Shown: positions 1 to 64,000 of the stretch, in pieces | How the letters are laid out: each line of letters starts with the position of its first letter | Position numbering within the stretch: position 1 is the first letter of the stretch | DNA from: Octopus vulgaris | Taxonomy: Eukaryota | Assembly (NCBI GenBank): GCA_951406725.2 | Contig: OX597816.1 | Location: 117,986,001-118,050,000 of the forward strand | Direction: 5' to 3' | DNA: 64,000 bases | The notes under the pieces: model-generated | What the model was told of the DNA's origin: nothing | Seen by the model: the letters and a program-made list of their open reading frames with translations, nothing else | The model's database searches: none | Program-made: the position numbers and the translations under genes

Positions 1-285
1 GTTTATCTCGAACAGGCAGCGCCTCTCGGTAGCACTGCCAGACAAGGTATTTCTGGAAGTTGTCCATAGGCCCAAACTCGAAAGTTCTCCAAAACAGACC
101 GGTTAGTTGATCTTCATCGACGCCCAGAGTTTCCCCGAGAACGTCGTCGCACTTTCCCTCCACTAGCCCTCTATAGAACGCTAGAGTAGAACTACCACCG
201 ACCGCATTGCCTGCCTGGCGGAGGTTTGTGAGCGCTTAACGGCACTCGAGGTGTCAAGCACCCCTCCTCGGTCTACGCCTAATCT
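1..285 (-). mobile_element. Tx1/L1-like LINE ORF2 C-terminal fragment (decayed)
   Basis: Minus strand reads ...QCYREALPVRDK, resembling the region just before the zf-RVT motif. Clearly homologous by eye to ~13360-13570. Confidence 0.6.
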
Positions 286-339
286 AGGATTACAACTAAG
301 TCAAAGAGAACAGCTATGGAAAAGCGTGTCTCCCAAACG

Positions 340-701
340 GTGACCACACCTGCTCACCATCAAGGAAACGCTGGAGATGATCATATCCCGAACAAATGCC
401 CTAGACTTGCCCAAAACCATTACAAGTTGTGGCGACACGACCAGGTAGCGAAAGTGCTACATTGGAAACTGCGAAAAGTGGGGGCCAGAGCGAGGCAAGA
501 CATAGTATGAGCACAAACTGCAGAGAGTGGCAGAGTTGAAGACTAGCAAAATCATCTGGGATTTCCCAGTACAAACAGATCAGGTGCTCGAATATAACAG
601 ACCGGACCTAGTGGTGGTGGACAAGCTGCACCACGTATGCTACATAGTTGATGTTGCATGCCCCTTTGCCCCACGTATAGTCAAGAAGGAAGGCGAAAAG
701 G

Positions 702-783
<82 letters not shown>

Positions 784-1069
784 CAACCCTCTTAAGTACG
801 AAATAGCCCGGCTATGGAAAGTGAAGGGGAAGATAGTGTCAATTATTGTTGGATCCTTGGGAACTGTATCAGAAGGCATTAAGAGAAATATAAAGGGAAT
901 TGGAATAGAGAGCCCAGTAGAACTGTTACAAAAGGTTTGCCTCCTTGGCACGGCCAGAATAATCAAGAAAGTATTATATAGCTGAAAAGAACGAATAGCA
1001 TGGTACCGTAGGCTGCGGGTAGTAAGCCTGCTATGAATGCAAGACTCCATGAGCTTCAACAAAACCTGT

Positions 1070-1070
<1 letters not shown>
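340..1070 (+). mobile_element. R4/Dong-like non-LTR retrotransposon 3' end (restriction-like endonuclease), frameshifted
   Basis: Motifs CPRLAQNHYK.RHDQVAKVLHW, IIWDFPVQTD..LEYNRPDLVVVDK..CYIVDVACPF and LLGTARII are RLE-clade C-terminal motifs. The element ends in (TAA)n. Confidence 0.85.
702..783. repeat. (GATA)n microsatellite inside the R4-like ORF
   Basis: About 20 perfect units seen directly. Confidence 0.95.
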
Positions 1071-1257
<187 letters not shown>

Positions 1258-1264
1258 ATGAATG

Positions 1265-1680
1265 AATGATCCTAGGATGAACAACCTGAGGGAAGTGTGG
1301 TAACTGTTGCTGCAAAAAAAAAAGTAAAATTAGTGGTAAAGAAAGAAAAGCGCATGAAATGATAGGTAGAAGCAGAAACTGGTGCATGGCAGATATGTGG
1401 CCTTTAATAAACAAGCTGACGTTGATCAGAAGCACAACCATCAGCGGCTACGAAGCTCAGGACTAAAGGCAGAGCGCGAAGGCTTCATTTTAGCTGCCCA
1501 AGATCAAAGCTTATCGACCCGGAACTACCAAGCCAATGTGATGAAGAAATGGAGTGCCGATTCTACAATGATGAGATTGAGACAGTGGACAACTTAATCT
1601 CTAGATGTAAATCAGTAGAGTATAAATCAAGAAATGACAGAATTGGCCAATATCTACCCTGGTTAATTATAAAAATCAAA
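1265..1680 (+). mobile_element. Second R4/Dong-like LINE fragment
   Basis: HGRY...LRSSGLKAEREGFILAAQDQSLSTRNYQA is the conserved AAQDQ block of R4/Dong ORFs. Confidence 0.8.
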
Positions 1681-2519
1681 ACTGTTTTGAGAAAAATATT
1701 GTCGCTGTGAGAACTATTACCATACACGCAAGTCATTTTTTACTACATAACTTTATTTAATTTTGTAAATGAACAATCTGGTGTGTTTATTTTAATGGCC
1801 TATCAATGTATACAGTGACTTCTTTGCCCTAGGTATCGGGAAGGCATTCGGTAAGCAATGGAAACAGAATTGAAAGAAAAAGACTAAATAATGATAATAA
1901 TGTCTCCTCTAAGATCTGCCACATGGTTCTCCAGTTTCTTCCATTTTATTTTACTTCTTTACAAGAGATTTGTTTACTTCTTTAAAATAAGGTTATTGAC
2001 GTGTTAGGTTTTGCTGATTGTCACAACTCGTGTTCTTCATCTAGCACTATGCATAGCAATAAAAATAAGTTATATACAGCTCTATCAATTCCAATAAAAT
2101 TGACAGGCTAAAATGGACAAAAATTTGATCCTTCCGAAATACAATTAATCCATTTTGCATAACCTATCAATTATCAAAGTGATGAAGTATGGTTAATGAG
2201 TCAATTATTAACACTACGGAAAATCCATTAAAATTCTTGGTGTTTAGTTACATTTTGTTTTAGAAATGGGGAAACTCATCTTAAGCATTCGTTGAAAGAA
2301 TTACTTGAACATGGCATGCTGTTATAATCATATTTAAAAATATCACTGTTTAACGTGCAAATAAATACGTGAAATTATAAGATGATATTATTATCAACGC
2401 TCAAATTTTATAGAATAGATGGGTATGGGAGGATACTAACCCTGTTTATCTTCAAGCTATTGAATAATTTTGTACTCATTCCTACTCCAAATAACAATTT
2501 ATTTATGAAACAAGATCAA

Positions 2520-2741
2520 GTCTTATTGGTCTCAAATTTTGGTACACGGCCAGTAATTTCAGCGGAATGGGTAAGTCGATTACATCGACCCCAGAGCGTA
2601 ACTGGTGCTTATTTCATCTACCTCGAAAGGATCAAAAACTGTCGACCTCGGCGGAATTTGAACTCAGAACGTAAAGACAGATGAAATACTACAATGCATT
2701 TTGCCCGGAATTCTAACGATTCTACCTGCTCGCCGCCTTAA
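2520..2741 (-). mobile_element. Cephalopod tRNA-derived SINE with Nin/Deu-like core
   Basis: Minus strand has the AAGGCGGCGAGC head, GTTCTGAGTTCAAATTCCGCCGAGGTCGAC (B-box-like) and CCTTTCGAGGTAGATGAAATAAGCACCAG. Many copies occur in the window. Confidence 0.75.
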
Positions 2742-2844
2742 TGATAATGGTTTCAAGGCAAAAAAAAAAAAAGAAAGGAAGAAAGAGCATAGCCAAACAA
2801 ATTGCCTCCTATACATTAAGCAGAAATGGTAGCAAAATGGTTGT

Positions 2845-2946
2845 AAGGCGGCGAGCTGGAACCTTGGGCAACTGTCTTCTACTATAGCCTCAGGCTGACC
2901 AAAGCCTTGTGAGTAGACTTGGTAGACGGAAACCGAAAGAGGCCTA

Positions 2947-2998
<52 letters not shown>

Positions 2999-3210
2999 GT
3001 ATGTGTGCTTTTGTATTTGTGTTTGTCCCTCACCACTGCTTGACAACTGGTGCCGGTATGTTTACGTCCCCGTATCTTAGCGGTTCGGCAAAAGAAACTG
3101 ATAGAGTAAGTACGAGGTTAAAAAATAAGTACTAGTATCGATCTATTTCAAGGCGATGCCCCAGCATGGCCGCAGTCAAATGACTGAAACAAGAAGAATA
3201 TAAAGAAAAC
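2845..3210 (+). mobile_element. Composite SINE with internal (TG)n and CCAGCATGGCCGCAGTCAAATGACTGAAAC tail
   Basis: The same family recurs at ~14020-14235, 20600-21150 (-), 44400-44935 and 60310-60565. Confidence 0.7.
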
Positions 3211-5009
3211 AAAAGATATGAAGAAGGACTTCTGTCGTTGTGGTTGTAGAATTTTGAGTGCTGGCAGCTATGACGTTCTGAAGTGCTCTGCTCTTTTCTC
3301 TTCCATTGCTCAGAAATCCTTAAAGTGGTCTGTTTTGCTACATGAACAACAGTTCGATCCTCTCCACAACTTACACTTGTCTGCACCCTTCTGATGCGAA
3401 CAACACATGGGACTCCAGAGATATACCTGTTTTACTCTACGAATGTGGATCCTCCGTAATCTTCCACCATTGCTACTATTTCTGCTTGGTCCCTGTGGTG
3501 TGGCACATTGGAGAACCATATCTTCGTCACCCATTTTTCCAAGTATAGTGGAATCATGACAAAATCTTGTGAAATGCACGTGGTAGTAGCAACACTTCTA
3601 GCCTTCACCTCGCTGTTACCGACAACAACAACGGTCCCATAGTGTTTGCCTCTTGTTAGGTATCCTACTGTGAGTCACACTTCCTGCAGGCATTTTCCCA
3701 CATATGCTGGACTGAGATACTATGCTTGTGCAATATGTTTGTTGTTTTTTGCTCTTTCTTACTACTATGTATAGACGTGATAAGTTTCTGGTATCCTGGG
3801 AGAGTAGTATCGCATTTATATCATTTTAAATGTTTCTTCTTGTGATCGAGTGACTGAATAATCTGCTCACTACCGATTTTTTAATCAAATGAAGTTTTCT
3901 TTCGAGTCTCTATGTTGTTGTTGTTGTTGTTGTCGTCGTCGTTGTCGTTCATTTTGTTTTCTTCAGTACTATTCAGTTGATTCGAAGCAGACGACGCCAA
4001 TTCATTTTTCCTCTCTGATTTAGTATCTCATTGCCATAGCTACAACAGTGATGTTGTTACTAAGACAGGCTCTAAGAAAACTCATATCTCCGCCTAGATC
4101 TCAGTCCGCCACTCTGTCTGTTGTTGCCCCTCTGCCCTCCCTCTCTCTCTCTTTTTCTAGTTCAACTTTCAACTTTCTTTCACTCCCTTATGTTATATTC
4201 TCCGCTGAACATTACAAATTCTTCACATGAATCCAAGTTTACTTTCTTATAAAAAAAAACTGATAATTTTCCCAATGCAAAATTTTAAAAACGTACGATT
4301 CCTTTGACTGAGAGAGGGTCGAGCAAAATGGAAAATCTCGCCAAGAAAAAATGCGGATTCATTCCTCTATACAGATAGCAAAAATTTTTAAACTAAAACA
4401 CATCTCAATACGCGTAAAAACTAAAAGAATTCGGTAATTTTACACAGCCGAGATCGAGTTCCCTGTCAATAACTATAGGTTTTGATTTAATCACTTGCCA
4501 ACAATTTTAGATGGAGGGTTTTAGTCGATACCTTCGACCGCAATACATGACTGGTACTTTATTTTGTCGATCTCAGAAGGATGAAAGGCTAAGTTTACCA
4601 CAGCGGGATTTAAACTCAAAATAAATACCGCCCTAATTTTCAATATATTAGTAAAGAAATATCAACTTCAAATTACACTGTAATTTTATAATATATGACA
4701 CAGAGCGGGAAAAAATGAGAAAAAGAGATCGTGTTTAAAAAGTTGAATGCATGATGTTTAAAAGAAATAAATATTTATTAGAAATTAATAAACAAATAAC
4801 AATGATATAGATGGCAGTATTATCGTAAACAGATTTATCATTTTATGAAATAATTATTGAACAATACAATTAATCAAAGATTTTGTTGGTTACATAAATG
4901 CCATATCCCCCTTAATTCTATACTGTAATGAACAGGTCGTATGACATCAGCTTTACGTTCTCTTGGAGACTATTCAGAAATTCCATGTAAAAATTATCAG
5001 CTTGAGAGA

Positions 5010-5238
5010 GATGAAATATTGGCTTCAAGTTTAGGCACAAGGACAGCAAATTCTGTGGCAGGGTGGGGGGCAATCGATTTCATCGACCCAGTACTTAACT
5101 GGTACTTATTTTATCGACTCTGAAAAGGACGAAAGACAAAGTCGACACTGACGGCATTTGAACTCGAACGTAAAGTCGAAAAAAAATTTTCACTCAGCAC
5201 TTTCTTCGGCACAGTTTCCATTCTGTCATCTCGCTGCC

Positions 5239-5278
<40 letters not shown>

Positions 5279-5520
5279 ATTGGTTTCAAATTTTGGCACA
5301 AGGCCAACAATTTCGGGGAAGGGGATTGGTTAGTTGATTACATCGACCCTAGTGCTCAACTGGTACTTATTTTATCGATCCCGAAAAGGATGAAAAGGCA
5401 AAGTCGACTTCGGCGGAATTTGAACTCAGAACGTAAAGACGGTTGAAATGTTACTAAGCATTTTGCCCGGCATGCTAACCATTCTGGTCGCTCGCCGCCT
5501 ACTACCAGCTCGCCGCCCAC
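5010..5520 (-). mobile_element. Two tandem Nin/Deu-core SINE copies separated by (GA)n
   Basis: The ACTGGTACTTATTTTATCGA..GAAAGGATGAAA..GGCAAAGTCGAC block occurs twice. Confidence 0.75.
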
Positions 5521-7034
5521 GGAGAGATGAAATATTAAAGTCAGGTTTTCAAAAAATTACCAATCTTAGAAACAATTCATTTTTTCAAGGATCTACCAAC
5601 CGTTAATAAGATTTTTCAATTCAAAGAAGCAATCAAAAAGTTTAACATTTGTTATTTTTTAAATTCATTTCATTAAACATTATCACAGGGCATTAGATAT
5701 AATCTATTTTGTTATCTGCTTCATACGGACGTTTTAATACTTTTATTTTATCTATTTATTTATTTTACTTTTTTTTCTGTTCTAGCCGTTCTTCATTTGA
5801 GCAGGGTCCGTTTGTTTTTATTCGTGTGTTTACAATATTGCTGCAGTCGACGGCTTTATACGGACGATTAAATTAATTGGATAAATAAATAAATAATATT
5901 TTATGTTTATTTTAATGATCTAGTCAAACTTCTGTCGACCTGTGAAAAAAAACCCAGAGAACTGTCTTGACTCAAGAATAGGATTGGAATGCAATTTCCT
6001 TTGTATTTGGATTTAATGACATTAAACTGCATTGAATTGAAACGACATGAAATTGTGCCGTGGCTAATCTACGATGGTTAATCTCCGCACGAAAGATGAC
6101 TGAGTGTTTTATTTGTGAAGGACAAATAGAAAGTTATAACGTTCGAGTATTTTCCTAGTGCTGTATTGCATTCCATAAATTTTCTAAGGTTCGAAGAAGA
6201 CTATAAATTGTTAGGAGAGAGAGAGAGAAATGCAGGCGATCGAGATACGTGGTTAGGTTATTATACTGTTTTATTTTATTCAAGACAAATTCCCCCACGA
6301 GAATTTTAACATGCAAAGTAAAAGAAGGAAACTAAAGGTATTTACATAAAGGTATTTATTATGGTGCTCTGTTTCTACTCTCCAGAGTCTTATCACAGTC
6401 CATAATGTTGAATTCAAAGCCACAGACTTGCAGAAGGAAAATATTCGATTAATTTGGATCTAGTACTTATTTTAAATCGTACACCCTTCTGGAATCGACA
6501 AGTAAGCATCAATCAACTACTGAGATCGATTAGATTAAAATTATTCCGCTTCCTAAATATATTGTCTTATGCTTAAGTCAGAAAGCAATGTTGCTTTCCA
6601 ACATACAAGTAAACACCGATTCTTAAGACAAATAGGTTTAAAATTTGGGCGATTAAACCAGTTTAAGTACTTGACAGATATTATATTTTATCGACCCCGG
6701 ATAGCTGAAAGGCAAAGTTGACTTCAGTGGGATTTAAACTCAGAATGTCAAGGGTAGTATTCTGAATATTTACCCGGCATTCTAACGATTCTACCAATCA
6801 ACTGTCCAACAAATTAGAATTTAATATTAAGAATGTGAGAGAGGTTACGAAGCAATACATTTTCAACTTAATTTACAACAAAAACTCCACTCATAAAAGT
6901 ATAATCTTGAGTTCAAAGTGTTGCTAGTTTGGGTTTAAGGTGAATGGCTACATGTAGAATACTGATTAAATATTGAGAATCATCCTAAACTAACACACCA
7001 ATTACTTCGTTATTTATGTTGAAACAAATGGGCA

Positions 7035-7197
7035 TCCTCTACTGAGAGGGAGTCTCTGCTGGGTCATCAAGAAAGGCTCTGCAAAACTAATGAAGGAATC
7101 TTCGCTGAGCCATCAAGGAAACTGATTCCATGGGGTAACCTCTACTGAGCTGCTAGGGAAGCTTTTACTGAGCCAACGAAAGAGCTTCTGCTGAGTC

Positions 7198-7248
<51 letters not shown>

Positions 7249-7460
7249 GAGAGAACAGCTGAGCCATCACGGGAATCTCTACTGAGCAAACGAGAGAACG
7301 TTTGGAAAACCAACATGGTAGTCTTTACTGAGCTAAGAAACCTCTGCTGAGCAATTAAAGAAGTTCTATTGAGCAAATGAAGGAGCTTCTGTTAAGACAC
7401 CAAGGAATCCTCTATTGAGCCAACGATGGAGCTTCTCTTGAGTCAACGAGGGAACCTCTA
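7035..7460. repeat. Degenerate 23-bp minisatellite (consensus about CTCTACTGAGCCAACGAAGGAAC) interrupted by (GA)n
   Basis: Consecutive 23-nt units such as tattgagcaaatgaaggagcttc, tattgagccaacgatggagcttc and tcttgagtcaacgagggaacctc. Confidence 0.75.
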
Positions 7461-7859
7461 TGCACTCATTCAATTTCCTATAAAAATCAGCCAAATCTTC
7501 TTCAAATCACACCCACTGTCTCCAAACAAACAAACATTAGACCATGTCCTAAATACGTTGTTTTTTTATGAAAAGGACGAGATTACAAAGGCGGAACGGC
7601 TTTAGTCAGATATCAGTATGATCAGAGTTGATCTGGGGCTCAATAATAATAAAATGATGTCTATATGTCCCTAGTGCAAAACCTATGAGTTGTTCCTGAA
7701 TATTTAATCCGTGCAGAGGATGAACTCGAGTTATTCAAAACAGATCCTGCTACCACCACCACCTCCGATGCTACTGCTGCTGTTGCTACAGGAGGACTAT
7801 TGTGTCAAAGGTGGGAAACTCTTTACCTGTATTCATATTTGTTCAGAAGTGACGATCTT

Positions 7860-8961
7860 TTTTTCCTGATGTAATATCAAGATGAGATTTTCATTTATTA
7901 AATATTTAACGGCTTATTTAAGGATAGTATACCGTGTAAGTAGGTTCTCAAAACGGACTTGCTGCTTTAATTAAGAAGGATACAAGACTGGAGTCTCATA
8001 TTTTAATAGTACCATTAGTATTCCTATTTTCTCATGGAATAAACATTATAAAATATATTAACTTCATTATTAAAAAGAATCAGAAATTGAACACGAGAGA
8101 ATTGAAATAAATTCAAAGAATATTGAGACAGAATATGGTGATTTAATGTACCTTTGCAAGGTGTGGCGACTCAGTAAAGGACACATACTCAAGTTATTTT
8201 ATGAGCTGGAAAATGAAATTAAACATTTTACAATATGAATTCTCATAGGAGGACAAAATATGGTTATATAATTTTGTTGACATCATTAGCCACTTAGATA
8301 ATTTATGGATGATAAAATGAATTCTCCTTATGAAATTAGAGGACAAACAACGGTTATGTGATTCTGTCGATATCAATCGCCTCTTACATTATCTAAGTTT
8401 GACATTATAAGGATCAAATCTGATTATTACCTCTCTTCTTGCCAGTATTAATTGTTCATAACTTAACTAAAGAAGCACCATTTAGCACATTTCCCCTTAC
8501 TGAAAGAACAGGAATTGGAATCGAGGGTGGAATATTTTACAGAGTGTTTCAAATTTGATGGCCAATTTCAAAAGAGTTTTCCATTACGAATGTATGAAAC
8601 TCCTTTAGATATGTCAACAGATGAAGTTCATCAACCCTTGAATCTCGAATTCATTTACAATCAGATTATACCTTAATGTCCAAATTTAATACCGTATCCA
8701 TCTCAGTATTTTATTAATCTTATGGGGTGGTTGACAAATTTCGGTTTTGAATTGAAAATTGTATCACTTATTTCTACTACTTACCGATCCGAACAGTTAT
8801 TTTTAATTTCACTTGATTTTTTTTTTTTCTTAGATTCACTCTCAGGAAACAGTTGCAGATAATAAAAATCTTGCAAACCAACTGAGAATTTCTACATCAT
8901 CAGCCCCATTTCAAATTTCTGAGATCTCCGAAGAATAAAACAGAAGCAACTTTCTCATTAA
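7860..8961 (+). pseudogene. Decayed hAT (Buster/SPIN/Charlie-type) transposase
   Basis: Fragments YLCKVWRLSKGHILK (compare VRWLSRGKVL), STTYRSEQLF (compare GSTYLCEQLFS) and terminal QLRIST...KQKQLSH-stop. Many frameshifts. Confidence 0.65.
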
Positions 8962-9274
8962 AATGTTGGATAAGAATACATTATTTTTTATCTATATATT
9001 ACTCTAGGGTATCTGGATAATTATCTGGATAATTATAGATAGATTTTTAATTACTGTTGTTTAATATATTTATGCATGTGATTGAACATAATTAAAGACA
9101 CTAAATTACGTTAATTCTTCACAAGTTTTTCATTACTCCTCCGATATTTTACATTCTTCTCAAATTGATCTATTTACTGTCAAATTTTTTTCAATCTTGT
9201 GAAATAATTTTTGATAACAAAGTATTTCAAATTTTACACAAGACCAGCAATGTTTTTGGGAAGGGGGTTACTCG

Positions 9275-9277
<3 letters not shown>

Positions 9278-9341
<64 letters not shown>

Positions 9342-9535
9342 GCAGCAAAAATAGAAGCGTGCTATTGTTATCAAATGAATGATATTTCTACATCTCGTGT
9401 GTCTTCTCAGGCTCAAAAAATAAACTTGTCAATCTACTTTATTTTAGTAGATGTCGAAATATCGTTGACTTGATAACAATGGCTCTCTTCTATTTTTACT
9501 TCTATATCTTCTGGAGGAGTTACCTCAGTCCTATA

Positions 9536-9568
<33 letters not shown>

Positions 9569-9590
9569 CATTATTATTATTATTATTATT

Positions 9591-9658
<68 letters not shown>

Positions 9659-9665
9659 CAACAAC

Positions 9666-9703
<38 letters not shown>

Positions 9704-9714
9704 TAATAATAATA
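9278..9714. repeat. (TAA)n / (TTA)n / (TAA,CAA)n arrays flanking an imperfect inverted repeat
   Basis: Seen directly. Inverted-repeat arms are at ~9345-9394 and ~9448-9497. Confidence 0.85.
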
Positions 9715-9716
9715 GC

Positions 9717-11370
9717 CATATGTTGAGAGGAATTCTTTAGTGCTTGAATATCAAGAGTCATTTTCCAAGGGGACTCGTTGTCCCCTTTAATATTTGTCAT
9801 ATGTTTGATCCCACCACCACCACCACCCACCACCTCCAGTTTGGTATTAAGGAAGGCAAAGGCAGGGTATCACTTCAGAAATAGTAAGGGAAGATTAATC
9901 ATTTGCTCTACATGAATGATCTGAAGCTTTTTAGTAAGAATGAGAAAGATATATACATAGATAAGTGAGCAATATTAGTCATGAGAAGGGGACAGGTAGT
10001 CAACAGCGAAAGCATCCAATTACCAGATGTTCAGACATTAAAATCATTGAAAGGAGGAGAGAGTTATAAATATGTAGGCGTATTAGAATCTGGCAGAGTA
10101 CTAACTACATAAATGAAAGCGAAAATTGAGAAGGAGTACATCAGAAGGGTGAGGAAGCTAATGAAGTCAAAGCTAAATAGTCCGAATCTAGTGACGGCTG
10201 TAAATACTTGGGCCGTATCATTACTTAGATACTCAGCAGCTTTTGTAGAATTGTATAAAAACTAAATTAGCAAAGCTAAACAGAAGAACTAGGAAGGAAT
10301 TCAATATGAATGGAGGACTCCACCCAAGGGCGGGAGTAGCAACATTATACTTACTTAGAAAGGGAGGCGGGAGAGGGTTAATATCAGAAGAAGGCTGTGT
10401 GGAGTTAGCTAGAGTAGATGTAGACTCCTCTGTAGATAATAGTGAAGAAAGTTTAAAAGGTACTAGAGTCACAGCAAGACATAGGGATACCAAAAACCCA
10501 AACGAACTTAAAAAATCAAGAAAAAGAACTGAAATTATCTGACTGGAGGAGAAGGCGTTGCATAGTAGATTCCCAAAGATAGTTGCAGCAAATAGTAGTA
10601 ATAAGGCATGGTTATGGTTGCAAAAAGGAAAGCTGAAGCAGAGGACAGAAAGTTTGTTAGTAGCTGCACAAGATCAAGCATTAAGGATTAACTGGATAAA
10701 AGCCAAAGTAGACAAAAATAAGTAGATTCCCAGTGTCGGTTATGTAAATCAAAAGAGGAAAGCGTTGCTCATATAGTAAATGAATGTAACATGCTGGCAC
10801 AGAAAGAATACAAGACATGACAACCTAGGGAGAATAATCCACTAGGTGTTATGTAGAAAGGTAGGATTTGACCATACTAATAAATGGTATGAACATGAAC
10901 CTAACAAAGTACCAGAAAGTAAGAAATACAAAATGTAGGACTTTAACATTCAGACTGACACAGTAATTGAAGCTAGAAGGCTTGATTTAGTAGAAGGTAG
11001 ATAAAAAGAATAGTAAGCGCCAGATAATTGATTTTACAATCCCAAATGAGGAAAAAACCAATATGAAAGGTATAGAAAAAAATAGCAAAGTACCAGGACC
11101 TAGCCATTGAAATGTAGAGACTATGGAAAGTACTGGTAAAATTTATCCCAGTAGTTATAGGTGCATTGGGAACTATCTCTAAAGATCTGAACAGATGGAT
11201 AGAGGAAATAGGCATAAGCAGATGGATGGAGTAAATAGGCATAAGACCCAGTTTAGTACACCTGCAGAAATCAGTGTTATTGGGGACAGCTAGGATATTT
11301 AGGAGGGTTCTTGGCATCTATGTTTACTTGTTGTAGCCCGATGTTAAGATTTTTTTCTTTCCAACAGTCT
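9717..11370 (+). mobile_element. 5'-truncated R4/Dong-like LINE (RT C-terminal half plus RLE), decayed
   Basis: IFQGDSLSPL, INHLLYMNDLKLF (YMDD variant), GGLHPRA..LYL.RK.GGRGL, AAQDQAL, CRLC...E..AHI..EC and LLGTARIFRRVL. Flanked by (TAA)n on both sides. Confidence 0.9.
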
Positions 11371-11389
11371 AATCTGTTGTGTATATATT

Positions 11390-11466
<77 letters not shown>

Positions 11467-11597
11467 CAACAACAACAACAACAACAACTACAACAACAAC
11501 TATAATAATAATAATAATAATAATAACAACAACAACAATAACAATAACAATAATAATAATAATAATTATTATAATAATAATAATAATAATAATAATA

Positions 11598-12233
<636 letters not shown>

Positions 12234-12252
12234 TAATAATAAAATAAAACTA

Positions 12253-12325
<73 letters not shown>

Positions 12326-12327
12326 GT

Positions 12328-12665
12328 GTCATAATTGGTCTAGACACCTAAACTCTGATGTCTGGATGTTAAAACTTGTCTCAAAGCATGAAAACAAGAA
12401 AGTATCATACTCATTAACAAAACAGGCAAAGGAATATCTGAGTTCCAAATGCAACAAATTCCTTTTGAGTGGGGTGGGATACTCGACCTGAAGAAAATTC
12501 TTACTGGGTCCCACCTGCAAAGTCATGCGCTGTTTATCTTGATAGATCATCATGTCGCGCAGATATAGTTGGGATGCATGTACCTGGTGTACCCTTATCA
12601 GACCGGTAGTCATGATGGATATACTGGGTTTCGTATATTTTACCCCAATGTCATTTTGATGGCTC
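12328..12665 (+). mobile_element. Internal-deletion fragment of an R4/Dong-like LINE between (TAA)n tracts
   Basis: LVSKHENKKVSYSLTKQAKEYL and IIMSRRYSWDA...IRP resemble R4/Dong ORF segments. Confidence 0.5.
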
Positions 12666-12689
12666 TCAATAATAATAATAATGCCTTCT

Positions 12690-13700
12690 TTATTGACCAC
12701 TAAGGGTCCACAAAAAAATTGGGGACAGTACAGCGGGAGTTACATAAATTGAAGCGTGTAAACAGTAAAATAAAAACGATATAAATTTTAACGAAAAATT
12801 TCCCAAAACGCATGACCTCTTAGGGTTTGTCTTGGAGATCATACAAAACAACAGTAACATTGACTACAAGGGCATGTGCCCTCTCCACATTGACCTCCTC
12901 AGTCTACAGGCGCATGCTTAGAGTAAGCCAGTTCACTCGAACCATTCTTGCTGCATTCACCCATCTTCCAATAAAATTGCTGGGAGGCAACGCATCCCTC
13001 TTTACCCTCATCTTCCTTTTCAAATGACGCTTGAAAAAGTTGACAAAAGTTTGCCAAAGAGAACAGTGTCTGTCTTCAGCCCTTTCAATCTGGTCTACCA
13101 CACAACCTCTTTCGCTGAGGCCACCAGACAAATAAACATTGTCTACCCTTCCTGGTCAAACGAAGGCGGCGGGACGACCTTCACAATGAACTCAGCCGAT
13201 AGCAAGATCCATTCTACACCTGACAGCAGATGTTCGACATTAACCCACAAGTCAGCAAAGCTCAGACACTGAACTAGAAGGTAGAGAACAGTTTCGTTGC
13301 TCTGCGCGCATCTCGAGCAACCTCGGCTGACGGCACTTCCAAGCTTGTAGAGTTAATTCTGAACCGGCAATGCTCCCCATAATACTGCCAGGCCAGGTAT
13401 TTCTGAAAATTACCCAAGGAGCTCCGGCCCAAAAGTACTCCAGAACAAACCAGCCAGCTAATTCTCGTCGACGCCCAGAGTCTCTCCGAGAGCGTGATCG
13501 CACTTGCTCTCCACTAACCCTCTGTAGAACACCAAAGCGGAACTTCCACTGACCGCATTGCTTGACTGACAGAAGAATGCGTTCATAGGAAAACCTCCGA
13601 CCCCCGAAGAAATAGGGCTGTCCATCCCCTATCAGAGCATAAACTTTGAACGTACCCGCCTTACGTGATTAACGCTCCCACGGTTATATCATTGAGACCT
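12690..13700 (-). mobile_element. Tx1/L1-like LINE 3' portion (zf-RVT region plus 3' UTR)
   Basis: Minus strand FFKRHLKRKMRVKRDALPPSNFIGRWVNAARM plus C..C..ET.L..LVQC-like remnants. Tail GGACCCTTAGTGGTCAATAAAGAA. Confidence 0.7.
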
Positions 13701-15799
13701 TCTACCTTTCATTACCACCAGCACTTGCTGCCCTCCTGGGATATATATTAGGTTAGGGATTTTCTCAAATGGTTCAAGTTTCATCTGAATCAAAATATCC
13801 AACCCCACTCCAAATGAATTTTTTTTCGGAATCTGTTTATTTATAGCAGCATGGTAGGGTCATTTAAAGCTACACATTTTATCACCCATCAGAAGTCTAG
13901 TTCTGGTGATACGATTGAAATTTTTACACGGTCACTCTCCGTTCCAGATAAATCGGTGCCAGCGGAAAATAACTCGGGTGTATCCGATCTTATGTAGATG
14001 TCCCACATGTTTTGCCATGTGTGTGTGTTTGTGTGTCTGTGTTTGTCCCCCTAGCATTGCTTGACAACCGATGCTGGTGTGTTTACGTCCCCGTCACTTA
14101 GCGGTTCGGCAAAAAGAGACCGATAAAATAAGTACTGGGCTTACAAAGAATAAGTCCCAGGGTCAATTTGCTCGACTAAAGGCGGTGCTCCAGCATGGCC
14201 GCAGTCAAATGACTGAAACAAGTAAAAGTAAAAGTAATATACTTTAATTTGTGTCTTTTCGTCGATAAGCACATAGACTGAAATGTTTTCTTTTCTGTTT
14301 GGTCTAAAAGATCTTGCAGTATATTGAACATAACTTTTCTCTGTTCTCTTTTGTGAGTGTATTTCTCCGTCTCTTTTAAATGTTCAGACTTATTGTACAA
14401 ATATAGTGAAATGAAATCGAACATATTTGTGATCTTGGCAAAACAAATATTTTAGGCTGTGTTTTCACCGTTGTTGTTGGTGGTGGTGGTGGTGGTGGCG
14501 GTGTTGGTGTGATGCTGGTGCTGGTGGCTGACAATTCTTCGTTTGATCCAAACACTTCTATTCTACCCTGTTTCGACTTCTTGTTTCTTTTACTGGTAAT
14601 TTAGTCGTTTTTCTTTAGACTGAACATTTCTTTTCTTTTCAATTCTTTTCAACTCAGGGTTAAGGAAAGACGTATTTTGAGACGAAATACGTCATTTGTT
14701 TAAGATTATATACACTTCATATGTACTTCAAAATAACTTGATTGACCAAGAAACTTTGAGTGAAAAGATTTTGCTGAATGCGGAGAGCTGGCAGAATCGG
14801 TAGCACGAGGGACAAAATGCTTAGCGGCATTTCTTCCAGTTCCTTGAGTTCTGAGATCATATAGTACCAAAATCATCTTAGCCTTTCATCCCTTCGGTAT
14901 CGATAAAGTAAAATATCAGTCAATTACTGGAGTTGATGCAATCGGCTTGTCTCTTCTTTCAAAATTTGCTGCCCTCGTAACTCTGCAACGGACTGGCATC
15001 CTATTCGGCAAGAAATGTGATCTCTGTCACTCATACGTCATGGAAATCAGGTAAGCACCTTTATAAATACTGGAGTTCGAAAAAATATCTCCCATAATAT
15101 ATCATATTGAGCTACCAGCTACTAAAGAAAACGTAAGGGTGGACTCCTCATGACATGCGGCACATCTTGGGAGCCCATCTTCCTCAAGGTCTGACCATAG
15201 CTGACTTCTCAAAAAGAGAAGCAAACAGAGAAAGAGAGACAGAAAGAAAGAGAAGAATCGACCCCACTTCAAGACTGTTACTTTATCGAGCTCGAAAGGA
15301 TGAAACGCGAAGTTGACTGTAACGAGGTTTGAACGCTGAACGCAAAGACCCGAAACAAATAATCCAGAAGTCGGATCTTTTTGTAAACCTGATATGATGT
15401 GCAAGAAAACAACACCTAAAAAGATACGAAGAAATAAACAAACACGAAGAAAGAAAGAAAAGTACGTGTACATGCGTGTGTGGTTGGAAAATAAAACTGC
15501 TCTGCCATACATTTGAATACGTTCACATACATAACTTCTGTCTATCGATGTAGCTACTTTTCTATTGATAAGATATGCATTTGTGTTTGATTGAATAATT
15601 CTATGTAAAGAACTAACTAAAAGCCTGCAGTAAGTTAGCCTTTCTAAGATTAACTGTCTCCACCAAACGGCTTGGTACAAAGCCAAACCGTTTAGCGGAG
15701 AAGTTTTGAATTCAAGATGTAAATATATCAGGTGTTAGATCATATATACACTTTGGCTTACAATCCCTGCGCTGAGATCGGCTGAGATATTAATAATCC

Positions 15800-16910
15800 C
15801 TTATAATTTGGATATAAGGTCAACAATTTCGAGCGATGTGGAAGTCATTTACATCGACTCCAGTGTTCAACTTGTATTTATTTTATTAATCCCGAAAAGA
15901 TAAAAAAACAAAGTCAACGTCTGCAGTACTTGAACTCGGAACGTAAAGAGCCGGAAAAATACTGCTAAACATTTAGTCTGACTTGTTAGGGATTTAGCCA
16001 TTTTGCCAGCTCGCCGCCACATAGAAACTGCCTTAATAATAATTGCTTCAAATTTTGACAAAAGGCCAGTAATTTTAAGGGGAGAGACTAAGTCGATGTA
16101 ATCGACCCCAGTGCTCAACTGGTACTTATTTCATCGATCCTGAAAGGGTGGAAGGCAAAGTCAATCTCAGCGGAACTTGAACTCAGAACGTAAAACCGAA
16201 AGAAATGCCGCTAAGCATTTTTCCGGCGTGTTAACTATTCTGCCTGCTTGCTGCCTCAGGTCTAGCCTTAATAATCCTTTCTTCTACAGGAAAAAGGCTT
16301 GAAAATTTAGGGGAGGATGATTGTCGATTACATCTTCACCAGTGCGCCATTGGTACTTATTTCATCTGACCAGCAAAATTTGAACTCAGAACGTGAAGCC
16401 GGAAGAAGTGCTGGTAAGCATTTTATCCAAAATGCGAACCGTTCTGCCAGCTTGCTGCTTTGTCCTACCTTATTAATAATTTCAAATTTGCCACAAGGCC
16501 TGAAATTTTGGGAGAGGGGGGCAACTTGATTACATTGACCCTACTATTCAACTGGTACTCATTTCATCGACGCCGAAAGGATGAAAGGCAAAGTCGACCT
16601 CGGTGGAATTTGAACTCAGAACGTAGCGACTGGCGAAATACCGCTAAGCATTTCGTCCAGTGTGTTAGCGATTCTGCTAGCTCACTGCCTTAGTGATTTC
16701 AAATTTTTCCACTAGGGCAGCAATTTTGGGGGAAGGGATGAGTCGTTTAAATTAACCCCAGTGTTCAACTGGTACTTATTTTATCGACCCCGAAAGAATG
16801 AAAGGTAAAGTCGACCTCGTCAGAATTTGAACTCAGAACGTATCGACGGGCGAAACACCACCAAGCGTTTCGTCCAGCGTACTAACGATTACGCCAGCTC
16901 CCCGCCTTGT
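15800..16910 (-). mobile_element. Head-to-tail cluster of about five Nin/Deu-core SINEs
   Basis: GAACTCAGAACGT...CAGCTCGCCGCC-type units repeat roughly every 220 bp. Confidence 0.8.
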
Positions 16911-17899
16911 CCTACTTAATTAATAATGACAAATGTAATAATACTTCACAATTGATATTTCACAATATTCAATTCTGCTTATTACTATTTCATTTTACAT
17001 CATGAACATTTTCGTTGCATCCCGGCAACCAACTGAAATGAGATCTTTATATTCAACTGATTATTGTTATTTATATTCTTTACAAAAAGAGTTTGTTGTC
17101 AATCGTTTGTTGCTAAACATTACCCAAACATTTTGCTATGAGTGAATAAATATATATATATGTAAAATTGCTCATGACACACCTTTACGTACCCTAGAAT
17201 TTCATCAGCGTTAACAAGGCAAGTTAAGTGTGTTGTGTTGTATGCACATACACATACACCCACACACGAGTATGTAAGTAGGTAGGTAGGTACTGGGATA
17301 CATTGCTAAGTAGGATATAAGTATGTATACACGTGTATGTCTATGTATTTGAAAAGGTATGCACCGGGTAGGATTGGGTAATCTATGTGTGCGTTTTGTG
17401 TATGTATGTATGTATGTATGTATGTATCTCTATATGCATGTATGTACATGTAATACATGCATATATGCACGTATGCGTGTGAATGTGTGTGTGGGTGGGG
17501 GTGCATGTGCGCGTATGTGTGTGGGTGGGGGGGTTTGTGTAACATTTAACGAACACTAACCACGCCTCAGAATAACCCTCATTGGCTGATAATGTTTACT
17601 TAAGCAGATTTCTGACTGTGTTTTACCTATCACTATTCTATTTACTGTAATATAGTCGATGTGTGTCTTGTTTATATTGGATAATGTAATTTTTTTTTAT
17701 TATTGTTACGATATATTGTAGATTGTGTTTTCTCTTTCCATTATGTTAAAGCAGTAATAACTTCGAAAGTAAAAGAAAAATATAACTATACGTTATGAAA
17801 GACTTTATATGGGAGATATATCGTTTTTTTTTTTTACTTCTTCGTATTCTGTTAACATGTATACGTATATGTGTATGCGTAAGTGACTGTGTTTATAAA

Positions 17900-18240
<341 letters not shown>

Positions 18241-18533
18241 CGGGGGAGGAGAGATAAGTCATGTCTTTATATGACATCTAGGTAGATCATCCTCAGAGGC
18301 TAATTGGTTTGTGCGGTGAGGCAATTCATTTTTAAAGGTTTCAAATATGGTACTTTATCCTACCTTATATCGGTGGGTGTTCATGTGTGTGTGTGTGTAT
18401 GTGTGTGTATTCGTGTGTGTGAGTGTGAGTGTGCGTATGTATGTATATATACATACACACATACATACGTACATAGATATATATATATGTGTGTGTGCGC
18501 GCACAGGTTTTTGTGTATGTGTGTATGTTTGAA

Positions 18534-18577
<44 letters not shown>

Positions 18578-19841
18578 TATACATACACATATATATACAT
18601 ACACACACACTTATACACATACACACACACACACACATACACACATGTGTGTGTGCGTGAGAGAAAGAGAGAGTTACAGTAAAGACAATATACCAAATAA
18701 TGAAATAAGCGAACGGACAAACAAGCAAAAAAATAGATTTGAACAAAATAAGTAAATAAGTTTTATTTGTTTTTACCGCTTTCTATGTTTTCGATGTTCT
18801 CTGGGAATTTTTGGTCTTGATAATTTGATTAAGTTCAAAAAAGAAAAAAATCCATTGCTTCATATTTACAATGTTAGTTTCTTCAGCCTTTTTTCTGTTT
18901 GTCCTTTCGAGGTGGCTGTTTCGTTTTTCTTATCTTTTACTTCAATCTTAAAATTTTTGCATTTTTTTTCAACATGGTCTCAATTTGTTAAACTACTTAA
19001 CCCATAACAGTCCAACAGTCCTTTCCAAATTCTTCTAACTAGGTTTACTAAAAGGGAATCCTTCTCGTTTCGTAACTTCATTCAAATTTCATCCTACGAT
19101 TTTTGTGGGGGAAAAAAGTGTAAGGGCATTTTCGATTGTGTAGTCCAAAACATACCATACCTAAAAACACTAAAAATTGACTGGTCACAACAGAATGCTT
19201 TCGATAAGGTCTATCGGGGACTAAATAATAATAGCAACCTGTCTTTATTTGCAAAGGTGAGATAGAAGGCTATTCGAAACGGCAACATTGAGATGCCAAG
19301 TGTTTCGTTTGCTCGCATGATTACTTTCGGATCTTTTTGTAAACTTTCGTCATGATAATAACGCTCACGACGTGCCTTTACCGTTCATTTCTAAAGGCAC
19401 ACTTTATTCGCGCGCGCGTGTGCTAAGATATTGCATCAGATTGCTTCCTACCATTTTATTCAAAAATTTCAATTGCTTGAGTTTTCTATATAATTCTCCA
19501 ATTACTATCGAACAGTATTCCTGTAGAAAATTAAACTTGTATAACGAGCTGAAATTTGGTCAACGAACAACGAGCAGTTGTGCGGATTTTTACCTTTTGA
19601 CCGGCAGATTTAGAAAATAATTTTTTGTAACTAAACACTTTCAAACTTCGTATACTGGTAGAATGTGTCATATAAAACATATTTTACTCTTAGCGTTTTT
19701 TTAGGAAAGTTTATGTTTACGAAGTTATTTCGTGTTAAAGTTCTCCCGACTGTGCACGCATATAAATTAGTGAGAATTCATTTTCTTAGCGAGTTCAAGT
19801 TAAACAACAAACTAGACTACGTACGCGTATAAGTTACTGGC

Positions 19842-20229
19842 GTGGAGGCGCAATGGCCCACTGGTTAGGGCAGTGGACTCGCGGTCTTAGGATCGCGGTT
19901 TCGATTCCCAGACCGGGCGTTGTGAGTGTTTATTGAGCGAAAACACCTAAAAGCTCCACGAGGCTCCGGCAGGGGATGGTGGTGATCCCTGCTGTACTCT
20001 TTCACCACAACTTTCTCTCACTCTTACTTCCTGTTTCTGTTGTACCTGTATTTCAAGGGGCCGGCCTTGTCACTCTCTGTGTCACGCTGAATATCCCCGA
20101 GAACTACGTTAAGGGTGCACGTGTCTGTGGAGTGCTCAGCCACTTTACACGTTTATTTCACGAGCAGGCTGTTCCGTTGATTCGGATCAACCGGAACCCT
20201 CATCGTCGTAACCGACGGAGTGCTTCCAC
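19842..20229 (+). mobile_element. Full-length tRNA-derived SINE with 13-bp TSD
   Basis: Head has TGGCCCACTGGTTAGGGC (A box) and GGTTTCGATTCCC (B box). TSD ATAAGTTACTGGC at 19829-19841 and 20230-20242. Confidence 0.9.
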
Positions 20230-20935
20230 ATAAGTTACTGGCAGCCCGTTCGCTTGGCGAGCTGAAATTCGAACAAACCACGAGTAGGTACTGCATGCGT
20301 ATAAGTGCTGGGGGGGCATGTACGAACGATACGCTAGTTCTTCTAAAGAAAATTAAGTCAGCCAATGAACTGAAATTTGAACAAGCTACGAGCAGAGCAT
20401 GTACAAACGGTTTGTTAACGCGCATGAACGTATTTCATGTAGCAGGCAATTTTCCATATTTTAAATAGAAAATAGTTTCTGATAATCTTTTGTTTTTCTG
20501 CAAAAATTACGACCATAAATTAACAGAAGCAAATCAAGGGGGAAAAACGCACGCGCACACACACAACTATTATCTGCCACACTATATTTTTTTAAAAATT
20601 TTTCTTTTATTTGTTTCACTGATTTGACTGCGGCCATGCTGGAGTACCGCCTGTAGTCGAACAAATCTACCCCAGGACTTACTCTTTGTAAGCCTAGTAC
20701 TTATCCTATCAGTGTCTTTTGCTGAACCGGTAAGTTACGCGGAGGTAAACACACTAACATCGGTTGTCAAGCGATGGTGGTGGGGGACAAACAAAGATAC
20801 CCAAATACACACACACACACACATACACACACACACATATATATATATTTCCTCGAATGGGGCTTTTACATGCCGAAATCTACTTGGTGAAATTAATGAT
20901 TATTCCAAATTAATTGATTTCACCCTATATTATTA

Positions 20936-20992
<57 letters not shown>

Positions 20993-21194
20993 GACGGGCT
21001 TCTTTCAGTTTCTGTCTACCAAATCCATTCACAAGGCTTTGGCCAGCCCGAGGCTATAGTAGAAGACACTTGCCCAAGGTGCCACGCAGTGGGGACTGAA
21101 CTCAGAACCATGGGGTTGGTAAGCAAGCTACTTACCACACAGCCGACACACACACGCACATTATGTAAATACGCATACACACAACCATACATAT

Positions 21195-21273
<79 letters not shown>

Positions 21274-21840
21274 CGAGCGGGCGTGTGCGTGTGTGGCTCG
21301 AATACACTGAGTTTTCTAGCTGACTTACATGAGAGAGAAAAATCTTCGAAAGATATACGCATATTACAGGTATAAGATTTCTACCTTTCATTTCAGCGTG
21401 AATCTACTATATCAACTTATTCGTTTGTCTGCACTATTTTTACGCTGTCACTAAGGATTTTTGTTGTTGTTGTTTTTAACACGCCGATGAGAAACTCAGA
21501 TATAGTTTTCTTTGGATTACCTTTATTCGTTTATTATATGCCTCCAATGTATGTTTGTATGTACGTACGTATGTTTGTATGTATGTATGTATGGATGGAT
21601 GGATGGATGGATGAATGGATGGATGTACATGTATGTATGTATATATGTATTTATGTATGTATGTATGTATGTATGTATGTATGTATGTGTGTATATATAT
21701 ATATATATTATATTAAATTAGAGATAAAACCACTATTAGGCAAATCATACAATGAAAAACTTAAGCCAATACATAAGATTAATTAATTTATATTATTTTA
21801 AATATATATCAAAATTATTAAAAAAAGATAATTAGTATAA

Positions 21841-21903
21841 CACTACGATCGTTTCATGGCTGTCCAATTCTTAAAATTTCGAGTTACAGTCATTCTTCAG
21901 GTG
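21841..21903 (-). ncRNA. Minimal type-I hammerhead ribozyme with canonical core
   Basis: Minus strand: CAC-CUGAAGA-AUGACUGU..ACAGCCAU-GAAAC-GAUC-GUA-GUG. Stem I is CAC/GUG, stem III is the palindrome ACGAUCGU, and the cleavage triplet is GUA. Confidence 0.85.
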
Positions 21904-22129
21904 ATTTTAATATTTAACTTAGCGAGGTTTAATCAATAAGAAAATGGAGGAATAGATTCCTTGTGTATTATGAATTTAAGGTAAAACATTTTACCTTCGT
22001 CCATATAATACAATAAATGAACTTATTGCATTGCAATTGTAAGCATTTATTTGGGTACTTCACTGGCAGTATATTGGATAAATGATATCCCATAGTGGGT
22101 TACACTCATAACCCCTATCTCACTTTGTA

Positions 22130-22212
<83 letters not shown>

Positions 22213-22217
22213 GAAAT

Positions 22218-22336
22218 TCTTATACTAGGATGTTGTTGACAGTGACTTCGAAGTTTCGGCCAGCTAAGCCATCATCCGACGATGGCTTAGATGGCCGAAA
22301 CTTCGACGTTACTGTCAACAGCATTCTTGTGTAAGA
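22218..22336. repeat. 59-bp-arm palindrome made of two head-to-head hammerhead-like motifs
   Basis: Arms 22218-22276 and 22278-22336 differ at about 8 positions. Each reads GAYGA-UGGCUUAG.UGGCC-GAAAC-UUCG-A.GUY. Confidence 0.8.
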
Positions 22337-22428
22337 CTAATAGACTTGTGCTGCATAGAATTATAGAGTAACCTATCAGATTAATGTAAAATTGTCTTTA
22401 TTGTAACTGAACATAAAAACAATCATGT

Positions 22429-23544
22429 ACCCGACGTTTTTTTTTTAAATTTTGGAATTTATTGCGTTTATAAATTTTGGAATCTAGTTTTTTCGAGAAT
22501 TCTATTTTTGAATCATTTTGGAATCTTTTTTTTTTTTCTAGTTAATTTTAGTTAATTTTTGTTTATTTTCAGATCATTATTTTGTTTATTTTCAGCTACT
22601 CGCGACATTTGTGCTGTGTATGGAGAGGGTGCCATAGCTGAAAGAACCGCTCGTGATTGGTATGTCAAGTTCAAAAATGGAAATTTTGATCTCAAAGATG
22701 CACCTCGTTCTGGCCATCCAGTTGAGTTCGATGAAGAGCGATTAAACAAACTTTTGCACGAAAATTCTCGTCAAACGACAAGGGAACTGGCAAAGAAAAT
22801 GGAATGCTCCCACACTGCTATAGAAAAGCATCTTCACTCGATGGGAAAGGTTCAGAAGTATGGAGCATGAGTTCCGCATGTTTTAAGTGACAACAGCAAA
22901 ATTCAACGCGTCACAATTTCCGCTGGTTTGCTTGCTCGCCACCGCTCAACTCATGGACACAAGCAACAATTTCTTTACCGAATCGTTACTAGCGACAAAA
23001 AATGGTGCCTGTGCATCAATATGAAGCAGCGTAAGGAAACAACCGATAACGCGTGTGAAACAAGATCATCCACGTAAAACGATGTTGTGCGTATGGTGGG
23101 ACTGGGAAGGGATTATTCATTACGAATTGCTTGGACGGAACCAAACGTCAACGTTCAACAGATGGAACAACTCAGCACGGCTATTCAAAAGAAAAGACCT
23201 AATCGGCAGCATGGAGTTCTTCTGCTGCACGACAACGCCCACCCTCATATCTCCAATGTGACCGAGGAAGCCATTTAAACGCATGACTGAGAAGTGCTGC
23301 CACACTCGCCGTACTCTCCTGATTTGGCACCAACGGATTTTCACCTCTTTCGATCTCTTTCAAAGGCTATGCGCGGAGTTTCGTTCAGTACTGATGCAGA
23401 ATTGGGTGATTTCTACCAACGAGATATTGAAAATCTTGTTGAACGTTGGGAAGAAGTTGTAAACAACAAGGGTGAATAGATTATTGATTAATTAGTTATT
23501 TTTTATTAAACCTTTTAAAAAACGGCGGGAACTTATTTGCCAAC

Positions 23545-23548
<4 letters not shown>
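22429..23548 (+). mobile_element. Mariner (DD34D) transposon with pseudogenised transposase
   Basis: WYVKFKNGNFDLKDAPRSGHP, (W>stop)VPH, MLCVWWD, HDNAHPH and YSPDLAPTDFHLF. Right TIR ...GGAACTTATTTGCCAACCCAA followed by TA; only a remnant of the left TIR remains. Confidence 0.9.
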
Positions 23549-23618
<70 letters not shown>

Positions 23619-23775
23619 TGTGATTTTTTATGTGAAGTCGTGTGTTGAAGCAGATATTGTTGTATTTAGGAATGGTCATTTTGCCAGTTTAGCCAATAAA
23701 AACACAAGCACTATATATTTGGTGTTACTTTGCTTCAGTGTTATTTATTTTTTACATTAATCTTAATCTTATTTC

Positions 23776-23820
23776 GGCCAGAGTTCTTTCGTCACACTCC
23801 TGTGACCGCATCAGTGGTCC
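23776..23820 (-). ncRNA. Variant hammerhead-like motif in the left (inverted) pseudo-LTR
   Basis: Exact reverse complement of 25578-25622. Confidence 0.65.
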
Positions 23821-24178
23821 TTTGTTTTCTTCTTACTTATTTGTGTCTCTCCTTACTAACCATCTGCCATTTTGTATTTATTTCTATTGTATGTCTTCAT
23901 TTGCGCATGCTTATATCTCTATGTGCGTTTATGTTTATTTAGTGTGTGTATGTGGGGGATGCCTGTAATATTTGTATCTTCTGTTTATATATGTTCATGT
24001 AATTTGTATTTTGCATTTTGTTTTTTGTTTTTTGTTTTTGTTGTTTTTGTTTATTCTTATTTTGTTCATGTGTTTACATCCACCCATTATTATCATTACA
24101 TATGCTTGTATGTATGTATGTATGTATGTATGTATGTATAACAACAATACTAGTAATAATAATAATAAATTGAATCGA

Positions 24179-24258
<80 letters not shown>

Positions 24259-24294
24259 CATATGCTTGTATGTATGTATAACAACAATACTAGT

Positions 24295-24933
24295 ATTTGC
24301 CCACTCTATAGGAACAAGTCATGGAACACTATAGAAAGGACAAAAAAGAAAATAGGGAAGGCCAACTCTTGGTATGATAGCCATAAATACCAGAGTGTCA
24401 TGTTCGTTGACACCACCCCTGGAGGTGAACTGGCGTATCGCTTTAGAAGGACCCTAGACAAACTTAAGCTAAGAATTAAGGTTGTTGAAAAGCCAGGCAA
24501 CCCTATCAAATCTATAATTGGTAGAACCTATCCTTTTAGTAGAACCCCCTGTACGGATAAGTACTGTACTGTATGTAGATTTAGCCCACAAACAAACTAT
24601 AAAGCCAGAAATGTAGTCTATAGTATAAGATGTATAGAGGAACGATGCAGTAACAAGACAACGACATACGTAAGGGAAACGGCAAGAAGCATAGGAGAGC
24701 GGGTAAATGAGCATTGGAGACAACTCAAGGAAGGTAAAAGCTCATCGATTCTGTACCAACACGCCGTACAAGAACACGGGGGATCAATCAATAACATAGA
24801 AATTAAAATATTATCCACACATAGATCAGATGCAACAATTAGACAAATAACAGAAGCTACACACATAATAGAAAATAAACCTAGCCTGAATAGAAAACTA
24901 GAATGGAGCACTAAAACACACCACAACATATGA
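24295..24933 (+). CDS. Penelope-like element C-terminal GIY-YIG endonuclease (truncated ORF, RT missing)
   Basis: Cys-rich linker CTDKYCTVC, then NVVYSIRC..C..TYVRETARSIGERVNEH...H...H...RQITEA..I...PSLN. The ORF is uninterrupted to its stop codon. Confidence 0.85.
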   Translation: MCPLYRNKSWNTIERTKKKIGKANSWYDSHKYQSVMFVDTTPGGELAYRFRRTLDKLKLRIKVVEKPGNPIKSIIGRTYPFSRTPCTDKYCTVCRFSPQTNYKARNVVYSIRCIEERCSNKTTTYVRETARSIGERVNEHWRQLKEGKSSSILYQHAVQEHGGSINNIEIKILSTHRSDATIRQITEATHIIENKPSLNRKLEWSTKTHHNI

Positions 24934-25033
24934 CGATAGAGGATCCTGAAAACATAATAAATACATAGATAAATAAATAAACTAATAGAATTAAATAACT
25001 ATATATATATATATGTATATGTATATGTATATG

Positions 25034-25067
<34 letters not shown>

Positions 25068-25153
25068 TATTCGATTCAATTTATTATTATTATTATTATT
25101 ACTAGTATTGTTGTTATACATACATACATACAAGCATATGTATATGTATATGT

Positions 25154-25229
<76 letters not shown>

Positions 25230-25577
25230 GATTCAATTTATTATTATTATTATTACTAGCATTGTTGTTATACATACATACATACATACATACAAGCATA
25301 TGTAATGATAATAATGGGTGGATGTAAACACATGAACAAAATAAGAATAAACAAAAACAACAAAAACAAAAATCAAAAAACAAAATGCAAAATACAAATT
25401 ACATGAACATATATAAACAGAAGATACAAATATTACAGGCATCACCCCACATACACACACTAAATAAACATAAACGCACATAGAGATATAAGCATGCGCA
25501 AATGAAGACATACAATAGAAATACAAAATGGCTGACGGTTAGTAAGGAGAGACACAAATAAGTGAGAAGAAAACAAA

Positions 25578-25622
25578 GGACCACTGATGCGGTCACAGGA
25601 GTGTGACGAAAGAACTCTGGCC
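25578..25622 (+). ncRNA. Variant hammerhead-like motif in the right pseudo-LTR
   Basis: CCA-CUGAUGCG-GUCACA-GGAG-UGUGAC-GAAA-GAAC-UC-UGG. Stems I, II and III are all present, but the core has CG in place of A9. Confidence 0.65.
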
Positions 25623-25734
25623 GAAATAAGATTAAGATTAATGTAAAAAATAAATAACACTGAAGCAAAGTAACACCAAATATATAGTGCGTGTGTTTTT
25701 ATTGGCTAAACTGGCAAAATGACCATTCCTAAAT

Positions 25735-25799
<65 letters not shown>

Positions 25800-25805
<6 letters not shown>

Positions 25806-26450
25806 CATCAAATTTATATTCGCTTTTCCTTGCTTGCATGGGTTGGATCAGTATTTTCCAACACAAATCTTACCATTTGTTACGTTTTTTTGTAATCTCT
25901 TGTATGGGGGATTATCATTCTGAATTCAGGTTTTACTATTTCTGCTCGTATCTTACTCAACCTTCCTCTTTCACAGTTTCATTCCACCTGGATATCCAAG
26001 CATGTTTTTACTCATGTATTATTACCCATGTGCACCACATATCCGTATCAACGTAAACTTTCTTCCTGCACATTCCAACAAAGCAACTCCTCTTATACCC
26101 AGTTTATCCCTCCGTCTATCTGTGCTTCGTCATTCATGGACACTGATGATACACATCAAGTAGACAATGTTTGACTTCATTTCTCTCCACCATCTCACAT
26201 CCTCCATGTACAGTAATCACGTCTCACTACCATGCAGCGTCACACTTTGTACACAAGCAACATACAAACTGCTACTCACTCCGAGAGAGAATCCCTTGTT
26301 TCTGGAAAAGATAATATCTCGCTGAATTTTTTTACCGTATCCTTATTCTGATTACCATGATTCCAGAGCTTCTTTCACTAATGATTAGGTCCCCCAGGTA
26401 ACAGAAGCAATCACCTACGTCTACTGGATCCTCCAAGCATTGAAAATGAA
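25800..26450 (-). mobile_element. RTE-like LINE 3' fragment (decayed)
   Basis: Similar to the RTE copy at 60995-62235 (DCFCYLGDLIS, LYVACVQSVTLHGSE-like remnants). Confidence 0.6.
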
Positions 26451-26511
26451 CTATTTTTGTAGTACTCTTAATGCTAACTACTCCTACTCATCTGTCACAT
26501 ACAAAGTCTTT

Positions 26512-26769
26512 TTTTTTTCGCCCTTTTCAAGCCTAGCCAGGCTCATGGACCCAGTTTCCCGGTTTCTGTGGCGTATGTGTTCCCCCCAGCTGGACGGGAC
26601 GCCAGTCCATCGCAGCGTTACTCAAGAAACAAGAAGAGAGAGTGCCGGAGCATCGTGGAGCATCGTGTTTTCGCTCAATAAACACATACAACGCCCGGTC
26701 TGGAAATCGAAACCGCGATCCTCCGACAGCGAGTCCGCTGCCCTAACCACTGGGCCATTGCGCCTCCAC
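26512..26769 (-). mobile_element. tRNA-derived SINE with TSD ACAAAGTCTTT
   Basis: Same head as the SINE at 19842. TSD at 26501-26511 and 26770-26780. Confidence 0.85.
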
Positions 26770-27846
26770 ACAAAGTCTTTACTTGCAGTAAATTGCAATA
26801 TAAGTAGTGAGCTAAACTATTTGCTGTATTATAACAGTATTTGTATACAAATTACTGTTCTGTAGCTTTAAGCTTCAAGTCTATAAAAACTTTGCTAAAA
26901 TTTACTTTTCAAATTCATCCAGTAAGCGGAACAGTGAAAATATACAAGATTCAAAACATAACTCGAAATTTAATATGTAAATTCCAGTAATGGGACTTCT
27001 ATTCTTTTTAGAAACCAGTCTTTTCTCTATATGACAAATGCAAAGTGTTAAAAATGAAAGATAATTTTTATACATTCATGCATACATGGTGGCTGTCGTC
27101 TCATTAGACACGTATGACCTTCGCTGACAAAGTATCTTATCCTAGATGTTAAAAGACAATGGTTGTCAGTGATGCCCATGCTCGCACAACGCCGTTAAGA
27201 CTCTCGTTTTCAAAGCCAAGTAATTCAGAAAGAAACAAGAGCAATATATTCGGCTTCACAATGAGGTGGATGTGTTTTTTCGGAATTTCCTTCTCCAAGA
27301 CATTTGCTTCAAAAGAAGCTTGGATATAACACTCCTACTGGCTCATCACGCGCCGGGGCGTTACATCCGGTTTTTCTATGTCCTCGCGCATACATACATA
27401 CATACATACATACATACATGCATGCATGCATAAATACATACACATGCAGCCGAATCATATGGAAACTCTAAGCGTCGTGTTATATGCGTAGGTAGTCACA
27501 TTGTCACTTCATTGCAGACTTGAAGCAACATAAGTGGGTTCAGACAAACATCTTGAGCTATGATAAGCTTGTAAATTGAAAAACAAAATATTTCTACAAA
27601 AACGCCTTCATGGATTCTTGTATGTTTGAAGTTTAACGCAACTAACACATCACAAAACACCAGAAAAGAATAAAAGAAAAATATTTTAATTAAAAGAAAA
27701 TTACTTTAGAGAAACAGAATTTGAAACTTTAAATTATAAACAAAATCAGATAAAATAAAATTTTAAACCACAGCTGAAATGTTAAAACGTAATTCAACAT
27801 ATTATAAAGGCATCATGTTGAATAGAATTGGCGGAACACTCTAAAC

Positions 27847-28250
27847 CAGGCACGTGCCGTCAGTAATTACTCAGGGTAGGCAGTTGGTGACCTTTATATA
27901 GTAAAACACACACAAAAAATATAATAAGCGAAACACAAGCGCGCGACTGAGTTGAAGGTAGATTTACTTCTGTCTTTATAGCGCGTAAAGAAAACGGTGT
28001 TACATCACGTGTACTACAGCAGTTCTATGCGTAGCTTAAATACTGAGATTGAAAGTCAGGGGCGAATTATGCCTACCTAATCTACAAACAAAAATTAAAT
28101 ATTTTGAATTTTATGCTTAGTAATCAGATTAACCTTCATAATTTTATTCAATTAGGTGTATATTTTGCCGTGAAAGGAAAATGTTGCAATCGGTCTATTT
28201 TATTCAAGGTAGGCACTGCCTACTTTGCCTACCTTTGCGGCACGTCCCTG
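27847..28250. mobile_element. hAT-type MITE (404 bp)
   Basis: TIRs CAGGCACGTGCCG / CGGCACGTCCCTG and a perfect 8-bp TSD CTCTAAAC (27839-27846 and 28251-28258). Confidence 0.88.
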
Positions 28251-28709
28251 CTCTAAACCATAAAAATTACTGTAAATGTTTACCATCATATGAACCATTT
28301 GAAAGCTGCTGTGAAGTCTACTGAGAAAGAAATTACAAGTTTAACAAGCAAGCCGAATGGATGTATGAACAACAGCAGAGATATGCAAACATTTTGAACA
28401 ATGGTAATATCTAATAAATGAGTCTGTACTGCAAAAAAAAAAGCTTCTAAAGAAACTATTAAACAGAAAATCGCTAAGCTCACCTATTATTAGTGTAGAC
28501 ATTTTATCGAAGGAATCTGATCGTAGTCTAATGTCAAGCGTACACCCAAATGACTATCAACTTAACACTTTTCTCATTCCAAACATAGCCATACTGTCTG
28601 CTCAGGCCAAACCTCATCGACCAATGGTCTGTAAAGGAAATCAAGTACATGTTATACACCAAGTGCATGAATCTGTTCGTATAGATATATTTTGCTACCA
28701 ATAATAACT

Positions 28710-28932
28710 TAGGGCGGTGAGCTGACAGAATCGTTTGCAGGCCGGGCGCAATGCTTAGTGCTATCTCATCTGCCGTTACGTTCTGAGTTCAAATTCTGCT
28801 GAGGCCCACTTTGCCTTTCATCCTTTCGGGATCGATTAAAAAAGTACCAGTTACACACTGGGGTCAATGTAATCGACTTAATTTGTTTGTCCCCTCTATG
28901 TTTAGCCCCCTGTGGGCAATAAATAAATAAAT
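28710..28932 (+). mobile_element. Nin/Deu-core SINE with a Tx1-like 3' tail
   Basis: SINE head and core followed by CCCTCTATGTTTAGCCCCCTGTGGGCAATAAATAAA. Confidence 0.8.
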
Positions 28933-29143
28933 AATATTATAACTTAAAACTCGCAGGTTAAAAAGACGTATAGAGTTGAAAAGAACAGTAACATTTAAAA
29001 GACGAAGCAGTAGATGATTGCAGGATGTTGGTTGTAGTAGTTCGGTTGGACTATACGAAAGCATTTACTTTTATACCGCACGTATGAATTATCAAAACTT
29101 TCCAACTACCGTAAGTATAATACAATATCTTGTTTTTCGGGAG

Positions 29144-29204
<61 letters not shown>

Positions 29205-29213
29205 GTATATGTA

Positions 29214-29285
<72 letters not shown>

Positions 29286-29288
<3 letters not shown>

Positions 29289-30914
29289 TTGCGGCCAAAA
29301 TGTTCAGAACGGCATTGTTTTCGTCAGAAAGGTAGATATAATTTTTTATCAAAGTTGTTTTATATTCTATAATTTTCACAGACAATAAATACAATATTAT
29401 TTGTTATTGCCTGAGATTTGGGAGTAATTTGAGAGGATAATACAAAAGTTATGAATGATTTAGTGATTTACTGCAAAACTCATGGCGGCCAAAATGATCA
29501 GAATGGTTGCTTTTACTCCGTGTTTTAGTATATTTAACCGGCGAACTCTAATGTTTTGAATTTGTTTACGTGACGGTTCGTTTACTAAACATTAGTAAGA
29601 ATATTTGCAGTGTACTTTGTTAATATAATGCCACTTACTCCGTTACCAATTCGTCAGCAGATTATTAAGCTTCGAAGGAAGGATATTTTTAGTATTGGAT
29701 CTATTGCAAAGATTGTTAACAAGTCAAAAAGTGTTGTACACGGTATTCTTAAGGTCTACGATGATTGTGGTTCGTGTGAAGCAAGAAAGTTTACAGGTAG
29801 GCCAAGAAAAACGACCAAGAGAGAAGATCGTGCTATGGTAAAGTTGGTTAAAAAAGACAGATTTAAAACTGCTGCTGCTGTTTCTCGGAAAATGAGCATT
29901 GTATTGAAGAAAACTTTATCTCGAAAAACTGTGTATCGTCGTTTAGTTGAACATGACCTACAAGCAAGAGCACCTGCAGTGAAGCCACTGATCAGCTCCA
30001 AAAATAAAAAGTGTCGTCTTACCTTTGCAACCGAAAATGTGTTGTGGTCTCAAGAAAAATGGCAAACGGTGCATTTCCGTGATGAATCTAAGTTTATGTT
30101 ATTTGGCTCAGATGGGAAAAGGTACGTTCGTAGAAAAGTAGGTGAAAAATTGTCGCCTAAATGCCTTAAGACTAGTGTTAAATTCGGTGGAAGAAGTGTC
30201 ATGGTTTGGGGTATGATATCTGGAGACGGTGTGGGCCCTTTGATGCAATTACATGGAAAGGTAAATGCAGGAGTTTATAAACAACTAGTAAAAGATTATG
30301 TCTTGACTGTGCTGAGAAATTCAACTAAGCGACCACCCATATTCATGCAGGACAATGCCCCATGTCACAAGGCTAAGGTGGTCATGAACTTCCTCAAGGC
30401 TGAAAAGGTTATTGTTATGGATTGGCCTGCTCAAAGCCCAGATCTCAATCCTATTGAAAATGTATGGAATATTCTAGGAGAACGTTCGAAAGCCAGAAAT
30501 CCTAAAACAACTGAGCAATTATGGAATGCCCTTCAGGAAGAATGGAATAAGATCACCCAGCAAGAAATTGAAAATTTAATTTCCTCATGCAGTCGAAGAT
30601 GTCAGAGTGTGATTGAAGCTAAAGGGCTTCACACTAAATATTAAATAATTTCAGTATTCTCTGTCATTTTTTATTATTTTGTTATTTTTTCAACCGTTCT
30701 GATCATTTTGGCCGCCATGGGTTTTGCAGTAAATCACTAAATCATCCATATAACTTTTGTATTATCCTCTCAAATTACACCAAAATCTCTGACAATAACA
30801 ATTAATATTATATTTATTGTCTGTGAAAATTATAGAATATAAAACTATTTTGATAAAAACTTATACTTACTTTTCTGACGAAAACAATGCCGTTCTGAAC
30901 ATTTTGGCCGCAAT

Positions 30915-30916
<2 letters not shown>
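29286..30916 (+). mobile_element. Full-length Tc1-family transposon with IR/DR-type TIRs (about 225 bp), inserted in (TA)n
   Basis: TIRs at 29286-29509 and 30691-30916, each with two copies of GCGGCCAAAATG(T/A)TCAGAA. Left flank is TA; right flank is TG. Confidence 0.95.
29628..30644 (+). CDS. Tc1 DD34E transposase, uninterrupted ORF (338 aa from the ATG at 29628)
   Basis: Paired-like HTH, GRPRKTT, FRDES, QDNAPCH and SPDLNPIE. Exactly 34 residues separate the second D and the E. Confidence 0.95.
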   Translation: MPLTPLPIRQQIIKLRRKDIFSIGSIAKIVNKSKSVVHGILKVYDDCGSCEARKFTGRPRKTTKREDRAMVKLVKKDRFKTAAAVSRKMSIVLKKTLSRKTVYRRLVEHDLQARAPAVKPLISSKNKKCRLTFATENVLWSQEKWQTVHFRDESKFMLFGSDGKRYVRRKVGEKLSPKCLKTSVKFGGRSVMVWGMISGDGVGPLMQLHGKVNAGVYKQLVKDYVLTVLRNSTKRPPIFMQDNAPCHKAKVVMNFLKAEKVIVMDWPAQSPDLNPIENVWNILGERSKARNPKTTEQLWNALQEEWNKITQQEIENLISSCSRRCQSVIEAKGLHTKY

Positions 30917-31005
<89 letters not shown>

Positions 31006-31039
31006 ATATATATACATAGATAGATAGATAGATATGCTG

Positions 31040-33790
31040 TCAAAAGGGTATCCTGTAAGATAAGAGCATATTTTTAAATAGTTTCGTCTGTAGAGAAGAG
31101 TTATAACCATGGATTTTGCAGGCGTTCCGAAACCAGTGAGACAGATGCAGTTGATGTTCCTCTCAAACAGTAGCAAATTAATGGCTGCAGGGAGGAATTC
31201 CATGTCGTTCCGAGGAAGAATAACTGAGCCAACTGTTTATGACTGTGCGAAATAGAATAAATGTGGGAAGCGAGACTTGTTGAAATGGACACGATATGGT
31301 TGACGAAAGGAGGAGAAATGTGTAAGTCAGAAAGACTTGAGTAGAAATGGTACGAGACCAACTACTTCCTGCACTATCGGGAGGGGAGAATGAGGAGTTG
31401 TTGGTGAGTGACTTTATGCCTAACAGTCAGATATCCTACTTTTGGATACGGTTTTGGATAGCTATAAGTGTAGCAGCATTATTGTCAAAATGTTGGAGCA
31501 ATATTCCATTGTATGCTTCACTTGAATTTTCTTTAAGATTAATAATTCTTGAGATTGAAGTGTTTTCTAGCACCGAAGAATATCATCCTTCATGATGCAG
31601 TTTTTGTTATGATGATGATTGTGAGTTCACCAGAAGAAAACTTCAGTAATCTTGACGTTTATCATTTGCAGTGACTTTAAAGATTCTAGTTGGCTGTTGC
31701 TCGTGCTTAAAGGTGGGATATAGTATTTTATTGATGTGCATAGTCATTATCCTTCTGCTGTTGAAAGAGACAAGATTAGCATGATCCGCTGGAGTGTTTT
31801 GAAGTCTCTGTTCATAGAGATCTCAAAATATAGAGCGTTTGAGTTCAGAAGATTAAGAGGGATGTGATGTCATAAAAGTGGACGACGTTGGAGGTGATAG
31901 CAAGGTAATCATAGTAGCATAGGAAGGAAAATGTGGAGGAACAAAACCAACAAAACCAACAAAACCAACAAAACCGACGAAACCGAACGATGGGGTACAC
32001 CAGATAAAAAATTAGATCAGAGAGTGATCCTCAGTATAGTCACAATATTTCTAACATAAAATCCTCCGATTCAGGAGACAGGAAGAAAATGGATTTCATA
32101 CGAAAGTGATCTTGTGCGTTTAGCAAGATAGATTGGATCTAACTGTTACAAAATTGTTTACACCAAATTTTTGAAGGACAAGAAATTACTGCTAAATTTC
32201 ATTGGCGGACGAAACTCCAGTATACCTTGCTTTACGGAAGACGTACTGACAGTCATTAAGGAAGAAAACAGTACCAAGTACCTAGAGAAGGGGATTGTAA
32301 ATGACTGTCTCGATCATCTTTCAGACATTGAAAGTGAGAGTGATAAGTCAATAACTTGCGTGTTTGGAAGGGCTTTTCTTCTTGAAGATAGGATACACTG
32401 TAGCGTGCTTCCAAAGATCAGGATAGATCAGGTATATAGAAAGAGGAGTTGAAACAGTTTGCGAGGGTAGAGGCTAGCTCTGAGACGTGTTGTTTGAGCA
32501 TTATAGAATAGATACTTGTTAGGGTCAGCAACCTTTTTGGTTTAATGTTGACTGCGGATGCTTTCAAACTTTTATATGTGTAAACGTTGTGGTAAGCCTG
32601 TTGGAATGAAAGATAATTTTAGAGGCGATTTACCCAATATGTGCAATGTAGAGTTAGATGCAAAATGAGCAGCAAATGTTGAAGCCTTCTCTATTGGAGT
32701 ACTACTAACAGAGCCATCATGGAGGTAGGGATGTTGATACAAAGTTGTGTAGATACTTTTTGCTAGCAATAGACTTAAAGACTCGCCAACAATTAGGGAA
32801 AAGAAGAAGTCTGTGAGCTGTGCGAGGCAAAGAAGCATCCTTTACATTTCCAGTGAGGTGCTGTAGGCGTTGCGGCAGTGAATAGAAATAGTTCAGTTTG
32901 AAAGGCAGGGGGCGATTTTTTTCCGGACGTCGTAAAATATTTTCTTTTCCTGAAAAGTACAGCTATGAATGGGCCACTTAAATTTGAACTTAAAGATTTA
33001 GTTGTGTGGGTGATGTTTCAGTAACACGTCTACTTTGTTGTCACTGAAGATAAGGGTATCTATCTACAGTCCGCGGACTATTACTAGGCCATGGATAATT
33101 TGGTACTGGGATACACAGAATTAAAATAGAAATAATATTTTAAAATTTTATTGACTATCCAGTGTGCAGGTTGTTTTTGCATTACATATGTATTATATAA
33201 GTAATGATTAAATTATATATTAAGCATTTCATAATGTAGTCTTATGCGCGTGATCCTCGAATCCATGGGAACCGGCCCGTGCTAAAAATGTTGGAGACCG
33301 CTGAGTTAAGGTTACAGTATATGTGTTTCCACGGATGGCACGAATTTGCACAGATTCGACCAACAACTAATTTGAAGTGTCATAAAGTCAAGAAGGTGAA
33401 GAGAGTTGCGTAGGGCATGGATGTGTGGTAAGTAAACGTGATCGAGTCGTGGTCGAACGACCCGATAGGTTCGGAGATGGTAATGGTTTTGTACAGGGTT
33501 GGTTTTGAGGTGAGGAAGAGAACGAAATTGCTTGGAGTACGTGTGCGTGGATCAGGAACTTGTAGAGGAGATGAGGCTAATTGTTGCAAAGAAGTGGGGA
33601 TTGCAACACATTTGGTTGCTGAATCAGCAGCATCAGTATGGAATGAATACGAGAACCATTAAAAACATTGAAGTCTCCGAAGGTGATGACTTCAGAAAGG
33701 AGTGAATTGAGATATATGTTTTGGTGCAGAAAGAGTTGGTGGTGGCTAGACAAATTCAGAGAGCTGACAACAGCTCATATATCCTGATTC
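31040..33790 (-). mobile_element. Decayed CR1/L2-group LINE ORF2 fragments
   Basis: SVSSTPIEKASTFAAHFASNSTL and endonuclease-like ITFGDFNV / PIGSFDHDSI remnants. Interrupted by a Charlie-like MITE end at ~33067-33303. Confidence 0.55.
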
Positions 33791-33859
33791 ATTTCTTTGT
33801 GTATTGTTTACAAGGGATTATTGGTGTAGTTGATTCTTCTTTTTAATAGTTCTGCTATT

Positions 33860-36080
33860 TTGTCATCATTCTCACCAAACTAGTTTTGGTGCTTACGCTC
33901 GATTTTCCCTAAAACTTCAAGTAAGGATGCATAGACAATGTCGCAGAATTTCATCCATTTGTTCTCGATTGGAAGAACTGAGTCGCTCATTGTCTCTAAT
34001 GAGCAGGTTAGTCTGCTTATTTTAGATCTGAGTTTGTTGAGATTCAGAGTAGATTTCGTTGCTTTTCTCTGAGGTCGTCTGTTCTTCATTATTTCGAGTT
34101 TGCACTTGGCTATCAATAGGCGGTGGCTGGTCCAGCAGTCAACACCAAATATAGACTTAACTACACATAAGTCACACCGATCTTTCTGATGATAAGTGGT
34201 GTAGTCAATCAAGTGCCAGTATGCAGAACGGGGGTACATTTAAGAGATGCGGTTCCAAAAAGGAAGTTTAAAGGTGTTTTTTGTCAGGAGTAACTAAATC
34301 ACAGTGCAGAACTGGAGCAGAAGTTCACCGTTGGAATTTCATTTGCCGGCTCCGTTGGTTCTTAATACATCCCACTATGTCCAGTGGTCAATTTCGACCC
34401 TGATATTGAAGTAGCCCATCAATTTGAGTTTTTCTTTTCGAGGGATGGTGGAAATGAGGGATGACAAATCTTCGTAGAACTTCTCTTTGGATGCTTAATA
34501 AACAAATGCGCCCTTTTTAAAGCCTAGCCAGGCTCATGGGCCCGGTTTCTATGGCGTATGTGTTCCCCAGCTGGACGGGGCGCCAATCCATCGCAGCGTT
34601 ACTCATTTTTGCCAGCTGAGTGGACTGGAACAACGTAAAATGAAGTGTTTTGCTCAAGAACACAACGCGTCGCCCGGTCCAGGAATCGAAACCACAATCT
34701 TACGATCTAACACCCTAACCACTAAGCCACACTCCTCCACCTTTGGATGCTTAGTCATTGATTAATGCGAGGTCATACAGAAGCTTACAAGGTTGAAAAA
34801 ATTGTTTCCTTTCGTTAGTAGTCTTATAATCATAAACTGATCATTATAGGTTTTTGGAAGATTGGTAAGAATTTTTTGCTAGGTTTTCCACTGCAAAAGC
34901 TACACCAACTTCGCGTTTGTCGTCATCCTTATTCTGCGCTGGTCTGTAGAATGAGCAGTCTATTCCATATTTCTTGAATTGTCTAGTTTCTGATAGTCTT
35001 GTTTCGCTGAGAACAGTTGTGTCAGTGTTATACCTTGATAATTCTCAACAACAACTGATCTCTTTGCAGACCTATTTGCATTGATGTTTTCAAGCGAAGT
35101 GCGTACATTCCATGCACCTAGCTTCAGTGACATTCGTTCTGCCCTAATATTTCGACTGCCATTTTGGGATCACGTCAACCGCGGTCTGCTAAACTGGAAG
35201 GAATGAATCAGTAATTTTCAGAGTCATTTATTTTGACCCTTTCATCGTTCTAGCGAGATGGGCAGTGTGTTCCAGAATAGGGCCACTCAGACACTCAGGG
35301 GTTCGCCAGAGCTCAGCACTGCTTCCTTTGTCAATGACCACTTACTTTAAGCTATCTAGTGCATGAGTTTGTGGATGACGGCTCTCCACTATCCAGACCC
35401 ACTGTCATTGTCACAGGACTTCCAAATGTATAAAACTACACTGATTTCCGCGAGATTTTTAAGGTAAAGTAAAACTGCACAGATACTATCCCCGCTCTTC
35501 TCTCTTACACTTCTGTTATCCAATGGCAAGACAAAATTAACACACCAATGAAGACACATACACAAGAGCTACCAGAATGAGACAACCATCCTGCCAACAG
35601 TAGGGATTCAGCTAATGATTTTTTTGTGTATTGACTCCTTTAACCTATGCTTAAATGAGCATAATGTACAAGGCAGCAGATGGATTTGCTTGTCTCTGAA
35701 GCTTTTTAAAATTAGGAAGCCCCTTGCACAGGGCCAACCCCATTCTCTAGACAACATATGCGTTTGCTTATTAAGTAGAACTGGTCTACATCATTAACTG
35801 AAAAGGATGTTGCAAGAGTTACATCAGAGTTTTCCTTCTCATAGAGAGATATCTCAACAAAAGCTAGGAGTCTCTTACTCTCAGATGTCGGATGGCCGTT
35901 GACTCAACAGAGTTCATCCACCTTTGACAGGTTCTGTTTTTCGTCCTGCAGCGTGTCCAACGAAAAACGTCCACGCTCCTTACCAAGCAGGCTTGTGAAA
36001 GTTGCCGGCTCAGTCGCTGACGGCCAGACCATGTGACAGGTTGTACGGGGTTGCCTGTTACCAGTAGCATTAGATATTAC
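33860..36080 (-). mobile_element. RTE/BovB-like LINE 5' portion (5' UTR plus AP endonuclease), decayed
   Basis: LKLGAWNVRT, VLSETRL, REVGVAFA, MYPRSAYWHLIDY and DCWTSHRLL. The 5' UTR contains the RTE-typical GAGAAGGAAAACTCTGA. Confidence 0.8.
34498..34740 (-). mobile_element. tRNA-derived SINE inserted in the RTE, with 13-bp TSD
   Basis: TSD CTTTGGATGCTTA at 34485-34497 and 34741-34753. Related to the SINE at 26512. Confidence 0.85.
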
Positions 36081-36263
36081 ATCCAGGATGATAAGGTGTC
36101 ATTGTTTCTTTCTTTCATACTTTTGAGGCCGACAACAGAATAATGCACTGCGCGCGCTTGCGCGAGATATATCGCAAGAGAACAAGTAGAATTGGCAAAG
36201 CTCCATCCTCGTGGTACTTATTTGCATATATGTTATTGATTAACCCAGCCATAATCAAAAGTG

Positions 36264-36330
<67 letters not shown>

Positions 36331-36992
36331 CCATTTAGCTGTTAGGTAAACCATTAAACCGATATCATCGACTCAAATAACTGTAAATTTCAAATATTTA
36401 GTGATTCGCAGCTTTCGGTGTATTTTCCAGTGTTTGATTTACTTTCCTTAGAGAGCGCCACCGTCCCAAATTTTCATTTAAACCCTCCCTTAAATTATAT
36501 TGTGTTTCCTTTGTCAAATCAGTATCAAAACCAATATTACGAGTAAAACTGAAACTTTTGATTTATGGGAAGCGAATTGTTGCCGCAAAGCTTATTTAAT
36601 TTAAGTACATTTATTTTTAAAACGAAAAGGTGATTTCTCTTACTCTCATTCAAAAACAAATCATTTATGCGATATGAACACATTATTTTAAAACTTTTAA
36701 AACGATTGACAGTAATAGTATTAGACAGTTATATTTCAATCAAAATATAATTAAAGGGAAATAACTCTAAAGGAAACCCTTTTCTCCATGGCTGCACAAA
36801 ACTTGAAAATGTTATAAGAATTGTGGAGCCTTGACTAATGAATTAAATACCATAAAGCTGGAGTTTCCCCTATATCAGTAGGACTGCATCATGCATGTTG
36901 TCAGATACTTTGCATACTATCTTCATCATCATCGTCGTTTAACGTCCGCTTTCCATGCTGGCAAGAGCGGGGTGGTTTGACAAAAGCCGGCC

Positions 36993-37540
36993 GCAAAATT
37001 TTTTTCCCCACGCGAGTTCCGGACTCAGTTATGAACTCATTTGCATGCAGCTAATCAGAGCTCAACTATCAAACTAATTTATGAGCGCATAACAAGTGAT
37101 GAGCGATAAGATAAAGTCACTTGGGTAAGGAATGACCAGGCTTCTTTTCACTTTGGATAATACTTCTTCTTGTTCTTGTTTCAATCATGGCTGCCTCTGC
37201 ATAGTTATTTGTGTTGCTGTTTACTTTGTAAAACAGTAATGGGAGATGGTTGCTAGGACATTACCCTCTACCTACATTTTTCTCATCCATATCTTTACCA
37301 TATGGGGCCCTAACAAAATCCGATAATAGTTATAGGTGCAAATCTATCTAATTACTTGTCTCCTTCTAAAATCAGGCATAACTTGGCGATCGGTCGACAT
37401 ACAACACCGTTCTTTGTTTTGAGTTTACTTGGTAGAATGTGTTTGTTAACTTGACAACAAGATCAAGGTGAGGTCTGATTGACTGCATGCAAATGAATTC
37501 ATTACAGGGGTCCCGAACACACGTGAGAAAAAAAATTCGC
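36993..37540. mobile_element. Mutator-like (MULE) MITE nested in an RTE 3' end
   Basis: Imperfect TIRs of about 75 bp and a 9-bp TSD AAGCCGGCC (36984-36992 and 37541-37549). Confidence 0.8.
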
Positions 37541-37959
37541 AAGCCGGCCAGGCAGAAGCCTGCACCAGACTTCTATAGTTATTTTGGCAGGACTTTTACA
37601 GCTGAATGCCCTTCCTAAAACCAATCACTCAGTAGAATGGACTTAGTGTTTTTTTTTTACGTGGCACAAGCACAGGTGAGGTGAGTTATGGCAAGATTTT
37701 TACAGCTGTATGCCCTTCCAAACGCCAGCCACTTTACAGTGTGGACTAGGTACTTTTAAGTGGTACCTGCACTGACAGGGTCACCAAGTACTTGCAAGAC
37801 AGAAACTATGTATACTTTTATTGCATTTCACTGTTTTTTCTCTTTCTTTCTCTTCATCCTTTACGTAAATGCCCCCACAAAAATTGTTGTCCATCTTCAT
37901 GATGTACCCTCATCTATGCTCCTATGGCTAATAAAACTACTACTACTACTACTACTAAA

Positions 37960-38460
37960 GCAGCAAGCTGGCAGAATCGTTAGCATTCAGGACAAAATGC
38001 TAAGCAGTATTTCGTCCGTCTTAATGATCTGAGTTCAAATGCCACCATGGTCAACTTTGCCTTTCATCCTTTCGATGTCAATAAAATAAGTACCAGTTGA
38101 ACAATGGAGTCAATGTAATTGACTCATCCCTTCCCCCCAAATTGCTGGCCTTGTGCCAAAATTTGAAGCTTTTTTTTCCGGCTTTGTAATTGACTTAAAT
38201 GCTCCTCCAAAACAACTGGTCTTGTGCAAGTTTTAACCCACAATGAAAGCAGTAAGCTGGCAGAATCGTTAGAACACTGGATAAAATGCTTAGCTGTATT
38301 TCTTCTGGTTCCTTACATTCTGAGTTCAAATGTCACCAAGATTGACTTTGCCTTTCATCCCTTTGGGGCTAATAAAATAAGTACAAATCAAGCACCGAGG
38401 TTGATGTAATTGACAAGTCATCAGTCAGCAAAATTTTAGGCCATGCCTATAGTGAAAAGA
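37960..38460 (+). mobile_element. Two tandem Nin/Deu-core SINEs
   Basis: GCTGGCAGAATCGTTAG...CTTTGCCTTTCATCC occurs twice. Confidence 0.75.
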
Positions 38461-40029
38461 ATTATTATTATTTGTTTAGCCCTATGCCAGTGAATATTCA
38501 ACAGACTTATAATCTGATGAAGTGTTTCAACTGTAACCATCCTGTCTTTTAGCAAATGTGTACTTGTCTTTCCTTTTTTAAGATGGTAAGCTGTGATCTT
38601 AATGGTATTTCGTACTAGTCAAAACAATTTCTTTTGTGGGTGATGCCACACAAGTCAACAAGAGTAAACTTCTCAAGTCAGTGATGAAGCCTCTGTGGAA
38701 GTATGATCCACAAGAAAATGCAGTCAAATTTCCCTCATATTACATCCTATTGTCTTGAAAAATTGAAACTTGCATTACATAATCTAGTTCTAGATGCACT
38801 AAGAAGGAGATAGAATGCTGGCAGCTATAATGCTCAGGAATTAATAAGTGTTTTAATAAATTATAGAGTCCTTTTGCTGATTAAGGAGTGTTTTGATTAT
38901 TTGTGAGTTTTCTCTAGTAGATACGAAACCTTAAAGAAACTGCTTTAATTATATATTTTTTCATTAATGAATGCAAGGAAGAGAAGCAGTATTCAAAGCT
39001 TGTAGGTTGTCTTGAACAGGAGAATAATCAATAGCTTTGTGAGGTTGATGCACCAGATATTTATTATAAACTTTCATATGTTAGCATTTTGAAGTAATTG
39101 GAAGGATCTGCAATTGTAAGATGTTGCTAAATGTAGGCTTAGAAGATGACATTGAAATGTATGTGTGTGCACATGCATGCGTGTGTAAGAATCTTTACTA
39201 CATGTTAGAAGTGTAAGCATTATTCTAATATAGAGAGTACTTATGCCTTGAGCAAAATTCTAATTGTATCAGATAATAATTGTCATACTTACTCACTCTT
39301 CGTGTAATTTTTTTCAAAAATCTTTCTTAAAAAATATCACATTGCTTTCAGAGAATTCTTATAACATCAGCAATATATTGTTAAAGTCATCAACAGCAAA
39401 GCTGAAGAGGTATATATATATCACAGAATAACTGTTGAAGTTAAACAGCTCAAATAAAACTACATACCTAGGGGCTAATTGGGATGTATATTTACAGATT
39501 AAAAACCTGCAAAATACACATGGCCAACAATTTTGATGGAAGATGATTAGTTGATAACATCAACCCCACAGCTAGACCGACTGGTACTTTATTTTATCTA
39601 AAACAAAGCAAAAGGTAACTAGTAAAGCAACTTGGTCTGGAAACCTGTTTCTAAAGAATTTGTGGAGGCAAGTAATAGTTACAAACACAAAGATTTATTC
39701 ATAAAAGCAAAGTGTGTTTCTTCAACATCAGATTTTCTTTCTTACTGTACACCAACATGACTCGTTAACCTGCAGAATATTCCGTCAAATATAATGCCTA
39801 TTTATTCACATTATCTTGAATTGATCATGCATTATTTTGTAACTTTGAGAGTTTGTACAAGGAAAATGTAAATTTTTAGAATGATTATGTAGGGTTGGTC
39901 TGAGAGGTCAGATCTGACCAGTTTGAACATAGAACAGGTTGAATATTTTGACTGGATACGACTGGTTTTTGAATGCTAAAGGGTTAAGCTGGATACAATG
40001 GAACTGCTGTTTCTGAATGCCTCGTTTTT

Positions 40030-41760
40030 TTATTACCCACAAGGGGCTAAATATAGAGGTTTATACAGCACAAAAGACAATACAAAACATAAAATCAGGG
40101 AAATAAAAATACAAATAGGAAATCAGGCAAAGAAGAAGAAATAAAAAAAAAACCAATGAAATTATGAATAATGATAAAATGAGGCGCAATGCCCACTCGA
40201 ACCCCGAAGTCAAGTGGTTAGATTTGAACATGACTTTGGACAGTTTTTCTCTTTTTCTTTTGAAAACAAAATGTTCATAGTTTCATCATCGTTTTTTTTT
40301 TTTCTATCTGTTCATAATTACATCTCCATTCTTCTTAATTCCTCATATTCCACAACCCGACTATCATACTCACCAATCCACCGTATGTATCCATAAATCC
40401 TTCATAGCTTTCTTCCTTTTCTAGAATCCCTCTATCATTTCCGTTAAATTTCTCTCTGGGAAGCTTCACCCTCACCAGTCCTTTCCACCTCCACGTTCTT
40501 TCTGTAGATTATCAAGAATCTCTTATGACTACATTCTTTTTCTCTCTACTGCTTGCATATGTTTAAGTTTAGACTGTTCCCTTCTTTTTGGGGATGTCCT
40601 CTCGGTTCCTGTTGCTGGTCCCTGCAGGTGTTCCCTTGCCTTTGCCTTCTTTGCCCTTTTGGGGCTGACAAACCTGTCACTCCCCTCCTTTGCCACTTTC
40701 GTTCTATCTTCATTAGTCTTTTCTTTCTCTTTTGCATCTCTGATACACTTTGCATCGCTTTTGTCCTCACTGTCTGTCTTTGTTTCAATTTTTACTTCCA
40801 TCCCTATTTCTTGGTCTTTTTCCACTACTTTCCCACTCTGTGTATGTTCGTTCTTGGGGCACTGTGTCTTCATATGACTCCTTACTCCACATATGTAACA
40901 ATTGGGTCGACGACCCTCTACAATAACTTTAAGCAAACTTTCCTCTGCAATCTCTATCTGGTATGGGATCCTCTCAATATCTTCAAAAGTGGCAAAAAGT
41001 CACATCTCAACACTGCATCACCACCAGTTTAACATGTTTGTTCTTCCTACCAGTCCCAACTCTGGATTGTCTTCAGTGGCAGCCAGAATAGCTGCCACCA
41101 ATCACTCTGTTTTTATTTCAGGTGGCACTCTCCTTATTTGGATTTGAATACTACGCCTGCCCCAATATGTGGGCAGCAGCACTACCTTGTCCAACTGCAG
41201 AATAGTGGTGGAATGTGAGGCTGCCTCTGCTTTGGTGATAAACCTCACTTCCACCGTACCATACTTCTTTCCACTGCTCACAAATGTTGCTTTCTTCATA
41301 ATGGCTCCCAGACATTCTTCAATATTGTTTATCGATATTTCTATTTTGTTGGTGGCAACCGCATGTGTGTGGTACACACTGTCCTATTACTCTTGTCATT
41401 CACTGTTTCTTCTGGAGAGACCAGCTTGATAGTGTTTCCCTCTCTTTGTACAAGTTGTTCACTTCTTATGATTTCTTCCATGTTAACTTTTATCTGCTTT
41501 GCTTCCACTGCAGCAGTCTTTGCATAGCTTTCATGATGCAAAGCTAATTTTTTCACCCCAACAACGGAGAGAAAAACAGCAAAATACAAAAGCAAAAAAC
41601 AATTACGCGCAAGTTGCTTCAACAAATATTAACAGTAATAATAGCAATATCAACAGACAATCTTCCTCAATCAAACTGTGGTCAAAAATGATTAACTCCT
41701 CCTTCAGTTTACGAACACCTATCATCATGAACAATTTTTCAAACATAAACCATCTCAGAT
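40030..41760 (-). mobile_element. Tx1-like non-autonomous element: ORF1 (RRM-like plus CCHC knuckle) joined directly to the 3' tail
   Basis: KATFVSSGKKYGTVEVRF..LPTYWGRR..IRRVPPEI, then VEGRRPNCYICGVRSHMKTQC. No RT is visible. Tail CCTCTATATTTAGCCCCTTGTGGGTAATAAAAAA. Confidence 0.7.
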
Positions 41761-44700
41761 GACAAACTGTCACAAATAACAAACAAGCAAGTCAGTAACA
41801 ACAGTTGGCAAAAAGTTGGGAAAACTAGAGAATCAGTTGATGTCCAGCTTTCATTCAGTACATATCGTTACTCAAATTCACCATGCTTTCTTTCAAATTT
41901 CTTATGGGAAAAATAATTTCCATTTAAGAAAATTTTGAATGATGAACCACTTTTAGGAATGAATTAAATTCATAAAGTGAAGTTCCACTATACTTATTTA
42001 TTTACTGCTGAACTAAGATCAATTGAATCTTCCTTCATGAAGCAATCCTATTCAGTAAACTATGAAAATGTTAAACAAATTGCTTTGAGGCCAACATGCA
42101 ATATCTCTGATTAATTAGAGGAGTCAAATGCCTGAAGCTATAGTTCTTGATTTTTCTTACTCTCTTAATACTTGTAATGCCCAAGATATTTTATATTAAC
42201 AATAGATGAATGCATTTCTTTTTGCTACAATTGGATGGGTTTTTTTATTTTTTTATCACAGTAAATAAAAACCATCTTTCATTTCTATTAATATTCTTAT
42301 GCTAAGAACAGAAAAGATTATTACAAAATGATGCTCTTTTGTCGACAAGAAACAAAAACCCTATTTTTATTAATTGGCGACTGACTGCAAATGGCTTTTA
42401 ATTGGAATATTTTTTAGAGAAATAATATCACTGCATGATTAAGAAATTCACTTCTCAATCGTGGTTTTGGATTCAGTGCTATTGCACAACACTTTGGCTA
42501 TCATCTATCATGGCCCCAGGCTGATCAATCTTGAGAGTTGATTTCTGTAGACAAAAACCGAGAGAAAACCATCGTGTGTGTGTATCTATATAAATAAATG
42601 CATGTGGGTATTTATGTCTTCCTTGCTTGTTGTTATCAGTTCTTCTATCACCAAATCCTCTGCACTTTCTTTAAAATATTAGTGGCAGGAAAGGCATCCA
42701 GCTGTAAAAATGATCCTTGATAACATGCATCTAACCCATGCAAACATAGAAAACAAATGTAAAAATGAATTAAATGGTATTTATAGTCAAAATTTTATTC
42801 TTCTCTATTTACTGTTGATATTGGCTCATATTATTTTAGGCTAGCCAGCAATATACATACACACACTGGAATGAGTATCATTTCAAGGGAGAAAACTAAA
42901 AGCGAATCAACTTGAAAATTTAAATTTCAAATATATAAATATGTTATCCAGTTAACTGAAATTATTTTAATGTCTGATTCAGAAAACATATAAGTCAAAC
43001 TTGTATATGACAGTTGACATAAACATTGTCATATCAGGGTAGCACCAGGTTAGTACTGATCAAGCAGACTTACGATCAAATGAATCTAATCCACAATCAT
43101 CCCTTTTTTAAAAATAGAATGTAACCAGGACTGCATTATCTAATGTGTCCATCTATTTTAAAGATGGCATGTTGTAATTTGAATAAGATTTTGCAGTTAT
43201 CCTTGCAAATTGACAAACCAAATGGAGGCTTCATCAGTAAAGTTACCTTCTTTCTTCATGCCATACACTATAAATCACTGAGTGTAGTCATTGTAATTAA
43301 ACCAGTAACCTATCTTGCACAAAAATTAATGAGTAATATAAATGCATTGATTTCAGTCTTTAAACCCTTTAAAGCTTTTACACAAGGAAAAATAATGTTA
43401 TTACTGATACTTATTTTACCAATCCCAAAATGATAAAAGACAAATTAATCTTAGCAGGGGCTAAATTTAAAACTACCTAAGATTGAAATCTAAAACTGTC
43501 CAACAGTTAATGTTTCAATAATCTTCCCCAAGACCTTGATTAGATCTCTTGTAGGGTTTCCTTGCTAGTTACAGATGCTAGTATTTCAAATATGCTATGC
43601 AAATATACAATTAAAAACAAAAATTATTAAAAATGCAATGCATATAATTAGCTTAGCTATAGCAATTTCTTGTGGAAGACCTAGCAACCTTTGATGAAGT
43701 GCTGGTTGAGAAACTTAGCCCAAGATCATTTTAATAACATGCCAACATAATGCAATACTTCGTTTGTGTGTTCTTGTCGAGGTGCTTTTCCAGTATGTCT
43801 CTGCATATATATCCAGAAATCAGCTAGTGACATAAATCTGAAAACTGATCAAGTATCTTCTCAAATTTGTGTTATTTATAGTCACTTTTATGCTACAAGT
43901 GGTCACATCAAGACAGCATTTTCTGTTAAATTCTTGAACATCAAACAAGTCAATGTAACTTCTTGCTGAGAATTTTGAAGAGTAATTCTATCAAATTTAA
44001 AGGGAATGTTCATTTTGTATGAAATAATTTAAATACTTTGGCATTTACTTGTCACAAACCTAACACACTACATATATAAACATTGTTGGCACAGTAGTAG
44101 TTCATAGAATTTCTTCCAAGCTAATGAGCAAATAAAAGAAATAGCAATAAAATCTCTCTCTCAAATCATATTCAACAGCCTTTTTTATGAAAATAAGGAT
44201 GTATTGAATAGTTAAGCCCTCATACACTTCAATCAGCTCCATCAAAGCTGACCTGAAACTAAACAACATCGACTAGGGTAACAAAGATCAAATATTAGTA
44301 TTAGACCTGACTAACAGTAACAACATAGGATATTTAGAATTACTAGCTTAATTCAAAAGCTATAAACCCTACCAACAAACAAAAAAGACAATACAAAATT
44401 TTAGGTGCAGACATGGCTATGGTAAGAAGTTTGCTACCCAACCACATGGTTCTGGATTCAATCCCACTGCATGTGTCTCCTACTATAGTAGGAGAGACAA
44501 GTGTCTCCTACTATAAGCCCAGGGCCAACCAAAGATTTATGAGTGGATTTGATGGAAACTGAAAGAAGCCTGTTATATGTATGTATGTAGAGTATCCAGC
44601 CATAGAAACAATGTCACAACACACAGTTGGAGTCTGGGCAGCTCCCTGCAAGTCAGCTCCATGTCAAACCATCCAACCCATGCTAGCATAGAAGGCAGTT

Positions 44701-45109
44701 GTTAAATGATGATGATGATATATATAAGTGTGCATGTGTGTGTTTCTATGTGTGTATTTGTGTTTGTGCCCCACCACCATTTGACAACTGGTGTTGGTTT
44801 ATTTATGTCCTCATAACTCGACAGTTTGGCAAAAGAAAGCAACAGAATAAGTACTGCAGTCAATTTGTTCAACTAAATCTTTCAAGGTGGTGCGCCAGCA
44901 TGGCAGCTTTCCAATGACTGAAACAAGTAAAAGAAACAATGAATAGTAAATATTCTAGGTTTCATCAAAATTCTATTAAAAAAAACCCAATAAACAATGA
45001 AAAAGAAAACAAAATTTATTCAATAAATTCCTATAAAAAAAGTCATATTTCAAATGTCTAAACCAATGTTCAATAGATGTTATATTTTAAGATAATTAAG
45101 TATGGTGTG

Positions 45110-45346
45110 TCAGGAAGGTTTATTAAGTAGTTTTTCCCTGATTTCCATGTCAACAAACTTAGTCCCAGCACATAGTTTTCCAGTGATAGGATCCACTACA
45201 GCACCATTTTTGAACATCATGCTTTGGATTTGATGAGTAATCTGAACAGTGGGTCGCTCTTTCAGTCTGTCAATTACAACTATATCGCCAATATCACATA
45301 TTTTCTGGGGATCAAGTGCCCAGTAGGAAGAACGCTTGTTGAAGTA
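45110..45346 (-). CDS. MRPS17: Mitochondrial ribosomal protein S17, coding exon 2 (last)
   Basis: Acceptor tttttcag, then YFNKRSSYWALDPQKICDIGDIVVI...VDPITGKLCAG, matching the MRPS17 pattern YFNKR...GDIV...DPVTGKPCAG. TGA stop; AATAAA on the minus strand at 45015-45020. Confidence 0.95.
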   Translation of the reverse strand, partial: YFNKRSSYWALDPQKICDIGDIVVIDRLKERPTVQITHQIQSMMFKNGAVVDPITGKLCAGTKFVDMEIREKLLNKPS

Positions 45347-45539
45347 CTGAAAAATATTAATAAACATATTTAGAGAGCAAGTATTACATCATATATATAC
45401 ACACACACACAAACACAATCATATATATACACATACGTATCATATATATATACACACACATAGACAGATATGTGTAGAATGCATCTCCTCAAGTAATTGC
45501 TTAAATAAGTTTCTAGTTAGATAACCTACAAGATTTTTA

Positions 45540-46400
45540 CCCATGTTTTGAAACATGAAATTCATCACAATATTTTTCAACAATGCGGAAATTTTATCCA
45601 TCAAAGTAAGTACCATTACAATCAACACATTTTTGCCAAGTTTGTTTATTCTGGTAACATAAAAATTTGGAGTGCTGGAGCTGAAGAACTCTTTGAACGT
45701 ACTTTCAGCATTGGTTTGATTTTTTAACTCCTTCTCTCACAGGAAACAACCAAGGTGGTTGGAAAAAAGGTAGTTGCTAGGAGAAAGATCTAGGGAATAA
45801 GCTGGGTGGGGAAGAACTTTGTAACCAAGTTCCCTCAACTTCTGGTGTGTCATTAGTGAAACGTGTGGTTGAGCATTGTTATGAAGAATAACTGGCCCTC
45901 TTCTGTTAACCAGTTTGGGATGGAGGAGTAGCAGTTTTCCATTCATTTTGGCAATTTCATGGCAATATGTTTCTGCAGTAATGGTTTTTCCAGGTTTTAA
46001 GAAGTTATAGTGGATGAGTCCAACAGAACATCACCAAACAGTCACCATAACCTTCTTTTTGAAGAGCTTGGGTTTAGGGAAGGTTTTCAGTGCTTCATTT
46101 TGGTCCAACTACTGAGAAGAATTTTTTTTATCATTGTACAGAATCCACTTTTCATTGCAAGTTACAATACACTCAAGAAATGGACCGGGCTAGTTATAGA
46201 GAAGAAGCGACAAGCAAATTTCATATCTGCATATTTTCTGATTTTCATTCAAATCGCGTGGTACCCATTAGTTGAGCTTTTTTGGATTTTCTGATCGCAT
46301 GCAAATGGTTGCAGGCAGTTTTCTGGCTAACTTCAAGTTGTTATCAGTTTTCAAGTAGTTTTACTTGGATCTTTCTCAAAGACGGTCTTTAATTGCTCCA
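45540..46400 (-). mobile_element. Decayed mariner transposase in the MRPS17 intron
   Basis: VTCNEKWILY, MVTVWW, LHNNAQPH and HPAYSLDLSPSNY. Confidence 0.85.
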
Positions 46401-47501
46401 TTGCCACATTTAAGCAAAAAAGCTCTGACAGTACGTATTTTAAGAGTGGAAATTTGGGGATTTATGGGGTGAGTTGGGAAATCAGAAAAATTTTTTCTCT
46501 CTCGCATAATCGAATGAACTCTTGTGTGAAGAACACAAATTCGCGAAAATTTTTGAAAATTTAAAAAAACATAAAAAGTTATGAGGGTTATATGAGGTGT
46601 TTAAACCAGAATTCTGCCATACCAAATCAATTATATCGGTACTCGACTGGTATTATTTCATTCACCAAAAAGAATGGACAAGATGACCTCGTCTGGATTT
46701 GAACGTAGAGCATGACGAGCCGGAACAAATATTACATGGCATTTTGTCCGACGTTCTCATAATTCTGCCTGTCTACTTAACCTTCATTATACTCAAGATT
46801 ATGAAAATAACAAGCATTAAGGGAACCGGAAGTTATGTTGTTTTATAACTTTCCCCAAGGACAGTAAAGTCATTACTATCAAATTCAAGAGAGGAAGTTT
46901 TATCTGAATGAGTTAAATAACATCGTTCCAACGAAACTGGTTGAAAGCTTGTACCGAAAATCTGAACTCTGAAAATAGACAACCATTCTCTTCATAAAGT
47001 TGGGCAATCTTTTACATCACGACCGTGATCTCGAAAGACTATGTTACCAAGTATACCAAATACATATTGAAACCGAAAAATTATATAAAATACTGGCATG
47101 AATGATAAGGATTAAATTTTACAAAGAAATAACCAGTAATGCTTCAATATTCAAGACATCGAACATATCTATATCTATATCAAATAATAGCTGTAGTAAA
47201 AAGGATAGTATTGTTGTCTAAGGCGACAAAACAAAACATCTTGCACGTGTATTTTTTATTTTTATATTAGTTTCAGTTTCTTCTTTTCTACTTTCTATCC
47301 TATATTGTTGAATTTATGAATAAAATACATAACAGCCTAACACCAACTCTTCTGTCCATAAAAAATAATAACTCTTTCAAATTTTACATCAATCACCAGA
47401 ACTTACTTAGAATAATACGGAGCTTATACAGTACGATGTAGTCTATATTACAAAAAATAAGCAAATAATAAAATTCTGATTAAAAAATATAAAAACTTTA
47501 C

Positions 47502-47618
47502 CTTTAACAGATATTTATCTAAACCAAGTTTCAAACATTGCACTTTGTAGGCATGAGGGTTGACTGTACTTCGTTTAACAATATGTCCCACTAAGTTTTT
47601 ACGAAGAGTAGCCGCCAT
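47502..47618 (-). CDS. MRPS17: Mitochondrial ribosomal protein S17, coding exon 1
   Basis: MAATLRKNLVGHIVKRSTVNPHAYKVQCLKLGLDKYLLK followed by donor gtaaag. The phase-0 join gives LDKYLLK-YFNKR (human LDPYLLKYFNKR). Total 117 aa. Confidence 0.95.
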
Positions 47619-47629
47619 GATAGCTGCTT

Positions 47630-47680
47630 GCGTAAACGAAGTTATGTCCCTTGCTTCTGACTGAATTACGTCCCTTCATT
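47630..47680 (-). promoter_or_regulatory. Putative MRPS17 core-promoter/5' UTR motifs (two copies of AAGGGAC(A/G)TAA)
   Basis: Two copies lie 20-60 nt upstream of the ATG, and a YY1-like ATGGCGGC overlaps the start codon. Function is inferred. Confidence 0.4.
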
Positions 47681-48039
47681 CATGTTAATCGAACAAATTG
47701 TCATTATACCTCAGAACGGCCAGATATTAGGTTTTAAGGTTGGATAGTCTGGAGTTTAAGCGCCTTAGCATCTATCTAGCAATAACTTGAGCCAGCTGTT
47801 AATTTATCCTCCTTTTTAATTGAGATTTGACTGAGAAGAAAAACATACAAATGGCCTATCCGAAAAGTGGGATCTATGAAGTGAACACTGAATCTATAAA
47901 TATGAAAAAAAAAAAAAAAATTCACGTACATGGATGTATGCATGTATGACTTCATCACTTAGATAACAACAATTTGTATGAGGACAACAATAATATTACA
48001 TATTAGTGATCTACCAACAGATTACATTTGTAAAGTCCC

Positions 48040-48152
48040 TGTCAACAAGTCTCTTTGCTTGAATACCCAGGATTTTCCAGATTCTCGTTTATATATTACA
48101 TATCTAAGCGAGAATCTGGAAAATCCTGGGTATTCAAGCAAAGAGACTTGTT

Positions 48153-48156
<4 letters not shown>
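48040..48156. repeat. Perfect 48-bp inverted repeat with 21-nt spacer
   Basis: 48040-48087 is the exact reverse complement of 48109-48156. Confidence 0.95.
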
Positions 48157-48217
<61 letters not shown>

Positions 48218-48319
48218 ATAAAAACGGTAAGATAACAAAAGAAAGAAAGAGACTTCGATATTATGTAAATAGAGGAATTTATCTGTAAATGTATTATGTG
48301 ACAATTATTCAGTAGCCAA

Positions 48320-48380
48320 GATAAAACTCCGAGTTTCGGATGCCGAGGTGGAAATTCACGTCACCATCTCTTCAGTTATC
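48320..48380 (-). ncRNA. Minimal type-I hammerhead ribozyme motif
   Basis: Minus strand: GAUAA-CUGAAGA-GAUG...CAUCC-GAAAC-UCGGA-GUU-UUAUC. Stem I is 5 bp (GAUAA/UUAUC) and the triplet is GUU. Confidence 0.8.
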
Positions 48381-49751
48381 CGGCCATCGCAAAAACGCTA
48401 TGAAAAATGACCGTTATACAAAGAGAAATTACTGTGTTATTGACCGCTATTAAGACAAAAGAGCTATTCGAATGACCGCTAAGTAAGGTGGGAGTAAAAG
48501 TAAGGGGTTAAATAGTTCATAGTATTCGCGTAATTGCGCCTGTTTATACCTACACATGCGCACCCGCACACCCCACGCGCGTGCGCCAAAAAGTATATAT
48601 TCATCCACCCTCACTTGAAAACGTACACACCCTCACTCTCACTACAAACAACGGCAGTAATTTTATTCAGCTGAATACATGTCATTGGTTGAGATTTCCG
48701 AAATACGACAATTTTAACAAGAAATAACTTCCAAAATATAGCATTTTCTCAACAACGCCAAGAGTAAAAGATGTTTTATGCGACACATTCTACGAGTATA
48801 CGAAGTTTGAAAGTGTTTAGTTACAAATAATTACTTTTTAAATCTGTCGGTCAAAAAGGTAAAGATCTTTCAAATAAATATATAAATAGTTAGGTCAAAT
48901 GAAAGAGGTTCATGGAAAAATGGTACATGATATGAAATCAAAGAAATTTGACTGAATAAAAAAAAAAGCTCAGCGGTGGTGCCCCAGCATGGCCGCGGCC
49001 TTCGGGCTAAAACATTTTTAAGGATTTATAAGATACATTTATAGCCTCTTCACTATCTGCTGGGGTGCCCTTTTCGTGATATATTTCTTCACCAAGAAGT
49101 TAAAGAGAATAAATTATTGAAATTAGACATTACTCATTTTACCATATTTTAGACGTCATGTTTTGAAACTGAAAATTATCAAACTAGACATTAGTGTGGG
49201 GATAAATTGACTTGGAATCCAACAGAGAAAAGAATATTGATTGTTAAACGCTAAAAATTATCTAGATATTTTATTATTAGCAACCTCAATTGCAATCGTG
49301 AAAGTTATAATGAAAGTTGAGGAAAAATTTCTGGTAAAAAGGCCCTGCCACCTGACTCTTTCATCTTCAACAATTATGCTGACCAATTTTTACTCATAAA
49401 GATGATGCAACAGTACAAAATAATGATGAACACTTGCAATGTAATGATTTCAAACAGGTTGGGAGAAAATGACGAGTAATCAAATGTTACTAATTTTGCC
49501 CCCTCCCCTCCCTAATGATAAGTTTCGGAGTTTATACTTGGTTGGTTTATGTTTGTATCTGAAATCGTGCGTTAAAATAGCAGAGTGATGATAGCCATTA
49601 AAAACACGTTCATACATTAACTTTTGTTTATTTTATTTCTTGATAGTATTGTATATTAAAACTGTCAATAAGTTTCGGACTGATCAATGAAAATGTTTAC
49701 AAACATGCAAGCATGAGGTATAAATTGGTTTTGTTACTGTGTGAAACTAGT

Positions 49752-49783
49752 TGGTGACGTAGCGGAAGTTGGTGTCACGTGCT
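49752..49783 (+). promoter_or_regulatory. MED15 proximal promoter motifs: CRE-like TGACGT, ETS CGGAAGT, E-box TCACGTG
   Basis: Clustered 45-75 nt upstream of the ATG. These are typical housekeeping promoter motifs; function is inferred. Confidence 0.5.
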
Positions 49784-49828
49784 CAGAGTGGTTGTCACGA
49801 CAGAGGAATATTCTATGGTATCTCCATT

Positions 49829-49890
49829 ATGTCAGACATGCAGAACGAGTGGAAAACCACGGAATTTCGTAACAGGGTGGTCATGCAGAT
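49829..49890 (+). CDS. MED15: Mediator subunit 15, coding exon 1 (KIX domain)
   Basis: MSDMQNEWKTTEFRNRVVMQ(I) followed by donor gtaagt. Compare human DWRSTAFRQKLVSQI. Confidence 0.92.
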
Positions 49891-52113
49891 GTAAGTCTTA
49901 TTAATTTATGCTTTTCGTTGTAAAGCTATTACTATATTTTTGTATTTAAGCGATTGAAGGAAAATGTAGAATAAGCAATTATATATTATTATTATTATTT
50001 ATAATTACATTCACTGTTCTTCGTAAAGTAACTGAGTAGTGAAATAAACATGCTGCAATGAATTACAAATATAGTCACTGTTTAACAACAACGTACTACA
50101 CTAGGCGAGTAAATATCTCACTATTCCCTTTTATAGTAGTTAGTTAATTATTTTTTTTAAAAAAGGAACCCTTTTCCGGCTTCAAACTGTAGTTCTGAGT
50201 ATCCCTATCATTGTAAACATGAGTTTACGCAAGCAGTTGAAAGTTTCGGTTGAAAATGAAAATATTAACCCTTCTCTCTTCCTTTAATATTTGAATATTC
50301 TTTAGTAGTGGCGAACAAGTAGTTGTTTTTATTGTTAACATTGTTTTTCTTAAAACTGTTGTGCATATATTACAAATTAAAATTATCGTTAGAATTATTT
50401 CATCTTATACATTTTTGTTACATTAGATTTTTTTTTTTTAATTGTATCAAAATAATTTTGAAACTCTCTTCAAGCAGTTCGTGACGATCTTGAATACTTG
50501 GTTATTTTTAATGATGTGTGTGGATTGGAAATGGAAAGTTTTGATAAACATTTAGGCTTTTCTTAACGGCATTAACAATATTCCCTTAATCAATAATAGC
50601 GATTCTAAGTTGTTGAACCCGAGTCAATCTGAAATGGTTCATCTTTTACAGATTGTTTTGGTTTCATTATCAATCCCGCACATTTACGTACTTAGAACCT
50701 AAGATTGCCTGAAATGTTTAAGAAAAAAATGAAATAGGAAGTCAGTTTAATTATACTCTTCCCCAATTTTATGCCATTCTTCACTAAGTGTTCTGTTAAT
50801 ATCGTCTGTAACTTTTGATAATTTTACTGAACCGGCTGCAGCTTTTTTTCATCCGCCACATTTTTCTTTCAGTCAGTTTGAATTATTTGTAGCCTTCCCT
50901 TACAATAAAATCATAATAGTTTGAAACTTAGTTTAAATTTGTATTTGGTATTCTCGTAAAGTCTTGTTCATCTAACTCTGTTACTAGACAATACAGTCAT
51001 TTATGTGAATTGTTATACTGTCAGCAAAATGAGTCTGCCGGCTCTCACTTCTATCCAACTGTAACTGAAGCTATGTATATTAACTCTAATCCGTTGCAGT
51101 AAAGCCTAATTTTTGTTGAATGTTCATGTTACTATTATGTAATCAAAGCTGTTCACATTCTCTGCCCACGTTCAGTCATCAGATCTCTTAATTAGAAATC
51201 CCAACAAGTTTTTCGAACAGCGAATCTATGAAATTGTTTCTATACGACTATGAGGATTTGCATTCCCAACGAAACTCGTCTTTTTCCCAAACTTCTTCTC
51301 AAACCTGCTATAATGTAATACATGTCTTTGGTGTGGTAATTGTACGCGACTGAAGAAGGCTATTGACATACATGTTACATCAATTATGCCTTGATATAAA
51401 TTGTCCAATAAAGCCAGAAACATATGTACCGCTAAATCCTTTGCATCCTGTTTTTCTTTTGATAAATATACCCTATCACCTACACCACTATCTAGCATAT
51501 ACAGGTGCTTACAGTTATCAAGTATTCACCCTGAATTTATATATTGAAATATGTAAATACGTATCAGTTATTCCTATCACCAAACTAGGTAACCTCTTTG
51601 ACAGTGCCAAATCCTAGCTTCCTGCTGTTCTGATCTTGATAGTGCCACTGAGTAAGTACCCTCGGCTATTTGTGTCCTGACTGGCACCAACCCCAACCTT
51701 TGCACAGTGTAATCTCTAGTCTAGCAGGATATGCTTATCATCTTACTGTGCATAATGTTTGCTTCCGGGACTGTCTTATAGCAAATACACTTCACCTTCG
51801 GGTTTACAAAAATTTGTTTTTGATCCCTTTTGATGGGCAATTTGATTAATTAATTTTCTTTAACTAAACACTTTGAAACTTCTGATTCTGGTAGAATGTG
51901 TCATATAGAAAGAACATCTTTTACTCTTAGCATTGTTGAGAAAATTATTGCTTTATTATTATTATTATATTTTGCCAAAAACCTAGCCTTTCTGATACGG
52001 AGATTCCGGAAAATTGCCAAAAATGGGAATTTTAAGATTCCCCTGCTCCTATTTCTTCATTTTTCACTTTTTCCGTAACCCTAACCCTAAAAACCCAACC
52101 CTAAAACCCTAAA

Positions 52114-52895
52114 GGATCTTTTACCCTTTGAATGGCTGAGCGAGAAATTAATTTTTTAGTAACTAAACACTTTCAAACTTCGGACACTGGTAGAATGTGT
52201 CATAGAAAACATCTTTTACTCTTAGTGTTGTTGAGAAAAGTTTGTATTTTCAAAGTAATTTCATGTTAAAGTTGTCGTATTTCGGTAATTTCAACCAATC
52301 AATGACATGTATTCAGCTGAATAAAATTGCTGCTGTTTGTCAACAACTTCCGGCGGTTTCGTTTGTCACTGTTATTTTTGACATATTTCATCTCTGTTAC
52401 GTTTGTATAAATAAACAAGTGTATCTGAAGCATGTTTACTTCATGGCACCACCATAATCGTTTGTGCATTTCTACTGCTTTTAGTTTTGTTTTCCTGTTT
52501 TTCAGCTACTATTTTCGGAAAGACTTTTGCCCCCCTACTCCTCTCCCTCCAATTTTTTCTGTAACTCTAACCCTAAAATCCCAGCCCTAAACCTAAAACC
52601 AGTACAAATGCACGAACAATGTCATAAATAACAGTGACAAAGGAAATATACACCAACGATAGTTCTTGTTGACAAACAATGGCAGTAATTTTATTCAGCT
52701 GAATACACGTCATTGATTGGTTGAAATTACCAAAATATGACTACTTTAATACGAAATAACTTTGAAAATATAAACTTTTTTCAACAACACTAAGTAAAAG
52801 ATGTTTTATATGACACAGTCTCCCAGTGTCCGAAGTTTGAAAGTGTTTAGTTACAAAAACTTAATTTCTTGAGCTGCTGTTAAGAGAAAAGATCC
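52114..52895. mobile_element. Long-TIR foldback MITE with internal TAACCC-like repeats, nested in an older copy of itself
   Basis: GGATC...GATCC ends, TIRs over 200 bp, and an 8-bp direct repeat ACCCTAAA at 52106-52113 and 52896-52903. Other TIR copies at ~19585-19745, 48640-48868 and 51820-51950. Confidence 0.75.
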
Positions 52896-55068
52896 ACCCT
52901 AAACCCTAACCCTAAGTAGAAAAATTGTTGTAAATTTTTTTTAAAGCTAAAACCAGTACAAATGCACAAACAATGTCATAAATAATAGTGACAAACGAAA
53001 TATACACTCCCAAAAGTTGTTATTGACAACAACACAATTCTTTTAAAAATACTTATCTTAAAAATACACCACTAAAATACTGTATTTCTTAGTTTTCATA
53101 AATAAATTGCAGCTAAAATCAAATATTGCCTTCAACTGCTAATCTTTATAATGCCCGGTCTTTTTTGATAGCATAGTTTTTAAGAAACATGAAGCGCTTA
53201 TCATCTGAACAGGTTGGCAGTGTACCCTATATTTGAGAACTTATTTAAAGTCATGCACCAATCACATAGACGAGTCAGAGAAGCAACCCTTTGGTGTCTC
53301 CCCCATTTGCATAGAAATATCAACCAAATATATCTGAAATCATAGCTTACCATCTTATAGAAGGAATAATATTGCCTTTGCTATCCTCATCATCATCACT
53401 ATGATCATTTGAATGTTTGCTTTTCCATGCTTGTTTGGATCAAAAGGAATTTGTTGAGGTGGATCTTTTACAGCCAGATGCCCTTCCTTGCCTGTTTCCA
53501 AGTAAAGTAATAATTCTCCTTGGCTGGACATGTTTTCCTGGAAGACTGGAGGTGAAAGGCACTGCTTGTATGAGAGACAACTAGCATATGATGTCGAGAT
53601 AAGCACACACACATACATATATGATAAGCTTCTTTCAGTTTCCAACTACCAGTTCCACTCTCAAGGCTTTGATCAGCCTATAGCTATAGTAGAAGACACA
53701 TGTCTAAGGTGCTGTGAGGTAGAGCAGAACCTAAAACAATATGATTGGGAAGTAAACTTTTTAACCCTTCAGCATTCTGATTACTCTGTCAAATGTAATG
53801 CTTATTGATTCACATTGTTTTAAATTAATTATGCATTATCTTGTCACTTCGAGATTTTGATGATGTGATACTTTATTTTTAAAATATCATTGTAGGGTAG
53901 GTGTGAGGGGCTGAATGTGGTCAGCTTGAACACAAAACAGAATATTTGGGCCTGACATGGCCAGTTTGAATGCTAAATGGTTAACATAGCTATGCCTGTT
54001 AAAAACAAAAAAAAAAAGGGAAAAAGATAATGGTTATGGCTAGAATCTACTCAGTGGAGGTTGACTAAACATTAGACGAGTACAGCATGCAAACTCTCAC
54101 TCTGGATTATGTTCTACTGCAAAAAAATGCCATTTTTCTTTATTCATATACATTTTCCCTTCTGTTAGATTGTTCTTGTTTTCTTTATCAATTTCTTCTC
54201 TAATAGCCTCTGTTCCTCTGTACTTATAAATTCATTTTATACAATTGCTTTTCCCTTTCATGATTTTTTTACTTTTAGTTAGTGAACCGAGGCCATGTTA
54301 GGACACTACCATTGTCTGATCCTCATTGCCTAACCATCTCTTCTGGAACTGCATCTCTTGAATTCCCTTTCTGTTCATGATTTTACTTGAACATGTCTAC
54401 TCAACTTGCAAGATTTGAAATTGAACATTCAATGCATTTAACTCCAACCTCTTATGTTCTCTCGATCTTGAGAGGAGGGTTGAAAAGATTATGTACACCT
54501 GTTACTCAGACATATATAGTATGTAGTATAGCATTGTGTTTACATTCAATGCTGCTTAGTTGTATCTACTAGTGACAGGAATTTTAGTTTAGATATATTA
54601 ACACAAACTACTACAATTTATTTGGTTTTAACATATAGATTCAGTTAGTTCATTGTTTATACATTGTAGTGTATTTCTAAAGATTACACAGCACCATTTT
54701 AATCCATTTGAATCAGTGTCTTATTCTGCTTCACTTTGCCACCAAACTGCTACCATTTTTCCCTAATTATGGAGACTCTATATGGTTGTTCCACCTGCTT
54801 GAAGCAGCAGCTAAATCTTTAAATTACACATCATGATTTTAGAGAAAGACCCATTAAATAAAATGTTTTAAATTCTTATAACTGTTGTAGAAAGTATTTT
54901 TAAATGTTTCAATAATGCATCTACTCTTAAGTGTACCTGCACAACAAAAAGGTATTGGTTACATCAGTTCTTTGATGTACATTAGTGTATAATATTTTAT
55001 AACCGTCTTTCTGTTTAATCTTTAATTTTAAAACCAAAATGTTTGATCAGCTATGTCTTCTATTTCAG

Positions 55069-55156
55069 TGAAAATGCCTTGAAGCAATCTGGAACTAAAA
55101 TTCCTAAATCCAGTGTGGAAATGGAAAATCATTTACATCAAAAGGCCAAAACTAAG
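55069..55156 (+). CDS. MED15: Mediator subunit 15, coding exon 2 (88 nt)
   Basis: Acceptor tttcag, (I)ENALKQSGTKIPKSSVEMENHLHQKAKTK, donor gtaggt. Compare human EDAMRKAG..SKSSKDMESHVFLKAKTR. Frame is consistent with exon 1. Confidence 0.92.
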
Positions 55157-56804
55157 GTAGGTGAAGTAGTTTGGAATTTTGAGTCTTAATTTATGAAATT
55201 TGAATTAAAAGTTTTATACCTTTTCAAAATGTTGACATTCTCTTATTGTAAGGATCTTTATAAAGAAATAAATGCTTTGTCTTTAAAGAAGATAGATTAA
55301 TGCACAATCTAATACAAGCTGTAAATTTGTAGAATACACTTTAGTTTATGGAATTAGTAATTAGTGCACCAAATGCAGTTATGTGATTATAGTGTGAGCA
55401 TTTATATAGTAACCAGTGTAAACAGCTAAGATTTTAAGATTTTGAAATGTGATAAAGGACTGAAGCCAACATACAAATTTTCCTGTTATGATGGGCTAAT
55501 GAGAGAAGATTGCTGTTAAGAAGCTCCGATCAACACATCTTGAGCAGACCTGTTTCATCAGATGATAGTCTAGTAAATGTATAGGCCTCAGGAACCACCT
55601 TCACCGCATGCCTGCACAAGAAGACCATAATGATTGTGCTACAGGTGATTAGAGAGAGAGAGAGAGATACTTCTTTGTCATCAAAAATATAGTCTGTATG
55701 ATGCTTGTGGAAGAGTTAAGTGGTGGTTGCCCAGTAGGACTGGAGTCCACATTGACTGGATGAAGTTTACAGACTAACTCTAATCGTAACAAAAGTAAAC
55801 ATTATTCTTGCCTAAATTTGACATTAGTTGATAATAGATGTAGCATCCATTTTCTGAAATAATTTAAAGTTTTTCTTCAATCTTGCAATGATAAAAGTAG
55901 ACTGTGATTTATGTTTCTGAACAGTAATGTTGCATGCCATTGAAATGCTAGTAAAAGAGGAGGCATAGTATTCCTATGGAGAGGAGTCTTTTCTGTGAAT
56001 CATAAAGATAGGGTTAAATGTTGTTATATGTTATAAATCAGAAACAGGGGTACTACATATAAAAGATAGTTTGTACTGTGATGAGAGTAGGTGTTGAGGT
56101 AAATTTCTTACACCTGATAACTGAGACAAGTAAATCAAAGAAGATATGGAACTACATTTTGATGTAATCTGAGAAAAATTAAAACTGACTATAGGATTAG
56201 CAAATATGTGATACTGCATGGCTGCCAAACCAATATTAGAATGAACAACCAACAAGAGGGGTTAAGTAAAAATCAATAGTTATATGGAATGTTTACCATC
56301 TTTGCTTTCTACTCATTTGAAATGACTCAATGACATTATTTTCAAGTGTCTTCTACAATAGCGCTGAGTTGACTAAAGCCTGTCTGCATGCATGCATGCA
56401 TACATTACATACATACATAGTGTATGTTAGTCTTGACACCATGTAATAGTTGTCAAATGATAACCACTGTCATGTAAGAAGTATCATTAATTTTCAGTAT
56501 TCTGCAAAAAACATGTCTGGCCATGGGGAAATATTACCTTGCTTGATAGTAGGTGATGGTGGGTGACAGTAAGGGCAACCAACTATAGAAATCTACCTGA
56601 ATAAACTCCAGCCAACTTATGCATGCATGAAATAATGATGGTGATGATATTGCCATCTGCTGTTTTTGTTCTTGGTCAATTAGTTGATAATCCACAGCTT
56701 GGGGAATTACTATGGTGGTTGTTGGAGCATCCTGATAGAATTTAATAAACTTTGACATAATCTCTATGTGCTTCATTTATTGATGTATGCTATTTTATTT
56801 ACAG

Positions 56805-56856
56805 GAGGAATATTTGGATCTTTTATCCAAGTTAATTATCCATGTGTCTGAAATTT
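56805..56856 (+). CDS. MED15: Mediator subunit 15, coding exon 3 (52 nt); gene continues beyond the window
   Basis: Acceptor tttacag, EEYLDLLSKLIIHVSEI, donor gtaagt. Compare human DEYLSLVARLIIHFRDI. Confidence 0.9.
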
Positions 56857-57049
56857 GTAAGTTACTATTTTTCAATCTATTATTTTAACTTTTATGCCCG
56901 AACCATGGCAATCACAAATACAATAAAAAACTCTTGTTACATATTGTAGTAGTGAGATGATCAAATGGCAACATCTGGCTATTAGTGAGAAATCCTTAAC
57001 CATCATGTAACAACAATTGCACATCTTTCTTCCTTTAAGAAATAGAAAA

Positions 57050-60000
57050 CATACACTAAAACCTCATCCGCCATTAGAAATTTCTCTCGTCTTGTCAACT
57101 ACAAATTTATGAGCTGCAACTATCAATGTTGACTCAATGAAAGGCAGGCCTGGAGAGATTGTAGAAATGCTTGAGCTGTAGGTGTAGTGGTGATCTATGT
57201 ACAAGAGGTAAGATGGAGGGCCGCTACAACCACACTTCTTTTGGATAATGAATATATGATCAAATGCTTCTGGATGGGTAACTGCTAGGGTTGGGAGGAT
57301 TGGCATAAAATTGGTCAATTAAAGTAACTGAGATCTTCAAAATATGTGACAAAATAATAAAGCTAAAACAAGTCATAGGCAACATGACAAGAATTCCCTA
57401 TGCTTATGCACCACTGTCAGGACTAACTGACAAGTATATGATCTGTTTCTCTAAGGCCTTCTTGCAGATTATCTCAGTAATAAATTATTGGAACCTCATT
57501 TTTACAGCTGATGACTTTAGCGGACATGTCGACGCAACATAGCTATTCTGGCCTACACAGGCCTATAGATATGATGCAAAGAATTAGAAAGGAACATGGC
57601 TATTTGAGTTCTGTGATGCAGATGACCTAACTGTTTGCGATGTCAACTTCAGAAAATCAACCAGCCACCTTATCCCTTATAACTCAGTTTAAACACACAA
57701 GCCAGTTAGACTGCATACATACTAAGAAATAGAGTTGACAACTACCAGTCATATATTCAAAGAAATGTGAATTAACATGTATGATAAGGAGGAAAAGATA
57801 GAGGCTTATAAAACATAGTCAGCCTACAGCAAGTCACAGTCTGATCTGTAGCTGGAGCAAGTTTCCAGCCAGATGGAAAGTGATATGGTGGTGGAAATGA
57901 TACAAGAGGCAGAGCCATAAGAAAAACAGTTGTGAAAATATTGGAAGAGACAAGGAATTGTATCAGATTGCTAGAAGGGAAGCTACATGCCATGTATACA
58001 TAGCAATGAGAGAAGCTGAAGGTAAGAGGTTTACCAACTTTTGTAGCAAGAATATAGATGTGGCAAAATTACGATTACAAAGCAGTGATGCAAATCAAGA
58101 TATCATTGGGAAATGTGTTTGAAATGCTATCATTTCACTTGCTCTCACTGATGTTGAGAAGAGAAGAAAATCATAGAAATGAGAGGTTGCTGAATATGGA
58201 GATTGCAAAGATTAAAGAGAAGGTCTAGTAGTAGGCCTAGACATAGCTCCCAAAGAATCAGAGAAACAATTCCAAATGTGGAAGCAAAAGTTAGAACCAG
58301 GAGATTTATAAGTAAAACCCTATCTGAGAGAAGAAAGCACTCTATATCCATCAGGGTGGTAGCTGTACTCAGTATGTTAGAAAGGAGTATGTAGGAACTC
58401 TACTGTATACTGAAGTAAACTATGATTGTACAAGAGATTCTGTGGGATAGCAGTGGGGTTAAGTGTTCCATAAGTATAGTAACCAAAGTAAAAATTGGGG
58501 GGGGGGAGTAAGGGTGTTATTACTTCTGCTAGCTACAAGGAGATTCTTTTTCCAGGTGAAAGCTAAATTGTATGATGCTTTTGTGCAAAGTCGGGTGTTA
58601 TGTGGCAGTAGGGCATGGGACATTGCTGAATATTGTAGAGGAGAAACAAAGGCTGGAAAGAAAAGAAGCAAGTGTGATCCACTGGATGTGGTGCATGAAT
58701 ATCACAGCACAAATGAGCTGAGTAAAAAAACTAGGTATAAGAGAAATTTGATGCAGTGTACAAGAGAGAGGAAACTGCACAAGTATGGACATGTGATGCA
58801 TATGAAAGATGACAGTTGGATAAAGAATTAGCAAGCAATCAGAGTGAAAAACCTATGGAAGAGGAAGATATGTGAAGAGACGAAAATAGAATCATACCGT
58901 TTAGTTTAAAGATTTATAAGAGAACAGTGAGAATTTAAGATTTAGGATGAATAAACATTCAGTAATATTAGTTTAATGCTTGTATTTAGAGAAATAGAGT
59001 TCACTGTAAAAGTGTAGAGGCGATCTGGAGGAGATATATCAAATCCCATTCGTTTTAGTGTTTGCAGTCGCTTGAAATTTCTTCAATGGCTTCAAACTTT
59101 ACTTATGTTACTTGTATTTGATATTTCAATAATAATAATATACAAAATGCTCACAATGTAAGGTAGATAACTGAAGTAACAGCTATATTTTATGTTGACA
59201 GCGAATTATCTTTTGATATGGAATTAAAATAATATTAAACATTTTTTTCAATAAATCAATAAAATAATGACTAAATTGAAACCCATGTGAGTTGATGAGT
59301 AGAAATAATTTAATGGACTCTCTTGCTGAAGACAACGTATGGGTGTTCATCTTGCACAAATGATTCGTATATGGTGATCAAATATTTGTGCTGTACATTA
59401 GCTCATTCTTTCCGTCAAATTGATGTTACCTGAACAGGTGCATGGTTACCGCACATCAGGTGTCGAAGTGATCACAGAGTAACATGAAATGAAGTGTTTT
59501 GCTCAAGAACACAATGCACTACCCAGTCTAGGAATTGAAACCATGATCTTGCGTTTGTGAGTGCCCATAATTATTATATTTAATGATTCAAGAATAGGAA
59601 TGACATAGTGTGTAATATAGCACTGCAGGGTGTTATAGAAAATAGTATGTTTGATGTTGTAAGTAGGGATAATAAATTAATATAAGAAGTGCTGATCTCT
59701 CAAAGTTGATGGAACACATGGAAGTGGGAGACCTAGGAATACATGAGAAGAAGTACTGAAGAATGACCTCAGGATGCTGAGATGACAAAGGACAGATGCC
59801 TAGTGCCTTGCTGTACTCAAGAAGACCCATACTCCACAGCAGAAGTGTTAAGACCAGTCCTTCTGGGGATATAAATCACTCATGATGGTGCCATGCAAAA
59901 GTGCCCTTGCAGTGCCACATAAAAGCACCCAACACACACTGTAAAGTGGTTGGTGTTAAGAAGGGCATCCAGCCACAGAAAATGCGCCAAATCAGACTGG

Positions 60001-60090
60001 AATCTGGTGCAGCTCCCCCAGCTTGCCAGCTCTTGTCAAACCAGCCAACCCATGCCAGCATGGACAGTTGACGTTAAGATGATGATGATG
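57050..60090 (+). mobile_element. Highly decayed, interrupted RTE-like LINE ending in (GAT)n
   Basis: EFCDADDLTVCDVNFRK, AKLYDAFVQSRVLCGSRAW and RKLHKYGHVMHM. The 3' end is CCCATGCCAGCATGG...TTAAGATGATGATG. Confidence 0.65.
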
Positions 60091-60994
60091 GTTTAATGGT
60101 TCAAGAAAGAGGAAGTGTTTAATATTAGTAAGACAGGATATTATGGAAAATAGTATGTTTTATATGTAAGTGTAATTGTGATGTATGTTGTTTGGAATAA
60201 CTATTTTCTATACAACAAGTGACTATTTCAAGTAAATGCATCTGAATGGTCAGCTATACGTTACAAAGATATTTTACAACATAAGAAGAAGCAAAAGTTG
60301 TCATTTTATAGAAATTGTGGATTTGGTAGATGGAAACTGAAACCTGTTGTATATCTGTGTGTGTGTGTGTGTGTATTTGTCTCTGTGTTTGTCCCCTCTG
60401 ATGTTGGTACGTTTATGTCCCCATAACTTAATGGTTTGGCAAAAGATTCTGATAGAATAAGTTCTAGGCTTACAAAGAATAAGTCCTGGGGTTGATTTGT
60501 TTGACTAAAGGCAGTGCTCCAGCATGGCTGCAGTCAAATGACTGAAACAAGTAAAAGAATAAAAGACTACACACATATATACTTTTCAGCTGGATACATA
60601 TTCAAATTTAAGTCGAAGGGAGTCAAATTTGGAATCAACTAATTGATTATCAACATGGTGTCTCCTTACCAACCATCTGGGTGCTAATGAAGGCTTTGCT
60701 TACTTGAGGCCATTGTCATTATTACAGCTGGTAGCCCATTCATGTGCAATATTTGCAATGGACTGGTAATTAATTGCCTACATCATTTGAAGTACTTCTT
60801 TAACACCTATTTGGGATGCTGACATTTTCCCCTACCTCACACTCCACTCCTATCTATGTATCCCGTAACTTCCTTACTTGAAATTACAACTGGGGTTTAT
60901 CGATGCACTATATTACTATGACATATCATCATGCTTGTTATTATTGTTGTTTTTGTTGTATGTATTATAACTACTTTGCTACTGCTCCTGATAT

Positions 60995-62235
60995 ATCATC
61001 ATCATTTAGCGTCTGCTTTCCATGCTGGCATGGGTTAGGTGGTTTGATTGGAGCTGGTAAGCCTGAGAGTTGCACCAAGTTCGTCTGATTTAACATGGTT
61101 TCTGCAGCTGGATGCCCTTTCTAATGCTAACCACTCCAAGAGTATAATGGGTGCTTTTATGTGCCAATTACGTGACACCAGCATCAGCCATTACTGTGAT
61201 TTCACTTGGTTTGACAAGTCTTTTCAGGCACGGCATATCAGCATAGGTCTCTGTCACTTGTCATTGCCTCCGTGAGGCCCAATGTTCATAGATCATGCTT
61301 CACCACCTCATCCTGTATCTACCTGGGCCTACCTCTTCCAGAGGTTCCCTCCACAGTTAGAGATCGGCACTTCTCCATACAGCTATCCTTGTCCATATGC
61401 ATCACATGACTATACCAGTGCAGTCATCTCCTTTGCACACCGAATCTGATGCCTCTTATGCCCAATTTTTCTCTCAAGATGCTTACACTCTGTCATACAT
61501 GCACACTGACACTGCACATCCAGTGAAGTGTACCAGCTTCATTTCTTTCGAGCCTACACTTGTCATCAGCAGTCACAGCCCATGTTTCACTACCATGTAG
61601 CATGGCTGTTTGCACACAGGCATCATACAACCTGCCTTTGCCTTTCACTCTGAGGGAGAATCCCATAATTACCAACAAAGGTAGAAGCTCTCTGAACTTT
61701 ATTTGGCTTCTTATTCTAGCAGCTATGCTCTCAGAGCATCTACTCCTGCTGCTAACTTGGTTACCTAGATAATGGATTCTATCAACTACTTCTAGGTATC
61801 CTTGCTGGCATTTGATGGAGTCTATCTTACTTACATTTCTAGTGTTTCTATAGCTGTACACCTGCCTCACACAGACTATTTTTCCTGTTAACCTTCCTCT
61901 GATATTGCTGCACCTCTTATGTGACCATAGCTTGCACTGGGTACATCTTATGGAGTTTCTACCTATGTCTTTTCTACATATTGAGCAGGGCCATCTACCT
62001 GAAGGGATTTGTGATTTGTCCTTTTTCCTACTTAAGACTTTGATTCTAGACGTTGCTTCCACTCCTGAAATTTCTTCTCTAGTTCTGGTAATGATTCTGG
62101 TAGCTATAAGAACAAGTTCATCAGCATAGAGGAGCTCCTAGGGGCAGCCTGACTTAAATTCATCCGTTATTGCCTGAAGGACTACGATGAGCAAGAGGGG
62201 GCTGAGGATTGATCCTTGGTGAACCCCTACTTGGA
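60995..62235 (-). mobile_element. RTE-like LINE 3' half
   Basis: VGVHQGSILSPLL, ELLYADELV, WPCSICRK.IGRNSIRCTQCKLWSHKRC and GRLYDACVQTAMLHGSETW. Confidence 0.88.
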
Positions 62236-62627
62236 AAAATATATATATGTATATATTGCTTAGGCATAGCAATACTAATTACTTGGTGTTAGAATTCAGT
62301 ATACACATGCTTCATGAAAAAAGGGTCACTTGAGTACAGAGCGAAATAAGAGATTACATAAATAACAGGGGAACAAGAAATTATGTATTGAACTTCATTG
62401 GCTTACAAGTGTTTCTACCATAGATGCAATGTGCTTATAGCCTTGTGCTTGTGTATCACCTTATATCTTTGTCAGAGCTTTAAAAATGAAGTGCAATCTT
62501 TTTGCTTTCTCAGATAAAACTGCGCTTCATTTTTGAAGCTGTGCTAAAGTTATAAGGTGATACACAAGCACTGAACAATGAGTGCATTTTTTACATTTGA
62601 CGGATATTTGTCCTCATCTTGTTTGTT

Positions 62628-62678
62628 GTTAACACAATGTTTTGGCTGATATACCCTCCAGCCTTCATTGGGTGTCTT
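62628..62678 (-). ncRNA. Degenerate hammerhead motif (core mutated)
   Basis: CCAAUGA-A-GGCUG-GAGGGUAUAU-CAGCC-AAAAC-AUUGU-GUU. Stem II is intact but CUGA has become CCAA and GAAA has become AAAA. Confidence 0.45.
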
Positions 62679-63454
62679 GGGGAATAAAACTTAAACTTAA
62701 TTAACCTATTAATATTTGTTTTTATATCTATCACCCCATTTTGGCCACCCCATTATTATCCTGTTTTCTTCAACTAGATCTTTCCACTGCCCCCAAGGGG
62801 GCAGTAATGCCCACTTTGGGAACCACTGATATATATAATCCAACCCATGCCAGCATGGCAAGCTGACGTTAAATGATGATGATACATATGACATCTATTT
62901 TCTTTCATTTTCCCCCATGTTTATTGAAATTTCAGTGTTCTTCAGTATAGTAATTTTATTTCATTGCATTGTGAGTTGATATTATTACTGCTTGTGCATT
63001 TTCATAACATTGTTATATTTATATTTCTATATTGCTATTGTATATCATCATTGTAAGTGTATTATATGTTGTTGTCATATGTGTTATTACTGTATTGTAT
63101 GGTATTTTCTACCACAATGAGACTGGCCTCTACTTTTCCAAGCTAGCTGTTCTCCCAATTCACACTTCTCTATTCCTATGTATCCTTTCTCCAACAAGCA
63201 TTGCACTAATCTCTGTGCCCATTCTTCTTTCTCCAGAACATTGGCCTTCTGGATTTTCTTCTTTGTAAATGTTTTTTCTATAGCCATAAACTAATGAGAA
63301 GGCATGGCTGTGTGGTTAAAAAGCTTGCTTCTCAAACATGTGGTCCTGGGTTCAGCCTCACCTTGGGCTAGTATCTTTTTCAATGACCCTGGGTCAGCCA
63401 AAGCCTCGTGAGTGGATTTGATTGACAATAGCTGAATGAAGCCTGTCATATATT

Positions 63455-63572
63455 TGTTTTTACATTCGGTTATAAAAAAAACAATTTTACATTAATCTGA
63501 TGGGTTACTCTATACTTTTGTAGAGAATGTTGTTGACAGTGACTTTGAAGTTTCAGCCAGTTAAACCATTTG
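63455..63572 (-). mobile_element. Dispersed copy of the hammerhead-bearing element at 22278-22420
   Basis: Minus strand GGCUGAAACUUCAAAGUCACUGUCAACAACAUUC...TATAGAGTAACCCATCAGATTAATGTAAAATTGT matches 22290-22400. Confidence 0.7.
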
Positions 63573-64000
63573 GTTTCTACTAGCCTTGTGATTTCTTTAT
63601 TCTTTGACCTTTACTTTAAAAAGATCCTCTTTTGGTTTCCAAAGATATTCTAGTATTCAAACAACTGAACTACTTATTAAATTATAGAGTAAGTAGATGA
63701 GTATTCCTCAGACCCTTGACCTTTAATGTAATCCTGAAGAAGAATCAGTATGATACAGTGACAAAGCTGGCTCTTTGAATTACAGTCCATTCAATGGGTT
63801 TCTATCCAGTTTCAGGCTACCACTGGCTCAGGAGTGAAATTTGCTTAGTAGGTGTAAACCCAGTTCCAAAATTTATTTTTACGCATGATGTCTTACTGTT
63901 TTTTTTTTATTTGGTTTTGTTCTGTGTTCTTTGAGAAGAAGTTTAACTTCAATCTACTTTTTACACATTGATTTCTAAACCTGAGAAAATTAGAGATGCA

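Follow-up and report, generated by a model that had tools for sequence, protein, structure and literature searches.

The window analysed here, a 64,000-nucleotide stretch of Octopus vulgaris contig OX597816.1, holds between positions 21712 and 25800 five hammerhead-like motifs that belong to the ends of three inserted copies of known Penelope-like elements (PLEs; families A, B and C), not ribozyme mini-elements bounded by TA repeats. The motifs lie where the original prediction had placed them and fall into its three families, but they amount to three insertions only. Its claim that each is bounded by (TA)n holds for family C, whose target is split into a left (TA)34 (23548..23615) and a right (TA)31 (25741..25802), but not for families A and B. 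Family A (21709..21939, minus strand), read below as a solo-pLTR retrocopy, spliced and in the short-tail form, derived from a Hydra-clade PLE, adjoins TA only on its 3' side, in a run (21692..21708) that forms its insertion target as judged from the sequence and from the 3' ends of other copies. On its 5' side lie about 190 bp matched at this locus alone (21940..22132) and then a (TA)40 array (22133..22212). Family B is flanked by TA to the left but by a mariner relic to the right.

An old family whose copies are 80-86% identical, B is present here as a decayed fold-back. The inverted arm (22218..22279, minus strand) retains the 3' part of a hammerhead with a damaged core plus about 30 nt, and the direct arm (22275..22422, plus strand) a hammerhead that has decayed by a U4-to-C change and disruption of the loop III palindrome, together with the 3' tail. 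U4 is changed in both arms and stem I was lost at the fold-back junction; a good hammerhead is found in other copies only. About 1 kb of upstream DNA is shared among copies, with no sense-strand reverse transcriptase (RT) or endonuclease (EN) found within 1.4 kb upstream. The adjoining Tc1/mariner relic (22423..23549, plus strand), itself decayed, with a Mos1-type HTH, a broken transposase and the right TIR only, has no relation to the hammerheads.

At 23616-25744, family C is a young autonomous PLE inserted once, with its 5' part inverted. The insertion comprises an inverted pLTR arm (23616..24263, minus strand; its hammerhead core, 23814-23808, has C9), the 5'-truncated 3' end of an ORF (24295..24933, plus strand) that encodes a CX4CxxC linker and a GIY-YIG endonuclease and shares 91% identity with an intact 1312-aa frame, and a 3' UTR with pLTR (24934..25744, plus strand) containing internal TA/TACA runs and another C9 hammerhead core (25584-25590), with the plus-strand cut predicted after 25617. 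Further hammerhead families had been proposed at 48320 and 62628; both family sequences are indeed hammerhead-shaped, but the descriptor used here missed both copies in the window. The former, family D (48214..48650, minus strand; core 48375-48369; 5' limit approximate), is the 5'-truncated 3' end of another Hydra-type PLE. The latter, family E (62581..62684, minus strand), is a decayed hammerhead tail that in other copies is joined to a tRNA-like head (A/B boxes by eye); ARAGORN called no tRNA gene in six of six family E loci, and one locus (L193) holds a 158-bp three-unit array.

Hammerhead motifs and their parent elements

The region 21712-25800 was searched with a type-I minimal-hammerhead descriptor, either strictly or with one core mismatch allowed. 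The single strict match (minus strand, core 21900) belongs to family A and compares with 0/1000 dinucleotide shuffles, in keeping with the excess over shuffled sequence on which the original prediction depended. One core mismatch adds two matches, both in family C (core 25584, plus; core 23814, minus), against 28/1000 shuffles with one match and 0/1000 with two; as the arms of one insertion, these two are not independent. The 22218 pair of family B failed even with one mismatch. The 79 Rfam matches at E<=5 were to microsatellites and hairpins, with no hammerhead among them, and single-strand folding (z-scores +1.2 to -1.8, none significant) spoke neither for nor against the motifs.

The family A motif (21841..21903, minus strand) is a canonical minimal type-I hammerhead with a CUGAAGA core, a long stem II and a palindromic stem/loop III, and its cut is predicted after 21844 on the minus strand. 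The CUGANGA and GAAA core, stems I and II and the NUH site are present in the window copy of A and in the A9 form of C; the invariant core is absent from the window copies of C, which have C9, and of B, with its changed U4 and missing stem I. The palindromic stem/loop III is present in A and most B copies and absent in C, stem III self-complementarity being -10.0 kcal/mol in A versus +1.4 in C. A rewired (non-circularly permuted) hammerhead was considered for A and not adopted, the motifs standing in ordinary type-I order by eye. Covariation across family A copies is modest: 89% of cells are paired (as high in 11/500 shuffles), and 2/12 pairs change on both sides (as high in 220/500).

The proposed link to Penelope-like elements is borne out. 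Longer copies of A, C and D are contiguous with RT/GIY-YIG or GIY-YIG frames of their own, so that the description of small non-autonomous elements fails for these three families and appears to suit E alone. The absence of sequence relationship among the several families is upheld, whereas 'uncatalogued' was too strong a word: 31 recently active PLE families have been reported for O. vulgaris (PMC13282606), and the supplement of PMC8557442 lists Hydra-1_Obim, with a (TA)n preference, for O. bimaculoides. TA targeting, too, is supported at 3' ends, where (TA)n adjoins 26/29 C9 copies of family C, 9/31 of its older A9 copies and 14/26 family A copies versus 213/5000 random positions, a 4% background that included loci of an unrelated repeat; the 3' flanks of family D also show a (TA)n preference. 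Two fixed 3' ends occur in family A (~155 and ~230) and in family C (~165 and ~220), the short tail of C ending ~22 nt into the next ORF start. Work on internal initiation in Poseidon_Ac likewise describes two fixed 3' ends, together with an AT-rich target and copies from uncut RNA (PMC11167929); Poseidon_Ac differs in clade, and both family A ends lie upstream of the ATG of a sister subfamily.

In its long form, family A runs through a Hydra-type ORF, 3' UTR, start site, intron, hammerhead and tail, the unit amounting to a ~840-aa ORF plus ~2.3 kb of 3' UTR/pLTR; it occurs as head-to-head pairs and with a 5' pLTR ahead of the ORF. The longest frame in the closest subfamily is 745 aa and 5'-truncated, no full-length frame having been found there, and intact ~840-aa frames come from the sister subfamily, whose EN region is 83% identical. 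Its 841-aa frame carries RT YRDD along with a GIY-YIG YIGST at the C-terminus (by eye and regex), and has KWK at residue 44 where the Hydra clade has RWK near the N-terminus. Around its EN end family A has CxxC and CxH, besides the CxCX5C linker and DKT; family D has that linker, CxxC and CxH in the region fetched. These motifs, the C-terminal GIY-YIG, the canonical hammerhead and (TA)n are features that PMC8557442 gives for Hydra-clade PLEs, and by motifs and TA preference A and D appear to fit that clade. Relative to its members as described there, family A differs by a longer unit, a mapped pLTR intron and spliced genomic copies, and Hydra-1_Obim, unlike family A, is listed without a pLTR, the comparison being one of descriptions. 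Searches with the full A and C ORFs gave no match in Pfam and nothing useful among PDB sequences, and the A and C proteins barely align.

Spliced copies of family A

The window copy of family A consists of exon 1 of the predicted transcript (21914..21937, minus strand) and exon 2 of unspliced copies, joined exactly at 21914|21913. The missing intron is of the GT-AG type (GTATGT...TTTTAG) and measures 885 nt in the parent copy L264; the modal 5' end of family A copies, 21937, is the A of an initiator-like TCATT. We are confident, though short of certain, that three PLE ends make up the island and that the A copy, because exactly one GT-AG intron is absent from it, was reverse-transcribed from a spliced, uncut sense transcript. 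The window copies of both A and C span their predicted cut sites.

The junction is far from unique to the window. Across the genome, exact junction 27-mers number 102 spliced, 72 unspliced and 8 spliced from a second donor, which sits in the 3' UTR and joins the same acceptor as the pLTR donor. The first 30 pattern matches comprised 13 unspliced copies, 10 spliced from the pLTR donor, 1 from the second donor and 6 truncated. At 30 endonuclease-anchored loci the second donor was readable in 27, intact in 21 and joined to exon 2 in 6, and such junctions recur in several diverged subfamilies. Spliced as well as unspliced copies exist for each of the two main exon-1/exon-2 haplotypes. Among 38 junction rows, 17 start at the same base and one (L254) was a false call; another, L308, is a true spliced copy running into the promoter. 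Together with L274, a long spliced copy with upstream promoter DNA and an imprecise junction, it indicates that spliced copies are not always promoter-less. Fold-back junctions numbered just two among pattern matches at the 5' boundary. Splicing, start site and intron removal in family A are likely, as read from junctions in genomic DNA.

Penelope of Drosophila virilis offers a close parallel for this arrangement in the sources consulted (PMC2377424, PMC4209133), with the same pLTR start, a 5' UTR intron a few dozen nucleotides downstream and an acceptor next to hammerhead stem I, as in family A. Its intron, however, measures 75 nt against 885 nt, and its genomic copies keep the intron, whereas in family A spliced acceptor junctions exceed unspliced ones. 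A search of freely readable papers, bioRxiv supplements aside, found no report of spliced genomic PLE copies.

The family A hammerhead may nevertheless cleave in part. With an anchor placed 23-29 nt downstream of the cut, 14/30 copies have their start in the interval between the two, three of them within 2 nt of the predicted cut, compared with 2/26 equivalent starts in family C (Fisher p=0.002; by locus, 11/24 versus 2/23, p=0.008), an enrichment weakened by the AT-rich, fold-back-prone nature of the zone just past the cut.

A changed hammerhead core in family C

The intact 1312-aa frames of family C lie in 4.59-kb tandem units, inverted arms occurring as well, and combine RT YVDD with a C-terminal GIY-YIG YVGET (by eye and regex), a CX4CxxC linker at 1186 and HxxxH at 1256 in a CCHH motif; RT/GIY-YIG Pfam labels appear in a few rows of homologues. 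The RT, the CX2-5CxxC linker, the CCHH GIY-YIG, tandem and inverted pLTRs and microsatellite targets are shared with Neptune and Nematis as described in PMC8557442, the derived A9C core of the youngest subfamily being the difference, and family C fits either clade. Its N-rich insert resembles that of A. vaga Penelopes (PMC3846280).

The C9 form is both the more abundant (3,376 exact 21-mers versus 728 for the older A9 form) and the younger (median divergence 1.8%, n=48, versus 5.1%, n=33), and it is present in all 83 motif rows of L001-L065. Contigs of four sequencing runs, from different organisms, contain the A9 form beside C9, the A9 share of depth being 13-16% in two large runs and 73% in one run that is only guessed to be RNA, whose contigs show 20 A>G versus 1 T>C places. 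With the anchor set 2 nt beyond the predicted cut, 0/30 copies begin there, and 60 motif rows contain no splice-like jump upstream of the hammerhead. In the hammerhead core, A9 forms a sheared pair with G12. Because no measurement of an A9C hammerhead was found in the literature, where Lunse et al. 2017 on PLE variants may describe A9 variants, the presumed loss of activity with C9 rests on that pair. Since the newest subfamily went from A9 to C and continued to spread, cleavage was probably dispensable there.

It is possible, if rather improbable, that C9 marks a working variant, rescued for example by the element's protein, and not decay. Thousands of C9 copies retain every other core base as well as stem I and stem II, the Poseidon_Ac hammerhead is described as cleaving only with its protein (PMC11167929), and PMC4209133 reports other natural core variants. 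Retention in so young a burst needs no selection, however, two further family C copies (L352, L354) have a destroyed core, and stem III is poor at dimerising.

RNA template and intron retention

Two broader origins for these repeats compete with the PLE-end reading. That the island is a cluster of small non-autonomous ribozyme retroelements dependent on hammerhead cleavage could draw on the several unrelated families and their TA bias, on E and possibly B having no coding partner, and on the family A 5' ends just past the cut; we judge it decidedly unlikely, since ORF contiguity refutes it for A, C and D, the A and C copies in the window span the cut, and the youngest C copies have a changed core. 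Hardly less doubtful is an origin of the short A copies as an independent element, retrozyme- or SINE-like, that arose a single time from a copy already spliced or deleted and spreads by itself using PLE enzymes. About 100 near-identical copies with a fixed 5' end, an internal initiator that could survive splicing and the proposal that animal retrozymes derive from PLEs (bioRxiv 10.64898/2026.07.22.740005) speak for it, as did the lack of shared upstream DNA in 30 loci (0/30). Those loci were picked by a query beginning at the 5' end of the window copy, which inflates the 5'-end mode and cannot hide longer extensions; the sample is biased, and the pattern sample overturned the self-contained short element. 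Spliced and unspliced forms in both haplotypes, a second donor joining the same acceptor in diverged subfamilies and the absence of head-to-tail arrays of the short unit from the loci examined also count against it. Non-LTR retrozymes, as that preprint describes them, are short, non-coding, PLE-derived and equipped with a type-I hammerhead, like family A, but form tandem units. The A, B and C insertions here stand singly or head-to-head, with coding parents for A and C, and none of the three families showed non-coding tandem hammerhead units.

That the spliced copies are processed pseudogenes, produced in trans by enzymes of LINEs and so silent on the PLE template, could draw on the abundance and recent activity of LINEs in O. 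vulgaris (PMC13282606). This we regard as very improbable: poly(A) was not seen, the 3' ends lie at the two tail positions of PLEs, many of them next to (TA)n, and the copies form head-to-head inversions. Junctions recurring in diverged subfamilies, with PLE-type ends, argue instead that sense, spliced, uncut RNA can serve as template, which counters, at least for family A, the published antisense-template account of PLE intron retention. PMC3846280 left antisense and unspliced sense templates undecided, and PMC8557442 states that the cause of intron retention and the function of the hammerhead are open.

Under the mechanism we propose, the GIY-YIG nuclease would nick (TA)n and the RT would start inside the RNA at the tail. 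A pLTR-started, spliced transcript would then yield only a promoter-less stub of 230-310 bp, and a read-through transcript would yield long copies, which stay competent only when they retain the intron region with its promoter. Intron retention would follow from RNA geometry and selection, not from an antisense template, and the likely sole reason why elements keep introns is that a spliced copy leads nowhere. Whether PLEs at large copy sense RNA in any splicing state, with intron retention reflecting selection and the hammerhead unneeded for retrotransposition, we consider evenly balanced.

Exact spliced junctions with PLE-type ends settle the template question for one family from DNA alone, and the junction test is applicable to any PLE library; the A9/C9 pair provides a natural experiment on the importance of hammerhead cleavage. 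In annotation, many of the short hammerhead repeats may turn out not to be elements in their own right but processing by-products left by autonomous PLEs. If the proposal is true, promoter-less stubs or crippled long copies would litter the genome and be mistaken for ribozyme mini-elements, and the most successful recent PLE burst in this genome would have run with a broken hammerhead.

Hammerhead motifs and Penelope-like element ends

The (TA)n-rich island at 21712-25800 is real but consists mostly of ordinary Penelope-like element (PLE) ends. Two details are informative: PLE copies that sit in the genome in spliced form, and a burst of family C copies with C instead of A at hammerhead core position 9 (A9C). 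No report of either appeared in the openly accessible literature searched. The general picture drawn in the original prediction was already known, since minimal hammerheads occur in many families per genome (PMC4209133, in excerpt), Hydra elements lie in (TA)n, including one from O. bimaculoides (PMC8557442, in excerpt), and active PLE families are known in O. vulgaris (PMC13282606).

A descriptor comprising CUGANGA, one further base where present, stem II with a minimum of 3 bp, GAAA, a short stem III, NUH and stem I with the same minimum matched the island strictly once (minus strand, core 21900) and, with one mismatch, at two further places (25584, plus strand; 23814, minus strand). Region shuffles gave the strict match in 0 of 1,000 and the two relaxed matches never, and whole-window shuffles gave a strict match in 3 of 60 and three relaxed matches in 0 of 60. 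An Rfam search did not find a hammerhead, and the pair at 22218 is a palindrome with U4 altered in both arms and stem I absent from both. Where the original prediction had five hammerhead or hammerhead-like motifs from three families, these results leave five motif-like places in three insertions (family A, 21709-21939; family B, 22218-22422; family C, 23616-25744), only one of the places canonical by the descriptor. The predicted link to PLEs is borne out by tandems of pseudo-LTR (pLTR) and ORF in family C and by Hydra-type ORF ends in families A and D. So is TA adjacency, a bias visible in the DNA itself: TA abuts the 3' ends of 26 of 29 C9 copies of family C (at two places ~55 nt apart) and of 14 of 26 spliced copies of family A (likewise at two fixed places). 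The elements had also been described as small and non-autonomous, which fails for families A, C and D, linked in longer copies to their own ORF or endonuclease.

Identity among family B copies is 80-86%, and many have a good minimal hammerhead and palindromic loop III; the ~1 kb of upstream DNA common to old copies yielded no sense-strand reverse transcriptase (RT) or endonuclease. The window copy is a fold-back of two decayed arms whose right-hand neighbour is a mariner relic instead of the (TA)n expected from the original prediction. Family D (48320) continues into a Hydra-type endonuclease in three long copies, and in its hammerhead (48312-48385) one base on stem II's 3' side stays unpaired at each of the 24 loci examined. 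At 48050-48155, a near-perfect inverted repeat with ~45-bp arms and a short TA-rich centre adjoins a (TA)29 array and is a candidate MITE-like element or another fold-back end. Family E (62628), a SINE candidate that would be mobilised by Penelope-like enzymes, joins a tRNA-like head (ARAGORN called no tRNA), (AAT)n and a PLE-type hammerhead tail, and includes one three-unit array; among its loci L183-L201, L192 holds 18 matches and L193 the array, of 158 bp. Directly 3' of the window copy of family E lies a long imperfect palindrome (62436-62605; self-match, opposite strand). A common SINE-like short interspersed repeat at 21000-21146 recurs in many fetched loci.

Family C and its altered hammerhead core

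In the window, family C amounts to a single insertion, truncated and inverted at its 5' end, in a (TA)n array, with TA34 on its left and TA31 on its right. Inverted arms (23654-24131 and 25270-25744) flank a GIY-YIG fragment; mapped onto an intact unit, the copy divides into an arm in inverted orientation, reaching 24263, and a stretch in sense orientation, 24295-25744. At least 150 close relatives of the fragment occur across the genome, several of them within open frames of 1,311-1,312 aa, and a protein labelled Octopus vulgaris is 99% identical to the ORF. Fetched copies have the order pLTR, ORF, pLTR and are arranged as 4.59-kb tandems or as inverted pairs. A CX4CxxC linker and CCHH motif fit either Neptune or Nematis PLEs (PMC8557442, in excerpt). 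Ahead of the RT, the ORF (L061:3763-7701) also has an asparagine/serine-rich insert of ~250 aa, resembling N-rich inserts in the Penelopes of A. vaga. In 18 of 60 rows the 5' end falls 51-72 nt upstream of stem I, a cluster that likely marks a start site.

Core position 9 is C in all 83 family C motif rows of loci L001-L065; the A form is present in contigs of public runs, and exact 21-mers number 3,376 for C9 and 728 for A9. An age order is evident in the DNA, median divergence from the own majority being 5.1% for A9 (n=33) versus 1.8% for C9 (n=48), in sets drawn by different routes, one by pattern and the other by protein search. A diverged ORF is reached by 4 of 30 A9 copies, and fetched regions with long frames carry C9 in five of five. 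The older A9 copies and the C9 of long-frame regions thus indicate that the canonical base is ancestral and that the newest burst lost A9. From the structure of the hammerhead, A9C would inactivate the ribozyme; a literature search found no assay of an A9C hammerhead. Stem III is without self-complementarity, and of 30 copies with an anchor immediately past the cut, none begins at the cut. The general base of the hammerhead is G12 (PMC6155905, in excerpt).

TA abuts older A9 copies less frequently (9 of 31, L152-L181) than the C9 copies of L031-L060 (26 of 29), and some of the A9 copies end in (TAA)n. The reason may be a shift in target preference or a difference between the samples. Two copies, L352 and L354, have identically destroyed cores, and in the youngest intact-ORF copies the third base of the cleavage triplet is also altered. 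Over window 25386-25740, contigs of public run X2, from another organism and without matched DNA, show A>G at 20 places versus T>C at one, an editing-like excess in a run only guessed to be RNA.

Splice states of family A

The best 30 DNA matches to family A all begin within a few bases of the window copy's 5' end, as would a small self-contained element, a reading rejected once unbiased sampling by pattern (the first 30 of 259 matches) revealed a long form. In this long form, the opening 24-30 bases of the short form sit ~900 bp farther upstream and run into GTATGT, and the remainder restarts after TTTTAG; the window copy joins the two parts exactly, at 21914|21913, and the intron of locus L264 measures 885 nt. 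The DNA displays three splice states: the first 30 pattern rows, some of them arms of one locus, comprise 13 unspliced, 10 spliced, one spliced from another donor and six truncated, and exact junction 27-mers number at least 102 spliced, 72 unspliced and 8 second-donor (pattern-dependent lower bounds). In 6 of 27 readable loci, from diverged subfamilies, the same acceptor is found joined to the second donor (GTAAGT), ~250 nt past the stop, a loss of ~2 kb that takes the start site with it; the pLTR donor in long loci is intact in 15 and joined in two. The first base of spliced copies lies upstream of a fixed anchor by 5-12 bases and, in 17 of 38 rows, is the A of an initiator-like TCATT. None carries poly(A), and many of them are paired head to head.

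The long form is preceded upstream by the end of an ORF showing Hydra features; most of 30 loci anchored on the endonuclease have this end contiguous with the same 3' UTR. A sister subfamily has ~840-aa frames preceded by related pLTR and tail. Decayed RT/GIY-YIG frames of other PLE families adjoin some copies (L262:1698-3237; L303:1635-2651). Across 10 subfamily representatives the hammerhead core varies only at N7, 89% of cells are paired and both-sided changes occur in 2 of 12 pairs, giving modest covariation support; an 8-bp duplex forms from the palindrome in stem III. Because spliced and long copies both extend across the cut, the templates behind them had not been cut. Starts between the cut and the downstream anchor, found in 14 of 30 copies (three, by eye, within 2 nt of the cut) and in 2 of 26 of family C, make partial cleavage of family A RNA by its hammerhead possible.

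In the D. virilis Penelope the pLTR contains the start site and the 5' UTR an intron (PMC2377424), the Penelope intron acceptor adjoins stem I (PMC4209133), and in Poseidon_Ac RT initiates internally, hammerhead cleavage being dispensable in vitro (PMC11167929; all three in excerpt). An RNA started in the pLTR and spliced, followed by internal initiation, would leave a stub like that in the window, and read-through RNA would give long copies, competent only if unspliced. For intron retention an antisense template has been proposed, an unspliced sense template also being possible (PMC3846280, in excerpt). Exact spliced copies with PLE-type ends show that sense templates serve in family A, and other copies may still derive from antisense ones.

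What the first reader, a model, noticed from the sequence alone, without database searches (positions are those of the whole stretch)
25578..25622. Hammerhead core variant CUGAUGCG (A9 replaced by CG) in the Penelope pseudo-LTR
Seen: a perfect 6-bp stem II (GUCACA/UGUGAC), stem I CCA/UGG extendable by GG/CC, a tiny stem III (AG-AA-CU), a CUC triplet and an intact GAAA. The near-invariant A9 is absent and there is one extra nucleotide; both pseudo-LTR copies are identical. Known: A9 normally forms a sheared pair with G12, and a single extra residue after A9 is tolerated in some natural hammerheads. Inference: a natural core variant that standard searches would miss. An alternative pairing (GGUCA/UGGCC followed by a second GAAA) could act as a conformational switch. 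Caveat: both copies may derive from one mutated template.
Basis: partly seen in the sequence, partly recalled or inferred. Interest (0 to 1): 0.7.

Follow-up and report, generated by a model that had tools for sequence, protein, structure and literature searches.

The report
Hammerhead lacking A9 in Penelope retroelement
A jumping-gene family with thousands of copies in this animal genome carries a small self-cutting-RNA (hammerhead) motif in which one normally fixed core letter changed from A to C in the parent element; the change likely weakens cutting, yet the family went on multiplying, and cutting itself is untested.

Summary
The motif is real and lies in the pseudo-LTR of a Penelope-like element (RT plus GIY-YIG). 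It is not copy decay: 2,933 of 3,347 exact genome-wide matches read CUGAUGCG. It is also not "A9 replaced by CG". It is one A9>C substitution on top of the extra nucleotide that these minimal hammerheads normally carry. Older subfamilies read CUGAUGAG (22 of 22 oldest copies holding the core), and divergence gives the order A9 (7.3%, 2.7%), then C9 (1.1%), then C9 with U17 (0.14%). C9 likely weakens cleavage: it removes the G12·A9 sheared pair and strengthens a competing fold. That fold is weak in both ancestor and descendant and cannot complete a ribozyme, so a switch is not supported. Truncated copies show no clear peak at the cut site. The motif was conserved over the family's history (p=0.0009 against fourfold sites); after A9>C the test is inconclusive (p=0.11). 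Ten literature searches found no natural A9C hammerhead, but key papers were unavailable. The scan noted other core variants in Penelope elements on other DNA, not this one. Verdict: a new variant of a known kind, activity untested.

The parts
25578..25622 (+). Minimal type-I hammerhead motif of the pseudo-LTR (C9 variant)
25584..25590 (+). Core C3 U4 G5 A6 U7 G8 and position 9; 25590 is C instead of A
   Evidence: A in sister subfamilies
25591..25591 (+). Extra nucleotide between 9 and 10.1 (G); present before A9>C
   Evidence: G in 19 of 22 oldest copies that hold the core; a general feature of PLE min-HHRs
25592..25607 (+). Stem II (6 bp, G10.1-C11.1) with GGAG loop (GAAG in the oldest subfamily)
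25608..25617 (+). G12 A13 A14 A15.1, two-pair non-palindromic helix III, U16.1, C17; predicted cut after 25617; U at 25617 in the youngest subfamily
25618..25626 (+). 3' strand of stem I (UGG, CC) and second GAAA; also the 3' arm of the competing helix CGGUCA/UGGCCG
23776..23820 (-). Identical motif in the inverted copy
23616..24262 (-). Inverted, truncated pseudo-LTR copy; its 38-nt extension (23616-23653) is absent from the plus copy and fits the PLE 'tail'
   Evidence: tail described in Craig 2021
24294..24933 (+). 3' end of the PLE ORF: Cys linker (C-x4-C-x2-C) and GIY-YIG-type endonuclease; 5'-truncated, no RT, and the G of the second motif reads R, so a dead copy
   Evidence: motif names recalled and; Pfam gave no GIY-YIG hit
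24934..25745 (+). 3' UTR with microsatellites and pseudo-LTR, ending in (AT)n

Best explanation
This is the standard minimal hammerhead of a Penelope-like retrotransposon in which a single A9>C change arose in the parent element and was copied thousands of times; the change likely leaves a weakened or nearly silent ribozyme, which the element appears able to afford. Shown: the substitution, its spread, its derived state, the order A9 then C9 then C9+U17, and long open RT-endonuclease frames beside C9 motifs. Inferred: C cannot give the Hoogsteen contacts of the sheared G12·A9 pair next to the general base, and it adds a C-G pair to a competing helix that breaks stems I and II. Inferred: cleavage is slow or not rate-limiting for retrotransposition, so the change drifted or hitch-hiked with a successful parent copy.
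For: CG is 2,933 of 3,347 exact matches; A9 with either loop gives 444; C9+U17 gives 1,356. Control: the pattern dominated by another min-HHR family in the same genome gives 6,137 A9 against 160 non-A9 matches. Divergence to group majority: oldest family 7.25% (A9 in 22 of 22 holding the core, of 30 loci), A9 subfamily 2.73% (28), C9/C17 1.14% (13), C9/U17 0.14% (14). Private changes are higher in A9 than in C9 copies, p=4e-5. Frames of 604-654 aa lie beside C9 motifs in L062, L065 and L067 (RVT_1 E=1e-3, below cutoff). A9 and G12 form a sheared pair with three hydrogen bonds (PMC2553840). The competing helix has probability 0.01-0.68 with C9 against 0.00-0.06 with A9 over 24 windows. Ribozyme mutants of an anole PLE still insert in vitro and no reads end at its cut (PMC11167929). 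Naiads multiply without a detected canonical hammerhead. No clear cut-site peak appears among 83 truncated copies.
Against: No measured rate for A9C was found in any paper I could read; the effect is inferred from structure. Since A9>C the motif has changed at only 1 of 45 places, and to U17, an allowed state, against 12 of 117 fourfold sites (p=0.11). That leans towards continued constraint. Five of 83 truncations start exactly at 25618 (p=0.038 for one pre-chosen place), all five of C9-era type at 25659. The anole motif cleaves only with its protein, so folding predictions on naked RNA may mislead. The ancestor may already have been weak: helix III is not palindromic, and an extra G was detrimental in a viroid hammerhead.
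Confidence: 0.55

Rival explanations
1. A tolerated, still functional core: the C9 motif cleaves well enough in vivo, helped by dimer formation or by the element's protein, possibly with the extra G taking A9's place against G12 and the C bulged out. The later C17U would then be a compensating change that removes the competing fold.
For: The motif is conserved over the family's history (2 of 45 against 31 of 113 fourfold sites, p=0.0009) and changed only once after A9>C. U17 is common among published min-HHRs and lowers the competing helix to 0.00-0.15. Slow natural core variants exist (A6C and others, PMC3088659). A PLE hammerhead is protein-assisted. Five truncations start at the cut.
Against: The pseudo-LTR flanks are as conserved as the motif in the C9 era (12 of 387 against 1 of 45, p=1.0), so the constraint is not specific to it. 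All 56 representative min-HHRs in Cervera's Fig. S3 keep A9, though their descriptor required it. The cut-site count is not above neighbouring places (6 at 25587, 6 at 25622, 7 at 25627). The G-for-A9 geometry is my speculation.
Confidence: 0.3
2. The sequence is kept mainly for a role other than cleavage (promoter, 5' UTR or protein-binding hairpin of the pseudo-LTR), and even the A9 ancestor barely cut.
For: The motif is not significantly more conserved than its flanks in any pairwise comparison (p 0.09-1.0). Helix III is non-palindromic and the self-duplex is weak (-3.6 kcal/mol). The extra G deviates from the H consensus. The motif lies shortly upstream of the ORF's first ATG in L062.
Against: All catalytic boxes and stems were intact in the two older subfamilies. 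Pooled over four groups the motif varies less than its flanks (3 of 45 against 31 of 162, p=0.066; the flank count includes indel columns).
Confidence: 0.08
3. A regulated two-state switch between the hammerhead fold and the GGUCA/UGGCC helix followed by the second GAAA.
For: With C9/C17 the two folds are nearly isoenergetic in some windows (-12.4 against -12.2 kcal/mol; probability 0.49).
Against: The balance exists only in the middle evolutionary stage (A9 0.03, C9+U17 0.07 in the same window) and ranges from 0.01 to 0.68 with the flanks. The second register uses up the 3' strand of stem I, and no UH followed by UGG lies downstream to complete a ribozyme. No trigger is known.
Confidence: 0.06
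4. Copy-specific decay of this one insertion.
For: The two window copies come from one insertion, and the copy is dead.
Against: 2,933 exact C9 matches across the genome. C is the majority letter in contigs of four coded organisms.
Confidence: 0.01

Closest known systems
Minimal hammerheads (min-HHR) of metazoan Penelope-like elements (Cervera and de la Pena 2014, PMC4209133)
   Same: Type-I layout in the pseudo-LTR, short stem I, long stem II, extra nucleotide between 9 and 10.1, G10.1-C11.1, vestigial helix III, inverted pairs, many truncated copies.
   Different: C at position 9 instead of A; the extra nucleotide is G (consensus H; G in the Nasonia example); helix III is not palindromic.
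Poseidon hammerhead of Anolis carolinensis (Frangieh 2024, PMC11167929)
   Same: PLE pseudo-LTR ribozyme near the ORF start, upstream of the tail; no clear end at the predicted cut in genomic or RNA data.
   Different: A different clade; its cleavage was shown (with protein) and C3/G8 were tested there; nothing is tested here.
Natural core variants of Perreault 2011 (PMC3088659): U3-A8, A6C, A6a, U13a, U15.1-A16.1
   Same: A natural change at an otherwise fixed core position, expected to slow cleavage.
   Different: The text I read names no position-9 change (Fig. 5 and Figs S6-S7 not seen); those are single examples, whereas this one can be dated against ancestral sisters in thousands of copies.
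CChMVd (+) hammerhead with extra A10 (via review PMC3705267)
   Same: One extra residue between positions 9 and 10.1.
   Different: It keeps A9; there, G or C at the extra place was strongly detrimental.
Neptune/Nematis-type EN+ PLEs
   Same: RT, then a Cys linker of the CX2-5CxxC kind, then a C-terminal GIY-YIG; insertions at microsatellites.
   Different: The clade was not tested with a tree.

Membership tests
Hammerhead ribozyme (core consensus) | C3 U4 G5 A6 N7 G8 and G12 A13 A14 A15.1 | tested here: met
Hammerhead ribozyme (core consensus) | A9 | tested here: not met
   C at 25590; A in the ancestral subfamilies
Hammerhead ribozyme (core consensus) | U16.1 and H17 (NUH) | tested here: met
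   CUC in the window, CUU in the youngest subfamily; rule from PMC3884650
Hammerhead ribozyme (core consensus) | Three helices around the core | tested here: inconclusive
   Stems I and II are predicted; helix III has only two pairs; there is no covariation because the stems do not vary between subfamilies
Hammerhead ribozyme (core consensus) | Site-specific self-cleavage | not testable with these tools
   Only contigs were available; the truncation footprint is unclear
Rfam hammerhead models | Covariance-model match | tested here: not met
   No hammerhead hit up to E=10 for the C9 form or for an A9 sister
PLE min-HHR (Cervera 2014) | Lies in the pseudo-LTR of a PLE, sense strand | tested here: met
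PLE min-HHR (Cervera 2014) | Extra nucleotide between 9 and 10.1; G10.1-C11.1; long stem II | tested here: met
   the extra letter is G, not the consensus H
PLE min-HHR (Cervera 2014) | Palindromic helix III/loop 3 | tested here: not met
   AGAACU: outer pairs complementary, central AA not; duplex -3.6 kcal/mol
EN+ Penelope-like element | One ORF with RT followed by GIY-YIG | tested here: met
   Long copies L062, L065, L067; RVT_1 weak; GIY-YIG read by eye, no Pfam hit
EN+ Penelope-like element | Inverted truncated copy and a 30-40 bp tail on one end | tested here: met
   description
Neptune or Nematis clade | RT phylogeny | not tested
   Only the Cys linker was seen

The most novel reading that the evidence does not exclude
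The first natural hammerhead that cleaves without A9: the extra G slides into A9's place against G12 (or the element's protein holds the fold), and a later C17U change was selected because it removes the misfold that C9 created, giving a dated three-step natural experiment in ribozyme epistasis inside one retrotransposon family.
Probability: 0.22. Interest if true: 0.62.

Novelty: new variant of a known kind. Interest (0 to 1): 0.38.

Why it matters
What the hammerhead does for Penelope-like elements is an open question (PMC4209133, PMC11167929). This family offers three natural, age-ordered versions of one motif (A9, C9, C9+U17) that differ by single letters, and each amplified to hundreds or thousands of copies. 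If C9 does not cut while A9 does, a PLE lineage multiplied about 3,000-fold without cleavage, which would be in-vivo support for the in-vitro result that cleavage is dispensable. If C9 cuts, the hammerhead core consensus and the search descriptors need loosening at position 9. Either result comes from a simple assay. Without it the finding is a modest variant of a well-known motif.

Tried and rejected
Rfam, window 20-35 kb and the motif alone: no hammerhead hit, and none for an A9 sister. Cut-site footprint: 100 of 387 matches examined, 17 dropped as internal indels, 83 truncations kept; 5 start at 25618, and 8 at 25617-19 against 5.5 expected (p=0.19), with equal or larger counts at three other places. 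A direct genome-wide pattern for junctions at 25618 gave 8 matches; 5 are preceded by GGAA, which with TGG repeats the reverse strand of the element's own tail (microhomology). A ribozyme on the second GAAA: no downstream UH+UGG (its one hit came from a too-loose pattern). A possible helix III partner at 25698-25702 leaves a mismatch at the first stem I pair and is changed in many oldest-family copies (read by eye). A direct C9-G12 Watson-Crick pair has predicted probability of only 0.04, so it is not the main effect. Expression: no RNA holder listed; runs only guessed to be RNA, all contigs, so no ends or levels. Per-mutant data of the pairwise-mutagenesis study are not in its text or in the one supplement read. 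Lunse 2017 (PLE hammerhead dimers) and two reviews were not held, so a described position-9 variant there cannot be excluded. The similarity-ranked hits were not used for counts or ages because they are biased towards the query.

Full report
Observation. The window holds the motif as described at 25578-25622: stem I CCA/UGG with GG/CC beyond a bulged A, core CUGAUG-C, one further G, a 6-bp stem II closed by G10.1-C11.1, GAAA, a two-pair helix III, CUC, and a second GAAA at 25623-26. An identical motif lies on the minus strand at 23776-23820. A descriptor that leaves position 9 free finds these 2 sites and nothing else in 64 kb, and 0 in each of 20 shuffles. Folding energy is ordinary. Rfam gives no hammerhead hit for this form or for an A9 sister.

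Context. The plus copy is the 3' end of a Penelope-like element: a truncated frame at 24294-24933 with a Cys linker and a GIY-YIG-type endonuclease (read by eye; no Pfam hit), then the pseudo-LTR. The minus copy is the inverted truncated partner and carries a 38-nt extension. That is the arrangement described for PLEs in passages of Craig 2021. The two motifs come from one insertion and lie on opposite strands, so they are neither independent nor able to form a tandem dimer. Longer genomic copies with C9 motifs hold open frames of 604-654 aa with RT and endonuclease (3 of the 7 stretches fetched, L062, L065, L067; RVT_1 E=1e-3, below cutoff).

Family-wide state. With the two letters left free, 3,347 exact matches exist in the genome, and 2,933 read CG. 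A9 with loop GGAG or GAAG gives 444. C9 with U17 gives 1,356. Exact patterns favour young copies, and inverted pairs count twice. In the A9 copies the following G is present, so the change is one substitution. As a control, a pattern dominated by another min-hammerhead family gives 6,137 A9 against 160 non-A9 matches, with 10 and 44 in the reversed controls. In contigs of public runs, C is the majority at 25590 in four coded organisms (A share 19, 16, 13 and 2% of summed depth). In four runs guessed to be RNA the A share is 11, 74, 39 and 10%, the 74% from a fifth organism at low depth. These depths are not copy numbers, and the best holder may be the assembly's own sample.

Direction and order. 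An older sister family, found through loose ends, has A9 in 22 of 22 copies that hold the core (30 of 63 matches fetched, 8 lacking it). Divergence to the group majority over 25575-25730 is 7.25% for it, 2.73% for the A9 subfamily (28 of 30 loci, 2 truncated ones dropped), 1.14% for C9/C17 (13) and 0.14% for C9/U17 (14); 3 of the 30 C loci were dropped as truncated or duplicated. Private changes are higher in A9 than in C9 copies (p=4e-5). A9>C is therefore derived, arose in a parent element, and survived several waves of amplification; C17U came later. Four of the 30 A9 loci (L033, L039, L050, L055) carry C-type flanking letters and may be reversions or recombinants.

Selection. Between the oldest family and the window-type C9 group the motif differs at 2 of 45 places against 31 of 113 fourfold sites (p=0.0009), so it was conserved. 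Within the C9 era it differs at 1 of 45 (C17U) against 12 of 117 fourfold sites (p=0.11) and 12 of 387 flank sites (p=1.0). This leans towards constraint but cannot separate the motif from the pseudo-LTR as a whole. Only 4, 13 and 9 copies of these groups held 300 or more bases of ORF, and overlapping loci may repeat a copy.

Mechanism. A9 makes a sheared pair of three hydrogen bonds with G12 (passage of PMC2553840), and G12 is the general base (passage of PMC11014351). That C cannot replace these contacts is my inference; I found no measured A9C rate. Its probability is 0.49 with C9, 0.03 with A9 and 0.07 with C9+U17 in one window, and 0.01-0.68, 0.00-0.06 and 0.00-0.15 over 24 windows. The fold is thus a by-product of the middle stage, not a conserved switch, and it cannot be a second ribozyme because it consumes stem I and nothing downstream completes it. 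The ancestor was itself off-consensus: G as the extra letter (consensus H; G detrimental in a viroid, passage of review PMC3705267) and a non-palindromic helix III.

Footprint of cleavage. If the RNA template were cut, truncated copies might begin at 25618. Of 387 matches I examined the first 100, dropped 17 internal indels and kept 83. Five begin at 25618 (p=0.038 for one pre-chosen place under a flat model), all five of C9-era type at 25659, but 6, 6 and 7 begin at 25587, 25622 and 25627, and 25617-19 holds 8 against 5.5 expected (p=0.19). A direct pattern gave 8 genome-wide, 5 explained by microhomology with the element's own tail. I read this as no clear footprint. It fits Frangieh 2024, where ribozyme mutants still insert, cleavage needs the protein, and no reads end at the cut (PMC11167929, part 1 of 4 and passages).

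What is known. Minimal hammerheads in PLE pseudo-LTRs, the extra nucleotide and low in-vitro activity are described (PMC4209133, parts 1-2 of 4 and supplement 2 parts 1-2 of 3; supplement 1 not searchable). All 56 representatives listed there keep A9, but the descriptor demanded it. Perreault 2011 (passages and the core-variation section; Fig. 5 and supplements not seen) names no position-9 variant in the text read. Searches, aimed at A9 changes, and 13, 22, 43 and 71, on PLE or variant hammerheads, returned no natural A9C hammerhead in their listings. Roberts 2023 (passages, supplement 2) gives no per-mutant value. PMC6765202, PMC3884650 and bioRxiv 2026.07.22.740005 were seen as passages only, and PMC1636495 gave no passage. 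Lunse 2017 and two reviews were not held; Ruffner 1990 is known to me only as a citation. The claim of novelty is limited by these gaps. Earlier notes of this scan report other fixed core changes in PLE hammerheads (A6C, G3-C8, U3-A8). They are unchecked leads, and none matched this sequence.

Verdict. A real, derived, family-wide A9>C variant of a known kind of retroelement hammerhead. It is most likely weakened and carried along by a successful parent element (0.55), or possibly still functional with help (0.30). Interest 0.38: a clean, cheap natural test of whether PLEs need cleavage, but no new system.

Noticed in passing
window 22233-22321: Near-perfect hairpin made of an inverted pair of another hammerhead-like end (stem II arm, GAAA, palindromic helix III ACUUCGAAGU, GUC on the minus strand), with the 5' core box damaged; probably a remnant of a different PLE family.
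   Followed up: no
window 29167-31035: Tc1/mariner-type transposon with 286-nt inverted ends (90%) and a 351-aa open frame (HTH_Tnp_Tc3_2, DDE_3).
   Followed up: partly
window 22480-23540: Decayed mariner-like transposase sequence just left of the PLE insertion (read by eye).
   Followed up: no
window 25500-25740 in coded runs X2 and X5: Contigs with clustered A>G and T>C changes (up to 24 in 192 bases; 25701 A>G about 35% of depth), the pattern expected from A-to-I hyper-editing of double-stranded RNA formed by inverted pseudo-LTR pairs; no matched DNA run, so unproven.
   Followed up: no
G000, pattern: A second, larger min-hammerhead family (core CUGAUGAA, GAAACGUU; 6,137 matches) with a canonical A9.
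   Followed up: partly
L061 (G000:C1:18432000-18439000): Two direct C9+U17 pseudo-LTR copies 3.5 kb apart, each followed by unrelated sequence rather than the PLE ORF: a local duplication or a captured segment.
   Followed up: no
window 26521-26769, 34512-34605 and 19842-19946: Dispersed SINE-like repeat copies.
   Followed up: no
window 61493-62137 (-): 213-aa frame with a weak PHD-finger match (E=8e-5, below cutoff), possibly the first ORF of a LINE.
   Followed up: no
window 25603-25607: None of 83 truncated copies begins in the 3' strand of stem II; may reflect structure or low microhomology.
   Followed up: no
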